This document shows, one piece after another, positions 1 through 64,000 of a DNA stretch of 64,000 nt. The stretch comes from an uncultured Chloroflexia bacterium (GTDB taxonomy: Bacteria > Chloroflexota > Limnocylindria > Limnocylindrales > CSP1-4). The notes beneath the pieces are model-generated. The model searched no databases, was not told where the DNA came from, and was given only the letters and a program-made list of their open reading frames with translations. The stretch is taken from contig CAWHDR010000001.1 in the NCBI GenBank assembly GCA_963828165.1, positions 1,312,001 through 1,376,000 on the forward strand, given 5' to 3'. Within the stretch, counting starts at the first letter, position 1. Each line of letters begins with the position of its first letter. The translations under genes and the position numbers were made by a program.

Positions 1-426
1 CGCGTCCTCCTCGAACATCGGCTCGATGGCGAAGCGCTTGGTCTTCACGATCCGACGTTCGTGCCCAGGTTCCCGGGTCCCGTCGGCCAGGGACCGCAGG
101 ATGCGCTTCTCCTCCTCGGGCCGGGCCCGAAGTCGTGGCTTCGACTTGTGGTCGACGGCCTGGCGTTCGACCTTGTCGACCACCTCGTCGAGCGCGGCCT
201 GGTAGCTGATGCCGACCGCGTGGCTACGCAGAGTGCGCCCGTCGATGACGAGCGTGACCTCGGCGATGTGCGCGTCCGAGGCGCTCTTGTGCGTCTCGTT
301 GGAGAACTCGACGATCGCATCGGTCCGGTCGTCAAGGAGGCGTTCGAGCCGGCGGAGCTTGCGCTCGGTGTAGTCGCGAACCCGCTCCGGGACCTCGATA
401 TTCTTGCCCTTCACGATGGTCCGCAT
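1..426 (-). CDS. hpf: Ribosome hibernation promoting factor (long HPF/RaiA), runs off the window start
   Basis: Read manually: MRTIVKGKNIEVPERVRDYTERKLRRLERLL...SYQAALDEVVDKVERQAVDHKSK...RIVKTKRFAIEPMFEEDA. GGAGGT RBS upstream. Confidence 0.92.
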   Translation of the reverse strand, partial: MRTIVKGKNIEVPERVRDYTERKLRRLERLLDDRTDAIVEFSNETHKSASDAHIAEVTLVIDGRTLRSHAVGISYQAALDEVVDKVERQAVDHKSKPRLRARPEEEKRILRSLADGTREPGHERRIVKTKRFAIEPMFEEDA

Positions 427-479
427 GCTCACCTCCGGGTTCGAGCGTCGGACATCGAGTATAGCCGCGACCCGGTCGA

Positions 480-1157
480 TCAACGCTCGCGAGCCACCGT
501 GATGGCCGAGATGCCCACGGCCCCGGCGGCATCGAGCGCCTCGGCGCACGCGGCCAGGGTCGCGCCGGTGGTGACGACGTCGTCGACGAGAAGGACCCAG
601 TGCCCGACCGGGCCATCGCCGGGCTCCTGGTCCGCCACGAAGGCGCCCGCGACATTGGCGGCCCGATCGCTTCTGTCGAGGTCGAACTGGGCGATCGTGG
701 CCCGCTCCCGGCGTACGCGCGCGGCGTACGGCAGCCCAAGGTGGCGGGCGGCGACACGCGCGATGAGCTCGGCCTGGTCGTAGCCGCGGGTGCGGGCACG
801 GGCTGCATGGACGGGAACATGCGTGACGAGGTCCGCCCCCACGCCGATCCGCTTCCAGCGACGCGCGATCGCTGCCCCCAGAGGTTCGGCGAGCCGTTGC
901 TCTCCCGAGTACTTGATGGCGTGGAGCGCCGCACGGACCGTTCCACTGAACGGCGCGCACCAGTCGAGTTGCAGGAGCGGAGCCGGGAGATCGCCCGGGA
1001 GCCCGATCGCGGCGCCAGGCGGCGCGTCGAGCCTGCCGTCCAGTGCGGGAGCGCACATCTTGCAGAGCGGCGGTCCCTCACGCCCGCAGCCGACGCAGGC
1101 AGCCGGGAGCGCCGCATCGAGCGCCTGCGTCGCCGCCCGCCGAACGAGATCGATCAC
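480..1157 (-). CDS. comF: ComF family protein (zinc ribbon + phosphoribosyltransferase)
   Basis: CVGC..LCKMC, RGYDQAELIA and VLLVDDVVTTGATL motifs; adjacent to hpf. Confidence 0.92.
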   Translation of the reverse strand: MIDLVRRAATQALDAALPAACVGCGREGPPLCKMCAPALDGRLDAPPGAAIGLPGDLPAPLLQLDWCAPFSGTVRAALHAIKYSGEQRLAEPLGAAIARRWKRIGVGADLVTHVPVHAARARTRGYDQAELIARVAARHLGLPYAARVRRERATIAQFDLDRSDRAANVAGAFVADQEPGDGPVGHWVLLVDDVVTTGATLAACAEALDAAGAVGISAITVARER

Positions 1158-1206
1158 GGCCCGAGGATGAGGAATCGGGCTTATCCGCGGCTCACCTCTG
1201 GCGAGG

Positions 1207-1578
1207 TCAGGACAGCTGGACGAGGTCCCCAGGCTGCGTCCCGGACGCCTCGATCGTCCCGACCGGTAGCTCCAGCACGCCGTGCGCGCCGCGGACGAAC
1301 GGCACGAGCCCTGTCCACGCGCGCAGGCCCTGATGGACGGACGCGACGGGCCGGACCAGCGGGTCGTCGGCCGTCGGCCGCCCGACGAAGACGGCGTCGA
1401 TCGGGAACTTCATGAACATCATGTGGATGCCGTTCGAATCGGGCAGCCACAGGCCGGTTCCCTCGTCGAGCGAGGACCGGCCCATCAGGCCCATGAACTT
1501 CTGCCACAGCGATCCTGCGACCTCCAGCCGGGAGGCCAGGACCGTGTCGCGCGTGAGATTCCGAGCGCCGAGCCCCAT
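1207..1578 (-). CDS. DUF192 family protein
   Basis: KFMGLMGR, IHMMFMKFPIDAVF, VLELPVG and GD motifs. Confidence 0.85.
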   Translation of the reverse strand: MGLGARNLTRDTVLASRLEVAGSLWQKFMGLMGRSSLDEGTGLWLPDSNGIHMMFMKFPIDAVFVGRPTADDPLVRPVASVHQGLRAWTGLVPFVRGAHGVLELPVGTIEASGTQPGDLVQLS

Positions 1579-1587
1579 GATGGACGC

Positions 1588-2523
1588 TCAGACTCCGGCC
1601 AGATTCACCATGATCAGGATGATGGCCGGGCCCAGGATGACGATGAACAGCGAGGGAAAGATGCACCCGACGAGCGGGAACAGCATCTTGATCGGGGCCT
1701 TCGCGGCCATTTCCTCAGCCCGCTGCCGACGCTCGATACGGAGCTGCTCGGACTGGACCTGGAGGACCTTCGAGATCGACACACCGAGCTGCTCGGCCTG
1801 GATGATCGCACCGATGAAGTTCGTCAGCGGCCCGACCTCGGTGCGAGCCACGATGTCCCGAAGGGCGTCGCGACGCGCCTTGCCGACGCGGACCTCAGCG
1901 AGGGCCCGACGGAACTCGTCCGACAGCGGCCCCTGGAGCTTCTCGACCACCTTGGCCAGCGCGGCGTCGAAGCCGAGGCCGGCGCGGACGGAAATCGTCA
2001 GCAGGTCGAGGGCATCCGGGATCATCAGGAGGATGGCCTTCTGGCGCTTCTTGACGCGCCCGCCGAGCCAGAACTCCGGGATCGTGTAGCCCAGCAGGGC
2101 CCCGATGACGCCGAAGCCCGCACCGATCGCGAACGGGAAGCCAAGGATGCCGACGATCGCGAACAGGAAGAAGAACAGGATCGCGAAGATGATCGCGGAG
2201 ATGGCCTTGATGCCGAGCCAATCCGAGGTGCGCAGGTCGCCCGGGTTGCCGGCGAGCGCGAGGCGTTTCTCCGTCTTCTCCGTGAAGGACGTTGATGCCA
2301 CCCGCGACATCCGACCCGACAGGCCGGCCGCCAGCGGCCGCAGGGTCCGCTCGATGAACGGTGCCTGCAGCTCGAGCTCCTCGAGGTTCTTCGCCTGCAT
2401 GGTCCCGAGCTGGGTCAGGCGAGCCTGGACCGGGTCCACGGGCGCACTGCCCCCAAGCCCCAGCACGATCAGGAGGATCGCACCGGCTGCGAGGGCGGCG
2501 ACCGCGATGGGCAGGATTTCCAT
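1588..2523 (-). CDS. tadC: Tad pilus assembly protein TadC (T2SS-F family)
   Basis: IPDALDLLTISVRAGLGFDAAL; AEEMAAKAPIKMLFPLVGCIFP. Confidence 0.92.
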   Translation of the reverse strand: MEILPIAVAALAAGAILLIVLGLGGSAPVDPVQARLTQLGTMQAKNLEELELQAPFIERTLRPLAAGLSGRMSRVASTSFTEKTEKRLALAGNPGDLRTSDWLGIKAISAIIFAILFFFLFAIVGILGFPFAIGAGFGVIGALLGYTIPEFWLGGRVKKRQKAILLMIPDALDLLTISVRAGLGFDAALAKVVEKLQGPLSDEFRRALAEVRVGKARRDALRDIVARTEVGPLTNFIGAIIQAEQLGVSISKVLQVQSEQLRIERRQRAEEMAAKAPIKMLFPLVGCIFPSLFIVILGPAIILIMVNLAGV

Positions 2524-2527
2524 TCGA

Positions 2528-3541
2528 CTAGACCTCGATGTCCACGATCTTGCGGATGAGCATGAAGCCGATGAACATCATGAATCCGCCGAAGATCAGG
2601 ATCACAACGCCGGCCGGGAGGCCCAGGACGGCAGGTGGGTTGAGGAACATCGGTTCCATGAAGTTGGGCGCGGCGATGAACAGGAAGCCGGCGAGCGCGA
2701 TCGGCAGGAAGCCGACGACGTAGCCTGATAGACGCTGCTGCGCCGTCAGGGTCCGGATCTCGCCCTTGATGCGTACTCGCTCGCGGATGGTGTAGGCGAT
2801 CGAGTCCAGGATCTCGGCGAGGTTGCCGCCGACCTGGTGCTGGATGGAGATGGCCGTGGCCATGAGCTCGAGGTCGTCCGACCGCACGCGGCGGACCATG
2901 TTCTCGAGCGCCTGCTCGAACGGCAGACCCAGGTTCACTTCGCGGATGACCCGACCGAACTCGGTCGAGACCGGCGGGCGAGATTCGCGCACCACGAGCT
3001 CGATGGCCTGCAGGAACGACGAACCCGCGCGCAGCGCGTTGGCGATCAGCGTGATGGTGTCCGGCAGCTGCTTGTTGAAGGCGTTCAAGCGGCCACTCTT
3101 CCGACGGCCGAGCCAGAAGCGCGGCAGCATGAAGCCGATCAGCGCTCCGATGAGCAGCATGAGGGGCGAGTGGAGTGCGGGCATGAAGAACCCGAAGATG
3201 ATCATCACCACGGGCACGGCGACGATCGACCCTCCCCAGATCATGAGGAACTCGGAAGGCTTGAGCTTCAGGTCCGCGCGCGCGATGTCGCGCGCCAGGT
3301 TGGCCCCGAAGTCGCGACCTTCGACGACCTTGTTCAGGCTCGCGAGTGCCTGGCTCTGGGCGATCAGGTCGCTGATCGGTCCCTGCCCGGTGGAGGCAAC
3401 GGCCGCGCCCTCGGCCCGCCCGGACGCATAGCGCTCGAGGCGGTCCGAGATGCCGGATCGTCCGGAGCTGGCGACCCCGACCGCGATCAGCAGGATGGCC
3501 AGGGCGGCCACTCCGGCCACCGCCAGCGTCATGGGTTCCAC
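2528..3541 (-). CDS. tadB: Tad pilus assembly protein TadB (T2SS-F family)
   Basis: QLPDTITLIANALRAGSSF; GGNLAEILDSIAYTIRER; IRKIVDIEV C-terminus. Confidence 0.92.
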   Translation of the reverse strand: MEPMTLAVAGVAALAILLIAVGVASSGRSGISDRLERYASGRAEGAAVASTGQGPISDLIAQSQALASLNKVVEGRDFGANLARDIARADLKLKPSEFLMIWGGSIVAVPVVMIIFGFFMPALHSPLMLLIGALIGFMLPRFWLGRRKSGRLNAFNKQLPDTITLIANALRAGSSFLQAIELVVRESRPPVSTEFGRVIREVNLGLPFEQALENMVRRVRSDDLELMATAISIQHQVGGNLAEILDSIAYTIRERVRIKGEIRTLTAQQRLSGYVVGFLPIALAGFLFIAAPNFMEPMFLNPPAVLGLPAGVVILIFGGFMMFIGFMLIRKIVDIEV

Positions 3542-3565
3542 GGTCGGTCTCTCCTCTTCCGCGTC

Positions 3566-4972
3566 TTAGTAGTTGAAGCCGAAGAGACCCGGGGGCAGGT
3601 TGATGCCCATGATCTCGAACTTCTCGACGAACTTCGGCCGGATCCCGGTGGGCTTGAGGCGACCCTGGATCTTGCCCTCGACGACGCCTGTCTGCTCGAA
3701 GACGAACACGTCCTGCATGACGATGACGTCGCCTTCCATGCCCTGGACCTCGGTGATGTTGACGATCTTGCGGGTCCCGTCCTTCAGACGGCTCTGCTGG
3801 ACGATAAGGTCGACCGCGGAGGCGACCTGCTCGCGGATAGCGCGCAGCGGCAGGTCGACGCCGGCCATCAGGACCATGGTCTCGAGCCGCGACAGCATGT
3901 CGCGAGGGGAGTTGGCGTGGCCGGTCGACATCGAGCCGTCATGCCCGGTGTTCATGGCCTGGAGCATGTCCAGCGCCTCACCGGACCGGCACTCGCCGAC
4001 GATGATGCGATCGGGGCGCATCCGCAGCGCGTTTCGCACGAGCTCGCGGATCGGGATGGCACCCTTGCCTTCGATGTTGGGCGGGCGCGACTCGAGCGTC
4101 ACGACGTGCTCCTGGCGGAGCTGGAGCTCGGCGGCGTCCTCGATCGTCACGATGCGCTCGTCGTTCGGGATGAACGAGGAGAGCACGTTGAGCGTCGTGG
4201 TCTTGCCGGAGCCGGTGCCGCCGGACACGAAGAGATTCAGGCGAGCCTCCACACAGGCACGAAGGAAGTCGAACATGTCTGCGGTGGCGGTGCCGAAACG
4301 GATGAGGTCGTCCGTCGTGAAGGGGGAAGCGGCGAACTTGCGGATCGTGACGACCGGCCCGACCAGCGACAGCGGCGGGATGATGGCGTTGACGCGGGAA
4401 CCGTCGGTCAGGCGCGCGTCGACCATCGGCGACGACTCGTCAACGCGGCGACCGATCGGGGCGATGATGCGGTCGATGATGCGCATGACGTGATCGTCGT
4501 TCTGGAACACGACATTGGTCAGCTCCAGCTTGCCGGAGCGCTCGATGTAGACCTGGCGCGGGCCGTTGACCATGATCTCGGTGATCGACTCGTCACGCAG
4601 GAGCGGCTCCAGCGGTCCGAGACCGATGATCTCGTCCGTGATCTGCTCGAGCATGCGGACGCGCTCGGCACGGGTCAGCGCGAGGCCTTCCTCGTCGATG
4701 ACCTTGCCGAAGATCTCCTCGATCTGGCGCCGGACCTCGACCTGATTCGACAGGTCGAGCTTCGGGTCCAGGTCCTGGATGACCCGGTTCTGGATCCGGA
4801 ACTTGACGTCCCGGAAGGACTCTCGGACGGGCGCCTGCGACTGGAGGCGCGGCGCCGAGGGCAGGGTCGGCGGGCCGCCACCGGCCGGAGCCGGTACGGA
4901 ACCCGGTGCGCCGGCCGGCGCCTCGGGCGCCCCACCCGGGCGAGCTGATTCGATCCGCTTCAACAGGGACAT
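3566..4972 (-). CDS. cpaF: Tad/Flp pilus assembly ATPase CpaF/TadA
   Basis: Walker A GGTGSGKTT; LRMRPDRIIVGE; AMNTGHDGSMSTGHAN. Confidence 0.96.
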   Translation of the reverse strand: MSLLKRIESARPGGAPEAPAGAPGSVPAPAGGGPPTLPSAPRLQSQAPVRESFRDVKFRIQNRVIQDLDPKLDLSNQVEVRRQIEEIFGKVIDEEGLALTRAERVRMLEQITDEIIGLGPLEPLLRDESITEIMVNGPRQVYIERSGKLELTNVVFQNDDHVMRIIDRIIAPIGRRVDESSPMVDARLTDGSRVNAIIPPLSLVGPVVTIRKFAASPFTTDDLIRFGTATADMFDFLRACVEARLNLFVSGGTGSGKTTTLNVLSSFIPNDERIVTIEDAAELQLRQEHVVTLESRPPNIEGKGAIPIRELVRNALRMRPDRIIVGECRSGEALDMLQAMNTGHDGSMSTGHANSPRDMLSRLETMVLMAGVDLPLRAIREQVASAVDLIVQQSRLKDGTRKIVNITEVQGMEGDVIVMQDVFVFEQTGVVEGKIQGRLKPTGIRPKFVEKFEIMGINLPPGLFGFNY

Positions 4973-5031
4973 GACCTAAACCCCTTCTCGCCCCGAGGGT
5001 CGAAATACTTCAACGGTGCCGGTCGACACGA

Positions 5032-6288
5032 TCAGCGCCATGCGAACAACGATTTCTTGTTGGTGGCCCGGCCCTTGTCCTCGGTGGCCGCGACTTGCGA
5101 CGTTTCGCCGAAGACCGACTGGGCCAGTCGGAGGATGTCCTGGGAGACCTGCGCCTCCCGGTTGCTGAGGAAGAACGGAACCCCCCGATTGAGCGCGTAG
5201 ACGACGCTCCGCCCGTCGCTGACGATCGTCTCGTCCACCTTGCGGCCGATCGAATGCTCGACGTCCGCGACGCGGATTCCGAGCGCCGAATCGGCGCGGT
5301 TGAGGATGAGCCGGACCTTGTTCTCATAACCGAGCTGCTCTGCGACCTCCAGGAAGAGGCGCATGTTCTTGATGCTCGTGATCTCGAGGCTCAGCATCGT
5401 CAGGATGATATCGGCGGCGTCGAGCATCGCGAGGGTCGTGTCGTTGAAGAACGCGGTGCAGTCCACGACGACGAGGTCGTGGGTGAGGCGCAGCGCCTCG
5501 ATCACGCGCTTGATGCCCGACGGCGTGATGAGCTCGGCCATCTCTGGCGACGGCGGTGCCAGCAGCACGCGGATGCCGGCCGAGTGGTTGATCACGAACG
5601 TATCGATGGACTCGACCTCGTTGCCGGCCTGCTCGAGCTCCGGAACCAGGTCGGCGATCGACTTGTTCTTTGGATTCAGGTTGAGCAGGACGCCCACGTC
5701 GCCGAACTGGAAGGAGCCATCGACCAGGACGACCTTCTTGCCCAGTTCCGTGGCGGCGGCCACCGCCATGTTCACGGCAACCGTCGTGCGACCGACGCCG
5801 CCCTTGGGACTGAACAGCGCCACGACCAGGCCGGGCTCGCCGCTGGGGTTGGTCCCCACCGGGTTCGCGGCCTCCGTCGGCGTCGCGATGGCGAGCCGGC
5901 TGGCCTTCTCCCGTTCGCGGGTGTGGACCTGGCGGATCGAGGCGGTCAGCTCGTCGCTGCTGAAGGGCTTGACGAGGAACTCGCGGGCCCCCGCCAGCAT
6001 CGAGCGGCGCAGGTAGTCCGCCTCGCCCTGGACCGACATCATCACGACCGATGCGGTCGGCACGGCCCGACCGAGCAACTCCGTGGCGGCGATCCCGTCC
6101 ATGTCCGGCATGTTGATGTCCATCAACACGACGTCGGGCGTGAGGGACGTCGCGAGGGCGATCGCTTCCGCGCCGGACGCCGCCGAGCCGACCACGTCGA
6201 TGTCGCTCTCGAAGCCAAGCAGCTTCGTGAGGTGGTCGCGGGTCTCGGGGATGTCATCGACGATGAGGACGCGGATCTGGTCTGCCAT
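5032..6288 (-). CDS. cpaE: CpaE/TadZ pilus localisation protein (receiver + MinD/ParA-like ATPase)
   Basis: N-terminal receiver (VDD, LMDINMPDMDG, VKPF) and deviant Walker A SPKGGVGRTT; tad context. Confidence 0.9.
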   Translation of the reverse strand: MADQIRVLIVDDIPETRDHLTKLLGFESDIDVVGSAASGAEAIALATSLTPDVVLMDINMPDMDGIAATELLGRAVPTASVVMMSVQGEADYLRRSMLAGAREFLVKPFSSDELTASIRQVHTREREKASRLAIATPTEAANPVGTNPSGEPGLVVALFSPKGGVGRTTVAVNMAVAAATELGKKVVLVDGSFQFGDVGVLLNLNPKNKSIADLVPELEQAGNEVESIDTFVINHSAGIRVLLAPPSPEMAELITPSGIKRVIEALRLTHDLVVVDCTAFFNDTTLAMLDAADIILTMLSLEITSIKNMRLFLEVAEQLGYENKVRLILNRADSALGIRVADVEHSIGRKVDETIVSDGRSVVYALNRGVPFFLSNREAQVSQDILRLAQSVFGETSQVAATEDKGRATNKKSLFAWR

Positions 6289-6439
6289 CAGGCGGTCTGG
6301 CTTTCGTTCCTAGCGGGTGGTGACGATGGACGGGTGGTCTTGCCTCCCCTGACGCCGACGGGCGCGGGACCGGTGGGGTCCATCGCGCCCGTTGCGCCTG
6401 GGTTCGGTGGCTGTCGGCGGAAGCCGCCGAACGGCTTGG

Positions 6440-7345
6440 CTACGGCTGCGCTGGCAGGATGGCCTCGATGAGCTCAGGCGGCAGGACGCCGTAGTTGTCC
6501 ACGAGGGTCTTGAGGATGACGCCGGTGGTGGCGTCCGGGATCGGGCCGTTCTCATACGGCAGGTTGGTCTCTGGGTCGATGAAGTCCTGAGGCGAGCGCA
6601 GGACCAGCGAGAACAGTGGCGAGTCGAGCTGGGCGAACTTGATGATCTCGGCCTGCTGTGCGTCAACGGCCAGGATCACGATCTCCTGCTGGCCCGAGAG
6701 GGTCGTACCCGGCTGGGCCGGCGGTGCGCCCGAGGCGGCTGGCGCTGGCTGCGCTGCGGGGTCCTGGGGTGGCAACAGGGTGCCGAGGACCTGCATGCCC
6801 TGCAGGACGAGCTTCACGCTCGTGCTGTTGAGTCCGGCGACCACCGTGAAGGTGTTCGTCTCTTCGTCAGCAGTGATCACGGGGAACTTGTCGGCCTGGA
6901 GGGCCATGATGAGGTCGACGTAGTCGCCGGTCTTGATGACCGTGCCGACACCGGTGACCTGATCGACCTGGACGGAGATGCAGCGCATGGTCGCGGGGCA
7001 CTCGATGTCGAGCACCTGACCCTGCTGACCGCCGCTCAGTGTCCTGGCGGTGATCGCGCCGCCGATCACGACCGGCTGACGGACGATCTTCCCGAGAACC
7101 TGGGACGTGTCGCCGAAGGCGTCGGTGTCACGGCCGGTGATGGCGATCTGCCGGACCTCGATCTGCTCGGCGCGGATCGCCGTGCCAAGCGGGATGTCCT
7201 GGATCGCGACGACCGTCGGGAGCTCGGTGGGCGCCACCGGTTCAGGCGGTCCATTGCCAGGTCCTTGCAGCAGCAAGATGCCGACGAATGCGACGATCGC
7301 GAGGAAAACCCCCACGAGCAGAACCAATCGATTCGAGCGCTTCAA
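6440..7345 (-). CDS. cpaB: Flp pilus assembly protein CpaB/RcpC
   Basis: N-terminal TM, SAF domain, GVGTVIKTGDYVDL, LVLRS. TTG start at 7345 after GGGAG. Confidence 0.88.
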   Translation of the reverse strand: MKRSNRLVLLVGVFLAIVAFVGILLLQGPGNGPPEPVAPTELPTVVAIQDIPLGTAIRAEQIEVRQIAITGRDTDAFGDTSQVLGKIVRQPVVIGGAITARTLSGGQQGQVLDIECPATMRCISVQVDQVTGVGTVIKTGDYVDLIMALQADKFPVITADEETNTFTVVAGLNSTSVKLVLQGMQVLGTLLPPQDPAAQPAPAASGAPPAQPGTTLSGQQEIVILAVDAQQAEIIKFAQLDSPLFSLVLRSPQDFIDPETNLPYENGPIPDATTGVILKTLVDNYGVLPPELIEAILPAQP

Positions 7346-7611
7346 AATAAGGTCTCCCGAGCCGTGATGTGTGACAGGTGGCACCACTGTAGCACCGGCA
7401 AAATGCCGCGCGACTATACCAATGGGCTAGGACCCTTGGTAGGAAACAGCAGGTTTCCCCGCGTGCCGCAAGGTTGCGCGCAAGGTTCGCATTTTCGACC
7501 GCACCGATGTCGGGACGAGGCCGGCCGGTGCAGCGATGAACCAGTTCGCCAGAGGTCTCCGCTGAGGCCTTGACGCCCGCGGATCGCGTCCCCGAAACGG
7601 CCGGAATCAGT

Positions 7612-7644
7612 TCGACCGCCGCGCCCGGGGGGCACGGCGGTCGA
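7612..7644 (-). terminator. GC-rich hairpin 3' of the last pilin gene
   Basis: TCGACCGCCG...CGGCGGTCGA inverted repeat; no clear U tract. Confidence 0.5.
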
Positions 7645-7663
7645 TGCGCTGGCGGAGCTGTCG

Positions 7664-7829
7664 TTAGACAGAACTACCGACGTTGCTCAGGACAGCTGAC
7701 CTGACCACCGATGAAGATGAGAGCGATGATTGCGATGATCGCGATAAGAGCGAGGATCAATGCGTATTCGGCGAGACCCTGGCCGCCCTCACGACTGAGG
7801 TTGGCGAAGAGCCTCTGGGAGATGAACAT
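7664..7829 (-). CDS. flp: Flp type IVb pilin (variant B, copy 1), apparent frameshift near the 3' end
   Basis: MFISQRLFANLSREGG-QGLAEYALILALIAIIAIIALIFIGGQVS..VLSNVGSSV; G-x4-EY Flp motif; AAAGGAG RBS. The 166-nt span implies an indel. Confidence 0.88.
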
Positions 7830-7916
7830 CTCCAGCTCTCCTTTCTACAGGTCCTGAACGACACAAGGCGAGCCGCCGAGCCATCAGGCCCGGCGGCTCG
7901 TTGGCATGGAGTCCGG

Positions 7917-8090
7917 TTAGACCGAGCTGCCGACGGTGCTCAGGATCTTGCTGACCTGGCCGCCCAGGAAGATGAGGGCGACGATCGCGATGATGGCGAT
8001 GAGGGCGAGGATCAGCGCGTACTCCGCGAGGCCCTGGCCGTCTTCGTCGCGATGGATGAGTTCCATGACCTTGAGATAGATGGACGTCAT
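7917..8090 (-). CDS. flp: Flp type IVb pilin (variant A, copy 1)
   Basis: Intact 57 aa: MTSIYLKVMELIHRDEDGQGLAEYALILALIAIIAIVALIFLGGQVSKILSTVGSSV; AAAGGAGG RBS. Confidence 0.95.
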   Translation of the reverse strand: MTSIYLKVMELIHRDEDGQGLAEYALILALIAIIAIVALIFLGGQVSKILSTVGSSV

Positions 8091-8143
8091 GTGGATGGGT
8101 ACCTCCTTTCCTTCAGGCTCCCCGCAGTGCGGAGGCGGCCGCC

Positions 8144-8172
8144 AAGGTACGGTTCAGGGCGGCACATGTCAA
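8144..8172 (-). promoter_or_regulatory. Sigma70-type promoter of the downstream pilin pair
   Basis: TTGACA-17 nt-TACCTT on the minus strand. Confidence 0.75.
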
Positions 8173-8199
8173 GGAGGCAACCACGATATTGGTGCACGC

Positions 8200-8236
8200 A
8201 CAAAACGACTGACCGCCGGTCCGAAGACCGGCGGTC
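8200..8236 (-). terminator. Intrinsic terminator between the two pilin pairs
   Basis: GACCGCCGGTC-TTCG-GACCGGCGGTC followed by AGTCGTTTTG. Confidence 0.75.
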
Positions 8237-8268
8237 GACGTACGAGCGGTGTGGCTTGAGCATGACGG

Positions 8269-8439
8269 CTAGACAGAAGCTGCCGACGTTGCTCAGGATC
8301 CGAGCTGACCTGGCCACCGAGGAAGATGAGAGCGATGATTGCGACGATCGCGATGAGCGCGAGGATCAATGCGTATTCGACGAGACCCTGGCCGTCCTCA
8401 CGACTGGAGGTTGGCGAAGAGCCTCTGGGAGATGAACAT
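8269..8439 (-). CDS. flp: Flp type IVb pilin (variant B, copy 2), with apparent single-base insertions
   Basis: MFISQRLFANL..SREDGQGLVEYALILALIAIVAIIALIFLGGQVSS..ILSNVGS.; paralog of 7664-7829. Confidence 0.85.
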
Positions 8440-8522
8440 CTCCAGCTCTCCTTTCGTGACAGGTCCTGAACGCACAACGACCGCCGAGCCCATCAGGCCC
8501 GGCGGTCGTTGGCAGGAGCCGG

Positions 8523-8696
8523 TTAGACCGAGCTGCCGACCGTGCTCAGGATCTTGCTGACCTGGCCGCCCAGGAAGATGAGGGCGACGATCGCGATGAT
8601 GGCGATGAGGGCGAGGATCAGCGCGTACTCCGCGAGGCCCTGGCCGTCTTCGTCGCGATGGATGAGTTCCATGACCTTGAGATAGATCGACGTCAT
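8523..8696 (-). CDS. flp: Flp type IVb pilin (variant A, copy 2)
   Basis: Protein identical to 7917-8090, with synonymous nucleotide differences; AGGAG RBS. Confidence 0.95.
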   Translation of the reverse strand: MTSIYLKVMELIHRDEDGQGLAEYALILALIAIIAIVALIFLGGQVSKILSTVGSSV

Positions 8697-8744
8697 GTGA
8701 TGGTTCTCCTGGATGAGTACTCACCCCCAGATGAGGGCTGCGCC

Positions 8745-8773
8745 ACTGTACGAACGGGATTCACGCCTGTCAC
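8745..8773 (-). promoter_or_regulatory. Sigma70-type promoter of the upstream pilin pair
   Basis: GTGACA-17 nt-TACAGT on the minus strand. Confidence 0.65.
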
Positions 8774-8819
8774 CTGAGACGATGGTACGGGGCACAACGA
8801 TAGGCGCCGAGGTCGCCGG

Positions 8820-8996
8820 TCAGCCTCCGGTCGCCTGATCGATCGCGTGTCCGATCGCGGTGAGGGCATCGGACAGCGTCCCGCCGAACACGACGAGCCA
8901 GAGCAGCGTGAGCGCGCTGGTGAGCGCGGTCATCAATCCATACTCCACCAGGCCCTGCCCCTCACGGGCATCATGGATGCGCTGCACCGCCTTCAT
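8820..8996 (-). CDS. Divergent Flp-like (minor) pilin
   Basis: MKAVQRIHDAREGQGLVEYGLMTALTSALTLLWLVVFGG...; its ATG overlaps the upstream TGA (ATGA). Confidence 0.8.
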   Translation of the reverse strand: MKAVQRIHDAREGQGLVEYGLMTALTSALTLLWLVVFGGTLSDALTAIGHAIDQATGG

Positions 8997-10198
8997 TCCT
9001 CGGGTGGCGGCTCGACCGCCGGCATGTCGGCCAGCAGTCGCAGCTCGCTGCCGTCCAGTAGCAGTTCTGCGGTCACCCCGATCGACGATGCTCGCCCCTG
9101 GATCTCGCGCCATTTCGTGACGGGAAGCTCGACGATCGACTCACGCACAGCGGCCTCGGCGGCCTGGCGCTCATCCTCTTTGCGTTCCTCGAACATCGCG
9201 GCGAGGGCGGGTGGCAGCTCCTTGCCGGGCTCAGGAGCGGGAGCGTCGGCGTCCGACGATCGCGGCGGCTCCACGACGGCACGCGTCGCGCGAACACGCG
9301 CCTCGAGCTGGTCCGCCCAATCGAGGACCAGCGTGACGCGATCGGGGGCCGCCCCGAGATATGCGGCGAGCGCCTCGTCGAGCATCCGGAACAGTCCGCT
9401 CTCGAGGTCCATCGGCAGCCGGCGGTCCTGACCCATCGACTCGAACTCGACCGGGATGCCCGCGCGCTGGCCACGCTCCCGCGTGGCGCGACGGAGCGTG
9501 GGTACGAGGCCCAGGTCGTCGAGGACCATGGGGCGCACGTCGAAGATGAACGACTTGGTCGCATCGAGCGTGTGCTGGACCATCGCTACCAGCTGGCGGA
9601 CCTCGCTGGCTGCCGAGGCCGGATCGCGCGCGACGAGCCGCTCGACGATCTGGGCTTGGAGGACGATATTCGTGAGGCTCTGGGCGGGGCCGTCGTGCAT
9701 CGCCCGCGCGATCTCGCGGCGCAGGTCCTCCTGCGCGCCCAGGACCAGTCGTGAGACCGCCGCTGGCATCGGCGTGTCGTCGTCGGCCGGATCCAGACCG
9801 GCATCTGCCGGCGAGGTGCTTGTGGGCAGCACCATCGCGGCGTCCAGGCCACCCAGGGCCGCGAGGTATTCCACCAGTGCGTCCCGGTAGCGGGCCAGTG
9901 CGCGTCGCTTTCCCTCGAGCACGTCGACCTGGGTCTCCATCAGCGCGGCGCGCTTGGTCAGCGTCACGAGACTCGCGGTCTGATCCAGTCGCTCTTTCGG
10001 GTCACCGTCCTGGGTGAGCGCCGCGAACTTCTCGGCGGCCGCAGCACGCCGCGCCTCGTGCCGCGTGGCTTCGGACTTGGCCTGGGTGACGAGTTGGTCG
10101 ACCTCGCTCAGCTCCCCGTCGAGCTTGATCAGGTCGTCGGCGAGCCGGCCGGACAGGTCGCCGAGCGTGGCGGCTGGAGCGACCGGGTCGGCCATCAA
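8993..10198 (-). CDS. Cytoplasmic HisKA_3 kinase-like protein with a degenerate ATP-binding domain
   Basis: Coiled-coil N-terminus; H-box EIARAMHDGPAQSL; N and G boxes absent. Confidence 0.8.
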   Translation of the reverse strand: MMADPVAPAATLGDLSGRLADDLIKLDGELSEVDQLVTQAKSEATRHEARRAAAAEKFAALTQDGDPKERLDQTASLVTLTKRAALMETQVDVLEGKRRALARYRDALVEYLAALGGLDAAMVLPTSTSPADAGLDPADDDTPMPAAVSRLVLGAQEDLRREIARAMHDGPAQSLTNIVLQAQIVERLVARDPASAASEVRQLVAMVQHTLDATKSFIFDVRPMVLDDLGLVPTLRRATRERGQRAGIPVEFESMGQDRRLPMDLESGLFRMLDEALAAYLGAAPDRVTLVLDWADQLEARVRATRAVVEPPRSSDADAPAPEPGKELPPALAAMFEERKEDERQAAEAAVRESIVELPVTKWREIQGRASSIGVTAELLLDGSELRLLADMPAVEPPPEE

Positions 10199-10941
10199 TC
10201 GTCGGGCATCCGGATCCAGCCCTGGCGCATCGCGTACACCACGGCTTGCGTACGGTCATTCACGGACAACTTGCGCAGGATCGAGCTCATGTGGTTCTTG
10301 ACCGTCTGCTCGCTGATGGAGAGGGCGTAGGCGACCTGCTTGTTGGTCATGCCCTGGGCGATGTTGTCGAGGATCTCGACCTCCCGGGGCGAGAGCGGCG
10401 CGAAGATGGGGGCGGCTTCCTGGCCGTAGACCGCGAGCTCGCGGAACTCCTTGAGGACGCGCGACGCCACGGCCGGCTTTGCGAAGACCTTGTCGTTGAT
10501 CAGAAACTCGCCTCCGGCGACGCGGCGGATGATCGTGACCAGGTCGTCGGGACCGACGTCCTTGAGGATGAACGCCGCGGCTCCGGCCTTGATCGCGTCG
10601 AACAGGGCGTCCTCGTCCTCGTTGACGGCGAGGACGATGATCCCGGTCGAGGGCAATTCGCGCTTGATGCGCTGGGTCGTCTCGATGCCACCGGGTGAGG
10701 GCAGCGACAGATCCATCAGGATGATGTCCGGCGACGTCTCGAGAGCCCGGTCCATCGCGCTCCGGGCATCGTCGGCCTCGGCGACGACCTCGAGGTCCGG
10801 CTCGCGCGCGAGGAGGCCCGCGACGCCCGCGCGGAACAGGGCGTGGTCGTCGACGATCAGGATGCGAATCGTGTCCTCAGGGGTCCTGCGGTCGGGCCCA
10901 CCCCGTCGTCGGTCGACTCCGCCGAATTCAGTCGCACTCAT
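10195..10941 (-). CDS. NarL/DegU-family response regulator
   Basis: Receiver (VDDH, LMDLSLP, ILKD) plus LuxR HTH (LSPREVEIL...TVKNHMSSILRKL). Confidence 0.95.
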   Translation of the reverse strand: MSATEFGGVDRRRGGPDRRTPEDTIRILIVDDHALFRAGVAGLLAREPDLEVVAEADDARSAMDRALETSPDIILMDLSLPSPGGIETTQRIKRELPSTGIIVLAVNEDEDALFDAIKAGAAAFILKDVGPDDLVTIIRRVAGGEFLINDKVFAKPAVASRVLKEFRELAVYGQEAAPIFAPLSPREVEILDNIAQGMTNKQVAYALSISEQTVKNHMSSILRKLSVNDRTQAVVYAMRQGWIRMPDD

Positions 10942-12095
10942 CCGTTCTCCTTTACTCCCGTCCGGGCGCCCGTCGGGATCGCGAGTCGGACCACGGTACC
11001 GCCGTCCGGTCGAGATCGTACGTCGAAGCGCGCATCGATCAGTTCCGCTCGCTCCCTCATGAACTGCATGCCGAAGTTCCGGCGTCCACGCGCGGCCACC
11101 GCGCCCACATCGAATCCGCGTCCATCGTCGCGGATCTCAAGGGTCCAGGAATCGTCCGCGACGTCCGTGCTGACCACCACGGTCGAGGCGGCCGCGTGCT
11201 TGCGCACATTCTGCAGCGCTTCTTGGGTCACGCGCAGCGCGACCGTCTGCTGGTCGTCATCGAGGTTGTCGTTCTTTGCACGCAGGTCCGTCGTGACATG
11301 CAGGGCCGTGGTAGCCCGCAGACGGCCGACCGCGTCTTCGATCGCGCCATCGAGCCCGAGCTCGTCGAGCGCGGGCGGTCGGAGCTGGCTGATGAAGCCC
11401 CGCAGGTTGTCGAGCTCCCGACGGAGGAGGTCGCGCAGCGACCCGATCTCGGCGGCGATGGCCGGGTCTGCGGCGCTCATGCGTTCGGTGTAGTCGGCCT
11501 GGAAGATCGCGTTCGACAGCGCCTGGATCGGGCCGTCGTGGATGTCCTGGGCCAGACGTGCGCGCTCGGCCTCCTGAGCCTCGACGATGCGCATCGCGAC
11601 GTCTTCGCCTGCACCCGGTTCATTGCCGGGCGCCACCAGGGAGCTGTCGCCGCGCTCCAGGAACAGCCAGGTACGCGACAGCGTGCGCTCGGCGAGCTCG
11701 AGCCGGGCGAGGGCCGATCGGTGCTCCTCGAGCTCCTTCGCCACGGTGGCGACCTCACCTCGCAGCGACCGCTGCTGCGCGTCGCTTGCGCCATCGTTGA
11801 TCGTGTCGATGGAGCCGTCCCCGTCAACCGGAGCGGCGGCCGCCGCACTGCCCGCCCGCGATCGGCCGGCGCCGGGCGTCCGGTCGATGCCGTCCAGGTC
11901 GTCACGGAGCTCCTGCCAGCTCGTCAAGGCTTCAGCGTAGGCCTGGCGATAGCGCTCGCGGACCCCCCGGATCGTGTTCGCGCTGTACCCCACCGCCGCG
12001 CTGGCCTCCGCATGGAGCCCCTCGAAGCGGCTGTCCCGAGCGTCGGTCGCGCCGCCTGCAGCCTCCATCGGCTTCGGAGTATAGGGGCCGGTCAT
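10938..12095 (-). CDS. Cytoplasmic DegS-like sensor histidine kinase (HisKA_3)
   Basis: IHDGPIQAL, QEALQNVRKHA, DDGRGF and FGMQFMRERA motifs; no TM segment. Start taken at the ATG overlapping the upstream stop. Confidence 0.9.
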   Translation of the reverse strand: MTGPYTPKPMEAAGGATDARDSRFEGLHAEASAAVGYSANTIRGVRERYRQAYAEALTSWQELRDDLDGIDRTPGAGRSRAGSAAAAAPVDGDGSIDTINDGASDAQQRSLRGEVATVAKELEEHRSALARLELAERTLSRTWLFLERGDSSLVAPGNEPGAGEDVAMRIVEAQEAERARLAQDIHDGPIQALSNAIFQADYTERMSAADPAIAAEIGSLRDLLRRELDNLRGFISQLRPPALDELGLDGAIEDAVGRLRATTALHVTTDLRAKNDNLDDDQQTVALRVTQEALQNVRKHAAASTVVVSTDVADDSWTLEIRDDGRGFDVGAVAARGRRNFGMQFMRERAELIDARFDVRSRPDGGTVVRLAIPTGARTGVKENG

Positions 12096-13728
12096 GAGCA
12101 ATCGATCTCGTAGACCAGGACGTCCTCGAGGAGGTCCTCCCCGGCCGCCCCGGAGGTTGGCGACCCCAGGTCCACGGGCTGGAAGCATTCCGAGCCGGGG
12201 AGCCCGGCCTCGATGTCGGCGGGCCAGTGTTTCCCCTCGGGCGAGATGAGCACCATCAGACGGGTCCCCGGGAACGTGCGCGCCAGGTCCAGTATGTCCT
12301 CGGGCGGCTCGTCCGGCAGTGCCAGCGATGGGATGCGATTCACTTCCGCCATCCAGATCGGGAAGTTGGTGATGACCGGACCTGCCGTCCGATCGAGCGG
12401 TCGACCGATCGCTGCCATCCGGGCCCCAAGCTCCGCGTACATGTCTTGCGTGCCGTGCGACCCGCCTCCGAACGACGGCAGCAACGCGGCCGAGAAGAGG
12501 AGCGAGGAGCCAAGGCCGACGGCCGTGCCAAGCCAAGCGATCGGGTTGGTCCAACCCATGCGGCGACCCAATCGGGCGATGCCGGCGTCCAGGGCGAACG
12601 CCGCCGAGATCACGATCAGCACGTGCACGGGGGCGGCCGCGTGCAGGAACGTTCCCCACTGGGTCGCAGCCGGGAACAGGAGACTCGTGACGACGAACAT
12701 GATCAGGCTGATCCAGAGGAGCGGACGCAACGAGAGTCCGCGTCCGTGCCACGGCAGAGCGACGAGGCCGATGACCGACACGGGGATGCCCAGAAGGACG
12801 AGAACGTTGAAGAGGTTGTGGGCGAGCCCGGCGATCCGGAGCTCGATGAGCGCGGCCGGCCCGATCGCCAGATGGCGGGCCAGGGTCGGCGGGTCGTTCC
12901 AGGCGAAGATGTCGAAGCCGGACAGGTACAGGGCATTCGTCACGGCCTGCCCGGGCAGCGGACTGCCGAGGACGACCAGGTTCCGGTATGCCCAAGGCGC
13001 GAACACCACGGCGGCCACGACGGCGACGACCCCGATCATCCGCACGCGGTCGCTTCTGGGCCGGGCGACCGTGAACCAGACCAGCCCCGCCCAGATCAGC
13101 GCCAGCCAGACCGTCTCGTTGCGGGTCAACGCCCCCAGCCCCAGCAGCAGACCCAGCGCGACCAGCCGCGGATCGGTCAGCGCCGCGCTGCGCGGGTCAC
13201 GGAGCAGGCGCGTCATGAGGAGGCACGCCCCGAGCACGATCGCCGCGAACGGCATCGTCGAGTCGGGCAGGGACGAGCTGAGCAGCAGCGGCAGGTAGAC
13301 GGCCGTCGTGGCGCCGACACCGATGCCGACCCAGCGCGCACGTTCGACGCTGAGCTCCCGCTCCTCGGCGACATCGAGCGCGAGACGCCAGGCGAGGACG
13401 GACACGATCGCGCCGACCAGGACGCTGGAGACCTGCGCCGCGGCGAAGGTCGCTCCGAACAGCGCCATCGGGATCGCGGCGAGGAACGTCGGCAGGGGCA
13501 GCCAGACCTCGAACGCCGGACGGGGGAACATCCAGCGGCGGGGTCTGGTAGCTCCACAGCGCGTCGCTGACCAGTCCGCGGCCCTCGAGCAGGTTGCGCG
13601 CCACGCCGACGTAGTACGCGGTGTCCTCCGGTTTGGGGAACACGATCTGCGCCGCGAAGTAGCGCGCGTACGACCAGCGCGATGGCGAAGATCAGCAGGC
13701 CGGTCAGGACCGCCTCGCGACGACTCAC
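12092..13728 (-). CDS. ArnT/PMT-like GT-C glycosyltransferase (frameshifted in assembly)
   Basis: FPKPEDTAYYVGVARNL, WLPLP and GLGALTRNE motifs; multi-TM; pieced across frames. Confidence 0.75.
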
Positions 13729-15351
13729 GGCGCCGACTCCACCGGGTACACGGCCAGAACGCAACGGTTGGCCGACGGCGAGGACCGGTTCGCCCCACCA
13801 AGCCGGCCTCGGCCCGCCGTCCAGGATCGGCGCGATCGCGTCGACGCCGTCCTCGCGGTCGAGGACCACCCAGCGGATGTCGTAGGCGCGGGCGACCCGC
13901 TCGATGGTCTCGATCGGATCGTTGACGAGCACCACGCCGCCGCGCCCGCTCCAGTACTTGGTCCCGGACGCGTCGATGGACATGACGCGATCCGTCATCG
14001 AAGCGCCGGCGCGATCGAGGGCATCGGCCACCGCGACGAACTTGTCACGACTGGCGTCCCAGACCGCGTGCACGAACAGCGAGCCGAACAGCGCGGCCAC
14101 GCCGGCGAACGCGAGGGTCGCGCCGGTGAAGATCCTGGTGGCGGCCTCCCGATCCCACGCCCGACGACGCGCCGCGATCCACGCGACCGCCACCGCGACC
14201 CCTTCCAGCGTGAGGATGTAGGCATGGGGCGCGAGGGCGACCGCCGAATGGATGAACGTGCCACCCGGGACATGCACCGCCGAGACGACCGTCGAGAAGC
14301 CGAAGAGGAGCGCGGCATACGCGAAGAACGGGCCGAAGTCGAGCGACCGACGTCGGGCCCAGGCGCCGATCACCATGAACGGGGCCAGCACGAAGCCCGT
14401 GACCAAGCGTCGTGAAGATCATCACCGCCGATACCAGGCCACCGATGCGGGTCGCGAGGAACGGTCCGATGCCCATGCCCAGCAGGTGGTCGAGCGTGGC
14501 GGGCGCCGTGATGCTGTTCCATTCGCCGATGTCGCGGATGAAGAGGACGCGGCCCGAGGCGGTCGACGGGGAGATGGACCCGAACACCGCGAGCTGGCGG
14601 AGCCACCACGGCGACATCACCAGCACGAACAGGGCCACGCAGCCGACCGCTGCGGCGAACGGGATGGCCGGCCGAGGCTCGGCCTTCGGCTCCGGACGGG
14701 TCTGTCCGGCGGCGCCGCCCGCCAGGCGCGCCAGCGGTCCCAGGCGAACGCGATCCCGAGCGCGCCCAGGACCAGCAGCCCGTCATTCCGCGATAGCGTG
14801 GCGATCCCGGCCAGCAGCCCGGCCAGAACGAAGGAGCGGGGCGATCCTCGAAGGCCGCGAGCGCCCATCCACAGCGCGGCCGCGACCAGTGGCTGGAACA
14901 GCGAGAAGTTGTCCGGCTGGACCATGTACGTCAATGACAGGACCGGGATCGCGACCAGGAAGCCGGCGCCGATCGCCACGCTGCGACGCGCGCCGGCGTC
15001 GCGGGCGATGGCCCAGGTGAGCGGGGCGGCCGTGGCGCCGATCAACGCGAAGGGCAACGCCGATGCCCAGGCGACCTCGCCGAAGAGCAGCAGGAACGGC
15101 ACCTGGACCAGGGACGCGAGCGGCATCCAGTGGGCGTTCGACGGGATCGGGAGGACGGGATCGGCCGGCACGACGCCGCCGACCTCGGGGAAGATCCAGA
15201 TCAGGTCGATGTTGAATCCGTCGCCGGCCGCGAGTGCTCGCGCGACGTCCACGTAGTAGAACGAATTGGGGTACGCCGGGTCCGGAAAGTTCCAGATGAG
15301 GACCAGACGGACGGCGAGGGCGAGCCCGTACAAGAGGAGGGGAATACGCAC
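13725..15351 (-). CDS. ArnT/PMT-like GT-C glycosyltransferase, paralog of the downstream gene (frameshifted)
   Basis: PDPAYPNSFYYVDVARAL, HWMPLAS, GIATLSRNDG and GTFIHSA motifs; pieced across three frames. Confidence 0.75.
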
Positions 15352-15444
15352 GGCCGGTGCAGCGTAGCACCGGGTCAGGGCCCGGCCGCCCGGTACGAAT
15401 GGCCTAGCCTGGGGACCAGGGGGTCACCCCCAGGTCACCCTCTG

Positions 15445-16116
15445 TCAGGCGGCCTTGCGAGCGACGAACAGCACGTTGAAATGGAGCAGCGAGTAGCGCA
15501 GCGACACGATCTGCCAGCCGGTCAGCATCTCGCGGACCTCGTTGGGCAGGTACTCGTTGTGGAACGGCTCGCTGTGGGGGCAGGTGCTCGACAGGAACCG
15601 CAACTTCCAGATCGCCGATCGCGCCGGGACCGACCCGATGAGCACGCCGCCTGGCTGGAGGACGCGGCGGTACTCGGCGAGGGCCGCCGACGGATCGGGG
15701 ATGTGCTCGATCACTTCCGTGCACAGGACGGTGCCAAAGCTCGCATCGTCGAACGGCAGCGCCTCGACGTCGCCCTCGATGACGGTGTGGTTCGGCAAGC
15801 GCTGCCGAAGCAGGGCGATGTTGCGTGGGTTGATGTCGACGCCGACGGAGCCCTCGGGGAGGTGCCGCAGGTTGAGCCCGGTACCACAGCCGGCATCGAG
15901 GATCGGCGCGTCCGGCGTCGCGTACTTCGCGACCATCCGGCGCACCATCCAGGCGCGGTTCTTGTGGAAGAACGCCTCGAGGCCGCGGATGTTGTCGGCG
16001 ACGTCGACCCAGTCGTAGGTCTCGACGTCGCGGTAGTAATCCTTGACCCATTCCGACCACGCGGGCGTGCCGGGTTCGATCTCCACGCCGTGCGCGGCGT
16101 GCTCGTGCTGGTGCAT
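15445..16116 (-). CDS. Class I SAM-dependent methyltransferase
   Basis: ILDAGCGTG, GDVEALPF, CTEVIEHI and RVLQPGG motifs; GGAGG RBS. Confidence 0.9.
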   Translation of the reverse strand: MHQHEHAAHGVEIEPGTPAWSEWVKDYYRDVETYDWVDVADNIRGLEAFFHKNRAWMVRRMVAKYATPDAPILDAGCGTGLNLRHLPEGSVGVDINPRNIALLRQRLPNHTVIEGDVEALPFDDASFGTVLCTEVIEHIPDPSAALAEYRRVLQPGGVLIGSVPARSAIWKLRFLSSTCPHSEPFHNEYLPNEVREMLTGWQIVSLRYSLLHFNVLFVARKAA

Positions 16117-16276
16117 GTGTCCTCCAGTGTGGTCCGGTACAGGCGATTTTGGGTCCAACGCGCGCCTCTCAGAACCACCCGAAGGTCATGGGTCGATGCG
16201 GCGAGTCTACTGCCTTGACGAGGCGGCTCACATGGGGGACTGTCCAGCCGTCCCGCCGTTGGAGTGCGCGCCCCGC

Positions 16277-17443
16277 ATGGTTTCCCGATCCGATCCGCTT
16301 TCCGCCACGGTGGCGCGATCGCGCGGATTCCCCCGCGTTCAGCCCGAGACGCTGCGCCGCTACGCGCCGCTCATCGCGGCCTTCGCCTTCTCACGTCTGC
16401 TGATCGCCGGGGCGGCCCTGCTCGTCGAGGCAGGCGTGTTCGTCACGAACCCCCGCCTCCTCCACGGCGACCCGGCCCCCATCCTGCGCTCCCTGACCAC
16501 ATGGGACGGCGACTGGTTCGTCGGGATCGCGCGGAACGGCTACCACCTCGAGGCGTTCGGCGACACCGGCTATCACGACTACGCGTTCTTCCCGCTCTAC
16601 CCGATGCTCGTGCGCGTCCTGGCCATGCCGTGGCCCGACCTCGTCGGGTTCATCGCCATCACGCTCAATCTCGTCCTGTTCGCGCTCGCACTCGTCCTGC
16701 TCGTGCGGGTGGCGCGACCCCACCTCGGCGAGGCCCGGGCGATCCGGGCGGCCGCCCTGCTCGCCCTGTTCCCCTTCTCGTTCGTGTACACGATGGCCTA
16801 TTCGGAGACGCTCACGCTGATCCTCACCGTCGTGGCGTTCCTGGCGGTCGAGCGCGGGTACGCGGGACGCGCCGGGATCGCTTTCGGGCTGGCCTCACTG
16901 ACGCGGGCACAGAGCGCATTCCTCCTCGTTCCGCTCCTGCTGGCGTCCCGCAAGCAAGGCGGCAGCCGCCTGCGCTGGATCGCCCTCGGCCTGGGCCCGC
17001 TGGCGACGTTGTCCTACATCGTCTGGGTCGCGTTCTTCACCGGCTCGTGGAACGGGTACTTCGGGTCGTACGCGGCATGGGGCCGCAACGCCGGTGGCGC
17101 CGCCGCGGGTTCGGGCTCCGTCGCGACCGCGCTGGCCGGGCCGCTCGCCCTGTACTTCGCCGCACTGATGATCTGCCTGATGTTCGCGGTCGGCTTGTTC
17201 GTCTTCGTCCGCCGCGACCGGATCCCGCTCGAGTACGCGGCGATCCCGGCGATCGCGCTCGTCATGTTGCTCGTTTCGGGGAGCCTGGAGGCGGTCGGGA
17301 GGGTCGTGCTCCTGTCGTTCCCCTACTCGTGGATCCTCGCATCGCGCCAGCATCCGGCGTGGCGCTACGGCTGGCCGGTGCTGTCTGTCGCACTCCTGGC
17401 CATCTTCTCGACGCTGACCTTCGCCGGCTGGTGGATCCCGTAG
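16277..17443 (+). CDS. PIG-V/GT76-like mannosyltransferase (GT-C); start uncertain
   Basis: WDGDWFVGIARNGY, AFFPLYP, YTMAYSETL and LASLTR motifs. Confidence 0.85.
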   Translation: MVSRSDPLSATVARSRGFPRVQPETLRRYAPLIAAFAFSRLLIAGAALLVEAGVFVTNPRLLHGDPAPILRSLTTWDGDWFVGIARNGYHLEAFGDTGYHDYAFFPLYPMLVRVLAMPWPDLVGFIAITLNLVLFALALVLLVRVARPHLGEARAIRAAALLALFPFSFVYTMAYSETLTLILTVVAFLAVERGYAGRAGIAFGLASLTRAQSAFLLVPLLLASRKQGGSRLRWIALGLGPLATLSYIVWVAFFTGSWNGYFGSYAAWGRNAGGAAAGSGSVATALAGPLALYFAALMICLMFAVGLFVFVRRDRIPLEYAAIPAIALVMLLVSGSLEAVGRVVLLSFPYSWILASRQHPAWRYGWPVLSVALLAIFSTLTFAGWWIP

Positions 17444-17453
17444 TCGGCGTGAC

Positions 17454-18214
17454 CTAGCGCATCCGTGCCGCGATGACCGGCAGGAGCAGGATCGGGACGT
17501 CCTGCAACGAGTAGAGCAGGCCGCCCCCGGTCGAATTCGTGAGGGCGGTCACCCAGTCGAACCACAACGCCCCGAAGGGGATCGAGATCGCGATCCACAA
17601 CGCCAGCGCGATCCACCAGTTTCGACTGCGCACGCCGAGCAGGGCGAACGGGAACAGCGATGGCTTCAGCAGGACCCCGACGAATGCCCACCGAACGATG
17701 AAGCCGAGGGCCACCGCGGCCATCACCCACATGACGGGGTTCCCGGCGACCGTGCGCGCGACCATCGGCGGCCAGAAGATGCACAGGGCCATGAACGGCC
17801 ACGCGACGGGGGCCGGGCGAACGCGCCAGATGGCCCAGGTCGTGACGCCCAACGGGACCGCCCACCACAGGAATGCGGGCAGCACCGTGAATGCGACGAA
17901 CAACGGCAGGGCATTCGGCGCATAGAGGACATCGCCCATCTGGATCGGATAAGGCCCGGCGAGCTGATACGGCTCGAAGTACGACCCTCCGGCGAGCCAG
18001 CGGCGCGTGGCGTCCATGTACAACGTGTAGTCGATGCCACCGTAGCCGTTGAAGTTCGGTTTCATGGCGGCGTTGACGAAGTCCGCGATCGGGAAGACGA
18101 GGATCCCGAGCGAGACGACGGCCAGGATGAGGCGAACGCGCGGGGTGACCTCCGCACGGCGGACGGCGGCGTGGAGCCGTCGCTCATCGTGGGCTGCAGC
18201 GTGCCGGTGCTCAT
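17454..18214 (-). CDS. GT87/DUF2029-like glycosyltransferase (probable N-terminal frameshift)
   Basis: GIDYTLY..., VLYAP, GN and LLKP motifs; multi-TM. Confidence 0.65.
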
Positions 18215-18325
18215 CGCCGCTGAACGTAGCACCGAGTGCGCCGCCGACCGGATGGTACGAACGGGTACGGGCTGCCTCGCGCGAGGGACCCGAGCGCCGG
18301 CGTGGCGGGCCGTAGGATGGGGCCG

Positions 18326-19558
18326 ATGCGCACCGCCACGACCGCCAGTCCGCGTCCGCTTCCGGGTCGTGCCGTGGTGGCCGCCGTGGTGGCCGGGAGC
18401 ATCGCCTGGATCGGGGTGATCGCGATCGGGCTCCAGCTGGCCGCCCGCTCCGCATCGAGCCTCGGATTCGATCTCGAGCTGTTGATCGAGGCCGGCCGTG
18501 ATGTCGCCGCGGGACGATCGCCGTACGCACCGGAGCTGGTGTCGGGCGCGGCCCCGATGGCGACCAGCCTCTTCTACTCGTACCCGCCGCCCGTCGCGCA
18601 GGCGTTCAGCCTCCTGGCGGCGATCCCGTCGCGGGTGATCTTGTCCTGTGGTCCATCGGGGCGGTCGGCCGGGCTCGCTCGTCGCGACGGAGACTGCTCC
18701 GCCGACACCTGGCGCCGCGTCGGTCACGTCGCGAGGTCCTGTTCGTCGTCGCGGCCTGCGCGCCCTTGACGCTGCCGTTCGCGGTCGGCCTGCTGTTCGG
18801 GAACCTCGACGTCTGGTTTCCGCTCCTTTATGGGTTGATGTTGCTCGCGGCGATGGCGCCCGGGCGCGCGACCGCGGTCGGAGGCGGCGCGGCCCTGGCG
18901 CTGGCGACGCGTGAAACTGCATCCAGCGTCGCTGGGCCTGTGGTTCCTGACCCGGGCGGCCCGCGATCGCCGGGCCGGGGCCCGGTCGTCGGCCGGTCTG
19001 GTGGTGGCAACCGCGGCCGTCGGGGTCGCTGTCGTGGTCGGCGCCAGCATCGTCATCGGGGGCACGGCCTTGTGGTCGGAGTACGGGGACGTCGTCCGGG
19101 CCGGAGCGGGGGCGGCGATCGTCGATCCGCGCAACGCCGGCATCGCGGCCCAGATCGCGCTGCTCATCGGTGCCGATGATGCCTTCGCGCGATCCCTGCA
19201 CGTATTCGTGGCGGCTGCCGCCGTCGTCGTCACGGTCTGGGCTGCATGGCGCAGGGCCGACCCGGTCGAGAGCTTCGCCTGGGCGGCGGCGGCGTCGCTC
19301 GTGACGCTCCCCGTCACCTGGTACCACTACCCGAGCGCGATGCTCCCGGTCGCCGTTGCGGCGATGCTGCGCGCAACCGAGCCGGACACGCGTCGTGTGT
19401 CGGCTCTCGTCACGGCGGGTGCGGTCGTCGCCGCGATCTCACTGGTCTGGCTGCCGCTGCTGTGGGTCGCAATCGGTCTCATCGTGGCTGCGGCGCAGGC
19501 GTCGGCACCGGCACCGGCGCGCGCGCCGGCAGGGGCGCCGGATCCCGCAACCGGATGA
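18326..19558 (+). CDS. GT87/DUF2029-like glycosyltransferase (frameshifted)
   Basis: GFDLELL, YSYPPPVAQ, FGNLD, KLHP and PVTWYHY motifs across frames. Confidence 0.75.
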
Positions 19559-20357
19559 TCGCGAGCAGGATCACCCAGGACTCGATCCAGACGACCGGCA
19601 ACGCCAACCACACGGCGATGGGGACGGCCCAACGACGTCCGGTCAGGGCTCCCGCAGCCACGATCAGGGCTGCCGCGGTGATCCGCAGGTATAGGAGCTC
19701 ACCGCTGCCCGTGCTCCCTCGCAGGAACGAGAACCAGTCGAACCATGCACTCGGCGCCAGTAGGAACGAGACCGCGACGATGGCGAACGTCGTCCCGAGT
19801 GCGATGGCCAAGGAGCGCCACTCGCGGCGCACGATGAACCAGAGCAGCCCGACACCCGGGGTCACCTTGGTCAGGATGTTGAAGGCCCACAACGACGGCC
19901 ATCGGAATCCCAGGACGATCGCGGCGGCGATGAACAGATGGACCTGGCCGACGAACAGCTCGTACGTCCACGGCAGCAAGAGGATCAGCAGGGCCCACGG
20001 CCAGGGCCGGACGAGCCAGTACAGGACGAGCACTGAGGCGGCCGTCCACAGGACGAAGAACGCCTCGAACGGCAGGACATATAGCGGCGAGATGAACTGG
20101 GCGAAGGCGGGGGAATACAGGTAGGTCGAGTACTCGCCCACGCCGGAGCTCGCGTACGGATGCGCGAGGTCGACGCCCCAGTACGCCCGCGCATCGATCC
20201 CGACGAAGGTCCACGGATGGATTCCCTGGACGAAGAAATAGACGGCGGCACGGAGCAGCCCGATCAGGATGAGGGCGTCCCGAAGCGCACGCCGATTGCG
20301 ATGGGCGATCTCACCCAGACGCCTGGTGAACCTTCGGACGCGTTCCATGGCTGTCAC
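19479..20357 (-). CDS. GT87/DUF2029-like glycosyltransferase
   Basis: GIDARAYW, YLYSPAFAQ, GQ and TKVTPGVGLLWF motifs. Confidence 0.75.
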   Translation of the reverse strand: MTAMERVRRFTRRLGEIAHRNRRALRDALILIGLLRAAVYFFVQGIHPWTFVGIDARAYWGVDLAHPYASSGVGEYSTYLYSPAFAQFISPLYVLPFEAFFVLWTAASVLVLYWLVRPWPWALLILLLPWTYELFVGQVHLFIAAAIVLGFRWPSLWAFNILTKVTPGVGLLWFIVRREWRSLAIALGTTFAIVAVSFLLAPSAWFDWFSFLRGSTGSGELLYLRITAAALIVAAGALTGRRWAVPIAVWLALPVVWIESWVILLAIIRLRDPAPLPARAPVPVPTPAPQPR

Positions 20358-20517
20358 TCTCGGCCGTCCCGGCGCCCTCCCGCTATGCGCTCATGGTCCC
20401 AGTGGAAGTGTGGCGCACCATCCGATCCGGGGCGAGGGCCGCGCGGTAGTCTTCCGTCATGAACGGATGTCCGGACGTGCCTTCGTCGCGAGCCGACGAC
20501 GGTGATGGCCGCACCAC

Positions 20518-21306
20518 GTGACCCTGACGCTGGTACTCCCCGCATACAACGAAGCGGAACGGATCGGCCCCGCGCTCGACGAGCTCTTCGAGTTCCTCGG
20601 TACGAGGAACGCGGACCCGGAAGGGTCATCGAGTGCGACGGCGCTTCCGGGGGACATCGAGATCCTGGTCGTCGACGACGGCAGCACGGACGGGACCGTC
20701 GACCTCGTCGAAGCACGGCCGGAGGCGGCGGGCACCATCGACGGCATGCAGCTGCGCGTCCGTCGCGTTCCGCACGGCGGCAAGGGCGCCGCCGTTCGTG
20801 CCGGCATGCTCGCGGCGACCGGCGACTTCGTGATCTTCGCGGATGCTGATATGGCGACGCCGCCCGACCAGATACCGCATCTGCTGCGCGCCCTCCTCGA
20901 CCATGACGTCGCCCTTGGCTCGCGGATCCAACCAGACGGGTCGGACATGCGTGCGACGCAGCCGGGGTACCGCCGATGGCTCGGCAAGGTCTTCCACGTG
21001 CTGGCGTCGATCTGGGTGACCGGGCGGGTCAAGGACACGCAATGTGGGTTCAAGGGCTTCCGTCGCGAAGCGGCCCAGGACATCTTCGCGCGGCAGGTGG
21101 TCACGAGCATCGTGTTCGACGTGGAGCTCATCTACCTGGCTCGTCGTCGCGGGTATCGGATCGCCATCGTCCCGATCCGCTGGTTCGACAAGCGCGGGTC
21201 GCGGATGCGCGCCGGAGCCGGCCTGGCCATGCGGGTCGCGTGGGACCTGTTCCGCATCCCGCTCATCCATCGCCGGAGCCAGCGGGGCACCACGGAACCG
21301 GCGTGA
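20518..21306 (+). CDS. GT2 polyprenyl/dolichyl-phosphate glycosyltransferase (ALG5/DPG-synthase-like)
   Basis: LPAYNEAERI, VDDGSTD, GKGAAVRAGM, FADADMATP and DTQCGFKGF motifs. Confidence 0.9.
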   Translation: MTLTLVLPAYNEAERIGPALDELFEFLGTRNADPEGSSSATALPGDIEILVVDDGSTDGTVDLVEARPEAAGTIDGMQLRVRRVPHGGKGAAVRAGMLAATGDFVIFADADMATPPDQIPHLLRALLDHDVALGSRIQPDGSDMRATQPGYRRWLGKVFHVLASIWVTGRVKDTQCGFKGFRREAAQDIFARQVVTSIVFDVELIYLARRRGYRIAIVPIRWFDKRGSRMRAGAGLAMRVAWDLFRIPLIHRRSQRGTTEPA

Positions 21307-22418
21307 TGGACCGCGACTCCCTCACCTCGCTGGCGCGGGCCGCCCTGCCCATCGTCGCGGCGCTGTCGTTCGCCGGCGGGGTCGCTGCGACCCTGGCGGT
21401 CGCGGGCGACACGCTCGGCCATGACTTCCTCGCGTACCACCAGGCCATCGAGCGGGTCACCAACGGGGCGCCGCTCTACGACATGTCCTTCACCGTCGCC
21501 GGTGGCTTCGGCCTGTTCTTCTATCCTCCGCCGTTCGCCGTCATGGTGCTCCCACTCGCGTTGCTGTCGCCGCTGTCTGCGACGTGGGTCTGGATCACGC
21601 TGTCGCTGGCGGCGTTCCTCGTCGGCGTCGCGATCCTGCCGGTCTCGAGATCGGTGCGCTGGTGGATCGTGCTGCTCGCCGGGCTGTCGTTCCCCTTCGT
21701 CCATGCGGTGAAGCTCGGGCAGGTCGGGCCCATCCTCTTCCTCGCATTCGCGGTCGGCTGGCGCGGCATCGACGACCCCGTGCGCATGGGCGGCAGTGCG
21801 GCCGTCGGGGCCGCCATCAAGCTGCAACCGGGCCTCGTCCTGGTCTGGGCGCTCCTGACCCGGCGGTTTCGTGCGGTCGCCGTCGGGGTCGTGGTCCTCG
21901 TCGTGCTAGCGGCGGCGGCGACGATCCTGAGCGGGCCCGGCGCCTGGATCGACTTCGTGACGCTCCTCCGGGCCGTCAGCGACCCGATCGCGACCGAACG
22001 CAACGTGACACCCGGGGCGATCGCGTACCAGCTCGGAGCGTCCACCACCGTCGCATCCGGCGTGCAACTGCTCAGCACGGTCGGCGTGGCCGTCGCGTTC
22101 ATCGCCGCGATCCGGTGGGCGAGCGACGAGGCCTCGTACCTGGTCGCCGTGATCGCGAGCCAGCTGGTTTCTCCGATCCTCTGGGACCACTACGCCATGC
22201 TCCTGCTGCTGCCGGTGGCGTACATCGCATCGGCGGGTCGCTGGTGGGCGCTTGCGATCCCGCTCGTGACGGCCTGGCCCCTACTCGGGCTCAGTCCTGC
22301 GGCCATCTACCCGATCGTCTTCTGGGTCACCCTCATCACGACCCTCTTGGTCGGGCGAGCCGCCCGGACGTCCACGGAAGGCGCGTCGAAGGTCGCCGGC
22401 GGTACCGCGGCCGCATGA
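21306..22418 (+). CDS. GT87/DUF2029 glycosyltransferase
   Basis: GHDFLAYH, FFYPPPFA, LGQ, AAIKLQP and SPILWDHY motifs. Confidence 0.85.
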   Translation: MDRDSLTSLARAALPIVAALSFAGGVAATLAVAGDTLGHDFLAYHQAIERVTNGAPLYDMSFTVAGGFGLFFYPPPFAVMVLPLALLSPLSATWVWITLSLAAFLVGVAILPVSRSVRWWIVLLAGLSFPFVHAVKLGQVGPILFLAFAVGWRGIDDPVRMGGSAAVGAAIKLQPGLVLVWALLTRRFRAVAVGVVVLVVLAAAATILSGPGAWIDFVTLLRAVSDPIATERNVTPGAIAYQLGASTTVASGVQLLSTVGVAVAFIAAIRWASDEASYLVAVIASQLVSPILWDHYAMLLLLPVAYIASAGRWWALAIPLVTAWPLLGLSPAAIYPIVFWVTLITTLLVGRAARTSTEGASKVAGGTAAA

Positions 22419-23638
22419 GTCGTAGCCTTCCTATTTCGCTCCCGATCGGCCTCGCCATCATCGCGGCTGCGGCGTTGATCTATTGGTTGGCGAACCGTCA
22501 GTTCGACGCCGGACGCGGCGACTTCTTCTACCTTGCGGATGCGTTCCTGCACGGCCGAGTCGGGATCGATATCCGACTCGGGCCGAACGACGTGATCCCG
22601 GTCGGTGATGCCTTCTACGTACCGTTCGCGCCGTTCCCCGCTGTGGCGCTCATGCCCGTCGTCGCCCTCCTCGGGCCGGTCACCGCGGACCAGGTGGAGT
22701 CGGGCATCAACGCGCTCCTCGCCGCGTCCGGCGTCGGCATGTGCTGGTGGCTCCTGGGCCGGATCGGCGTGGCTCGACTCGCGGATCGGTTCTGGTTGAC
22801 CGTCCTGTTCGGATTCTCGACGCAGATCCTGTGGGTGACGACCAGGGGCGGCGTATGGCACACCGGTCACCTGATCGCCACGATCCTGACCTTTGCCTGT
22901 CTCATCGAGTTGTTCGGCCGGCAGCGTGCGTTCCTGGTCGGGCTCCTTGCCGGGGCGGCCTTCCTGACTCGAGCGCCGCTCGCGTTCGCCGTTCCGTTCT
23001 ACGCGCTGCTGCTCGAGCCAAGAGCCGCGAACCAGGCTGCCTCAGTCGCCGGTGGCTACGTCGCGCGGACCGCCGGCATGCTCCCATGGCGGGCGTGGAC
23101 GATGCTGGCGCTCGGATTCGCACCCGCGATCGTCGCCTTCCTCTTCTACAACCAGGTCCGCTTCGGGACACCGTTCGAGAGTGGCTACGCGCTAGCGACG
23201 CTGCCCCCGTTCCTCGAGGAGCAGCGAGCCAAGGGGCTGTTCTCGCTCGCACACGTGCCCATGAATTTCGATTACTTCCTGCTCCATCTGCCCCACCCGA
23301 TCGCGACGCCGCCGTTCTTCCAGCCGGACGGTCTGGGGATGTCCGTCCTCCTCACCAGTCCAGGGCTGCTGTTCGCCACGCTGGCGGACTGGCGCCGGCC
23401 ACGGGCGTGGTGGCTGCTGGGTGCCGCCGTGACCGTGCTGATCCCGACGCTCCTGTACTACGGCGGCGGCTGGCTTCAGTACGGCTACCGGTATTTCCTC
23501 GACTCCGTGCCGTTCGTGATCGCCCTGTGCGGTCTGGCGGCCGTTCACCGCGGCCGCGTCGCGCCCCTCTGGCTCGCGCTGATCGTCGTCGGCGTGGTGG
23601 TCATGACCATCGGCGTCTATTGGGCGTACAACCTGTGA
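22415..23638 (+). CDS. Multi-pass membrane protein, probable GT-C glycosyltransferase
   Basis: FFYLADAFLHG, AFLTR, YNQVRFGTPFESGY and QYGYRYFLD motifs; translationally coupled. Confidence 0.65.
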   Translation: MSRSLPISLPIGLAIIAAAALIYWLANRQFDAGRGDFFYLADAFLHGRVGIDIRLGPNDVIPVGDAFYVPFAPFPAVALMPVVALLGPVTADQVESGINALLAASGVGMCWWLLGRIGVARLADRFWLTVLFGFSTQILWVTTRGGVWHTGHLIATILTFACLIELFGRQRAFLVGLLAGAAFLTRAPLAFAVPFYALLLEPRAANQAASVAGGYVARTAGMLPWRAWTMLALGFAPAIVAFLFYNQVRFGTPFESGYALATLPPFLEEQRAKGLFSLAHVPMNFDYFLLHLPHPIATPPFFQPDGLGMSVLLTSPGLLFATLADWRRPRAWWLLGAAVTVLIPTLLYYGGGWLQYGYRYFLDSVPFVIALCGLAAVHRGRVAPLWLALIVVGVVVMTIGVYWAYNL

Positions 23639-24711
23639 TGCACGGCGAGTCTCCGGCCGACCTCGTCGCATCCGACGAGACGGTGGACGACATGGGTCCG
23701 AGCCGAATGCAACGCATCGCGGCGGCGGCCGATCGGCTCGGCTGGATCGCGCTCGTCCTGGCGGTCCTGATGTGTGCGTTCGTCGCGATCGGGACGATCG
23801 TCATCTTCGCCCCGGCCGGGAAGGCGTTCGCCGACTGGCTGACGTACGCGCACGCCGTGGAGCGGGTCCTCGCCGGAGATCCCATCTACCCACCGGAGCA
23901 GCTCACCGGCCCGTACGTCCTGGTCAACGCGACGCTGTTCGGGTACGCCTACCCGCCGTCGTCGGTGCCGCTGTTCATCCCGTTCGCGTCCTACCCGATC
24001 GGTCTGGTGGCGTGGCTCACCCTCAACGTCGGAGCCTTGGTCACCGGCCTCTACGCCGTCCTCCGGCACGAGCTCGGCCGCGTGCGTCCGCTGGAGTTTG
24101 CGGTCGTGCTCTTCGGACTCGCCTTCCTTCGTGGCTTCGCCGAGGGCGTCGCTTTCGGCAACGCGAGCGTCGGGGTCGCCGGTCTGCTCGCGTGGTGCTG
24201 GGTCATCGGGCGCGGGCGCCCTCAGGTCGGTTTGCTGGCCGGTCTCGGGGCGACGATCAAGCTCGTTCCGGGCGCGGCCGTGTTCTGGGCGACGCGCCAA
24301 ACATTCCCCCGCGTCGTGCTCGCCGCGCTGGCCGTGGGTGGTGCGCTTTTCGTCCTCACGTTGCCGCTGGTTGGCATCCAGTCGTGGTTCGACTACGCCA
24401 GGGCTCTGTCGTTCTCGATCCCGGCGTGCGGCGCGGAGCCGCCCACATCCGTCGCCTGCAACCTCCAGCCGTTCGTCGGGCCCGGTACGGCGAAGCTGGC
24501 CGGGATCGCGCTCGCGCTCGTGGCTGGCGGGTTGGCAGTGCTCGTCCGCCGGCCACTCCTGTCCTTCGCCCTGGTCGTCATCGCGTGGCTTTCACCGGTG
24601 ACCGATCTCCACTTCCATTACCTGCTTGTGGTCTACGTCCTTGTGGTCGTGACCTGTGCGACGTGGCTCGGCAAGAGACGCCAACTGGTACCAACGACGC
24701 CGCCGGCCTGA
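23638..24711 (+). CDS. GT87/DUF2029 glycosyltransferase
   Basis: ADWLTY, YAYPPS, FGN, ATIKLVP and HFHY motifs. Confidence 0.8.
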   Translation: MHGESPADLVASDETVDDMGPSRMQRIAAAADRLGWIALVLAVLMCAFVAIGTIVIFAPAGKAFADWLTYAHAVERVLAGDPIYPPEQLTGPYVLVNATLFGYAYPPSSVPLFIPFASYPIGLVAWLTLNVGALVTGLYAVLRHELGRVRPLEFAVVLFGLAFLRGFAEGVAFGNASVGVAGLLAWCWVIGRGRPQVGLLAGLGATIKLVPGAAVFWATRQTFPRVVLAALAVGGALFVLTLPLVGIQSWFDYARALSFSIPACGAEPPTSVACNLQPFVGPGTAKLAGIALALVAGGLAVLVRRPLLSFALVVIAWLSPVTDLHFHYLLVVYVLVVVTCATWLGKRRQLVPTTPPA

Positions 24712-24757
24712 CCGGGTGGCGCATCACGTGACCGCCCCGGCATGGCAAACTCCGCCG

Positions 24758-27022
24758 ATGCCTCACCAACGCGCCGTTGTGCTTGCCATCTTCATCCTGT
24801 CCGGCGCAGCCGGGCTCATCTACGAGATCGTATGGTCGCGCCAGCTCGTCCTCGTGTTCGGGAATACGACCCAGGCCGTGTCGGCCATCCTCACCGGGTT
24901 CTTCGGAGGGATGGCGATCGGCGCCACCCTCGGCGGGCGGATCGCCGACCGGGTTCGCTCGCCGCTGCGCATGTACGGCCTGCTGGAGATAGCTCTCGTC
25001 GTGGTGGTGCTCGTGACGCCAGTGACGTTCGGGCTCATCAACGACGTCTACCGCGGCATCTATCCGGCGATCCAGGGCACCCCCATGCTCGCAATCGCCC
25101 GCCTCGTCCTCGCGGTCCTCGCCCTGGCGCCGGCGACCATCATGATGGGCGCCACGTTCCCTGCCCTCGTCCGGCATTTCACTCGCACGGCGGTGCTCGG
25201 CCAGGCGTTCGGCCGACTCTATTCAGCAAACACGATGGGCGCGGTCGTCGGCACCCTGCTCGCGGGACTCGTCCTCATCGAGCTGCTCGGGCTGAGCGGT
25301 GCCCTCCGGGTGGGGGCGTTGTGCTCCGGGATCGCCGGTCTCGTCGCGCTCTGGCTGGCCCGGGGCGACAGCGGCGTCGTCGCGGTCGCCGAAGAGCCAG
25401 GACCCGCCCGCCCGACCGCAACCGGCGCGACAGCCCCCGGCCTGAGCGCCGCGGGCAAGATCATCTGGCTGCCCTTGGTCATCGCCTTCGTGTCCGGCCT
25501 GACGTCACTTGGCTACCAGGTGGCGTGGACCCGACTGCTCACGTCGGGAACGGGCGGCCTGACCTACGTCTTCACGGTCATCCTGGCGTTGTTCCTCATC
25601 GGCATCGCGCTCGGCGCGACTACGTTCAATGCGTTCCGCCCACGGATCAAGGACCCCGTCCGTGTCCTCGCCTTCTCGCAGATCGCCGTGGCGATCCTCA
25701 GCGTGGCCGGGTTGATCCTGATCATCTCGCAGCCACGATCCCTGGACGCCAGCAACCCGATGGGATCGATGGGGGTCCTGATGGGTGCGGCGATCCTGAC
25801 CGTCCTGCCCGTCACGGTGGTGATGGGATTTGCCTTTCCGACGGCCTCGGAACTGCTGCGGGACGAACGAGGCTCGGGCGGGTCCGAGTCGGGCCTGCTC
25901 CTCGGGGTGAATACGACGGGCGCCATCATCGGCAGCCTCGTCATCCCCTTCGTGCTCATGCCGACGATCGGGTCGCCCTTGATCATCGTCGTGCTGGCCT
26001 TGATCAACATCGCGCTCGGCGTCGGCCTAGCGCTGTGGGCCCGACCGCGCCGAGCCGTGCTCGCCGGCGGCGGGGCGATCATCGGGGTGCTCATCCTGGT
26101 CCTGGCGACCATCCCAGGCGTCGTCGTCCAACCGAACGTCGCCCGCATCCTCGACCGGGGCGCCGCCCTGTTCGAGTCACGGGAGGACGAGATCGCCTCG
26201 GTCCAGGCCGGCCAGGTGGGCCAGACGCCGGAGCTGTGGGTCGGAGGCACGTCGATGACGCTGCTCACCGTCGACGCGAAGCTCATGCCGATCCTGCCGT
26301 TGATCGCCCGGCCCGAATCGGAGCGCGCGCTCGTCGTGGCCTTCGGGATGGGGACCGCCCACCGGACCGCGCTGATCGCGGGTCTGCGAACGGACACCGT
26401 CGAGCTCGTCCCGTCGGTCCCGGCGATGTATGGCTGGTATTACTCGGACGCGAACGAGGTGCTGGCCGACCCGAACGGGCGGGTCATCGTCGCCGACGGC
26501 CGGAACCATCTCGAGCTGGTCGCGGACGCCTTCGACATCATCGTCACGGACCCGCCGCCGCCGATCCAGAGCTCCGGCGTGTCGGTCATCTCATCGCTCG
26601 AGTACTACGAGGCCGGTCGGGATCACCTCACCGACGGTGGCGTGATGATGCAGTGGACGCCGTACGGCACGTCCGAGGCCGACCTGAAGGAGCACATCCG
26701 GACGTTCGCGACGGTCTTCCCGCATGTGACCGTCGTGCACGGATTTGCCGGATACGGCTTCTACATGCTCGGCTCCACCGAGCCGATCACCCTGGATCCG
26801 GCTGCCGGCAGGTCCGTCCTCGAGCGACCCGGCGTGCTCGAGGACATCTCGAGCGCGTTCGATTCGCCCGAGTCGACGGTCGATGGCTGGCTGGCGCTCA
26901 TCGACGAGCGGACATGGCTCGTCGACGACGAGGTTCGCGCGCATGCCGGGACCGGGCCACTCATCACGGACGACGAGCCGCGACCCGAGTACTTCCTCCT
27001 CCGTGAGCTGGGGATCGACTAG
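24758..27022 (+). CDS. Fused membrane (MFS-like)/spermidine-synthase-like SAM-binding protein
   Basis: SGAAGLIYEIVWSR, LYSANTMG, VELVP, DGRNHL and FDIIVTDPPPP motifs. Confidence 0.85.
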   Translation: MPHQRAVVLAIFILSGAAGLIYEIVWSRQLVLVFGNTTQAVSAILTGFFGGMAIGATLGGRIADRVRSPLRMYGLLEIALVVVVLVTPVTFGLINDVYRGIYPAIQGTPMLAIARLVLAVLALAPATIMMGATFPALVRHFTRTAVLGQAFGRLYSANTMGAVVGTLLAGLVLIELLGLSGALRVGALCSGIAGLVALWLARGDSGVVAVAEEPGPARPTATGATAPGLSAAGKIIWLPLVIAFVSGLTSLGYQVAWTRLLTSGTGGLTYVFTVILALFLIGIALGATTFNAFRPRIKDPVRVLAFSQIAVAILSVAGLILIISQPRSLDASNPMGSMGVLMGAAILTVLPVTVVMGFAFPTASELLRDERGSGGSESGLLLGVNTTGAIIGSLVIPFVLMPTIGSPLIIVVLALINIALGVGLALWARPRRAVLAGGGAIIGVLILVLATIPGVVVQPNVARILDRGAALFESREDEIASVQAGQVGQTPELWVGGTSMTLLTVDAKLMPILPLIARPESERALVVAFGMGTAHRTALIAGLRTDTVELVPSVPAMYGWYYSDANEVLADPNGRVIVADGRNHLELVADAFDIIVTDPPPPIQSSGVSVISSLEYYEAGRDHLTDGGVMMQWTPYGTSEADLKEHIRTFATVFPHVTVVHGFAGYGFYMLGSTEPITLDPAAGRSVLERPGVLEDISSAFDSPESTVDGWLALIDERTWLVDDEVRAHAGTGPLITDDEPRPEYFLLRELGID

Positions 27023-27966
27023 CCTCGCAGCCGAGCCTCGCGCCAACGTCGGCCGACCTCGAATCTGCTGAGATCCAGCGACGGCGGTCGCTCGACCAGC
27101 CGCGTGGCGGCCACCCAGAACACCAGAAAGCCGAGGCCGTAGAGGGCCGGCAAGGACCAGCCGCACGCGACAGGGACCGTCCACGGTCGATTCGTCCGCG
27201 CGCCCCACACGACCAGTGGCGCGGCGGTCGCGAGTCGGATGCCGAACGGGACGAAGAACGCCTCCAGCGGTGGATCGCTCATCGTGCCGTTGCGCCCCAC
27301 GAAGTCGATGAATTCGTACCACAGCGCCGGGCTCAGGGCGAACGAGATCGCGAGGATCGCGGTGCTCGCTGCTGCCCCGATCGCCGCGGCGCGCCATTCG
27401 CCGCGCAGCGGGTGCCACCACCAGCCGATCGCGGAGGTGACCTTCGTGACCAACTGGATCGACCACACCGAAGGGTGCCGGAGGGCGACGATGGTCAATG
27501 CGGCGAGGATCCACTGGAGGTTGCCCATCAGCGCGTAGCCGAGGAAGGTCGCCGCGACCTGTGGGCCGATCTTGAAGAGCAGGAACGGGAGCCCGAGAGC
27601 GAGCAGCACCCACGACCAGCGCCCCGCGCAGTACCACATGGACGCAAAGATGGCAGTCGTCAGGATCGTCACGAACACAGGCCAGCCGATGGGCTGCAGG
27701 AACGTCATGACCTGTGCGACCGGCGGTGGGTAGAAGAGGTAGCCGGTCGCCACCTCGGACCAATGCTCCGGATAGAGGTTCTGGGACTGACCGGCCTCCC
27801 AGTAGGCGACGGCGTCGATCGGCAGCGCCAGAACGCCCGTTGCCTGGGCCAGACCGCAGAGGACCCCGAGGATGAGCATCGCGTCGCGGTGGATGCTCGG
27901 CGTCCACCCACTGACGCGAATCAGGGTTCTTTCACGGCCATAGGAAGCCAAGCGCTCGATCCTCAT
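27019..27966 (-). CDS. GT87-like membrane glycosyltransferase
   Basis: PIDAVAYW, YLFYPPPVAQ, GNLQ and TKVT motifs. Confidence 0.7.
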   Translation of the reverse strand: MRIERLASYGRERTLIRVSGWTPSIHRDAMLILGVLCGLAQATGVLALPIDAVAYWEAGQSQNLYPEHWSEVATGYLFYPPPVAQVMTFLQPIGWPVFVTILTTAIFASMWYCAGRWSWVLLALGLPFLLFKIGPQVAATFLGYALMGNLQWILAALTIVALRHPSVWSIQLVTKVTSAIGWWWHPLRGEWRAAAIGAAASTAILAISFALSPALWYEFIDFVGRNGTMSDPPLEAFFVPFGIRLATAAPLVVWGARTNRPWTVPVACGWSLPALYGLGFLVFWVAATRLVERPPSLDLSRFEVGRRWREARLRG

Positions 27967-28077
27967 CCTTGCAGGGACTGGTCAACCCGTCATCATCAAA
28001 CTCCGTGGTGTGTCGATGCGCAAGAGGGTACTTATGACCCCTTCTTCTCACTTGACCGCAGCAGGGATACCGCGAGG

Positions 28078-30375
28078 ATGACCTCCGTCGACCCCTCCGG
28101 AGGACCCGTGACCGCCCGCTCCTTGACGCTCGCCCGCCCGCTGCTGGGGGCGACCCTCCCGTTCGCGCTGCCCATCGGCCTGTCGGCGTTCCTCCTCTTC
28201 AGCGTGCAGCCCCTCGTGGGCCGGCTCGTACTGCCGGTGTTCGGTGGCACGCCGGCGGTCTGGGCGACCGTCCTGTTCTTCTTCCAGGGCGTTCTCCTCG
28301 TCGGATACCTGTACGGGCACCTGTCGGTGACGCGCCTCGGGTCCTGGGGGCCACCGCTGCACCTCGTCCTGGCGACGCTGGCGGTCATCGCGTTGGTCTT
28401 CGCCCCGGCCAACCTGGGCTCGGTGCGGATCGAAACGGTCCCGCCCGTCCTCGATCTCATCCGGATCCTGCTCGTGCTCATCGGCCTGCCTGCACTCGTC
28501 CTGACGACGACTACCCCGCTGGTGAGTGGCTGGTTCGAGGCAGCTCGGGAGCGCGAGACCGTCGGCGACCCGTACTGGCTTTACGCCTTGAGCAACGGCG
28601 GGTCGCTCCTGGCCCTGATCGCCTACCCGCTGCTGATCGAGCCGCGTCTCGGGCTCGGGGCACAGCGTGGGGTGTGGGCGGTCGCCTACGCCGTGCTCGT
28701 CGTGCTGCTGGCGGTCGCTGCTTCGCGCGCCATTCCCGCGATACGCGCTCGCGTCGCGACCGCGACGACCGAGGCCGCCCTGGCAAGATCATCGGCGGCG
28801 GTCGCGGCGCCCGCCATCACGTGGAGCCGCCGAGGGCGCTGGCTCCTGCTCGCCGCGGTCCCGTCGGGCCTGCTGTCCGCCGTGACCATGTTCATCTCGA
28901 CCGACCTCGTGTCCGCGCCGCTCCTGTGGGTCGCGCCGCTGTCGATCTACCTCGTGACCTTCATCGTCGCATTCTCGCCTCGTGGCCAGCGCTGGATCGG
29001 ACGCGCGGTGCTGGCGGCACCCGCGATGATCACGCTGCTGTGGGTCCCGTACGGCTCGGCCGGTGGGTGGCCGGTCCTGGCGGTGCTCGCTATGGAGCTG
29101 ATCGCATTCGGGATCGTGGCGACGGCCCTCCACGGACGGCTGGCCCGGGATCGGCCGGACCCGTCGCGCTTGACCGAGTTCTATCTGATCCTGTCGCTCG
29201 GTGGCGCGCTCGCGAGCGCTTTCGTCGCCCTTGTCGCGCCGACCGTCTTCCCGGGTGTGTGGGAGCTGCCGATCCTGCTCGTCGGGGCCCTGGTCGGGCT
29301 CGCGCTCGTCGCCCCCAAGGTCCCGCCCCGGGCCCACAGCGGCCGTGGCCTCGACTTCAGCCCGTTCATCGGCGGCGCCCGCGAGCGTCTCCTGCCCTAC
29401 GGCGTCGCCGCCGCGCTGCTGGTGGTCGCGTTGCTCTTCACCGGCGCCCTCGCAACGGAGGCCGGCATCCGCTGGCTCCTCGTCGGCGGCCTCGTCCTGC
29501 TCGTCGGGGCACGCCCGTGGTTCCTCGCACTGGCGACAGCCTACGTGCTGGCGCTGGCGACGTTCGTCCTCCAGCCGCCGGCGGAGTTCCGTGACCGCAG
29601 CTTCTTCGGCGTCACCGAGGTCCTTGAGTCGCCGAACGGCCAGCTGACGCTGCTGATGAACGGCACCACCGTGCACGGATCGCAATCGAACGATCCGGCC
29701 AAGCGTCGGTCGCCCCAGAGTTATTACGTGCGCGGCGGCCCTGTCGGTGACCTCTTCGCGATCAACGCCAAGGTCCCGGGCGCCGGGACCGTCGGCGTCG
29801 CCGGTCTGGGTGGTGGCGCCCTGGCGACATACGCAGATCAGGCCGCGTCGATGACCTTCTTCGAGATCGACCCGGTCGTCATCGAGGTCGCGTCCGATCC
29901 TCGCTTCTTCACGTACCTCGCCGACGCACCCACCCGACCGACCATCATCGAGGGCGATGCCCGACTCTCCTTCGAGGACGAGCCGGACGGCCGCTACGAC
30001 CTCCTGATCATGGATGCGTTCTCATCGGACTCGGTCCCGGTCCACCTCCTGACGGTCGAGGCGATCATCGACGAGATCCGGATCACCAAGCCCGACGGCA
30101 CACTCGTGTTCCACATCTCCAATCGGTACTACAACTTGGCGCCGGCCATCGCCGCCGCCGTCTCGGCGCAGGGCCTGACGACGCTCGAGAAGGTCCACGT
30201 CATGGGCGCGGTCAGGGAGCCAGGCGAGACGCCGTCGCGTTGGCTCGCGGCGTCAAAGGACGCAGGCACGATCGAAGAGCTTCGCGCGGCGGGCTGGACC
30301 CCGGTCACCCCGTCGGACCGCCCATTCACGGACGACTACGCCGACCTGCTTCGCTACATCTACCTCGGCCTGTAG
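28078..30375 (+). CDS. Fused membrane/spermidine-synthase-like SAM-binding protein
   Basis: SAFLLFSVQP, FGGTPAVW, GTTVHG, GLGGG, FFEIDP, GDAR, DAFSSDSVPVHL and TDD motifs. Confidence 0.85.
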   Translation: MTSVDPSGGPVTARSLTLARPLLGATLPFALPIGLSAFLLFSVQPLVGRLVLPVFGGTPAVWATVLFFFQGVLLVGYLYGHLSVTRLGSWGPPLHLVLATLAVIALVFAPANLGSVRIETVPPVLDLIRILLVLIGLPALVLTTTTPLVSGWFEAARERETVGDPYWLYALSNGGSLLALIAYPLLIEPRLGLGAQRGVWAVAYAVLVVLLAVAASRAIPAIRARVATATTEAALARSSAAVAAPAITWSRRGRWLLLAAVPSGLLSAVTMFISTDLVSAPLLWVAPLSIYLVTFIVAFSPRGQRWIGRAVLAAPAMITLLWVPYGSAGGWPVLAVLAMELIAFGIVATALHGRLARDRPDPSRLTEFYLILSLGGALASAFVALVAPTVFPGVWELPILLVGALVGLALVAPKVPPRAHSGRGLDFSPFIGGARERLLPYGVAAALLVVALLFTGALATEAGIRWLLVGGLVLLVGARPWFLALATAYVLALATFVLQPPAEFRDRSFFGVTEVLESPNGQLTLLMNGTTVHGSQSNDPAKRRSPQSYYVRGGPVGDLFAINAKVPGAGTVGVAGLGGGALATYADQAASMTFFEIDPVVIEVASDPRFFTYLADAPTRPTIIEGDARLSFEDEPDGRYDLLIMDAFSSDSVPVHLLTVEAIIDEIRITKPDGTLVFHISNRYYNLAPAIAAAVSAQGLTTLEKVHVMGAVREPGETPSRWLAASKDAGTIEELRAAGWTPVTPSDRPFTDDYADLLRYIYLGL

Positions 30376-30390
30376 CGGCGCGCAGGCCTG

Positions 30391-32496
30391 TCAGACAGCT
30401 GGCTGGCCCGTCTCCGGGATGAGGCCCGTACCTGGGGCATCGTCCTCTTCGACCAATTCCCGATCGGCGAGCAACCGGACACGCGTAGCCAGGAGCCAGG
30501 CGGCCGCGTAGAGCGCGCCCACGATCCCGAGCAGCCAGCCATAGCCGCTGATCAGGGCCACGTATTCGATCGCACCCCCCACAACAGCGCCGAGCAGGTT
30601 CGACGCGAACGCCATGTCGGCCACCTTGGTGTCGCGGAACGAGTAGCTGAAGACGAGGTTCGCGAAGAAGATCGGAGCAAACGCGAGCGCTGAGGCCAGG
30701 ACGTATCGAAGCCAGATCGGCTCGATCAACAGGGACGACGGCGGGAGCACGACCGCGAGCGCCAGGGAGCCAAATAGCGCCGCGTACAGGAACGCCGGGT
30801 TCCGGAACCGCCATCGACGGTTGACGGCGATGGCCAGCAGGACGCTTGCGAGTACGGCAAAGAACACGAGCGCGTTGACGAGCCACGTCGTTCCGAACAG
30901 CAGACTGAAGGTCGCGAGGCTCTTCGTCTCGAGGAGGAGGAATGCCACGCCGAGCACGAAGAAGTGGGGGCTGAAGTCGCGCAGCGACGTCCCGCTCCGG
31001 ACGGCCGCGCGCCCGACGATCAGCACCGCGAAAGCGATGATGATCGAGAGAGCGAGGATGTAATAGGGCGCGACGAACCGGTCCTTGAGGTACAGGAACG
31101 GCCAGTCGTCGGTCGCCGCGGCTGGGGCAGCCGACAGGTCGAGGTGTTCCGCCGCCTCGCCGGGCGGTGATCCGCCATCGAGCGACGAAATCAGCGGGCC
31201 GGCAGCGAAGGTCAGCGCCACCGAGCCGTATTGCCGGACGATGGGCGGACTCCCGAAGCTGTCGTCGAGCATCCCGGCGATCTTCTGCGGCAGCCACTCC
31301 TCCCGGTAGAAGTTGTAGAGCACGAACACGCCGTCCGGGGATAGCCGATCGCGTACCTCGTCAAAGGCCTCCGATGTGAACAGGTACGACTCGAGACGCA
31401 GGTTCGCCGACGTGCTGACGAGGGTGAGTGAATCGGGAAGGGCGAAGATCACGAGGTCGTACTCGTCCGTGCTGCGTCGCAGGAACGCTCGGCCGTCGTC
31501 GACGACGCGTCGTACTCGCGGGTCGTCGTACGGGCGGTTCGGATGGTTCCGGACGCCGATGTCCTGGATCCGTCGGGTCGATCTCCACGGCATCGATGCT
31601 CGATGCGCCGTGCTTGAGCGCGACGGCCGCGTCGGTACCGGAACCGGCCCCGACGATGAGCACCCGATCGAAGGTCCGCTCCGGGAACCACCGATAGATC
31701 TGCTCGTAGAAGGGGTCGATCAGCTTGTCGAGCGGCCACATGCCCTGGTGCGGGATGCCGTTCACGCTGATGGCTCCGACTCCCTGGGCTCGGTATTCCT
31801 CGATGCGGTAGTACGGGGACCACGTCTGGTTGGACGGCGTGCTGACGACAGACCAACGCGAGGACGACGCCGAGCGAGGCTGCCGTGACAGTCGAAGATG
31901 GACGCAGTCCAGACCCCAGACCCATCAGCGACGACCAGGACCGCCACGACGCAGAACCACACGAACGGGGGCGTCCCTGCGGCGGAGAGGACCGTGAAGA
32001 AGGCGACACCTGTCATGGACCCGAGGATGTCGATGGAGTACGCCTTGAGCGGTGGCATCGACTTCAGGAGTCCGCCGAGCGGGATGGCAAGCCCGCCATG
32101 ATCACGGTCGCGAGCATCACCATCGCCGGCAGGACCAGGAAATTGATGTCGGCGCCGGTGCTTTCCGACAGGCCGAAGAAGATCTCGTCGGGCGAGGTGA
32201 GCTCGATCCTGACCTGGAATTGGGTCACGAGCACGACCAGCGCCAGCAACACCGGGCCGAACGGGGAGATCTGGATCGCGGTCAGGGTCGCGACCCCAGA
32301 GGATGCCGACGCCGATCCCGAGGAAGGACGCCATCAGCAGGAAGTTCCGGAAGTAACCGACGTAGATGACTTGTGCCGGGATCCAGCGGATGAGCAGCAG
32401 CTCGACGAAGAGGATCGTCGTCGCCGTCAGGAATAGGCGGATCTCGGGGCGGCGAAGGACCCCAGGGGCCCCGAAACGCGCGGACACGGACGTCAT
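30391..32496 (-). CDS. Membrane-bound spermidine-synthase-like protein (frameshifted)
   Basis: LFVELLLIRWIP, VLIVGAGSGTD, AVEIDP, DDGRAFL, DSLTL and ATDDWPFLYL motifs across frames. Confidence 0.8.
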
Positions 32497-32594
32497 TCGG
32501 CGGAGCATAGCGTCCGGACTTGGCCCCGGGATGGCCCGAAGGTCCCAGTTGCGGCCGCAACCATCAAAGGGGCCTCGATGCTATCCTCGCGAAG

Positions 32595-33788
32595 ATGACC
32601 GCCCTCGTCCTCGACGCTGAGCCCGCATGTCCCGGGGCCGCCGAGGCCCTCCCCGACACCACCGATCGTGCGCTCCGCACGTTGCGCGCCGAGCGCCGTC
32701 CCTTCGATGCGATCGCGCGCGAGGACTGGGATCGCATCGCGGCACGGACCCCGTGGGCGACCGTCTTCTCCTCGTGGGCATTCCACCGCGCCTGGTGGGA
32801 TGCCTACGCCGCCAATGCGCACGACGAGACCCTCGCCATCGTTCCGGCCGATGCTCCGCCCGGTGCCGCTCCCGTCGCGATCGTGCCCCTCATGCATCGC
32901 CACGAGGTCGAGCCCTCGGACGCGCTCACCCACACGCGGATGCGCCACGGGCGGGATCTCGCGCTGACACCCGTCGCGCCGACGGACACGGCCGTGTTCT
33001 TCGGAGCCTCCTACCACGCCGACTACGCGACGATCCTCGCGGACCCGTCCGACCTGCCTGCCGTCGCTGCAGCGACCGCCGCCTACCTGGCGGGTCCGGA
33101 CGCGGACGAGTGGGACGTGGTCGACCTGCGACGACTGCGCTGCGCCGACCCGGCCGGTGACCAGCTGGCGGCCGCCTGGGCGCGCCTCGAGATGGCGAAC
33201 GACTGGACGCTCACCGTGGAGCGGGAGGACGTCTGCCCGGTCGTGACTTTTCCGGACGGCGTCGACATCGAAGGATTCCTCGCGACGCTCGGCAAGAAGG
33301 AGCGGCACGAGATCCGGCGCAAGGTCCGTCGCGCACAAGCCGTTGGCGAGATCCGCCTCGAGGACTCCGCCGACCCACTCGCCGACCTGGAAACCTTCAT
33401 CGCCCTGCACCAGAAGCGTTGGGGGGACGACGGCCTGTTCCCGGCGACCCCGGGGGGCGAGCAGAGCCGCGTGTTCATCCGCCGCCTGTTCGAACTGTTC
33501 GGGTCCGACGGCCCCCTTCGTCTGACCTTCCTCACGGTCGGCGGCCGGTGCATCGCGAGCGGGATCCACTTCGAGACCAGGGACTGCCTGCTGTACTACA
33601 ACGCCGGGGTCGACCCCGACGCGCGCGACCTCTCGCCGGGCGTCCTGATGATCCATGCCTACGTTTCGCGGGCCCTCGCGAACGGGACGCGACGGATGGA
33701 CTTCCTGCGGGGCAATGAGTCGTACAAGTACGAGTGGGGCGCCGTCGACGAGCCGATCCAGCGCATCCTCGTGCGACGAAGGGTCTGA
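32595..33788 (+). CDS. GNAT acetyltransferase, CelD/BcsL-like
   Basis: HADY, YYNAGVDP, SPGVLM and MDFLRGNESYKYEWG motifs. Confidence 0.85.
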   Translation: MTALVLDAEPACPGAAEALPDTTDRALRTLRAERRPFDAIAREDWDRIAARTPWATVFSSWAFHRAWWDAYAANAHDETLAIVPADAPPGAAPVAIVPLMHRHEVEPSDALTHTRMRHGRDLALTPVAPTDTAVFFGASYHADYATILADPSDLPAVAAATAAYLAGPDADEWDVVDLRRLRCADPAGDQLAAAWARLEMANDWTLTVEREDVCPVVTFPDGVDIEGFLATLGKKERHEIRRKVRRAQAVGEIRLEDSADPLADLETFIALHQKRWGDDGLFPATPGGEQSRVFIRRLFELFGSDGPLRLTFLTVGGRCIASGIHFETRDCLLYYNAGVDPDARDLSPGVLMIHAYVSRALANGTRRMDFLRGNESYKYEWGAVDEPIQRILVRRRV

Positions 33789-33789
33789 C

Positions 33790-34993
33790 ATGAGCCCCGA
33801 CGCGACGAAACCCCTGCCTCGACACGCTGGCGCGACCGGTGCCCTCGGGAGACCGACGGATCCGCGTCGTCGAGGTGCTCGCGACCGGGACCAACGGTGG
33901 CGCCCAGGAGCACCTGTACGGGCTCGTGACCCGGATCGACCCGACTCGCTACGACGTGTCGATCGTGGCGTTGTCGCCGGGAAGTGCCGTCCGCAAGCTC
34001 CAGCGAGCCGGCTTCGACGTGCTGGTCATCGACGAACCGGACGACGCGATCGCGGTCGGCGCCCTGGCGGCCCACATGGTGGAGGTCCGCCCCGACGTCA
34101 TCCACAATCACATGTATCGCGCCGAGCTCGTCGGCACGCGGGCGGCGATCGCGCTCGGCGAGATCGGCCATCGGAAGCCGTATGTCGTGTCGACCGTCCA
34201 CTCGAGCCGGATCCGGTCCGATGAGGATCGCCAGATGCTGCGCGAGCTCACGCCTCGGATGGACCAGTTGATCGCGGTCTCGAAGATGATGGAGCGCAAG
34301 CTCATCGATGAGGGCCGGACGGCGACGCCGGTGCGGCTCATCTACAACGGCGTCGACCTCTCGCCCTACGACGAACAGGAGCCGTGCTGCACACTGCCCG
34401 AGGAATACGGGATGGAGCCCGGTTCGCAGATCGTCGGCGTGGTCGCGCGGCTGGAGCCGGAAAAGGGTCATCCGACGCTGCTGGAGGCCTGGCCACAGGT
34501 TCTGCGCTCCGTGCCAGACGCCTATCTCCTGATCGTCGGCGAGGGATCGAGGCGAGAGGCGCTCGAGGCGCAGGCACGCCACCTGCGGATCGCCCATCGG
34601 GTCGTATTCACTGGCCGCCGTGACGACGTCCCAGCCGTGACCGCAGCCCTCGACGTGGCCGTCCTGCCGTCGTACCGCGAGGCGCAGGGCCTTTCGATCC
34701 TGGAGGCGATGGCGCTGTCGCGCCCGGTCGTCGCATCCGACGTCGGCGGCATCCCCGAGATGATCACCGATGGCGTCACGGGCCTCCTGGTCCCGCCCCA
34801 TGACGCTGACGCGCTCGCCGGCGCGATCACCCGGCTCCTGCTCGACCACTCCCTTGCCGACACGATCGCTCGAGCCGCGCACGACATGGTCCACGATCGC
34901 TTCTGCATCCAGCTGATGGTCGATGCCATCGAGGCGATCTACGACGAGGGCGCCGCCGCCGTGCGCCCGTCTGAGGTTGCAGCCGCCGTCTGA
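33790..34993 (+). CDS. GT4 glycosyltransferase (ATG at 33790 needs one indel; alternative GTG at 33839)
   Basis: GGAQ, YNGVD, VARLEPEKG and EAQGLSILEAMA motifs. Confidence 0.9.
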
Positions 34994-35200
34994 GTCGGCT
35001 GTCCGGCCGCTCGCCACCAGTGGCGCGATCGTACGTGAAGCCCCGCTCGCGGAATGTGGTGCGTCGATGCGGTCGGAGGACTCCATCGGGGCTGGTCAGA
35101 GGTAGTACTAACGGCTACTCTTCGGCCTCGGGTGGTCGGGCATTCTGTTGCGCGAGCATCTATCCACGAGCCGGTGGCGCCCGGCTGGGAGGCGAGAGAA

Positions 35201-36145
35201 GTGGATGGCGTACGGATCGGAAGGGGTCGTGCCGTCCCGCTCGACCGTCGACGCAGCGAAGCTGCGCTCTGGCCCGGCGTCGGGCGGATCGGTATCCGTC
35301 GGCTTACCTGGGAGCCCGACCTCAGTCGGGACGCGATGCTGCTGATCGGGATCCTTGTTGGCCTTGCCCAGGCAGGGGGCTGGTTCGCCGTACCCGTTGA
35401 TGCGCTCGCCTATTGGCAAGCGGGAACATCGACCAGCCTCTATCCGGAGACGTGGTCGGAGGTCGGCAACGGCTATCTCTTCTACCCACCGCCGGTGGCC
35501 CAGATCTCGACATTGCTCCAGCCAATCGGATGGCCCGCGTTCATCCTCCTGCTGACGGCCGCGACCTTCGCCGCGTTCTGGTACTGCGCCAGGCGCTGGT
35601 CACTTCCGCTTGTCGTGCTCGGAATCCCATACTTCCTCGGCATCGGCCCGGACCTGCCCGGGATGTTCCTGGCATATGCATTGATCGGCAATCTCCAGTG
35701 GATCCTCGCCGCGCTCGCGATCATGGCGTTGCGCCATCCCGCACTCTGGGCCGTCGAGCTCGTCACGAAGATCACCGCCGCGATCGGCTGGTGGTGGCAC
35801 CCGATCCGTGGCGAGTGGCGCGCCGGGGCGATCGGGGCAGGGTCGAGTGCCGTCCTCATCGGCGTCTCGTTCGCGCTCGCCCCTCAACTCTGGTTCGATT
35901 TCATCGACTTTGCGATGCGCAATGGCACGATGGCCGACCCGCCGTTCCCGCAGTTCCCGATCCCATTCGGCATCCGTCTCGCGACCGCCGTACCCGTGCT
36001 CGTCTGGGGCGCTCGGACGAACAGAGCCTGGACCGTCCCCGCGGTCGTGGGCTGGTCCCTGCCTGCCGTGCACACCGCCGGCTTCCTGCCATTCTGGGTG
36101 GCCGCGTGGCAGGTGAGGAGCGCCTCCAAGGCGCTGGCCGCGTAG
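35201..36145 (+). CDS. GT87-like membrane glycosyltransferase, close paralog of 27019-27966
   Basis: PVDALAYW, YLFYPPPVAQ, GNLQWILAAL and TKIT motifs; start uncertain. Confidence 0.7.
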   Translation: MDGVRIGRGRAVPLDRRRSEAALWPGVGRIGIRRLTWEPDLSRDAMLLIGILVGLAQAGGWFAVPVDALAYWQAGTSTSLYPETWSEVGNGYLFYPPPVAQISTLLQPIGWPAFILLLTAATFAAFWYCARRWSLPLVVLGIPYFLGIGPDLPGMFLAYALIGNLQWILAALAIMALRHPALWAVELVTKITAAIGWWWHPIRGEWRAGAIGAGSSAVLIGVSFALAPQLWFDFIDFAMRNGTMADPPFPQFPIPFGIRLATAVPVLVWGARTNRAWTVPAVVGWSLPAVHTAGFLPFWVAAWQVRSASKALAA

Positions 36146-36192
36146 GCCGACGAGAACGTTTCGGCCGACTGTGTGCTAGTCGGCGGTGGCAA

Positions 36193-37092
36193 TCACCCGC
36201 TCGGGGTCGCTAATGCCGGTACCGCCGCCGCGCGTGCGAGACGCGCCCGCCGTGCCCGCCACCAGATCTCGATCGCGGCCACGATCGCGGCGACGGCCGG
36301 GCCACCCTGGACCGGTGCCGCCAGGATTGCCGCCGTGAGCGGTGTCAGGGCGGGCAACGCCATCAGGGAGTAGTACCACTGGGTCGAGGGCCACAACGCC
36401 GGGATGAACCACCACGATGCGCGCTGACGGCCCATCGCGATCAGGGCTATCACCGCGAACGGCACGAGCACCGGAAAGAACCACGCCGACATCCCGCCCT
36501 GCGACTGTTCCGAGAGCAGCGTCGATGTCTCCGACAGCCGACTGAGCCAGAGGCCCCACGGGAGCAACGGCGCTGTCACGAGCACGATCGCGCCCGACAC
36601 GATGACCGCCCTGAGCCGCAGCTGGATGATCAGCGGAACGATCGCATAGACCTTGACGATCGGCGCGAACCAGGCTGCGCCACCGATCAGCAAGGGGACC
36701 AGGAAGAGCTGCGGGTTGCCGTTCCACAGGTTGTCCACGAGCGGGGGCCACGTGATCCACCACCACGGCAGGCCGAGCCGCCGCAGCGTCCAGACCGACG
36801 CGGTGAGCGATAGCATGAACAGGACCGCCAATCCGACGGGCTCCGGCAGGAGCGCGAACGGGGCCATCGGCAGGAGCGACGGCGGCGCGGCTGCGAAGTA
36901 GAGCGTCGTCATGTGGACCGACCAGGGGTCCTCTCCCCGCAGCCAAGCCGCCGTCCCGCGCAGGTACAGCGTCGAGTCGGAGAAGGGATCCGCGGTCGCG
37001 AGATGAGCGAGGCGCATCACGGACAACGTGATGAACCAGGCGGCGAGGGCCGCGTCGCCGACGCGGCCCCAGCGGATGGCCGTGGCGTGCAC
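36193..37092 (-). CDS. GT87-like membrane protein
   Basis: SDSTLYL, AAPP, NGN and VKVY motifs; multi-TM. Confidence 0.55.
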   Translation of the reverse strand: MHATAIRWGRVGDAALAAWFITLSVMRLAHLATADPFSDSTLYLRGTAAWLRGEDPWSVHMTTLYFAAAPPSLLPMAPFALLPEPVGLAVLFMLSLTASVWTLRRLGLPWWWITWPPLVDNLWNGNPQLFLVPLLIGGAAWFAPIVKVYAIVPLIIQLRLRAVIVSGAIVLVTAPLLPWGLWLSRLSETSTLLSEQSQGGMSAWFFPVLVPFAVIALIAMGRQRASWWFIPALWPSTQWYYSLMALPALTPLTAAILAAPVQGGPAVAAIVAAIEIWWRARRARLARAAAVPALATPSG

Positions 37093-37179
37093 GTCCGCAA
37101 ACTACATGGAACCGACGACGCCGGATGCGGGACTTTCGAACTGGTGCGTACCGGCACCGCGGCGCGCTAGCATCCCGGC

Positions 37180-38631
37180 GTGTCACTGAACCGACTATGG
37201 ACGTTCCTGGCCGTTGCCCTGCCCGTCCTGGCAGCGCTCCTTGCCAGCCTCTCGTCGGTCGATCTCGCCTACCATCTGCGTGCCGGCGATGAGATCGCCC
37301 GGACGGGCGCGATCCCGCGCGTTGACACGTGGACATTCACCGCGGACCGCCTTCCTTGGCTCGACCAGCAATGGGGGTCGCAGGTCATCCTCTCGGCGGT
37401 CTACCGTATCGCTGACTGGACGGGCCTCGCGCTGGTTCGAGCGGGGCTCGTGGGCGTGGTCTTCACGGCAATACTCTCGATCGGGCTCCGACGCGGCCTG
37501 TCGCCGAGGAACGCGGGGCTCCTGACTCTCGGCGCGTTCGCCGTCGCGGCGCCGGCACTCGCGCTTCGGCCGCAGTTGCTGGGCATGGCCTGCTTCGCGA
37601 TCCTGCTCGTTCTTGTGTCGGAGCGGCGCCGCCATCCGGCCGCTTTCTGGGCGATCCCCTTCCTGGTGCTCGTGTGGGCGAACCTCCACGGTAGCTTCTT
37701 CCTCGCGCCCGTCGTGCTCGGCCTCGCCTGGCTCGACGACGTGGCCGAACGCCGGCCTGGAGCGCACCGGACGCTCCTCATCGCGCTCGTGAGCGTCGCG
37801 GCGTCGTCCTTGACGCCCTTTGGTCCCGCCGTGTGGGGCTACGCGGTCGGGCTGTCGACGAACCCTGAAGTGGCAAGCCGTATCACGGAATGGCAGCCGC
37901 CCACGATCCGGGATGGGACCGGCATCCTGTTCTTCCTGTCGGTCGCCGCGGTCGTCATGTTGATGGCACGGAGCGGGCGCGCCGTTCCGTGGCCCACCCT
38001 GGCATGGATCGGCGTGTTCGCGGCGCTCGGGCTCTACGCGCAGCGCGGCCTCGCCTGGTGGTCGCTCGCGGGTGCCGTGGCGGTCATCGGCCTGCTCCCA
38101 CCGGCCGCTGATACACCCGAGCTCGTAACGCCTCCGACCCTGCGGCGTCTCAACGTCGCCGTGGCGGCGATACTGGTGCTGGCCGGTATCGCGCTGCTCC
38201 CGATGTGGCGCCCGATCGAGGCGGGGACCGGAGTGCCGGTCGGCGTCCTGACGGACGCGCCGCCGGGCGTCACGGCCGCCCTCCGAGGTGCGGCGCAACC
38301 CGGTGACCACGTCTTCAACCCACAGCCGTGGGGCTCATGGTTCGAGTTCGCGCTGCCGGACCTGAAGGCGGGACTCGATTCCCGGATCGAGTTCTTTCCG
38401 ACCGTGGTCTGGGAGGACTATGAACTGGTCGTGGCGGGAGGCGCCGGCTGGGAGGAACGCCTGGCCGCGTGGAAGGTGTCGATCGTCGTCGTCCAGGCGG
38501 CGGATAGCGGCTTCCGGGATCGGCTGATCGCCGCCGGCTGGACGAGAGGTCTACGACGACAACGAGGGCACGATCCTCATGGATCGGCGACTCCGGTGCG
38601 CTCGTCGCTGCGTTGCACGCTTGGCCCATGA
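37180..38631 (+). CDS. Multi-pass membrane protein, probable GT-C glycosyltransferase
   Basis: DLAYHLRAG, LRPQL, WANLHGSF, TPFG, ITEWQP and DSR motifs. Confidence 0.7.
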   Translation: MSLNRLWTFLAVALPVLAALLASLSSVDLAYHLRAGDEIARTGAIPRVDTWTFTADRLPWLDQQWGSQVILSAVYRIADWTGLALVRAGLVGVVFTAILSIGLRRGLSPRNAGLLTLGAFAVAAPALALRPQLLGMACFAILLVLVSERRRHPAAFWAIPFLVLVWANLHGSFFLAPVVLGLAWLDDVAERRPGAHRTLLIALVSVAASSLTPFGPAVWGYAVGLSTNPEVASRITEWQPPTIRDGTGILFFLSVAAVVMLMARSGRAVPWPTLAWIGVFAALGLYAQRGLAWWSLAGAVAVIGLLPPAADTPELVTPPTLRRLNVAVAAILVLAGIALLPMWRPIEAGTGVPVGVLTDAPPGVTAALRGAAQPGDHVFNPQPWGSWFEFALPDLKAGLDSRIEFFPTVVWEDYELVVAGGAGWEERLAAWKVSIVVVQAADSGFRDRLIAAGWTRGLRRQRGHDPHGSATPVRSSLRCTLGP

Positions 38632-38849
38632 CACAGGCTCGACGCGACATGCGACACGGCCTATGGCATCGTGACTTCGGCACAGGCAACTTAGCGCACC
38701 GACCGCTGCCTCTGACTACGCTTGAGCGTGCCTTCGGTTGATAAGCGACCGCGTACCGGGACGCTTGGCACATGACCGCAACGCAGGTAGGGGCCGTGGA
38801 CTTGATCGAGACGTCAGTTGACGTGACACGAGGCGGCGGGACACGTTCG

Positions 38850-39800
38850 ATGCATTCCCGGTCGAGATCTTGTGATCGTCCCGGTGTATCGCTCGGCGGC
38901 GATCCTTCCGAACTGCACGCCGCCTCATCGAGGCTCTCGAGACCATCGCCAACCGATACGAGATGGTCTTCGTGGAGGACGCCGGCGGAGAGGAGTCCTG
39001 ATCTGTGATCGAGAATCGTGCGTGGCGACACGCGCCTTAGCGGTATCGGATGAGCCGCATCTACGGACAGCACAACGCGCTGCTGTGCGGGATCCGGGAC
39101 GCGCGCTACGAGATCGTCGTCACCCTTGATGACGATCTGCAGAACCCACCGGAAGAGATCGGCAAGCTCGTTGGACTGCTTATTGCCGATGACATGGACG
39201 TCGTCTACGGCACGCCCAGCCACGGACAGCACGGTTTCCTGCGCGACCAGGGCTCACACGATCACGAAACTGGCGCTTAAAGCGCGATGGGTGCCGAGAC
39301 GGCTCGGCATGTCAGTGCGTTCAGGGCCTTCCGCACCCGCCTCCGGGACGCATTCGAAGCGTATGGGGGGCCTGTACGTTTCGATCGACGTGCTGCTGAC
39401 CTGGGGGACGACGCGCTTCTCCCACGTGTCCGTTCGGCACGATGCACGCAGAAGTCGGCAGCTCCAACTACACAATGCGCACAGCTCGCCACGCACGCCT
39501 TGAACATCATGACCGGCTTCAGCACGCTGCCGTTGCAGAGCGCCAGCGCTGCTCGGGTTTGTATTGACGCTGTTCGGCGTGGCGGATCCTAGCGGTCGTG
39601 CTGAGCGTCGTACATCGTTTGCGGCAGGCAGAACGGTGCCTGGGTTCGCGTTCCTGCCTCCATCATCGCGATATTCAGCGGCGCGCAGATGTTCGCGCTT
39701 GGCATCATCGGCGAACATCTAGCATGGAACGCACACGAGCGTGGCTCGGCCGGTAGACGGCTTCTATCAGATCGGCATCAACTGACGCCGGTAGAGCCTG
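38850..39800 (+). CDS. ArnC/GtrB-like GT2 lipid-carrier glycosyltransferase (multiply frameshifted; end approximate)
   Basis: IVPVYRS, YGQHNALLCG, TLDDDLQNPPEEI and FSGAQMFALGIIGE fragments. Confidence 0.75.
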
Positions 39801-39821
39801 CTCGACGAGGGTCCATACAAG

Positions 39822-40600
39822 ATGCTGTCACGCAGCACCCGCGCGGTATCGAGAAAGCCGGTGCCGCGATTGAGTGCACCCTGGTTCCGTGGGACTCGGA
39901 AATCTTCGGATTCCCGGTGGCACAGATCACCCGAATGGAGCTGCGACGAGGGGGCAAAGACCGAGGACCTATTGAGCGCATTCGACGCCTGGTGTGCGGA
40001 TCGAAATGTTCGACTTAGTGTCCTGTCGGCTCGACCATGCGCAACTCCGGGAATTTATGGTTCTCGAAGGTATCGGCTTTCGTTTCGTGGAGGTGGTGCA
40101 CTCAGTGCGGCTCGATACCTTCGATGCTGCCATCACCCCGCGCCACCAGATCCAAGTCTTGAGTGCAGCGGCCGACGACCTGGCCTCCATCGAAGAGATC
40201 GCATACGCGGCGTTCGAGACGGGCCGCTTCCTGCTCGACTGGCGCCTCCAACCTGAGCTCAGCAAACAGCGCTACGCGACCTGGGTGCGCAACAGCTTTC
40301 AAACGCCCGGCCAATCCGTGCTCAAAGCCGAGGTTGGATGGAGATCTCATCGGGTTTTTGATTGTCGAAATCCGTGACGATGGGAGCGTGTACTGGCACC
40401 TTACCGCCATCGCCCCGGGGTGGCAGGGGAAAGGCTTGGGCATGAGCTTGTGGCAGACCATGCTCATAAGGCATCGGGCAGAAGGAGCGAGCTCCGTTGA
40501 AACCACGATCTCGGCTCACAATCTGCCGGGGTCTAAATCTGTACGCCCGGTTTGGGCTTTGCCTCAGCTTCTGCACAGATGACATTCCATTGGCTACGGG
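39822..40600 (+). CDS. WecD/RffC-like GNAT acetyltransferase (frameshifted; end approximate)
   Basis: VPWDSEIFG, GRF..D, RYATWVRNS, WQGKGLG and TISAHN fragments; next to wecE. Confidence 0.65.
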
Positions 40601-40678
40601 ATCCCGGCCAATGATCGAGGGGGGCGGACTTCGCGCAAGTCGACGGATGTCGCCCGACAGCGGACCGGTCCTAGTCGG

Positions 40679-41586
40679 ATGAGGGTCTGCAGCGCCTGCG
40701 GCTCGGATGCGGTGCACGGATGCCTGGGTCTGCGCGACTGTGGCAACAAGCCCGAGGTTGTGGGCGGATTCACTTGATTCACTACGGCGTTGTCATCGGA
40801 GCGAGCAGGCTTTCGGGAAGAGTTCTTCGCCGATCTGGACGACCGTAGAGGCGGGCAGTTTCTGGTTTCAGGCTCGCAGCGCATCTCATCATGTGGGCCA
40901 TGGAGAGAGTATTTCCCCGAGCCCCGGTAGCTTCTTCGAAATCGGATGCGGCACCGGCTTCGTTCTCAGCGGAATCCGGTCCGCATTTCCAGCGACGAAG
41001 CTCTACAGGAAGTGAAATCTTCGCGGCAGGTTTGGAGTTTGCGGCGAAACGCGTGCCTATCCGCGTCAGCTCTACCAGATGGATGCGAGCGAACATCACG
41101 TTCCGGGAAGAGTTCGATGTGGTCGGGGCATACGACGTCCTCGAACATATCGATGAGGACGAGGTGGTCATAAGAGGAAGTCGCTAAAGCTCTTCGCCCT
41201 GGCGGTGGGTCTCCTCATCTCCGTCCCGCAGCATCCCGGCTTGTGGAGCGCGCAAGACGAGCACGCATTCCACGTCCGCCGATATGTCGGGAGGGAGCTT
41301 CATAGCAAGGTCGAGGGGCGGGTTCGCCGCCCGTTCGAATGACTTCATTCGTGTCATTCTCCTCCCGGTGATGCTCACCTGTCAGTCTACTGATGCGGGC
41401 CCCGAAGGACGAGATCGGGGAGTTCGACGCGATCGATACCCTACGGCTGCCACGCTTGGTCAACAAGGCGCTCGAAGCCGTGATGACGCTCGAGCGTGTT
41501 CTCATCCGCCACGGGATGTCATTCCCAGCTGGGGGATCGCTCTGCTGGTCGGCCGTAAGCGCGAGATCGCTCAAGGGCGGCCGTGA
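40679..41586 (+). CDS. Class I SAM-dependent methyltransferase (frameshifted)
   Basis: EAGSFWF, FEIGCGTG, YDVLEHI, SVPQHP.LWS..D...HVRRY and PAGGS fragments. Confidence 0.75.
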
Positions 41587-42730
41587 TCCCCTTCAATAGG
41601 CCGTTCATGACGGGGCGAGAGCTCTCGTACATCGCACAGGCGCACGCCAACGGGCACCTTGCGGGAAACGGAGAGTTCTCCAAGCGGTGTTCTGCGTGGC
41701 TCGAGGACCGCGTCGGGAGCTCAGCAGGGCGCTGCTGACGCACTCGTGCACCGCCGCGCTGGAGATGGCCGCGCATCCTGACGGTCTCGGGGCCGGGCGA
41801 CGAGGTGATCATGCCGTCGTTCACGTTCGTCTCGACGGCCAACGCCGTTCGCGCTGCGCGGCGCGACGCCCGTCTTCGTCGACGTCCGCGCCGGACACCC
41901 TGAACCTCGACGAGTCGCTGCATCGAGGCGGCCATCACGCCGCGCACGCAAGGCGATCGTGCCCGTCCACTACGCCGGCGTCGGCTGCGACATGGACGCG
42001 ATCATGGCCGATCGCCGATCGCGCACGAGCTGCGTGGTCATCGAGGACGCCGCGCAAGGCTCTGCTGGCCAGCTATCGACGGCCGGCCGCTCGGTGGCAT
42101 CGGCGACACTGCGGCGCTCTCAGCTTCCACGAGACCAAGAACGTCATCTGCGGCGAGGGCGGGGCGCTGCTCGTCAACGACCCCGCGCTGATCGAGCGGG
42201 CCGAGATCCTCCGGGAGAAGGGCACCGAACCGGAGCCAGCTTCTTCCGCGGCGAGGTGGACAAGTACACCTGGGTCGACATCGGCTCCTCTTATCTGCCC
42301 GGCGAGATCGTCGCCGCGTTCCTGTGGGCGCGATGGAGAGGCCGACGCGATCACCGCCCGCCGCATGGACATCTGGCAGGCCTACCACGACGCTTCGTCG
42401 AAGCTCGAGGCCGAAGCTCGTTCGCGTCCGGTCGTTCCGGAGCGACTGTCGAGCACAACGCCCACCTGTACTAGTGCTGTTGCCGGAGCGAGCCGTCGCG
42501 GCGCCGTCATCGAACGCGTCTCGTCGCCAACGCGGCATTCAGGCCGGTGTTCCACTACGTGCCCCTGCACACCTCGCCATTCGGCCGATGCGGCCGGACG
42601 CTACGTGGGCGCCATGAGGAACACGGTCGAGGTCAACGAGCGGTTGCTGCGCCTACCGCTCTGGCTCGGTCTCGAAGACCAGCAAGATTTGGTTATCGCA
42701 GAGGTGATCGAGGCCGTCCAGGCGAATTGA
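41583..42730 (+). CDS. wecE: dTDP-4-amino-4,6-dideoxygalactose transaminase (frameshifted)
   Basis: MIPFNRPF, THSCTAALEM, SFHETKNVICGEGG, DKYTWVDIGSSYLP and FHYVPLH motifs. Confidence 0.88.
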
Positions 42731-42888
42731 CCCCGGGCGGCTCCTTCTTTCGTAAGTCCGGATGTGGCGGTGTCCTTCCGAGTGATGGCCAGCGGGTCGA
42801 GCACCCTCACCCGGGTGTCGAAGGTGGGTCTAGCTCCGGATATTGGGACGCGCAATGGCAATGGTGGCCGCATCGCGCGTTGCCTCGC

Positions 42889-44853
42889 TCAGTGATGTTC
42901 CCGGACGTCAAGGAGTCTGAACTCGCCAGCTTCAGCCAACAATCTTGCATCGGGGATGAGTCTGTTCGGATGGGATCCATCCGTGTAGATGTAATCGATT
43001 TGATGTGCCTCGAGAAAGGTCTTGATACTGCCTACGGACGGCGTGGTCCAGAGCTCCGGATACAGACTGCGCTGGGGAGCGAACCGAAATAGCGGACTTG
43101 GCGCACCTGGGGCTGGTTCCATCCCCGTCATTCGTCCGAGGATCTCAGATTGAAAACACATGGGGACGACGTGCCGGTCCGTGTGTGCTGTGATCCCGAG
43201 CAGCTTAGCGTCCCAAATGGCCACCTCTTCGGTCGGGTCGCACGAGTACGCCAACTTGGCGTCCGGGGGCAGTTCCCGAATGGAATCAAGGAAGGCCGTC
43301 GGAACGGGCGGATTGTAGTGAGGCCCATGCGATTGCAGCCTCAGGATGGCAAGGCCTGCACCTAACTCAATCTGCGCGACGCACGCCAAGACGACTGCGA
43401 AAGCCAAACTCCGATGGCCTGCGGCCTTCAGCCGGACGTGCAGGGACCACACAGCGACAGCCGCGGCCGGCGTCGCAAATGCCGCCAACGCGCCAAAAAA
43501 CACGTGGAACGTGTTGTAGTCCGCCATGCGTGCTCCCCAGAAGACCGCGCCGACGCCCACGGCGACGGCCGTCGCCATGTAGAGGCCAGCCTGAGCGGCA
43601 TCGTCCCGCCTGACGAAGAACCAAGCGACCGGAATCGCCAAGAAGGCGCCAGCACCGATCGCCACCGACACCAGCGACTGGCTCCACGTCGGATTGAACG
43701 GAGCAACATTCGTGGAGGCGGCGCTCCCGCCGACTCCATGCCCCGTAAACAGTCCCCAGACGACCGTGCTGGTGATGGCGATACTCGCGCAGAGGATGGT
43801 CCGTCGCCATGAGGGCGACGCGGCTCGCAGGCGCCCGGCGTCGCGAACGTCCCGTAGCGCGCCATGCAACCAGACGGTGCCGAGGCCCAGGAGCGCGAGT
43901 GCGGCTATAACGAGGTGTGAGGCTATGAGCGCGGAGAAAACGCTCCCGAGGAAGACCGCGCGCGCCCAGGTTGGCGGCCGCAAACTCGTAACAACGATGC
44001 TATGCATACCAAGGAGGACCGCGACCGCCGCCAACCCGTACAGGGTGATTCCGAAACTGAGCCCGACTGCCCATGTGCTGAAGAAGGGACCGGTGATAAT
44101 CGGAATGGGAGCGACGAACAGGGAGACCCCGCACCCGAACAGATAGGCCCCTCGAGACGGGGTCCGCACCATCCGACGCACGAGGGTCCCCGTTAGGGTC
44201 GCCGTGGCCACCAGCAGGAGTGGGAGGACGACCAGGTGCCGGGCGACGAGCGCCTCGGTACCGAACGTTTGCATCACGGCGGATGCCAGCCAGAGCTCGC
44301 CCCAGTGGTACCAGGTCTGCGGAGGAAGGCCTGCAAGGTTTGGGAATCCGGATGGTGAGTAGATCGTTTCCGTGCCGGTCCGAGCAAGGTCGGCTCCAAG
44401 GACCGAGTAGTAGGCGGTGTCCATGAACTCGATCGGTTGAACGCCGTCTCGCGGACTCAAGACCATGGTTGATCCGAAGAGAACCCCGGCGGCCGCCACG
44501 GAGGCGCGCGAGCGCGGCGACGATCAGCACTCCTTTCGGGCACATCGGTTGCCCGTGTTTCGATGAGCGGGACAGCGAATCACGCTGTTGCCGGCGTGGA
44601 CGAGTGATCGCGATGACGACCGCCAAGGCGAACCGACGGCGCTGGGCGTAAACGAACTGCGGCCGCCGGATGCCAAGGCCGCCCACAACGCTGCTCCAAC
44701 AATCAGGCCGGTCGCCAAACCGACAGCCAGGGTTTCCCCGGCTGGGGCATCACGCTCGAGCAACCCCACCGATCTCGAAACCCAGATGCCCAGGATCAGG
44801 AATAGCGTTCCGAGAACGATCGCTTGGACGATCGCGAGGTGGACGTTGGCCAT
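42889..44853 (-). CDS. Large multi-pass membrane protein, possible GT-C (frameshift near 44520)
   Basis: FMDTAYY and WYHWGELW motifs, many TM helices, C-terminal IDYIY; convergent with wecE. Confidence 0.55.
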
Positions 44854-45187
44854 CGAGATCGTGATGACCACCTCATCGATGAGGGTTTCTACCCAGCCCA
44901 ATCAGCTCCTCACGATATATGACTTGGAACGAAATCTGGGAACCGGGTCGATCGGCTGGTTCGTAGCCGGTGGGCGGCCGGGAATCTAGGAACATCGGTG
45001 GGGCTCGAAGGTCGACAAGCCTACGACGCGCGTGCCATCCGCGCGCTGGCCTGAGCTCGGGGGTTCCTCGGCTGGGTCGCCAGTCCCCGACGTCGTGCGT
45101 GAAGCTGCCAGGGCCGCTCGCCTGGTCGCCCTCGAGAGGACTTTCGGCAGGGCGATTGGCCGCGCGCCGTACGTTAAGGTCGGCCGT

Positions 45188-46098
45188 ATGACGGCTAGAC
45201 ACGTCGGCCCAGACGCCCTCGGCCCGGCGCCGGACTTCAGCTCGGATCCAGTCGCCAATCCAACATCGTCGAGCACGACACCAGTCGCCCGGTTGGAGAG
45301 TCTCGATGCGGTCCGTGCCATCGCGGGCGCCATGGTCATCGCCTGCCATGTCTCGTTGTACCGCGGCGACGGCAGTCTCCACGGACTTCGAAACGGCGTG
45401 ATGCTCTTCTTCGCGCTGTCGGGATACCTGCTGTTTCGCCCCTTTCTCCGCGGGTCGGTCGACCTCAGTGCCTACGCGATCCATCGCGCTGCAAGGATCC
45501 TCCCTGCGTACTTCGTCGCCCTAGTGGGAATCACGATACTGACGGGAGATCGTGCCTTCTTAGAGAACCCATTCACGTTCGCGCTCTTCCTCCAGAATTA
45601 CGATCGCGACCTGTGGCGGGGCTTTGTCGGGGTTTCATGGACGCTGGTGCTGGAGGTCCAGTTCTACGTGACGTTGCCGCTCCTGGCCGTCCTCGTCGCG
45701 AGGTCCGTCAACGGGCTCCTATCGCTCGCCACGGCTTCGATCGCGATCAACCTGATCGCCCTGCTCATGGACGCAGATCGCTTCATGCTGAGTGGATATC
45801 CATTCATGATCTGGGCCTTCATCCCCGGCATGCTGGCAGCCTTGGTCGAGCATCGGGGCATGCGCTGGCCGGGCCACCCGATGATCCTGGTGGCCGGAGT
45901 CGGATTGTTGGCCATCGGCACTGCCGCCCCATGGTTCTCGGTGACCTCGCCTCCGGAATTGGCGCCGGCCTGCTCGTATCGTGGTGCGTGACCCGACGAC
46001 CCTCCCTTGGTGCGGCGGGCCGGCTGGCCACCGTCGGGGCCGCGCTCACGTTACTCGCCGTACCTCGGGCACGCGGCCCTCATCAGGGTGACGTCTAG
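45188..46098 (+). CDS. Acyltransferase-3 (OafA-like), 3' end frameshifted
   Basis: LDAVRAIA, GVMLFFALSGYLL, RAARILPAY and WTLVLEVQFY motifs. Confidence 0.85.
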
Positions 46099-47214
46099 CG
46101 AACCGGGCGCTCTCGCGACCGTTCGCCATCGGGGATCCCTCCCGTCCGGTCTCGCGGCCCAGAAGTGGTGTGTCTTTGCGTGGGCGCATCGGGGTGGGCA
46201 AGGCCAGCGATGGCTCCGAACAGCGGCTAACCGCTGCGTACGGCGCACCGGCGTGGTCGAACGAGATAGGGACGGCTGAGCGATGGGCCACACGACGGGC
46301 GCCAGTGCGGCCAGCAGCACCGTGAACCAGTTGATGTTCACGACCGGCGACCCAAGCAGCATCGTGAGGACGGCCATGGAATAGGCAGGCCCCGGCCGAT
46401 CGCGCAGGAGCCAGATCGCGACCAATCCGGCCACGAGGGCGACCGCAGGCAGCAGGTGCGCAAAGCCTGGGTCCACGCCGACGAATCGAGCGATCCCGGC
46501 GAGGCTCAGGTCGCTCGTCCCGGTGGCGGAGGTCTGTCGGACGATCCCGAGGTATTCGACATGGGTCGAGAGGCCCGCGCCGAGCACGCTCACTGCGGCG
46601 ATCGCGAGCCCGCCCACGACGAAAGCTCGAACTGCTGTCCAGCGTCGCTGCGTGATGAGCCACCACACCAAGACGACCGGCGTGAGCTTGAGCGCGGTCA
46701 TCCCGGCGATGACGACCCCCGCGCCGATGTCATTACGCCGGGTCAGCAGGTACCACGTCCCCACGATCCCGCCGATGAGCAGGGAGTTCAGGTTCCCGAC
46801 GCCGATGTCGTACACGATCGGGATCGACAGCAGCAGGACCGCGAGCCCGATCAGGATCGGCCGTCGCCGCATCATCACCAGGATGGTCACGACGAGCGAG
46901 GCGATGCAGATCGCCCACCAGACGTAGGGTCCCAGGTCGTTCGGGATCAGCGCGAGCGGCCGAAAGAGGACCGCGATGGGCGGCGGAGACAGCAACGGCA
47001 CAGTCCAGAAGGGCGGTTTCAGGTCGACCGGCCGATCGCCCGGAGAAAGGGCGTAGAGCAGATGCCCGTCGTTCAGTCGCTCGCCCGCGGCCAGGTACGT
47101 GAAGGCATCACCGGGGATGAAGCCGCGGTTGAAGTACACGACCTGGATCGTCACCACGACGCCGATCGCGAGTGCCGGGATCAGGAGCCGGAGGATCCGC
47201 ATGGTCGCTGACAC
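46051..47214 (-). CDS. GT87/DUF2029 glycosyltransferase (3' end uncertain)
   Basis: PGDAFTY, LSPPP, VGNLN, LKLTP and SPVV motifs. Confidence 0.8.
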   Translation of the reverse strand: MSATMRILRLLIPALAIGVVVTIQVVYFNRGFIPGDAFTYLAAGERLNDGHLLYALSPGDRPVDLKPPFWTVPLLSPPPIAVLFRPLALIPNDLGPYVWWAICIASLVVTILVMMRRRPILIGLAVLLLSIPIVYDIGVGNLNSLLIGGIVGTWYLLTRRNDIGAGVVIAGMTALKLTPVVLVWWLITQRRWTAVRAFVVGGLAIAAVSVLGAGLSTHVEYLGIVRQTSATGTSDLSLAGIARFVGVDPGFAHLLPAVALVAGLVAIWLLRDRPGPAYSMAVLTMLLGSPVVNINWFTVLLAALAPVVWPIAQPSLSRSTTPVRRTQRLAAVRSHRWPCPPRCAHAKTHHFWAARPDGRDPRWRTVARAPGSLDVTLMRAACPRYGE

Positions 47215-47337
47215 GCACCCATGCTATCCAAGCGGCGGACCGCCATGCCCGGGCCGGACGTACTGAGCGGCCATGCCATGCACCTCGGTACCTTCGGCGG
47301 GTTGCCTGTAGGCACCGGGGTGCCACACTGGACACCC

Positions 47338-48069
47338 ATGCCGGAAGAATCCACCCGGGAACCGCTCGTCGCCGTGATCATGCCCGCGCTCAATGAGGCC
47401 GGCAAGATCGGTCGCGTGCTGGACAAGATGCCCATGGACGGACGCTTCGAGGCCATCGTCGTGGACGACGGATCGAGCGATGGCACGGCCGATGAAGCCC
47501 GCGCTCACGGCGCCGCGGTCGTGGTCAGGCACGACCAGCGACAGGGCGTCGGAGCGGCGATCCGCGATGGCTGGAAGGAAGGCGTGGCTCGCGGCCGGCC
47601 GTACCTCGCTCTCCTCTCGGGCGATGACCAGCACGTCCCGTCGGAGCTCGGCCCGGCGCTGGACGCGCTCCTTGCCCAGGACGCGGACTACCTGCAAGGC
47701 TCGCGCTGGATGGCCGGCGGCCGGCTCATCGGTGGCAACGTCGGGCGGGCGCGTGGCACCAAGATTTACTCGCTGGCCTTCAGCCTGCTCGTGGGCCGCC
47801 GGGTCACGGACGCCACGAACGGATTCCGGATCTTCCGCCGCGAGCTGCTCGATGACGCGAAGGTCAACCTGGACCAACGCTGGCTTGACAGCTACGACCT
47901 GGAGCCATATGTCTTGTATCGGGCGATCACGAGGGGCTACCGGGTGATCGAACACCCATGCACCGTCGTGTACCACGCCGCTGAGTCCTACTCGAAGATG
48001 CGCGGCCTCAAGGACTGGTGGCGGCTGTTCCGCCCGGCACTCTTGCTCAGAACGGGGATGAAACGATGA
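47338..48069 (+). CDS. GT2 DPM1-like glycosyltransferase
   Basis: MPALNE, VDDGSSD, SGDDQH, GSR and TDATNGFR motifs. Confidence 0.85.
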   Translation: MPEESTREPLVAVIMPALNEAGKIGRVLDKMPMDGRFEAIVVDDGSSDGTADEARAHGAAVVVRHDQRQGVGAAIRDGWKEGVARGRPYLALLSGDDQHVPSELGPALDALLAQDADYLQGSRWMAGGRLIGGNVGRARGTKIYSLAFSLLVGRRVTDATNGFRIFRRELLDDAKVNLDQRWLDSYDLEPYVLYRAITRGYRVIEHPCTVVYHAAESYSKMRGLKDWWRLFRPALLLRTGMKR

Positions 48070-49058
48070 CGAACGGTCCGATCGAGCGCTCCTTTGGTGC
48101 TCGCCGAATCCTCGTGACCGGCGGCGCCGGGTTCGTCGGGGCCGCCGTGACCCGGCGCCTCGTGGATGCCGGAGCGCGCGTGACGGTCCTTGACGACCTC
48201 TTCACCGGCAAGGCCGACGCCATCCCCACGGGCGCCAGCTTCGTCCAGGGCTCCGTCACCGACGTGCCACTCATCAACGAGCTGGTCGGCGACCACAGCC
48301 TGATCCTGCATCTCGCTGCGCGGAACATCATCGCCTCGACCGCGAACCCGCTCGACGATTACGCGACGAACATCGGCGGCACGCTGAACGTGCTCATGGC
48401 TGCCCGCGCCTCCAAGGTGGACCGGGTCGTGTATTCGTCATCGGCATCGGTCTACGGCAACCCGCGCAGCATCCCGATCAACGAGGACGATCCGCTCTGG
48501 ACGCTGTCTCCGTATGCCGTCAGCAAGCTCGGCGGCGAGAACTACTGCACGGCGTTCGCTGAGAGCTACGGGCTGCGCGTGACCACGGTTCGCTACTCGA
48601 ACGTCTATGGCCCGGGCCAGCGGCCGGACAACCCCTACTGCGGTGTCGTCTCCAAGTTCCTCGTCGAGGCGTATGCCGGACGGCCGATCACCATCCACGG
48701 AGACGGCGAGCAGACCCGCGACTACACCTACATCGACGACGCCGTCGAGGCGACCCTGCTCGCCGCGGTCCACCCGCGCGCGGAGGGCGAGGTGTTCAAC
48801 GTGGGCACCGGCATCGAGACGTCGGTGAACCGCCTGGCGGCATCGATCGGTGAGGCGCTCGAGGTCGAGATCGACCTGCGCCACGTAGACCGCCGCGACA
48901 TCGACAACATCCGCCGCCGCGTGGTCAACATCGAGAAGATCCGCCGCATGCTGCGGTGGACGCCCCAGTGGACGCTCGACCGCGGCCTCGTCGAGACCGC
49001 CAACTGGTACAAGGCGTCGTCGTTCGCTGAGGTCGGGAGCGCCTCGCAGGAGCGCTAG
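48066..49058 (+). CDS. NAD-dependent nucleotide-sugar epimerase/dehydratase
   Basis: TGGAGFVG, SSSASVYG, YAVSK and NVYGP motifs. Confidence 0.92.
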   Translation: MTNGPIERSFGARRILVTGGAGFVGAAVTRRLVDAGARVTVLDDLFTGKADAIPTGASFVQGSVTDVPLINELVGDHSLILHLAARNIIASTANPLDDYATNIGGTLNVLMAARASKVDRVVYSSSASVYGNPRSIPINEDDPLWTLSPYAVSKLGGENYCTAFAESYGLRVTTVRYSNVYGPGQRPDNPYCGVVSKFLVEAYAGRPITIHGDGEQTRDYTYIDDAVEATLLAAVHPRAEGEVFNVGTGIETSVNRLAASIGEALEVEIDLRHVDRRDIDNIRRRVVNIEKIRRMLRWTPQWTLDRGLVETANWYKASSFAEVGSASQER

Positions 49059-49063
49059 AGGCG

Positions 49064-50129
49064 CTAGACGCGGCTGGTCGCCCAGTAGCGTTCGGCCGGC
49101 CCATCGATGCCGCCCATGACCCCCATCGCCTTGCCGTAGGCCCGCACCGCGTCGCCCATCTCGCGCGTGCCGTCGAAAAGGCGATCGATCTGGCTCTCGT
49201 ACAGGCTGATGCCCGTGATCTTGCGTTCCATCTGGTCGCCGATGTCGGCGTAGGTCGGGAAGATGCTCACCTCGGTGGGCAGCGTGGCCACCACTTCCGC
49301 GCCGAGGTCCTCGAGGCGGTTGAAGTCGTTCCACCACGAGTACGGGAAGTCCTCGTAGAAGACGATCTTGCCCGCGTAGTCCGGTCCGGGCATCACCCAG
49401 CGCCTCGCATCGTGGAGCAGCGCGACGCCCACGTCGCGGCAGAGCTGATGGTCCACGTGCCCGCCCACGCCGAGCGGCAGGTAGACCTTCTGTGGTTCAA
49501 GCCGAACGATCTCCTGGCGCAAGAGGTCGAACGGTGCCGTGTCATCGCGGCGCGGTGAGCCCAGCAGCTGGTCGTCGCCCTCGTATCCGCGGAAGACCGC
49601 GTCAGGCAGGTCGAGGAAGACCACGGACGCCTCGGAGAAGTAGGTGAATCGCTCGTCCTCGAGCCGGCGACGGGCCATGAGATCGCCCGGCGACCGCGGC
49701 ATCGACGACTTCCTCGGTGAGGACCGCCCCCTGGGTCGGCAGGTCGTCGATGACCGGCTGGCCGGCCAACGACTCGGCGCGGATGCTGGCCCGGCGATAC
49801 CACGACGAGCGCTGCCAGAAACGCTTGGCCGCCTGGTCGGCTTCGACCTGGGTCGCCTCGAGCGACTCGTCGTCGGCCAGCCACGCCGGCCAGATCGGGT
49901 AGTCGGGCAGGATCCCGGCGCGGTTGAACGCCTCGGTGGACGGCCAATGCGCCTTCGAGCCGAAGCCCAGGGCTTCGCGCTGGTACGGCGTCAGACCCTC
50001 GCCCGCGCCGTTGCCCGAGAAGACCGTCACGATCGTCACGTTCTGTCCGAGCTCCCGCAGGCTCGCGATCAGGCCGCCGCACGAGAGGGCGACGTCGTCG
50101 GGATGCGGCGCGACGAACACGTGGGTCAT
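49064..50129 (-). CDS. PIG-L/LmbE-family deacetylase with an internal insertion (one frameshift near 49690)
   Basis: APHPDDVALSCGG, RRLED, GHVDH, FYEDFPY and YESQ motifs. Confidence 0.85.
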
Positions 50130-50190
50130 GGCCGGCCGAGTATACCGAGCGCCACTGGCCCGCCGCCGGTCACCCTCGGGCACCGACCAG

Positions 50191-50880
50191 TCAGAGGAAC
50201 GGGTCGAAGCGCTCGTCCGGGAAGCCACCCGGGCCGATGAGCGGCACGAAGACGCACGCGCCATGCGCGGTCTCCACCCAGTCGTTGCCGTGGCGAACGG
50301 CGAGGGTCAGGATCTGCCGGTTGCGCGGCCCGACCGGGATCACGAGCCGGCCGCCGTCGGCGAGCTGGTCGCGCAGCTCGACCGGGATGGCCGGCGCGGC
50401 CGCGGTCACGATGATCCCGTCGTATGGGGCACCGGCCGGGTCACCCAGGCTGCCGTCCGCGACACGGATCTCGACCGAGCCCGGGAGGTCCAGCGCCGCG
50501 ATGCGTTCCCGCGCCTGCTGCGCGAGCTCCGCATGCCGCTCCAGGCTCAGCACGTCGGCACCGAGCGCGGCCAGGATCGCTGCCTGGTAGCCGGAGCCGG
50601 TCCCGAGCTCGAGCATGCGATCGCCCGGCCGTGGCGCCAGCAACTCCGTCATGCGCGCAACGATCCAGGGCTGGCTGATGGTCTGACCCGCATCGATCGG
50701 GACCGCCTCGTCGGCATACGCGCGACGCCGGTAGCGCTCGCCGATGAACCATTCCCGCGGGATCGCGGTCATCGCCTCGAGCACGCGTTCGTCGCGGATA
50801 CCGCGGGCCCGGAGCTGCTCTTCGACCATCAGCGCTCGTTGGCCGGCCGTGATTTCGGTGGCGCCTTCCTCGGTCCCCAT
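50191..50880 (-). CDS. pcm: Protein-L-isoaspartate O-methyltransferase
   Basis: QTISQP, LELGTGSGYQAA, APYDGIIVTAAA and FVPLIG motifs. Confidence 0.95.
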   Translation of the reverse strand: MGTEEGATEITAGQRALMVEEQLRARGIRDERVLEAMTAIPREWFIGERYRRRAYADEAVPIDAGQTISQPWIVARMTELLAPRPGDRMLELGTGSGYQAAILAALGADVLSLERHAELAQQARERIAALDLPGSVEIRVADGSLGDPAGAPYDGIIVTAAAPAIPVELRDQLADGGRLVIPVGPRNRQILTLAVRHGNDWVETAHGACVFVPLIGPGGFPDERFDPFL

Positions 50881-50906
50881 GCGGGCAGGATAGGCCGGGC
50901 TGCGAC

Positions 50907-51620
50907 CTACGGGCTGGGTGAGGCCGAGGGCGCCACCGATGGCGCTGCCGAAGCCGATGTCGACGGCGCCGCGGACGCGGGGGCCGACGATGAGACCGAC
51001 GGGCCGGCCGATGCCGGCGCCGAAGCCGACGCTCCGGCCGAGGCGCTCGCGGACGGCGCGGCGGACGGACTCGGACTCGGGGTCGCGATGGGCGTGAGCA
51101 ACCCACCATTGCCCAGCAGCAAGCCGTTCAGCAGGATCGCAACGAAGACCGCGACCGCTGCGATCACGAAGAGCTTCGAGACGTCCTCGCGGACATGGAC
51201 GGCCTTCTCGGACGGGCTTGGGACGTGGGCCGGGGCCACTTGGGGGCCGCGCCGCTTGGTGGGAATGGTCGCCGCACCGGCGCCGGCTGCCGCCGCGGCG
51301 GGGGTCACCGACTCACCGGCGACTTCGCGAACGGCCGCGTCATAGTCGTCGGGCTCGTCGGGCTCTACGTCGTCCTCGTCCTCGTCGCCGGGCCCTACCC
51401 CGTCCTCGTCGTCGGCGTCGAGTCCATCGTCGTCGGCGTCGAGTCCATCGTCGTCGGCCGCGAGTCCTTCGTGGTCGGACTCGATGCTTTCATCGCCGGG
51501 CTCGACATCCGCGTCACCGGGCGAGGCCGCTTCGGTGGCATCCGCCTCGGCAGCTTCCAGCGCATCGACATCGGGGTCAGTCGCGTCGGGATCGGGCGTG
51601 CCCGCGGGTCGGTCGGTCAT
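50907..51620 (-). CDS. Bitopic membrane protein with an acidic N-terminus and a Ser/Ala/Pro-rich C-terminal tail
   Basis: AAGGAG RBS; D/E-rich segment, one TM helix, SPSP/SASA tail. Confidence 0.7.
   Translation of the reverse strand: MTDRPAGTPDPDATDPDVDALEAAEADATEAASPGDADVEPGDESIESDHEGLAADDDGLDADDDGLDADDEDGVGPGDEDEDDVEPDEPDDYDAAVREVAGESVTPAAAAAGAGAATIPTKRRGPQVAPAHVPSPSEKAVHVREDVSKLFVIAAVAVFVAILLNGLLLGNGGLLTPIATPSPSPSAAPSASASAGASASAPASAGPSVSSSAPASAAPSTSASAAPSVAPSASPSP
51406..51468 (-). repeat. 21-bp tandem repeat (~3 units) encoding GL(D/A)ADD(D/E)
   Basis: tcgtcgtcggcgtcgagtcca twice, plus a degenerate third copy. Confidence 0.8.
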
Positions 51621-51734
51621 CCGTTCGTCGTCACTCCTTGCGCACGGCCAGCCACGAGCGCCTGTGGTTGGCGGCGGGCGCCAGTGTACCCGGCAGACCG
51701 TTGGCGCTCCGGCTGATTGCCAGATCTGCCTGGG

Positions 51735-53921
51735 TCAGGCCTCGCGCACCGCCGGCACGAACAGGCCCACGAGCCCGGTGAACATCGTCAGCAGCCCGAA
51801 GGCCACCAGGACGATGGTGACCCCGACCACCTCCGTGAGGACTCCGCCGACCGCCATGGCGAACGTCATCGATCCGAACACCAGCGCACTCCGGAAGCCA
51901 GCCACGCGGCCCAGGAGCTCCTGCGGCGTCCGTTCCTGGAACAGCGTCTGGCTCGGGATCAGGAAGACCATGTTGGCGATGCCGGCCCCGAACGCGAAGC
52001 CGAGCACAAGCACGAGGTTGCCACTCAACGCGAGCAGGGTGATGAGGAGGCCGAAGAACGCGTAGCCCGCGATGATCATGTGGCCTTTGGCGAACCGCAT
52101 GCCGATGAGGCCGATGACGAAGCCGCCCAGCAGGTTGCCGGCACCCTGGCCGGTCTCGATGAAGGCGTAGACGGCCTCCCATCCGAGCGGGCCTTCGCCG
52201 AACATCTCCCTGGCGAAGACCGGTGTCAACGCGAGCAAGACGCCGACCGTCAACTGGGCGACAGCCGCCTGGATGGTGTTGGCCAACAGCACGGGTTCCC
52301 CGCGGAGGAATCGCCAGCCGGCCTTCATCTCGCCGAAGAACCCGGGGGCGTCGTCGACGGCGGCGGCCGCGACCGGCATGGCGACCGGCTCGGGGCCTGG
52401 CGCGTCGAGGACCGACTGGACGTCACGGACCATCGAGTCGATGGGCTTGTCGTCAGCGGCGACCTCGGTCGCTTCGTCCGTGGCCCCCGCGTGGCTTCGG
52501 GCGTGGACCACGATCGTGCCCAGGAGGATCGCGGAAGCCGCGTAGGTTGCCGCGTCCAGCCAGAACGCGATCGGCAATGCCGGGCCCAGGGCGGCGACGA
52601 AGAGGCCCGCCAGGGGATAGCCGATGACGTCGGCCAGGGTCTCGCCGACCCACAGGGCCGAGTTCGCCGTCAGGAGCTCGTCCGGGCGGACGATCTGCGG
52701 CAGGATCGCGATGCGCGCCGGGCGGAAGAAGATCGAGATCGTGGTCAGCACGAAGACCAGCGGGTAGACGAGGATGATATTCGTCACGATGGCTATCGGG
52801 ATCAACAGCACGGTCGCCGCGCGCAGAAGGTCGCTCACGACGAGGACGTCCTTATGGTCCCAGCGATCGACGAGGGTACCGGCGATCGGGCTGAACAGGA
52901 GGTTCGGAAGGGTCGCCGTGACGAACACCAGGGCCGTCGCGAGCGCCGATCCCGTCGTGACCAGCACGGCCGCCGCCAGCGCGAGCTGATGGATCCGATC
53001 GCCGAACAGCGAGATCAGCTGTCCGGCCCACAACGAGGTGAATGAACCGTTGAGCCCGAGGCGGACATACGGGTGCGCGCGGACGCGCTCCAGCACCTCG
53101 GGAGAGGGGAACGGAAGGGTGATGGTCGGGGTGGCGCTCGACTCTGCGCGCTCGATGTAGGCGCCCGGCAGCGGCGCCAGGGCCGGCGCCGCAAGTCCCG
53201 GTGCCGAGCCGCCGAGCATCCTGGGTCGTTGCAGCCCGGCCGTTCCCCGCAGCGACGGCGTCAAGCCGGTCTCGGCGGGGACGCCACGACCCGTGCCCTG
53301 CCTCGGGAGGCGAGCCGTCCCGGCCAGGCCGGCGAGCCGCTCGTAGACCGCGGCCTCCTCGCGCTCCTCGACCTTCGTCGGGACACGGACGACAGCGGCG
53401 AACAGGAAGAACGCCAGGCCGGCGGTGAGGAACAGGTCGCCGAGCGAGGCGACGTTCTGGATGATCGGGATCGGGATCGGGATGATGTCGCCGAGGACCA
53501 GCGCCCGCAGGAAGAAATCGGAGGCCTCGCCCGGCACGATGATGTGCAGCGCGCTCGTCACGTCCTGGGGAGTGAGCCCGGCGGCGTCCAGGCTGGTAGC
53601 CCAGATCGGCATGTAGCCGCCATTGAGCACGATGACCATCCCGTTGAGCAGCACGCCGACGAACGTGACGCTGAGCCCCGGGTAGAACCGGTTGACCCAC
53701 AGGCCGATCAGGAGGAGAACGAACCCGGTCGCGAGTAGGGGGGCGCGCAGCATGTCGACGACGTCGACGCCCGCGTTCAGCAGGGCCTCCGTCCCGAATC
53801 GGACGATGACGGCCGCGACGAGCAGCAGCGGCCAGCGCAGCTGGATGTTGCCGAGATTGTCCAGGCGCCCACCCGCCCGGAGGCCGAGTAGCAGACCGAG
53901 AAGGATCCCCGCGATCAGCAC
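51735..53921 (-). CDS. DUF5317-MFS transporter fusion protein
   Basis: N-terminal NGGYMP...H...LGDII...SLGD (DUF5317 pattern); C-terminal MFS (WAGQLISLFGD, AGTLVDRWD, FFRPA, GRV); one uninterrupted ORF. Confidence 0.85.
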   Translation of the reverse strand: MLIAGILLGLLLGLRAGGRLDNLGNIQLRWPLLLVAAVIVRFGTEALLNAGVDVVDMLRAPLLATGFVLLLIGLWVNRFYPGLSVTFVGVLLNGMVIVLNGGYMPIWATSLDAAGLTPQDVTSALHIIVPGEASDFFLRALVLGDIIPIPIPIIQNVASLGDLFLTAGLAFFLFAAVVRVPTKVEEREEAAVYERLAGLAGTARLPRQGTGRGVPAETGLTPSLRGTAGLQRPRMLGGSAPGLAAPALAPLPGAYIERAESSATPTITLPFPSPEVLERVRAHPYVRLGLNGSFTSLWAGQLISLFGDRIHQLALAAAVLVTTGSALATALVFVTATLPNLLFSPIAGTLVDRWDHKDVLVVSDLLRAATVLLIPIAIVTNIILVYPLVFVLTTISIFFRPARIAILPQIVRPDELLTANSALWVGETLADVIGYPLAGLFVAALGPALPIAFWLDAATYAASAILLGTIVVHARSHAGATDEATEVAADDKPIDSMVRDVQSVLDAPGPEPVAMPVAAAAVDDAPGFFGEMKAGWRFLRGEPVLLANTIQAAVAQLTVGVLLALTPVFAREMFGEGPLGWEAVYAFIETGQGAGNLLGGFVIGLIGMRFAKGHMIIAGYAFFGLLITLLALSGNLVLVLGFAFGAGIANMVFLIPSQTLFQERTPQELLGRVAGFRSALVFGSMTFAMAVGGVLTEVVGVTIVLVAFGLLTMFTGLVGLFVPAVREA

Positions 53922-54000
53922 GGGATCATGATGCTGGAGCGGGGGGTGCCGGCGTCAGGAGGAAACCGCGCGATGCAGCGCGATCGCACCGGACCCCGGA

Positions 54001-55414
54001 TCAGACGCGCTCGGTCGCAGACTTGGCGGTCTGGGTCGCCTCGACCGGGGTGGAGCTGGCCATCCGGGCCGCCGCCTGGCCGATGAGGGGGATCGGCTTC
54101 GGCTGGAACGTGCCGCCCGGGTCGACGACTCCTTCGACCCAGTGCGTCTTGACGAAGGCGTCGACGACAACGGGGTCGAACTGGATGCCCGCGAACTTGC
54201 GCAGCTCGCCGAGGGCCTGTTCCAGTGTCAAGGGGGTCATGCGATACGGGCGCGCGGCGGTCATGGCCTCGAAGGCGTCCGCCACATGGAGGATCCGAGC
54301 GAGTTTCGGGATTTCGTCACCGATCAGTCGGTCCGGATAACCCGAGCCGTTGTACCACTCGTGGTGGTGCCGGATGATCGGCAGCTCGGGGGCCAGCTTG
54401 GTGACCGGCGCGATGATCTGCGCGCCAAGCACTGGGTGCGAATTCATGACCATGCGCTCGTCCCTGGTCAGCCGTTCTGCCTTCTTGAGGACGCTGTCCG
54501 GCACGCCGATCTTTCCGACATCGTGGAGCAGGCCGCCCCATTCGAGGGCCTCGAGCTCAGCGTCGCCGACCCGCATGACGCGCCCGATATCTACGGAAAT
54601 CTCTTTCACCCGGACGGAGTGCTTCGAGGTGTACGGATCGCGCTTGTCGACGGCCTCCGCCAACGCTCCGATCGTCTGCGTGAACATGTCGCGCATCTCG
54701 ACGAAGCGCTCGTACCTAGGCGCGTGGTGTACAGCGGGAGCTGCAAACAACGCCGTAGCCCACCAATGGACAGTTCGTAAACAAGGGCCATCAGCCACGC
54801 CAATGGGGCGAGAGCGAGATCACGGCGCTCGAGATGCCTCGCGAGTCACCTATCAAGACGCCTAGTACTGTTCTGCCCAGTGCGCAACCAAGCGAGCAGA
54901 TTGAGGTCAACAGCGAAGTTGGAAGACATGAAAAGGCGGCCGCGACCATTGCAGTGACGAACTCAGCAACGGGGCCGCCCCAGATCAACATGAGTCCCTC
55001 GCGGAGCGTTCCCGCTAGGACCGCCGGGATGACCAACCCAGCGTGATTGGAAAGAGTGCCGTACCAGGGAATGCGCCCGCGAATCTCGCGAATCTCGGTT
55101 GTGCCCACCGCGGCGACCCACACGCCAACGGCCGGCCCCCCAAGGACATCGACGGCCATGATCGGTGCGACCGCGACCGCTTACGTGCGTCCCTCGTGGC
55201 AGCCGGACAGGAAATGCAGACGCCAATGAGCGTGAGAATCGTCCAGAACGCCACACCCAGCAAATACTCAAGTTCCGTTGGGTCTGATGGGGGCGTTGAC
55301 GTCGAGCCGAGCCGCGATCCCATGATCGGGCGGGAAAACGAGTGTCGTGGCAATCAGTGCAAGCGCACCACGGCCACGACACCGTGCGATATAGAGCTTG
55401 AGAGACTTCGGCAT
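54001..55414 (-). CDS. Membrane-sensor HD-GYP phosphodiesterase (N-terminal half frameshifted)
   Basis: MPKSLKLYIA... followed by several TM fragments; DPYTSKHS, LLHDVGKIG, HHHEWYNGSGYPD and ADAFEAMT..RPYR motifs. Confidence 0.88.
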
Positions 55415-55486
55415 TCTTAGGCCTGTGCGGTCAGCATCCTGATGACTGTAGCGCCTAGTTGGCGGAACAGTCATGGGCTGTCGGTA

Positions 55487-55577
55487 CTAAAAGCCCTTGA
55501 GCGATGCTCCTCCAGCAAGCGCGATCAGTCCCGACGCTTGTGAGCGTCATCGCGATGCGCATGAATCGGGCTTTCAT
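55487..55577 (-). CDS. Small signal-peptide-like ORF (~29 aa), candidate signalling propeptide
   Basis: Reads MKARFMRIAMTLTSVGLIALAGGASLKGF* after removing one G from the G-run at 55530-55532. Lies between the riboswitch and the HD-GYP gene. Confidence 0.65.
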
Positions 55578-55663
55578 GTGAGTGGTACCTACCAGCCCTT
55601 ATGCGGAGCTATTGGGAGCCACGCTCGTTCCTCCTTTGCGGCCCTCGCATCCCTGGGGGAACA

Positions 55664-55695
55664 CGAAAACCGACCTGACTCTTGGTCGGTCGGTT
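55664..55695 (-). terminator. Riboswitch expression-platform terminator
   Basis: AACCGACC-GAC-CAAGA-GTC-A-GGTCGGTT-TTCGTGTT; the 5' arm overlaps the aptamer 3' end. Confidence 0.75.
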
Positions 55696-55757
55696 GCACT
55701 AATCGCTCTGCCTCACCCCAAGTGCCCATTTCAGGTGTGGCTTCTGCGCGTCCGAGC
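55685..55757 (-). ncRNA. c-di-GMP-II riboswitch
   Basis: CUCGGACGCGCAGAAGCCACACCUGAAAUGGGCACUUGGGGUGAGGCAGAGCGAUUAGUGCAACCGACCGAC. Shows GAA/GA kink-turn elements, a UGGGCAC loop, the GCAC:GUGC pseudoknot, the 3' AGUGCAACCG signature and P1 UCGG:CCGA. Confidence 0.85.
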
Positions 55758-55803
55758 GTATTTGCCTTGCTTCCTAGTACTGGGGTACTAGCAAGTAACC
55801 GGG

Positions 55804-55833
55804 ACCTTAAGGATGTCGTACCTGTACGGTCAA
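55804..55833 (-). promoter_or_regulatory. Putative sigma70 promoter for the riboswitch leader
   Basis: TTGACC-18 nt-TAAGGT. Confidence 0.55.
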
Positions 55834-55853
55834 TACGGCACCTTACCTATCCG

Positions 55854-58800
55854 CTACAGCGAATCAAGCGAAGGGGTTCGACGCCGAGCTCCTCGCGCAT
55901 GAACGTGGCGTAATGGGCATATTGCTCAGCTGCCGCCGCATGGGCTCCGCTCACGCGATACAGGCGGAGCAATGAAACCTCGATCTGTTCGGCCGTTTCA
56001 TCCACATCTAGTGCGCGCCTCGCGATGCGGATGCCACGGTCGTAGTGACCCGAGGTGAAGTCGTCGAGGACTGACCGCTCGACGATTTCCAGATAGGTCG
56101 CGTGGAGCGAGTCGCGATATGCACTGGCCCATTCCTCGTACTCGAAGTCGAGTGCGAAATCGCCCGCGGTAAAGAGGCGTGAGCCGCTCCACGTCGTCGG
56201 GGCTGGGATGCGGCGGCAAGTCGCGGACCACTCGCCGGCAATCGACGCTCCTGGCGGTAACGAGCTCTGGATCCAGCCAGATCACGTCGGAGTCGTGGTG
56301 GACGTACCCGGGCGACAGGTCTTCCGAGTACTGCTCTTCGAACACGCGTCGCAGGAAGTACAGCGTTTGATTGAGCGAGTTGATCGCGATCTCCGGGTCC
56401 AATTCTGGCCACAGAGCATCAAGAACCTGGTCCCGCGTCGCGGACATCTCGGGCTTGTGATAGTAGGAAGCACAGAAGCGCGAGGACCTTTCTCCGCACG
56501 GAAGTCCCGGCGATGTCGCGCTCGCCTACACTGAGGCTTACTCTGCCTTGGTCCTCGATCTTGGACCCGAGGCGCGAGTCTCGCGCGAGCGATCGGCCGA
56601 GGTTCGCTGCCTCTCTTGTCCGCCCGCTAGATTTTGCGAACCGTCGAAGCCGAGGGATGTCGGAATTATCGCCGATCTCCTCGAGCAGACTAGCTGCTGC
56701 GACGTTCATCGATCCCTCGTTCGGGAGATAGCGATTCGCGTAAAGCTCGTCTGCCATCTCTCAGGGTGCATAGCGGCGGCATGCGCTACAGAGGTCTTGC
56801 GACTCGGAACTTAAAGACGCGAGTCGAGATCGCCAGGAGGTCCGCCAGAAACGTCAGGTGCCATGGATGAGAAGTGCCAATGGTGCGGATGGCATCATCC
56901 AGCGCTTCGCGGCCAGAGGCTATACCCACCGAGCAGTTCTCCGACGCGACGCATCGAATCGGCGCCTTGCGCGGCCGCCTGTGCGGTGGCCCGTCCAGCC
57001 GAACTCCCAGCGTCCTGATCGCCTCGGGCAACTTTGAGGTAAGCGTGAGTGACGGCAAGAAATGCGTCCTGAGCAACCACCGTTGGCAGTCCGGCTGGAT
57101 AGTCGGCCAAGGCTTCTGCGGCTTCATCGAACCGCCTCTGCCTCAAGTACAGCTTTGCCCTTGTTAGGGCCAGCAGCCGCCGATCGGCCCTTGTGATCGT
57201 CGACTGATGCCCAACTCGGTCAAGGATCGCCAATGCGGACGCGCGCGACGCGAATGTGTCCAGAATTTCGGCTGCCTCCGCATATGTCTCGTTGTGTAAG
57301 TGGCCCGCCTCAGCATCCAGAAGGGAATCGATCAACTCCCTTGCTTGTTGGATGCTGCCGAGCCTCGCGAGAATCTGGGCCTTCGCCATCGTCGCCGAAG
57401 CGAGCTCCATCAGGCCCGAAGCAGCTCTCGAATGCGTCCAGCGCTTCCTCAACTTCCCGTCGCCGCATCCTGAAGTCGATCCTGGATGATGGAGTTGTAG
57501 GCCAAGTTGGCCATCGTGACTGCGAAATGGTGCGGGCGGTCCGTCCTCTGGTCGCGCGCCATGGCGCGGAGCCGCCGATTGATCGCATCGATGTCAGATG
57601 CCGTCCTCGCGTGAAGGATCGCAACCGTGACCTCCGCGATCGAACCGAAGATTTGGTCTGTGGTGTCCGTGAGTCTTTCTGCCAGGATCAACGCTCGGTC
57701 GCCATCGCCGGAGTTGAAGTACAGCGTCACCAAGTTCAACAGCGCGTGGTCGCGCTGGACCGGGTCGGTCGTTGGCGAGTCGAGGACGGCCTGTGATGCG
57801 GCGATCGCGGCTTGGTAGTCGCCGTGCTGCATATCGACGCGGCTGAGGATGAGGTCGAAGCCGGGTGGACGCAGTTCGGCAGGGATCGGTCCGATGAACG
57901 TTTCGGCGAGGGCGTATTGGCCCTTCCCCATGATCGTCGGGATCGCTTCGCCGACCACCTTCAGGACCGCGTCCGTGTCGCCCGCCTCGCGGTAGTGGTA
58001 CGCGGCGATCCGCCAGTCCGTGACCGCGGCGGCCGCCGCCGTCCGCCGATGCAGGTCGGCGACCGCGGCCGCTCCGTCCGTGGTGCGAAGCCGGGCCTCG
58101 AGGAACTCGCGCACGAGCGGGTGATACCGCTGGTGCGTCCTTGGCCCACCCGACAGACGGCTCAGGAGTGTCAGTCGCTCCGCGGCTGCCGTGAGTCGCG
58201 CGACCTCAGCCGGTTCGCGATTCGATACGACCTCTGCGAGATCAGGTGTGACGACCTGGAGGATCGACGTTTCCATGAGGAAGCGCTGCAGGTCGTCGTC
58301 GAGATCGCCGACGACTTCCTCGGCCAGGTAGTCGTACATCTCGTGGTCTGCGCCGTTGAGGCTCCGAACGAATCGACGGATCTCCGAAGGGGTGCGGTCA
58401 CGTAGTGCTGCCTGGACGAGCTGCAACGACGCGATCCACCCCTCGGTCCGAACCGCCAGATCCGCCAGGACGTCGGCGTCCAGGCGCCGTCCGTACGTCT
58501 CCGTGAACAGCTGTGCGGTCTCGGATGGGTCGAATCGAAGCTCGCCCGTCCCGAGCTCCGCCACTTCACCGACCGCTCGCAGCCTGGCCAACGGCACCGA
58601 CGGTTGCCGGCGGCTCGCGAACACGATGGTCAGGCGCTCAGGCGCCCGCGCGAGGAGCTCGCGGGTGATATGCCGCACATCGGCTGCGTCATCAACCAGG
58701 TGGAAGTCGTCCAGGATCAAGACCGCGCCATTCGCCGTGATCGTCGGCAGCTCGCGGATGAAGCTGTCGAGCACGACCTCCCGCCCGGGACCGCTCGCGG

Positions 58801-59323
58801 CGATCTCAGACAGCAAGCCGACGGTCGCCGGCGCAAATGTCGGATCGTGCTCCCGGCCCGCGGCGACGAGATGGTGCAGGAACGAGACCCAATCGCGATC
58901 GTCATCGTCCAGCCGGTACCACAGGGTCCGCATCCGGGACCGACGCGAGAAATCGGCCAGGAGGGTCGTCTTGCCGTATCCGGCATCGGCGAGCACGAGG
59001 ACGACGCGCCCGTGCACCTTCGCGTGCAGCCAATCCAGCAGCCGCGGCCGTTCGAGGGTTTGATCGCGCAGTGCGGGACGCTGGACCTTTGCCAGCTGGA
59101 TGGGGAAGCCGTTGACTTCGTCGCGCAGCGGGCCGCTCCTGGGTTGGGCGGGATCCGGCCCCCGCCCGGGACCTACGGGGATCGGCGACCGCTCCGGTAC
59201 GGGGCGCAGGGATGGGCGAGTCTCGGGCCGGCCGAACGATAGAGACCGTTCATGTGGGGTGTCAACGACCGGATCCGGGGGATGGAGGTGCCGCATGCGC
59301 GCATGGTGGCGCGCGACGCTCAA
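55854..59323 (-). CDS. MalT-like STAND NTPase with TPR-like region and C-terminal wHTH/BTAD transcriptional activator (frameshifted; start uncertain)
   Basis: LERPRLLDWL, ADAGYGKTTLL, LILDDFH, TEGW and YHPLVREFL motifs; C-terminal RRKVLALLCFLL, DALWPE, YRG and ELGVEP. Confidence 0.82.
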
Positions 59324-59341
59324 CCCGCGATTAGCTGCGAG

Positions 59342-59545
59342 TCAGCCCTCGTACTCGAAGCCGATCTTGACCTCGACGCGGTATTCGACGATCTCGCCGT
59401 CCGCGACGACGGCGCTCGATTTCACGACCTCGACCGTCTGGATATTGCGCACGGTCTTCGAGGCGGTCGCGACGGCCTGACGGGCGGCGTCGCTCCACGA
59501 TTTGGGGCTGGTCCCGACCATCTCGCGGATGATGATGACGCCCAC
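59342..59545 (-). CDS. Dodecin-family protein
   Basis: EMVGTSPKSWSDAARQAV..ASKTVRNI and EYRVEVKIGF motifs; AGGAGG RBS. Confidence 0.88.
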   Translation of the reverse strand: MGVIIIREMVGTSPKSWSDAARQAVATASKTVRNIQTVEVVKSSAVVADGEIVEYRVEVKIGFEYEG

Positions 59546-59612
59546 GGGTGCTCCTCCTGGTCGGTCGGCTTCGGGGCGCTCATCATGCCACGAGCCGGCC
59601 CGTCGGCCAGCG

Positions 59613-62249
59613 TCACGACGAGGGTTCGGGGGCCACCGCGGGTGTGGGCGGGAGGACGTGGGTTAGCCATTCGCTGAGGCCGTTGACCCGCTCTCGCCTT
59701 TCGAGGCGATCCCAAGGACCCGGCCGTTCAGTCGTGCCTTGTCGATGGGGCTCAGGTCCTGGGCCGTCAGGACCAGGATCGGGATCGCGGACGTGGCCTT
59801 GGCGCCGCGCAGCTGCGTGACGACCTCGAACCCGTCCACCTCCGGCATCATCAGGTCGCAGATCACGAGGTCGGCACCGCCGCTCTGCGCGAGCTCGATT
59901 CCTTCCTGGCCGGATGAGGCTCGCCGGACGTGAAGCCGAGCGGACTGAGGGTGCCTTCGACGATATCAAGCGCGGCGGGATCGTCGTCGATCGCAGGACC
60001 GTCATCGACCGGGTCTTCACCTTGGTCGTGAACGTGTACCGCCCGAATCGATCGAGCAACGCATCCGGGTCGACCGGCTTCACGAGGTAGTCGACGGCGC
60101 CGAGCGCCAGGCCGACGCCGCGTTCGTCACGACGTCGCGATGATCACTGGCACGTCGCGCAGCGCCTGATCCGACTTCAGCTGGCGCAGCACCTCCCAGC
60201 CATCGATCCCGGGCAGCAGGATGTCCAAGACGATCGCCGCCGGCCGCTGGGCGCGCACGAGCGCGAGGCCGGTCTCGCCATCCGGTGCGACACGAACGCG
60301 GTGGCCGGCATTGGTGAGGTAGGTCTGGAGCAGGCGCGCGGAGCTCGCTTCATCCTCGATGACGAGGATGTCGCGAGACTTCGAGGCCGTAGGTCGCGTC
60401 GCGCAGGACGACGCCCGGGTCGGCCGGGGCCTCGATGGGGTGCCAGTCCGGGAGGATCACGGTGAAGCGTACTCCCCGATCCGACGCTCCGATTCGAGCT
60501 CGATCCGGCCGCCGTGCGCCTCGACCAGGCGCCTCGTCAGGGCGAGCCCGAGACCGGTCCCGGTGATCTGCTGCGACTGCTCGCCGACCTGGCGGAACTC
60601 CTCGAAGACGCGCAGCTGGTCCTCGGGGGCGATGCCGACGCCGTCGTCCTGGACGGTGATCCGCACCTCGCCACCTCCACGCGGAGCCGGTGACGCGGAT
60701 GCTGCCGCCCTCCGGCGTGTACTTGATCGCGTTCGACAGGAGGTTGTACAGGATCTGGCGCAGGCGCCCGGGGTCGGCATCGAGCGTGATCGCCCCGTCG
60801 ATGGATACCTCGACCGGCTGGTCGCTTGCGATCGGCCAGGGGACGCATGCCCGGCGACGGATGCCGCGAGCGCGTGACCCAGGTCGACCGGCTCGATGGC
60901 GAGCTCCAGCCGTCCGGCCTCGACCTTGGCGAGATCGAGGATGTCGTTGATCAGCGTCAGCAGGTGCTCGCCGCCGCTGCGGATGTGCTCGACCCACTCG
61001 CGTGGGACCGGGAGTGTTCCATCGACCTCTTCGAGCCCGGCCATCAGCGAGCTGAACCCGTTGATGGCGTTGAGGGGCGTCCGCAGCTCGTGGCTCATGC
61101 TCGCGAGGAAGTCGCTCTTGGCGGCACTGGCGGCCTCGAGCGCCGATACCGTGTGGGCGAGCCGCACGCTGAGCGCCTCTTGCTCGGCGAGGGCCTCGCG
61201 GCGCTGGACCAGGTGGGCCGACCGGATGCCGAGCGCCTCGACGAGGACCGCATCGTCCGCATCGAACAGGCTCGGGCGTGGGCGCAGCAGGACGACCGCG
61301 CCCATGAGCGTCTTGCTCTGGAGCGAGCGGCACGACCTTGGCGAACCGGCACTCGCTCCGTGCCGAGCAGATCCGCGATGACGGGATCCGAAAGACCGCC
61401 GCGCGTCACGCTGGCCAGGCCTCCCGCGTAGGTGTTCCCGGGCGCGACGCCGTCATTTGAGCTCGCGACGACCCGCACGTCGTCGTCGTCCTGGACGAGC
61501 ACGACCGTGGCGGCGCCGGTGAGCTGGGCGGCGGTCCTTGCCAGCTCGCCCCATAACTCGGAGGCGGGTGTCGCGGGCGACGCCGCCAGGAGACGTTCGC
61601 TGTGGCCGAAAGCGGCAGTCCCCTGCCAAAAGCGGCGCAGGTATCGGGGAGGCAGGAACGCGATCCAGTAAGCCACGGCCGCCGACAGGGCCACGACGCG
61701 GAGCACGACCCCCGCGGCCGCGGTCGCGTCCGGGCCGGCAGCCGACGACGCGATCGCGAGGAGCGATGCCGCGACGGCGGCCGTGGCCAGGGCTGCCACG
61801 GCCAGGCGGACCCGTGCCGCGCCGCTCCGGCGCCGAGCCTCGCCAACGAGGTACCCGGCCGCGACGAGCTCGGTGATCACGAAGATACCGATCCCCGCCA
61901 GGATGACCGGGATCGCGCCGCCACTGAGCACGATGGCGACGGAACTGATGGCGACGGCGCCGATCGCAAGCGGCAGCAGCCACGCGGGCAGCCCGCGGAC
62001 GTCGCTCACGAGCTTGAGGCTGAATACCGGCTGCGCGAGCAGGAAGATCGTCGAGGCGAAGCCGACCCATGTCGGGCAGGGGTCCGAGCAGGTCCGCCAG
62101 GACGCCCGTGGCCAGGAGTGCCGTGATCGGCGCGAAGACCAGCGCGACGTCGCGAGCCAGCACATCTCGATCGCGGATCGCGACCCAGACCGCCCACAGG
62201 AAGAGCAGGCCGAAGAGGACCTGGACGCGAGGGTCGGCAGATCGGACAT
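59613..62249 (-). CDS. Hybrid membrane sensor histidine kinase with two receiver domains (frameshifted)
   Basis: TM N-terminus; KSDFLASMSHELRTPL, NLLSNAIKYT, DDGVGI and GTGLGL motifs; two receivers (LDILLPGIDGW, CDLMMPEVDG). Confidence 0.85.
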
Positions 62250-63628
62250 CAGCGCGGTGTCGTCAGCGCGGTCGGCAGGCCCTGCTGCCGGAGTCGGGGA
62301 CGGGCCGACGGCGAGGTGGCATCGGGGATGCCGCTCGACGGCACCGGGCCGACCGAGCAGAAAGCCCTGCCCTAGGTCGACGCCGAGGGACCGCAGTTGA
62401 TCGCGTTCGCCCGCCGTTTCGATGCCCTCGGCGATCAGCCGACAGCCGCTCTTCTTCGCGAAGTACACGATCCCGGCAACGAGCGCCTGACGGACGTCGT
62501 CGTGATCGATCTCGTGCACCAGCCCGATGTCGAGCTTCACGTAGTCCGGACGAAGCTCCAGGATGTGGCGAAAGCTGGCAAAGCCGGCACCGGCGTCATC
62601 GACCGCGATCCGGACGTCCGGCGCCGATGCTCGATACCGCGTCACGAATGGCGCCGTAGTTCTCGATGGCGACATGCTCGGTCACCTCGAGCACGACGGG
62701 GCGTGCATGCCCTGCGAGGCACGTCGCGGAGCAGACCCCGCTCGAACAGCAGGTCCGGCGAGACGTTGAGGCTCAGCCAGCCGCCACCCTCGAGATGCCG
62801 CGAGGCGGCGATGGCCGCCGTGAGGCACGCCGACTCGAGTTCGAGGCCCAGGCCCACCGCCTCGGCGTCTGCGAAGCGTCGGTCCGGGCGGGTGCCATCG
62901 TGAAAGCGCGTGAGCGCTTCGTAGCCCGACGGTCTCGCCCGTCGCGAGATCGAGGACTGGCTGGAACACGGGAACGAACGCGGCGTCGGCGAGGACCGCT
63001 TCGAGGTCACCGCGGACCTGTCCGTGATGCTGGCGGGACGTCATCGCGGGAGCAAGGAGCGCAGAAGCCACGGCCCCGAACGACTCGAGCGTCGGCAGTC
63101 GGGACGGCAAGGAACGGGATGCCGTCGGCGACCTCCGTGCAGACGACGATCGCACCGAGCATGGCCGTGCTCGTCCGCATCGGGACGATGGCCATCGCCG
63201 TCAGCGGGATGGCCGCGACCGCGCCGCAGAGGACGAGCCGAACCCGCCCTCGTACGGCCCGACCCAGGGCCCTGCCCCGACCCGCTCCGCCCACCCGACG
63301 GTGAGCTCGGGGGGCAACGGGCTGTTCACGCGCACGCGGACGTCCACGGACTCGTCGCGGGCCAGCGGTACCGCCTGCCCGGCCGCGTCGATGGCGACGA
63401 CCAGCACGCCGGTGAGCCCGGTCATCGCGCTCAGCTCGTCGCACACCGCCTGGGCCGTGGCCTCGGCGGATTCGCGGACTTCTAGATGGCTCAGGGCGGC
63501 GGCCTGCTGGGCCCATTGCTGTTCTCGGTCGGCCAGCGTTTGCGTGGTCGCATCGACCTGCACGCTCAGGTCCTGATTTCCGGCGGCGAAGCTCCTCGTG
63601 GAGCCTTCGCGTTTCGAGGAGGTTCCAT
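62249..63628 (-). CDS. EAL-domain c-di-GMP phosphodiesterase with a GAF-like N-terminus (frameshifted)
   Basis: GYEALTRF, LNVSP, EVTEH, IAVDDAGAGF, VKLD, AEGIET and GQGFLLGRP motifs. Confidence 0.82.
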
Positions 63629-63696
63629 ACGCCGAAATGACCCGTAAGTACGCTGGAACTTGTTCCGCTATGCGAGCGTGGTCAACATGCCAGCGA

Positions 63697-64000
63697 TCAG
63701 GCGTGCGCAGGCGCCTCGAGCGTCCCGGCACGGACCTTGTCGAAGCACGAGCTGCAGTACACCGGCCGGTCGTTGCGCGGCGCGAATGGGACGACGGCCT
63801 GGCCGCCACACGCGCCGCAGATCGCCGCATGGAACTCGCGGGGACCCTCGTTGGTTCGGGCGCGCTTGGCGGCCGCTCGGCAGGACGGGCAGCGCTGCGG
63901 GTCGTTGACCAGGCTCTTGCTGGCATAGAAGGCCTGCTCGCCGGCGGAAAAGACGAATTCCTCCGCGCAATCGCGACAGGTCAACGTACGGTCTTCGTAC
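63697..64000 (-). CDS. Zinc-ribbon / CxxC-x17-CxxC protein (start at the window edge)
   Basis: YEDRTLTCRDC..FVFSAGEQAFY...PQRCPSCR; CGACG...VPF.P...RPVYCSSC. Confidence 0.88.
   Translation of the reverse strand, partial: YEDRTLTCRDCAEEFVFSAGEQAFYASKSLVNDPQRCPSCRAAAKRARTNEGPREFHAAICGACGGQAVVPFAPRNDRPVYCSSCFDKVRAGTLEAPAHA

Follow-up and report, generated by a model that had tools for sequence, protein, structure and literature searches.

A conserved 29-codon micro-gene between a c-di-GMP-II riboswitch and a MASE9/HD-GYP phosphodiesterase gene in uncultured soil Chloroflexota

How should one interpret an open reading frame of only 29 codons that can be read only after a single base is removed from the assembled sequence? 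The question is raised by a minus-strand frame, here called ORF2, in a 64,000-nucleotide stretch of DNA (the window) from an uncultured member of the Chloroflexota. A first-pass annotation of the window described ORF2 as being built like a lipoprotein signal peptide, with Gly standing where the lipobox Cys would be, and proposed that a non-lipidated heptapeptide is released as a signal. The frame, its correction, the basic n-region and hydrophobic h-region, and the conserved tail have all withstood closer analysis, but the lipobox analogy and the released heptapeptide signal have not. The genetic context of ORF2 had also been overlooked. A c-di-GMP-II riboswitch lies about 100 nt upstream, the locus includes a 10-codon ORF (ORF1), and a gene for a MASE9/HD-GYP protein is found downstream (Table 1). 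Because it is sited between a c-di-GMP riboswitch and a c-di-GMP-degrading enzyme, ORF2 probably belongs to a c-di-GMP signalling loop rather than being a lipoprotein-like signal.

Table 1. Features of the ORF2 locus, in window coordinates
Feature	Position	Strand	Remarks
Presumed P1 -10-like hexamer TAAGGT (then CC)	55804..55809	(-)	Putative promoter function
Perfect 7-4-7 inverted repeat CTAGTAC-CCCA-GTACTAG	55774..55791	(-)	Between P1 and aptamer
c-di-GMP-II riboswitch aptamer (RF01786)	55679..55762	(-)	60.6 bits, E=5e-11, full model 1-84
Terminator-like hairpin GACCGACC...GGTCGG + U run	55660..55691	(-)	Stem 55691..55668; conserved in relatives
Shine-Dalgarno AAGGAGG of ORF1	55630..55636	(-)	6-8 nt before ORF1 start in nearly all loci
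ORF1	55589..55622	(-)	GTG start, 10 codons (VAPNSSAKGW*) once extra base at 55601 is dropped
ORF2	55487..55577	(-)	29 codons plus stop after one-base removal at 55528-55531; reads MKARFMRIAMTLTSVGLIALAGGASLKGF*
Spacer, ORF2 stop to phosphodiesterase start	55412..55489	(-)	Long imperfect hairpin starting at or beside the stop codon
Second -10-like hexamer TACAGT	55445-55450	(-)	Within spacer
MASE9 + HD-GYP phosphodiesterase gene	54001..55414	(-)	MASE9 half frameshifted; HD-GYP half 54798..54001 intact
DUF5317 + MFS_3/MFS_1 membrane protein	51735..53921	(-)	Next gene, same direction

As assembled, the minus-strand frame at 55577..55455 encodes MKARFMRIAMTLTSVGTDRACWRSIAQGLLVPTAHDCSAN* (40 aa). 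Dropping one base from GTCGGGACT (GGGA on the plus strand, 55528-55531) gives the frame MKARFMRIAMTLTSVGLIALAGGASLKGF*, whose stop codon occupies 55489-55487. This reproduces exactly the translation and the stop position reported earlier. The correction appears to be right because the base is absent from 11 of 11 and 5 of 5 relatives in two alignments, with GTCGGA-CTG, GTCGGG-CTG and GTCGCG-ATG among the aligned relatives at this spot. One base is likewise missing from short-read contigs of relatives (one in X1, one in X2 and two in X15), and a lone contig of a relative in X16 carries a substitution rather than a gap. Because all of these covering contigs come from relatives, they repeat the comparative evidence. 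The window strain itself was not found in any public run, the best share being 0.21.

The first-pass annotation also remarked that indels are common in this region. There are 28 indel events unique to the window between 54716 and 56931, mostly of 1 nt, compared with 2 and 1 in two relatives. A contig of an RNA library (X16 record 17), about 98% identical to the window over 55205-55492, has five gaps in 287 nt and ends before 55528. Judged by these comparisons, the 1-nt insertion interrupting ORF2 is most likely an assembly error, and the patch as a whole is probably one too. Alternatively, the indels could represent genuine decay of the locus in this strain. Once corrected, the window peptide differs from its nearest relatives solely at T13 and K27. 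The frameshift and the small size of ORF2 account for its absence from the ORF track, and gene callers working on other genomes do list the peptide, as a 'hypothetical protein'. Single-base errors in long-read metagenome assemblies can thus hide conserved micro-genes.

A bare frame of 29 codons is not beyond chance, and the case for a gene rests on conservation. Among loci of the same genus, all 29 codons are intact in 28 of 38, and the column entropies at codon positions 1, 2 and 3 are 0.53, 0.24 and 1.18. For the last 18 codons the corresponding values are 0.29, 0.12 and 1.22, and at position 27 every Arg codon family is in use. In 93 of 102 distinct loci a start codon (ATG in 77, GTG in 16) stands exactly 29 codons before the stop; over all 102 loci the stop is TAG in 96, TGA in five and TAA in one. 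ORF2 has its own start codon, and in most genera it has its own Shine-Dalgarno sequence (GGAGG, 7-9 nt ahead of the start). By this pattern of substitution, ORF2 is a true coding micro-gene whose amino-acid sequence is under purifying selection.

It is highly improbable that the frame is open by chance and that its conservation instead stems from an element in the RNA or DNA of the riboswitch leader. The region does lie within a structured leader, and a conserved TAGTAC directly after the ORF2 stop codon is paired in the downstream hairpin. However, the variation falls at third codon positions, amino acids are kept through different codons, and the identity of the start and stop codons varies while their positions are constant. 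The upstream GGAGG and a 29-codon frame that stays open across 26 genera also speak against such an element.

The micro-gene is widespread among close relatives. Within the genus, DNA matches were found in 88 of 120 other genomes, and in 21 of 23 high-quality genomes when the window's own is included. A peptide profile matched 184 of 358 genomes of the family and 26 of 44 genera in a sample of the order (the unpublished genome G316 is one of those counted), and 0 of 42 genomes of a small-genome sister family. Diverged forms of 28-29 codons occur in genus g5, and a 32-codon form occurs in a sister order. Among 1.84 billion proteins, 132 representative clusters match ORF2. Of these, 73 are exactly 29 aa, and the longer protein calls mostly carry the match at their C-terminus.

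Database annotation of ORF2 is limited to 'hypothetical protein', and the Atlas neighbours of the peptide are unnamed clusters of 29-30 aa bearing the same label. Searches of curated families with the 29-mers returned nothing from NCBIfam (three peptides, E up to 10) or Pfam-A (two peptides, E up to 1). Full-text searches of the literature yielded nothing joining the c-di-GMP-II riboswitch to Chloroflexi, or Limnocylindria to c-di-GMP or a riboswitch. The 29-position profile now enables annotation of ORF2 in hundreds of soil Chloroflexota genomes.

The features that initially suggested a signal peptide are real. The 73 representative 29-mers carry K or R at position 2, R4 and R7, followed by hydrophobic residues, with an N-terminal charge of +3 and a mean Kyte-Doolittle value, calculated by hand, of about 1.9 over consensus residues 8-26. 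They also have invariant small residues. The tail A-x-AGGASL-x-GF is nearly invariant, and its AGGASL[KR]GF segment is the best-conserved part of the peptide. Conservation of LAGGA-x-x-x-F, on which the earlier proposal had been staked, is borne out by A21 in 70, G22 in 73, G23 in 72, A24 in 73 and F29 in 63 of these sequences.

Lipoprotein-type processing between L-A-G and the following Gly, which would free a non-lipidated heptapeptide, is nevertheless next to untenable. ORF2 resembles lipoprotein signal peptides in its basic n-region, its hydrophobic h-region and the L-A-G at lipobox positions, but this last match is superficial. It covers the first three lipobox positions only, and L-A-G is expected in any helix rich in Ala, Gly and Leu. 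The analogy fails because the defining and obligatory Cys, position 22, is replaced by an invariant Gly, found in 73 of 73 representative 29-mers and 28 of 28 aligned genus members and never exchanged for Cys; only seven residues follow. To our knowledge, Lgt and Lsp act only on the lipobox Cys, and lipoprotein processing depends on its lipid modification, so cleavage after LAG would be without a known enzyme. The proposal that GASLKGF serves as the signal is likewise unsupported. One would expect diversification in a private signal peptide, but the ORF2 tail is almost invariant across the class beside a fast-evolving sensor (mean distance 0.47 for the MASE9 domain versus 0.17 for the HD domain).

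For the interpretation of ORF2, its surroundings matter most. The cassette consists, in order, of a presumed promoter, a 5' hairpin, a c-di-GMP-II riboswitch with its terminator, ORF1, ORF2, a long hairpin with a second promoter-like element, the MASE9/HD-GYP gene and the DUF5317-MFS gene. Comparison of genomes indicates that this arrangement is fixed in a class of uncultured soil Chloroflexota labelled Limnocylindria. The length of ORF2 is fixed, the cassette context is constant, and whole cassettes duplicate as units.

At the head of the cassette, a TAnnnT-CC element (TATAGT in 54 loci, TAAAGT in 18, others in the remainder) occurs 38-44 nt upstream of the aptamer in 93 of 98 loci. An exact inverted repeat of 6-7 nt, mostly CTAGTAC or TAGTAC, is present in 77 of 98; it may serve as an operator or form a hairpin in the 5' leader. 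The aptamer exceeds the RF01786 gathering score of 53.5 bits, as do its counterparts in 18 of 20 loci of other genera. The terminator's 5' arm (55691-55684) overlaps the 3' strand of aptamer helix P1. Because these two pairings are mutually exclusive, the riboswitch is predicted to be of the ON type; this assignment, like that of the promoter, is inferred at the level of consensus. Both the score above threshold and the terminator overlapping P1 are shared with c-di-GMP-II riboswitch operons, and c-di-GMP-II ON switches are known in Clostridia. The genome contains another RF01786 match, at C5:92854-92942 (40.4 bits), but this was dismissed as a chance hit because it falls below the gathering score, is located in GC-rich sequence resembling coding DNA and lacks a cassette.

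Between the riboswitch and ORF2 lies the even smaller ORF1, which was parsed in 96 of 102 loci and has 9 codons in 28 of them and 10 codons in 52. Its consensus is [VM]xPExxxK[GAPS][WFY]*, with GTG (85) or ATG (11) as the start and TAG (81) or TAA (15) as the stop, TGA being absent from these 96 loci. As assembled in the window, it ends prematurely as VAPNSSA*. The two ORFs share a basic-x-aromatic ending, [KR]-x-[WFY], in which the K/R codons vary and the W/F/Y codons differ. Several lineages carry two or three in-frame copies of the ORF1 unit. RNA-library contigs of relatives cover both ORFs (X15 records 11-13 and X16 record 19), which documents presence in the library and is no proof of transcription, and contig depths cannot rank the parts. 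Concerted evolution of the two ORF ends was also considered, and was rejected as a general rule since nucleotide identity between them is striking only in L057 and L061, of one genus.

The shared endings raise the possibility that ORF1 and ORF2 are cis-acting leader peptides that act mainly while being translated, setting the translation or RNA processing of the phosphodiesterase message. Such regulation has analogues in TnaC and SpeFL, and in the leader-peptide coupling of plasmid repY/repZ and tap/repA. The [KR]-small-aromatic ends would delay termination or place ribosomes in some other way. The start region of ORF2 would be covered by a ribosome sitting on the stop of ORF1, and the base of the spacer hairpin would be opened by one sitting on the stop of ORF2. 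We regard this explanation as unlikely, although by no means negligible. The basic-x-aromatic ends are under amino-acid-level selection in both ORFs, and lengths are held constant (9-10 codons in 80 of 96 ORF1 loci and 29 codons in 93 of 102 ORF2 loci). In addition, the ORF1 stop falls mostly 9-14 nt before the ORF2 start, and in most of 12 single-sequence folds the first hairpin base is the G of the ORF2 stop codon. Stop codons are skewed to TAG or TAA (all 96 in ORF1; TAG in 96 of 102 in ORF2), versus 66% TGA among the long ORFs of this genome, but the loci are related and these counts therefore overstate independence. A TAG-specific mechanism depending on RF1 is weakened by genus g5, where both ORFs end in TGA and RF1-specific termination is therefore not essential.

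Other observations count against leader peptides. ORF2 is conserved throughout, including its basic and hydrophobic N-terminal parts, and resembles a membrane helix, whereas the arrest peptides known to us do not look like a conserved membrane helix. In four loci, ORF1 has a conserved internal second KGW or KAW unit with no stop codon after it. The Shine-Dalgarno sequence of the phosphodiesterase gene lies outside the hairpin in most minimum free energy (MFE) folds, and there would therefore be little to unmask. Finally, the second promoter-like element would free the enzyme in part from ORF2 translation.

These last two points concern the spacer. Its hairpin, about 65 nt long, has an MFE of -25 kcal/mol in the window (z=-2.5), and z values range from -1.7 to -6.2 in 11 relatives. 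The hairpin is supported by single-sequence folds and by compensatory changes judged by eye, and RNAalifold returned no consensus structure from a MAFFT alignment of 56 spacers (three pairs, no covariation). A hexamer of the type TA[GC]AGT is found in 86 of 89 spacers, 21-35 nt before the phosphodiesterase start. The phosphodiesterase may therefore also have its own promoter. In that case, ORF1 and ORF2 would be left as the strictly riboswitch-gated products.

Where the gene after ORF2 is intact, its product is always a MASE9/HD-GYP protein beginning MP[KR]SLKLY... All 52 intact relatives match HD_5, and 28 of them match MASE9 at E<=0.01; the MASE9 match of L065 scores 32.4 bits against a cut-off of 24.3. 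In the window, the HD half has a Pfam match at 1.7e-39 and shares 92% identity with the L016 protein. In L176 and L178-L181, the gene after the phosphodiesterase begins MLIGGI.., as does the window's DUF5317-MFS gene, the one copy compared with Pfam. Adjacent genes also include STAND/BTAD regulators. The stimuli detected by membrane-embedded MASE sensor domains in c-di-GMP enzymes have long been a gap in knowledge. One preprint argues that the ligand of MASE9 is bound within the membrane (bioRxiv 10.1101/2021.11.05.467447).

Given this setting, our preferred reading, to which we assign about an even chance of being correct, is that ORF2 encodes a c-di-GMP-induced single-pass membrane microprotein acting on the neighbouring MASE9 sensor. 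At high c-di-GMP concentrations, helix P1 of the aptamer would hold the 5' arm of the terminator, and transcription would then read through into ORF1 and ORF2. The 29-residue product would enter the membrane as a single helix with its basic N-terminus inside and its short [KR]GF tail outside. A face of small residues (S/A...A-x-AGGAS) might then pack on the MASE9 domain of the phosphodiesterase, and this contact would tune c-di-GMP breakdown to form a feedback loop, much as MgrB acts on PhoQ and KdpF on KdpABC. Those two proteins belong to a group of 29-47-aa single-helix peptides that act in the membrane on a larger partner, either a sensor or a transporter. KdpF, also of 29 aa, is encoded by the first gene of the operon it serves, and MgrB is induced by the pathway on which it feeds back. 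ORF2 has no sequence relationship to either protein. Its binding to MASE9 is inferred, its putative partner is a c-di-GMP phosphodiesterase, and its induction would be by a riboswitch. The peptide is a concrete and testable candidate partner for a MASE9 sensor.

Evolutionary distances are consistent with an association between the two. With HD-domain distances controlled, peptide and MASE9 distances have a partial correlation of r=0.40 (0 of 2000 permutations as high), and the reverse partial correlation is r=0.19 (88 of 2000 as high). Physical linkage in one recombining block would be equally expected to produce such a correlation. Complex prediction for the MASE9 domain (L065 residues 1-240) with the peptide gave scores of 0.26 and 0.01 relative to a mark of 0.32, which weighs neither way on binding. 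The inputs were a 52-row MASE9 alignment and a natural, N-extended peptide of 31 aa, also with a 52-row alignment.

Several features of the locus sit less comfortably with the membrane-partner model. The fastest-evolving partner, MASE9, meets an almost invariant peptide tail, which counts against it. The model leaves unexplained why the soluble 10-mer encoded by ORF1 shares its [KR]-x-[WFY] end with ORF2. Strict 29-codon length and a hairpin at the stop codon fit a cis-acting role equally, and the A-x-A immediately before GG is compatible with signal-peptidase processing.

This last feature leads to a further alternative, in which ORF2 is a precursor consisting of a signal peptide only. Type I signal peptidase would cut after A-x-A to release GGASL[KR]GF outside the cell, or cleavage after GG would release ASL[KR]GF, for reading by MASE9 or another receptor. 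ORF1 would yield a related peptide, and either peptide or both might be exported by the DUF5317-MFS protein. In effect, this is the earlier proposal supplied with an enzyme that could work. We find it improbable, but there are parallels. Precursors such as those of SHP, PrgQ/iCF10, ComS and Phr/agr are 20-45 aa long, with a basic N-terminus, a hydrophobic body and 5-9 active residues at the C-terminus. Some pheromone precursors contain repeated peptide units, and in agr a variable sensor is encoded beside the peptide gene. Similarly, ORF2 has the n- and h-region layout, with A19 (61 of 73) at -3 and A21 (70 of 73) at -1 before the invariant GG. An A-x-A thus follows the h-region, as a sequence pattern only, and would leave a mature part of eight residues. 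The tail is the best-conserved part and matches that of ORF1, whose in-frame duplications and triplications resemble multi-copy pheromone precursors. The same gene string includes a membrane sensor and an MFS 'secretion effector' gene, and the sensor half of the locus has a lower GC content and greater divergence than its catalytic half. Residues 12-23 also resemble the double-glycine leader pattern, whose consensus is LSxxELxxIxGG. However, this resemblance is incomplete: GG, L12, S13 and L20 fit, but the acidic residue at -8 is Ala, and a C39/ABC gene is absent from adjacent positions.

Other points count against export. The mature peptide would be almost invariant across a class of hundreds of species while the receptor domain is hypervariable, which is the opposite of known pherotype systems. 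ORF1 is without an export signal, and the hydrophobic stretch of about 19 residues in ORF2 is long enough for retention in the membrane. Among the adjacent genes there are none for a signal peptidase, a C39 peptidase/ABC exporter, AgrB-like proteins or Opp, nor any of RRNPP or AgrB/AgrC type, and both processing and export of ORF2 are putative. A related arrangement, which we consider quite improbable, is that the riboswitch gates a genetically encoded peptide layer placed over second-messenger control, with both micro-ORFs yielding peptides that share the [KR]-G-[FW] tail. ORF2, as a signal-peptide-only precursor, would bring GGASL[KR]GF to the membrane's outer face. The related peptide from ORF1 would either leave the cell through the DUF5317-MFS protein or act intracellularly, and the hypervariable MASE9 domain would read both. 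If true, cells would couple their c-di-GMP level to a shared peptide cue. A MASE-type sensor would then have a peptide ligand for the first time, and Chloroflexota would have a cell-cell signal gated by c-di-GMP.

The membrane-protein reading of ORF2 has a precedent in a recent finding from Clostridioides difficile. CD1980.2 and CD2309 are reported to be 58-aa membrane proteins with a C-terminal hydrophobic helix, located behind class I OFF c-di-GMP riboswitches (PMC13724677, Nat Commun 2026). The paper presents them as a multicopy, sporulation-linked family that is not beside a phosphodiesterase and has no homologues outside C. difficile. Compared by these descriptions, they and ORF2 are small ORFs, unannotated or called 'hypothetical', directly downstream of termination-acting c-di-GMP riboswitches, with a hydrophobic membrane-associating segment and a place in the output of c-di-GMP signalling. 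In contrast, ORF2 has 29 aa, follows ORF1 behind a putative ON switch of class II and always lies beside MASE9/HD-GYP. The cassette would thus be a second, apparently unrelated case of c-di-GMP riboswitches controlling tiny membrane proteins. Together, the two cases suggest that micro-genes are a general and overlooked riboswitch output.

Within the Chloroflexota, RF01786 is itself widespread, with matches over the cut-off in 26 of 151 genomes. In the other classes sampled, the genes behind the switch encode secreted proteins that have ordinary signal peptides. Among the Chloroflexota classes sampled, the twin micro-ORFs with their own phosphodiesterase behind the switch occur only in the Limnocylindria-type lineage.

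As assembled, the minus strand of the window carries a 40-codon ORF at 55577..55455, and dropping one base of GTCGGGACT (plus-strand 55528-55531) converts it into a 29-residue peptide, MKARFMRIAMTLTSVGLIALAGGASLKGF, that ends at a TAG codon (55489-55487). The first-pass annotation had proposed this micro-gene, here called ORF2, after the same single-base correction, and its peptide was reproduced exactly from the window sequence. The correction itself proved right in that every aligned relative lacks one base at the GGGA of the window. Contigs of relatives that cover 55528/55529 have one base fewer than the window, save for one contig from a sequencing-run set (X16) with a substitution. The nearest relatives read ...SVGLIALAGGASLRGF and differ from the corrected window peptide only at S13 and R27.

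Between 54716 and 56931, the window has 28 indel events that occur in neither of two relatives at ~86% identity; 21 of these are insertions, mostly of 1 nt. The two relatives have just 2 and 1 unique events. Other indels in this patch disrupt the upstream regulator gene, the MASE9 half of the gene after ORF2, and ORF1, a smaller micro-ORF upstream of ORF2 that has an extra base at 55601. The HD-GYP half (92% protein identity) and the neighboring long genes lie intact beside it. The patch overlaps a lower-GC, more diverged part of the locus (57-64% GC versus 69.6% genome-wide), a block that runs from the 3' part of the regulator through the riboswitch and the two micro-ORFs into the MASE9 half of the phosphodiesterase. 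We interpret the indels as errors in a long-read assembly consensus, within a block that varies between strains. Because none of the public sequencing runs contains the window strain itself (best share 0.21), they may also reflect genuine decay of this copy.

Same-genus relatives were gathered by DNA search, which matched 18 of 24 genomes in a first draw, 88 of 120 in a larger draw, and 21 of 23 high-quality genomes, the window's own counted. An intact 29-codon ORF2 is present in 28 of 38 same-genus loci. Nine of the ten broken loci belong to few-contig, long-read-type assemblies, and in the remaining one (L010, on G004:C229), from an assembly of many contigs, codon 13 is an in-frame TAG where the others have Ser, with the remainder conserved. 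This TAG could be a sequencing error, a true nonsense allele, or a site of read-through.

Variation among the same-genus loci follows codon position, with column entropies of 0.53, 0.24, and 1.18 at positions 1, 2, and 3, and of 0.29, 0.12, and 1.22 over the last 18 codons. Arg27, for example, is encoded by AGG, AGA, CGG, CGA, or CGC. This pattern contradicts the proposal that ORF2 is not a gene, which we regard as very improbable. Among 102 distinct loci, a start codon lies 29 codons ahead of the stop as ATG in 77 and GTG in 16, and the stop is TAG in 96, TGA in five, and TAA in one. On comparative evidence, ORF2 is a real gene, and these alignments show it to be a conserved 29-codon gene constrained at the peptide level. 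The earlier suggestion of a genuine micro-gene overlooked by annotation was thus borne out by its conservation across relatives; three of ten exact peptides occur in public gene calls, named only "hypothetical protein," and neither Pfam nor NCBIfam holds a family matching the peptide.

Within the family, a peptide profile matched 184 of 358 genomes, and in the order sample it matched 26 of 44 genera (counts that take in one unpublished genome); in a small-genome sister family it matched none of 42 genomes. These counts are underestimates, because one genome that scored negative (G138) has the cassette and genus g5, for the most part also scored negative, has 28-29-codon forms that have diverged and end in YRPF or YGLF. 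ORF2 was found in all 20 loci of other genera, 19 by motif and one (L073) by profile, and the sister order has 32-codon versions with the C-termini GGASFKGW or AGAGLRGL. In a pattern scan with a single genome for each species, 89 of 349 candidates were confirmed, and the 80 loci retained are all labeled as Chloroflexota types, many as "Candidatus Limnocylindrales" or "Limnocylindria." When 1.84 billion representative proteins were searched exhaustively with the profile, 132 matched at E<=0.001, and 73 of these are exactly 29 aa. Most others are longer calls (30-89 aa) matching at the C-terminus, which fits a start annotated upstream of the true one; a few others either are shorter or match at the N-terminus. 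A 1652-aa protein with only a short partial match was taken as chance.

In representative 29-mers, M1, G22, and A24 are invariant, and R4, R7, A19, A21, G23, S25, L26, G28, and F29 nearly so. The N-terminus has three basic residues, the Kyte-Doolittle mean is ~1.9 over residues 8-26, and the tail is short, which together suggest a single-pass membrane helix. The conserved positions would give the helix a face of small residues, as is typical of helix packing. The lipoprotein-like mechanism of the first-pass annotation did not hold up: lipobox-type processing requires Cys where ORF2 has an invariant Gly, and its probability is next to negligible.

The position of ORF2 is likewise fixed in the loci compared, behind a c-di-GMP-II riboswitch aptamer and ahead of a MASE9/HD-GYP phosphodiesterase gene. 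The aptamer, also on the minus strand, lies ~100 nt upstream, and the riboswitch scores above gathering in 18 of 20 loci of other genera. Because the 5' arm of the terminator-like hairpin and the 3' strand of aptamer helix P1 compete for the same bases, we infer an ON switch: bound ligand would hold P1, the terminator would be absent, and transcription would read through. In other Chloroflexota classes, this riboswitch family precedes ordinary secreted proteins, without such micro-ORFs. A second RF01786 match in the window's own genome (L014, G000:C5:92854-92942; 40.4 bits) is sub-threshold, GC-rich, coding-like, and without a cassette, and is probably chance.

Features of the ORF2 locus in window coordinates
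Feature	Position	Strand	Remarks
Regulator pieces, STAND-type (AAA_16/TPR) and BTAD/SARP-type	55847-57452, 57449-59323	-	upstream; frameshift-split in the window
TAnnnT-CC hexamer	55804-55809	-	candidate promoter element
CTAGTAC-N4-GTACTAG	55774-55791	-	perfect inverted repeat
c-di-GMP-II riboswitch aptamer	55762..55679	-	full-length; Rfam, 60.6 bits vs gathering 53.5
Terminator-like hairpin	55691..55668	-	follows the aptamer
ORF1	55589-55622	-	10 codons once the extra base is dropped; ends K-G-W
ORF2	55577-55487	-	29 codons after correction
ORF2-phosphodiesterase spacer	55412-55489	-	folds as a long imperfect hairpin

The TAnnnT-CC hexamer lies 38-44 nt ahead of the aptamer in 93 of 98 loci, and in 86 of 89 spacers a similar hexamer, TA[GC]AGT, lies 21-35 nt ahead of the start of the following gene; we take the two as putative promoters. 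Between the first hexamer and the aptamer, the inverted repeat may be an operator or a 5' stabilizing hairpin, and its heptamer CTAGTAC is found again at the ORF2 stop (TTCTAGTAC).

ORF1, overlooked in the first-pass annotation, is located between the terminator and ORF2 and was parsed in 96 of 102 loci. Its start codon, 6-8 nt after the Shine-Dalgarno sequence AAGGAGG (perfect in the window), is GTG in 85 loci and ATG in 11. The ORF spans nine codons in 28 loci and 10 in 52, with the consensus [VM]xPExxxK[GAPS][WFY], and ORF2 mostly starts 9-14 nt after its stop. In all lineages seen, both micro-ORFs end in a basic-small-aromatic motif. Because this common C-terminus uses different codons, selection appears to act at the peptide rather than the RNA level. 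In four related loci of genus g1 (L005, L006, L129, and L133), the ORF1 unit is doubled in frame to 17 codons and both units retain ..K[GA]W; a g5 locus that also has N bases (L197, G146) carries three units as a 27-nt tandem repeat.

An exported peptide would fit the matching tails of the two ORFs, the repetition of the ORF1 unit, the MFS gene of the cassette, the conserved ORF2 tail, and the A-x-A ahead of its invariant GG. It is difficult to reconcile such export with a "signal" that is invariant whereas the "receptor" is hypervariable, and we consider it quite unlikely.

ORF1 stops are TAG in 81 and TAA in 15 of the 96 parsed loci, never TGA, whereas TGA ends 66% of long ORFs in the window's genome (69.6% GC). 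The 65-90 nt spacer after ORF2 forms its hairpin in single-sequence folds, with z-scores of -2.5 for the window and -1.7 to -6.2 for 11 relatives; RNAalifold on a plain spacer alignment did not recover it. In most relatives the base of the hairpin (GUACG...CGUAC) begins at the G of the ORF2 stop codon; in the window it begins a few bases later. The spacer may act as a structured RNA, as a second promoter, or in both ways; the long hairpin occurs in L026, L032, and L094, among other loci, with the TA[GC]AGT hexamer near its top. This stop-codon hairpin, the stop skew, the fixed ORF lengths, and the common C-terminal motif could mean that ORF1 and ORF2 form a cis-acting leader, although genus g5 has TGA stops on both ORFs, the phosphodiesterase Shine-Dalgarno sequence is unpaired in most folds, and the membrane-helix character of ORF2 is left unexplained. 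We judge a leader rather unlikely.

Wherever intact, the next gene encodes the same 455-527-aa protein, an N-terminal MASE9 membrane domain joined to HD-GYP, and is followed by the DUF5317-MFS gene. With HD-domain divergence controlled, peptide divergence correlates with MASE9 divergence (partial r=0.40; 0 of 2000 permutations as high), and the reverse partial correlation is 0.19 (88 of 2000). Peptide divergence seems to track MASE9 beyond the share of the HD domain, a result that physical linkage would equally yield. In the simplest loop, high c-di-GMP would permit transcriptional read-through and production of the ORF2 peptide, which would modulate the MASE9/HD-GYP enzyme and so adjust c-di-GMP; we give this loop about an even chance. 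ORF1 and ORF2 would be the strictly c-di-GMP-gated products if a separate promoter also serves the enzyme.

The small membrane modulators MgrB and KdpF offer functional analogies. ORF2, whose membrane location is predicted, joins the riboswitch-controlled small membrane proteins, a class recognized only recently. The nearest published case, in the available text of PMC13724677, comes from C. difficile, where class I c-di-GMP riboswitches precede a family of 58-aa membrane proteins; the principle is common to both, but riboswitch class, polarity, protein, and neighborhood are all unlike. A literature search of full main texts that paired the lineage or the phylum with either the riboswitch or the messenger found no paper. 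The function of ORF2 is testable and bears on what MASE sensor domains detect. In the available text of the preprint defining MASE9 (bioRxiv 10.1101/2021.11.05.467447), the authors argue that its ligand binds within the membrane, on the grounds that the domain has charged residues there and that its loops are poorly conserved.

In relatives, a single ORF encodes the upstream regulator, a 510-563-aa protein that has Trans_reg_C and BTAD domains. The cassette is duplicated as whole units. One genome (G447) has two complete, diverged cassettes on separate contigs. L176 (G067:C7:25200-29200) has a tandem arrangement: behind a riboswitch come a broken ORF2 and a short ORF with MASE9 only, then a second ORF2 that lacks its own aptamer word and is followed by a full MASE9/HD-GYP gene.
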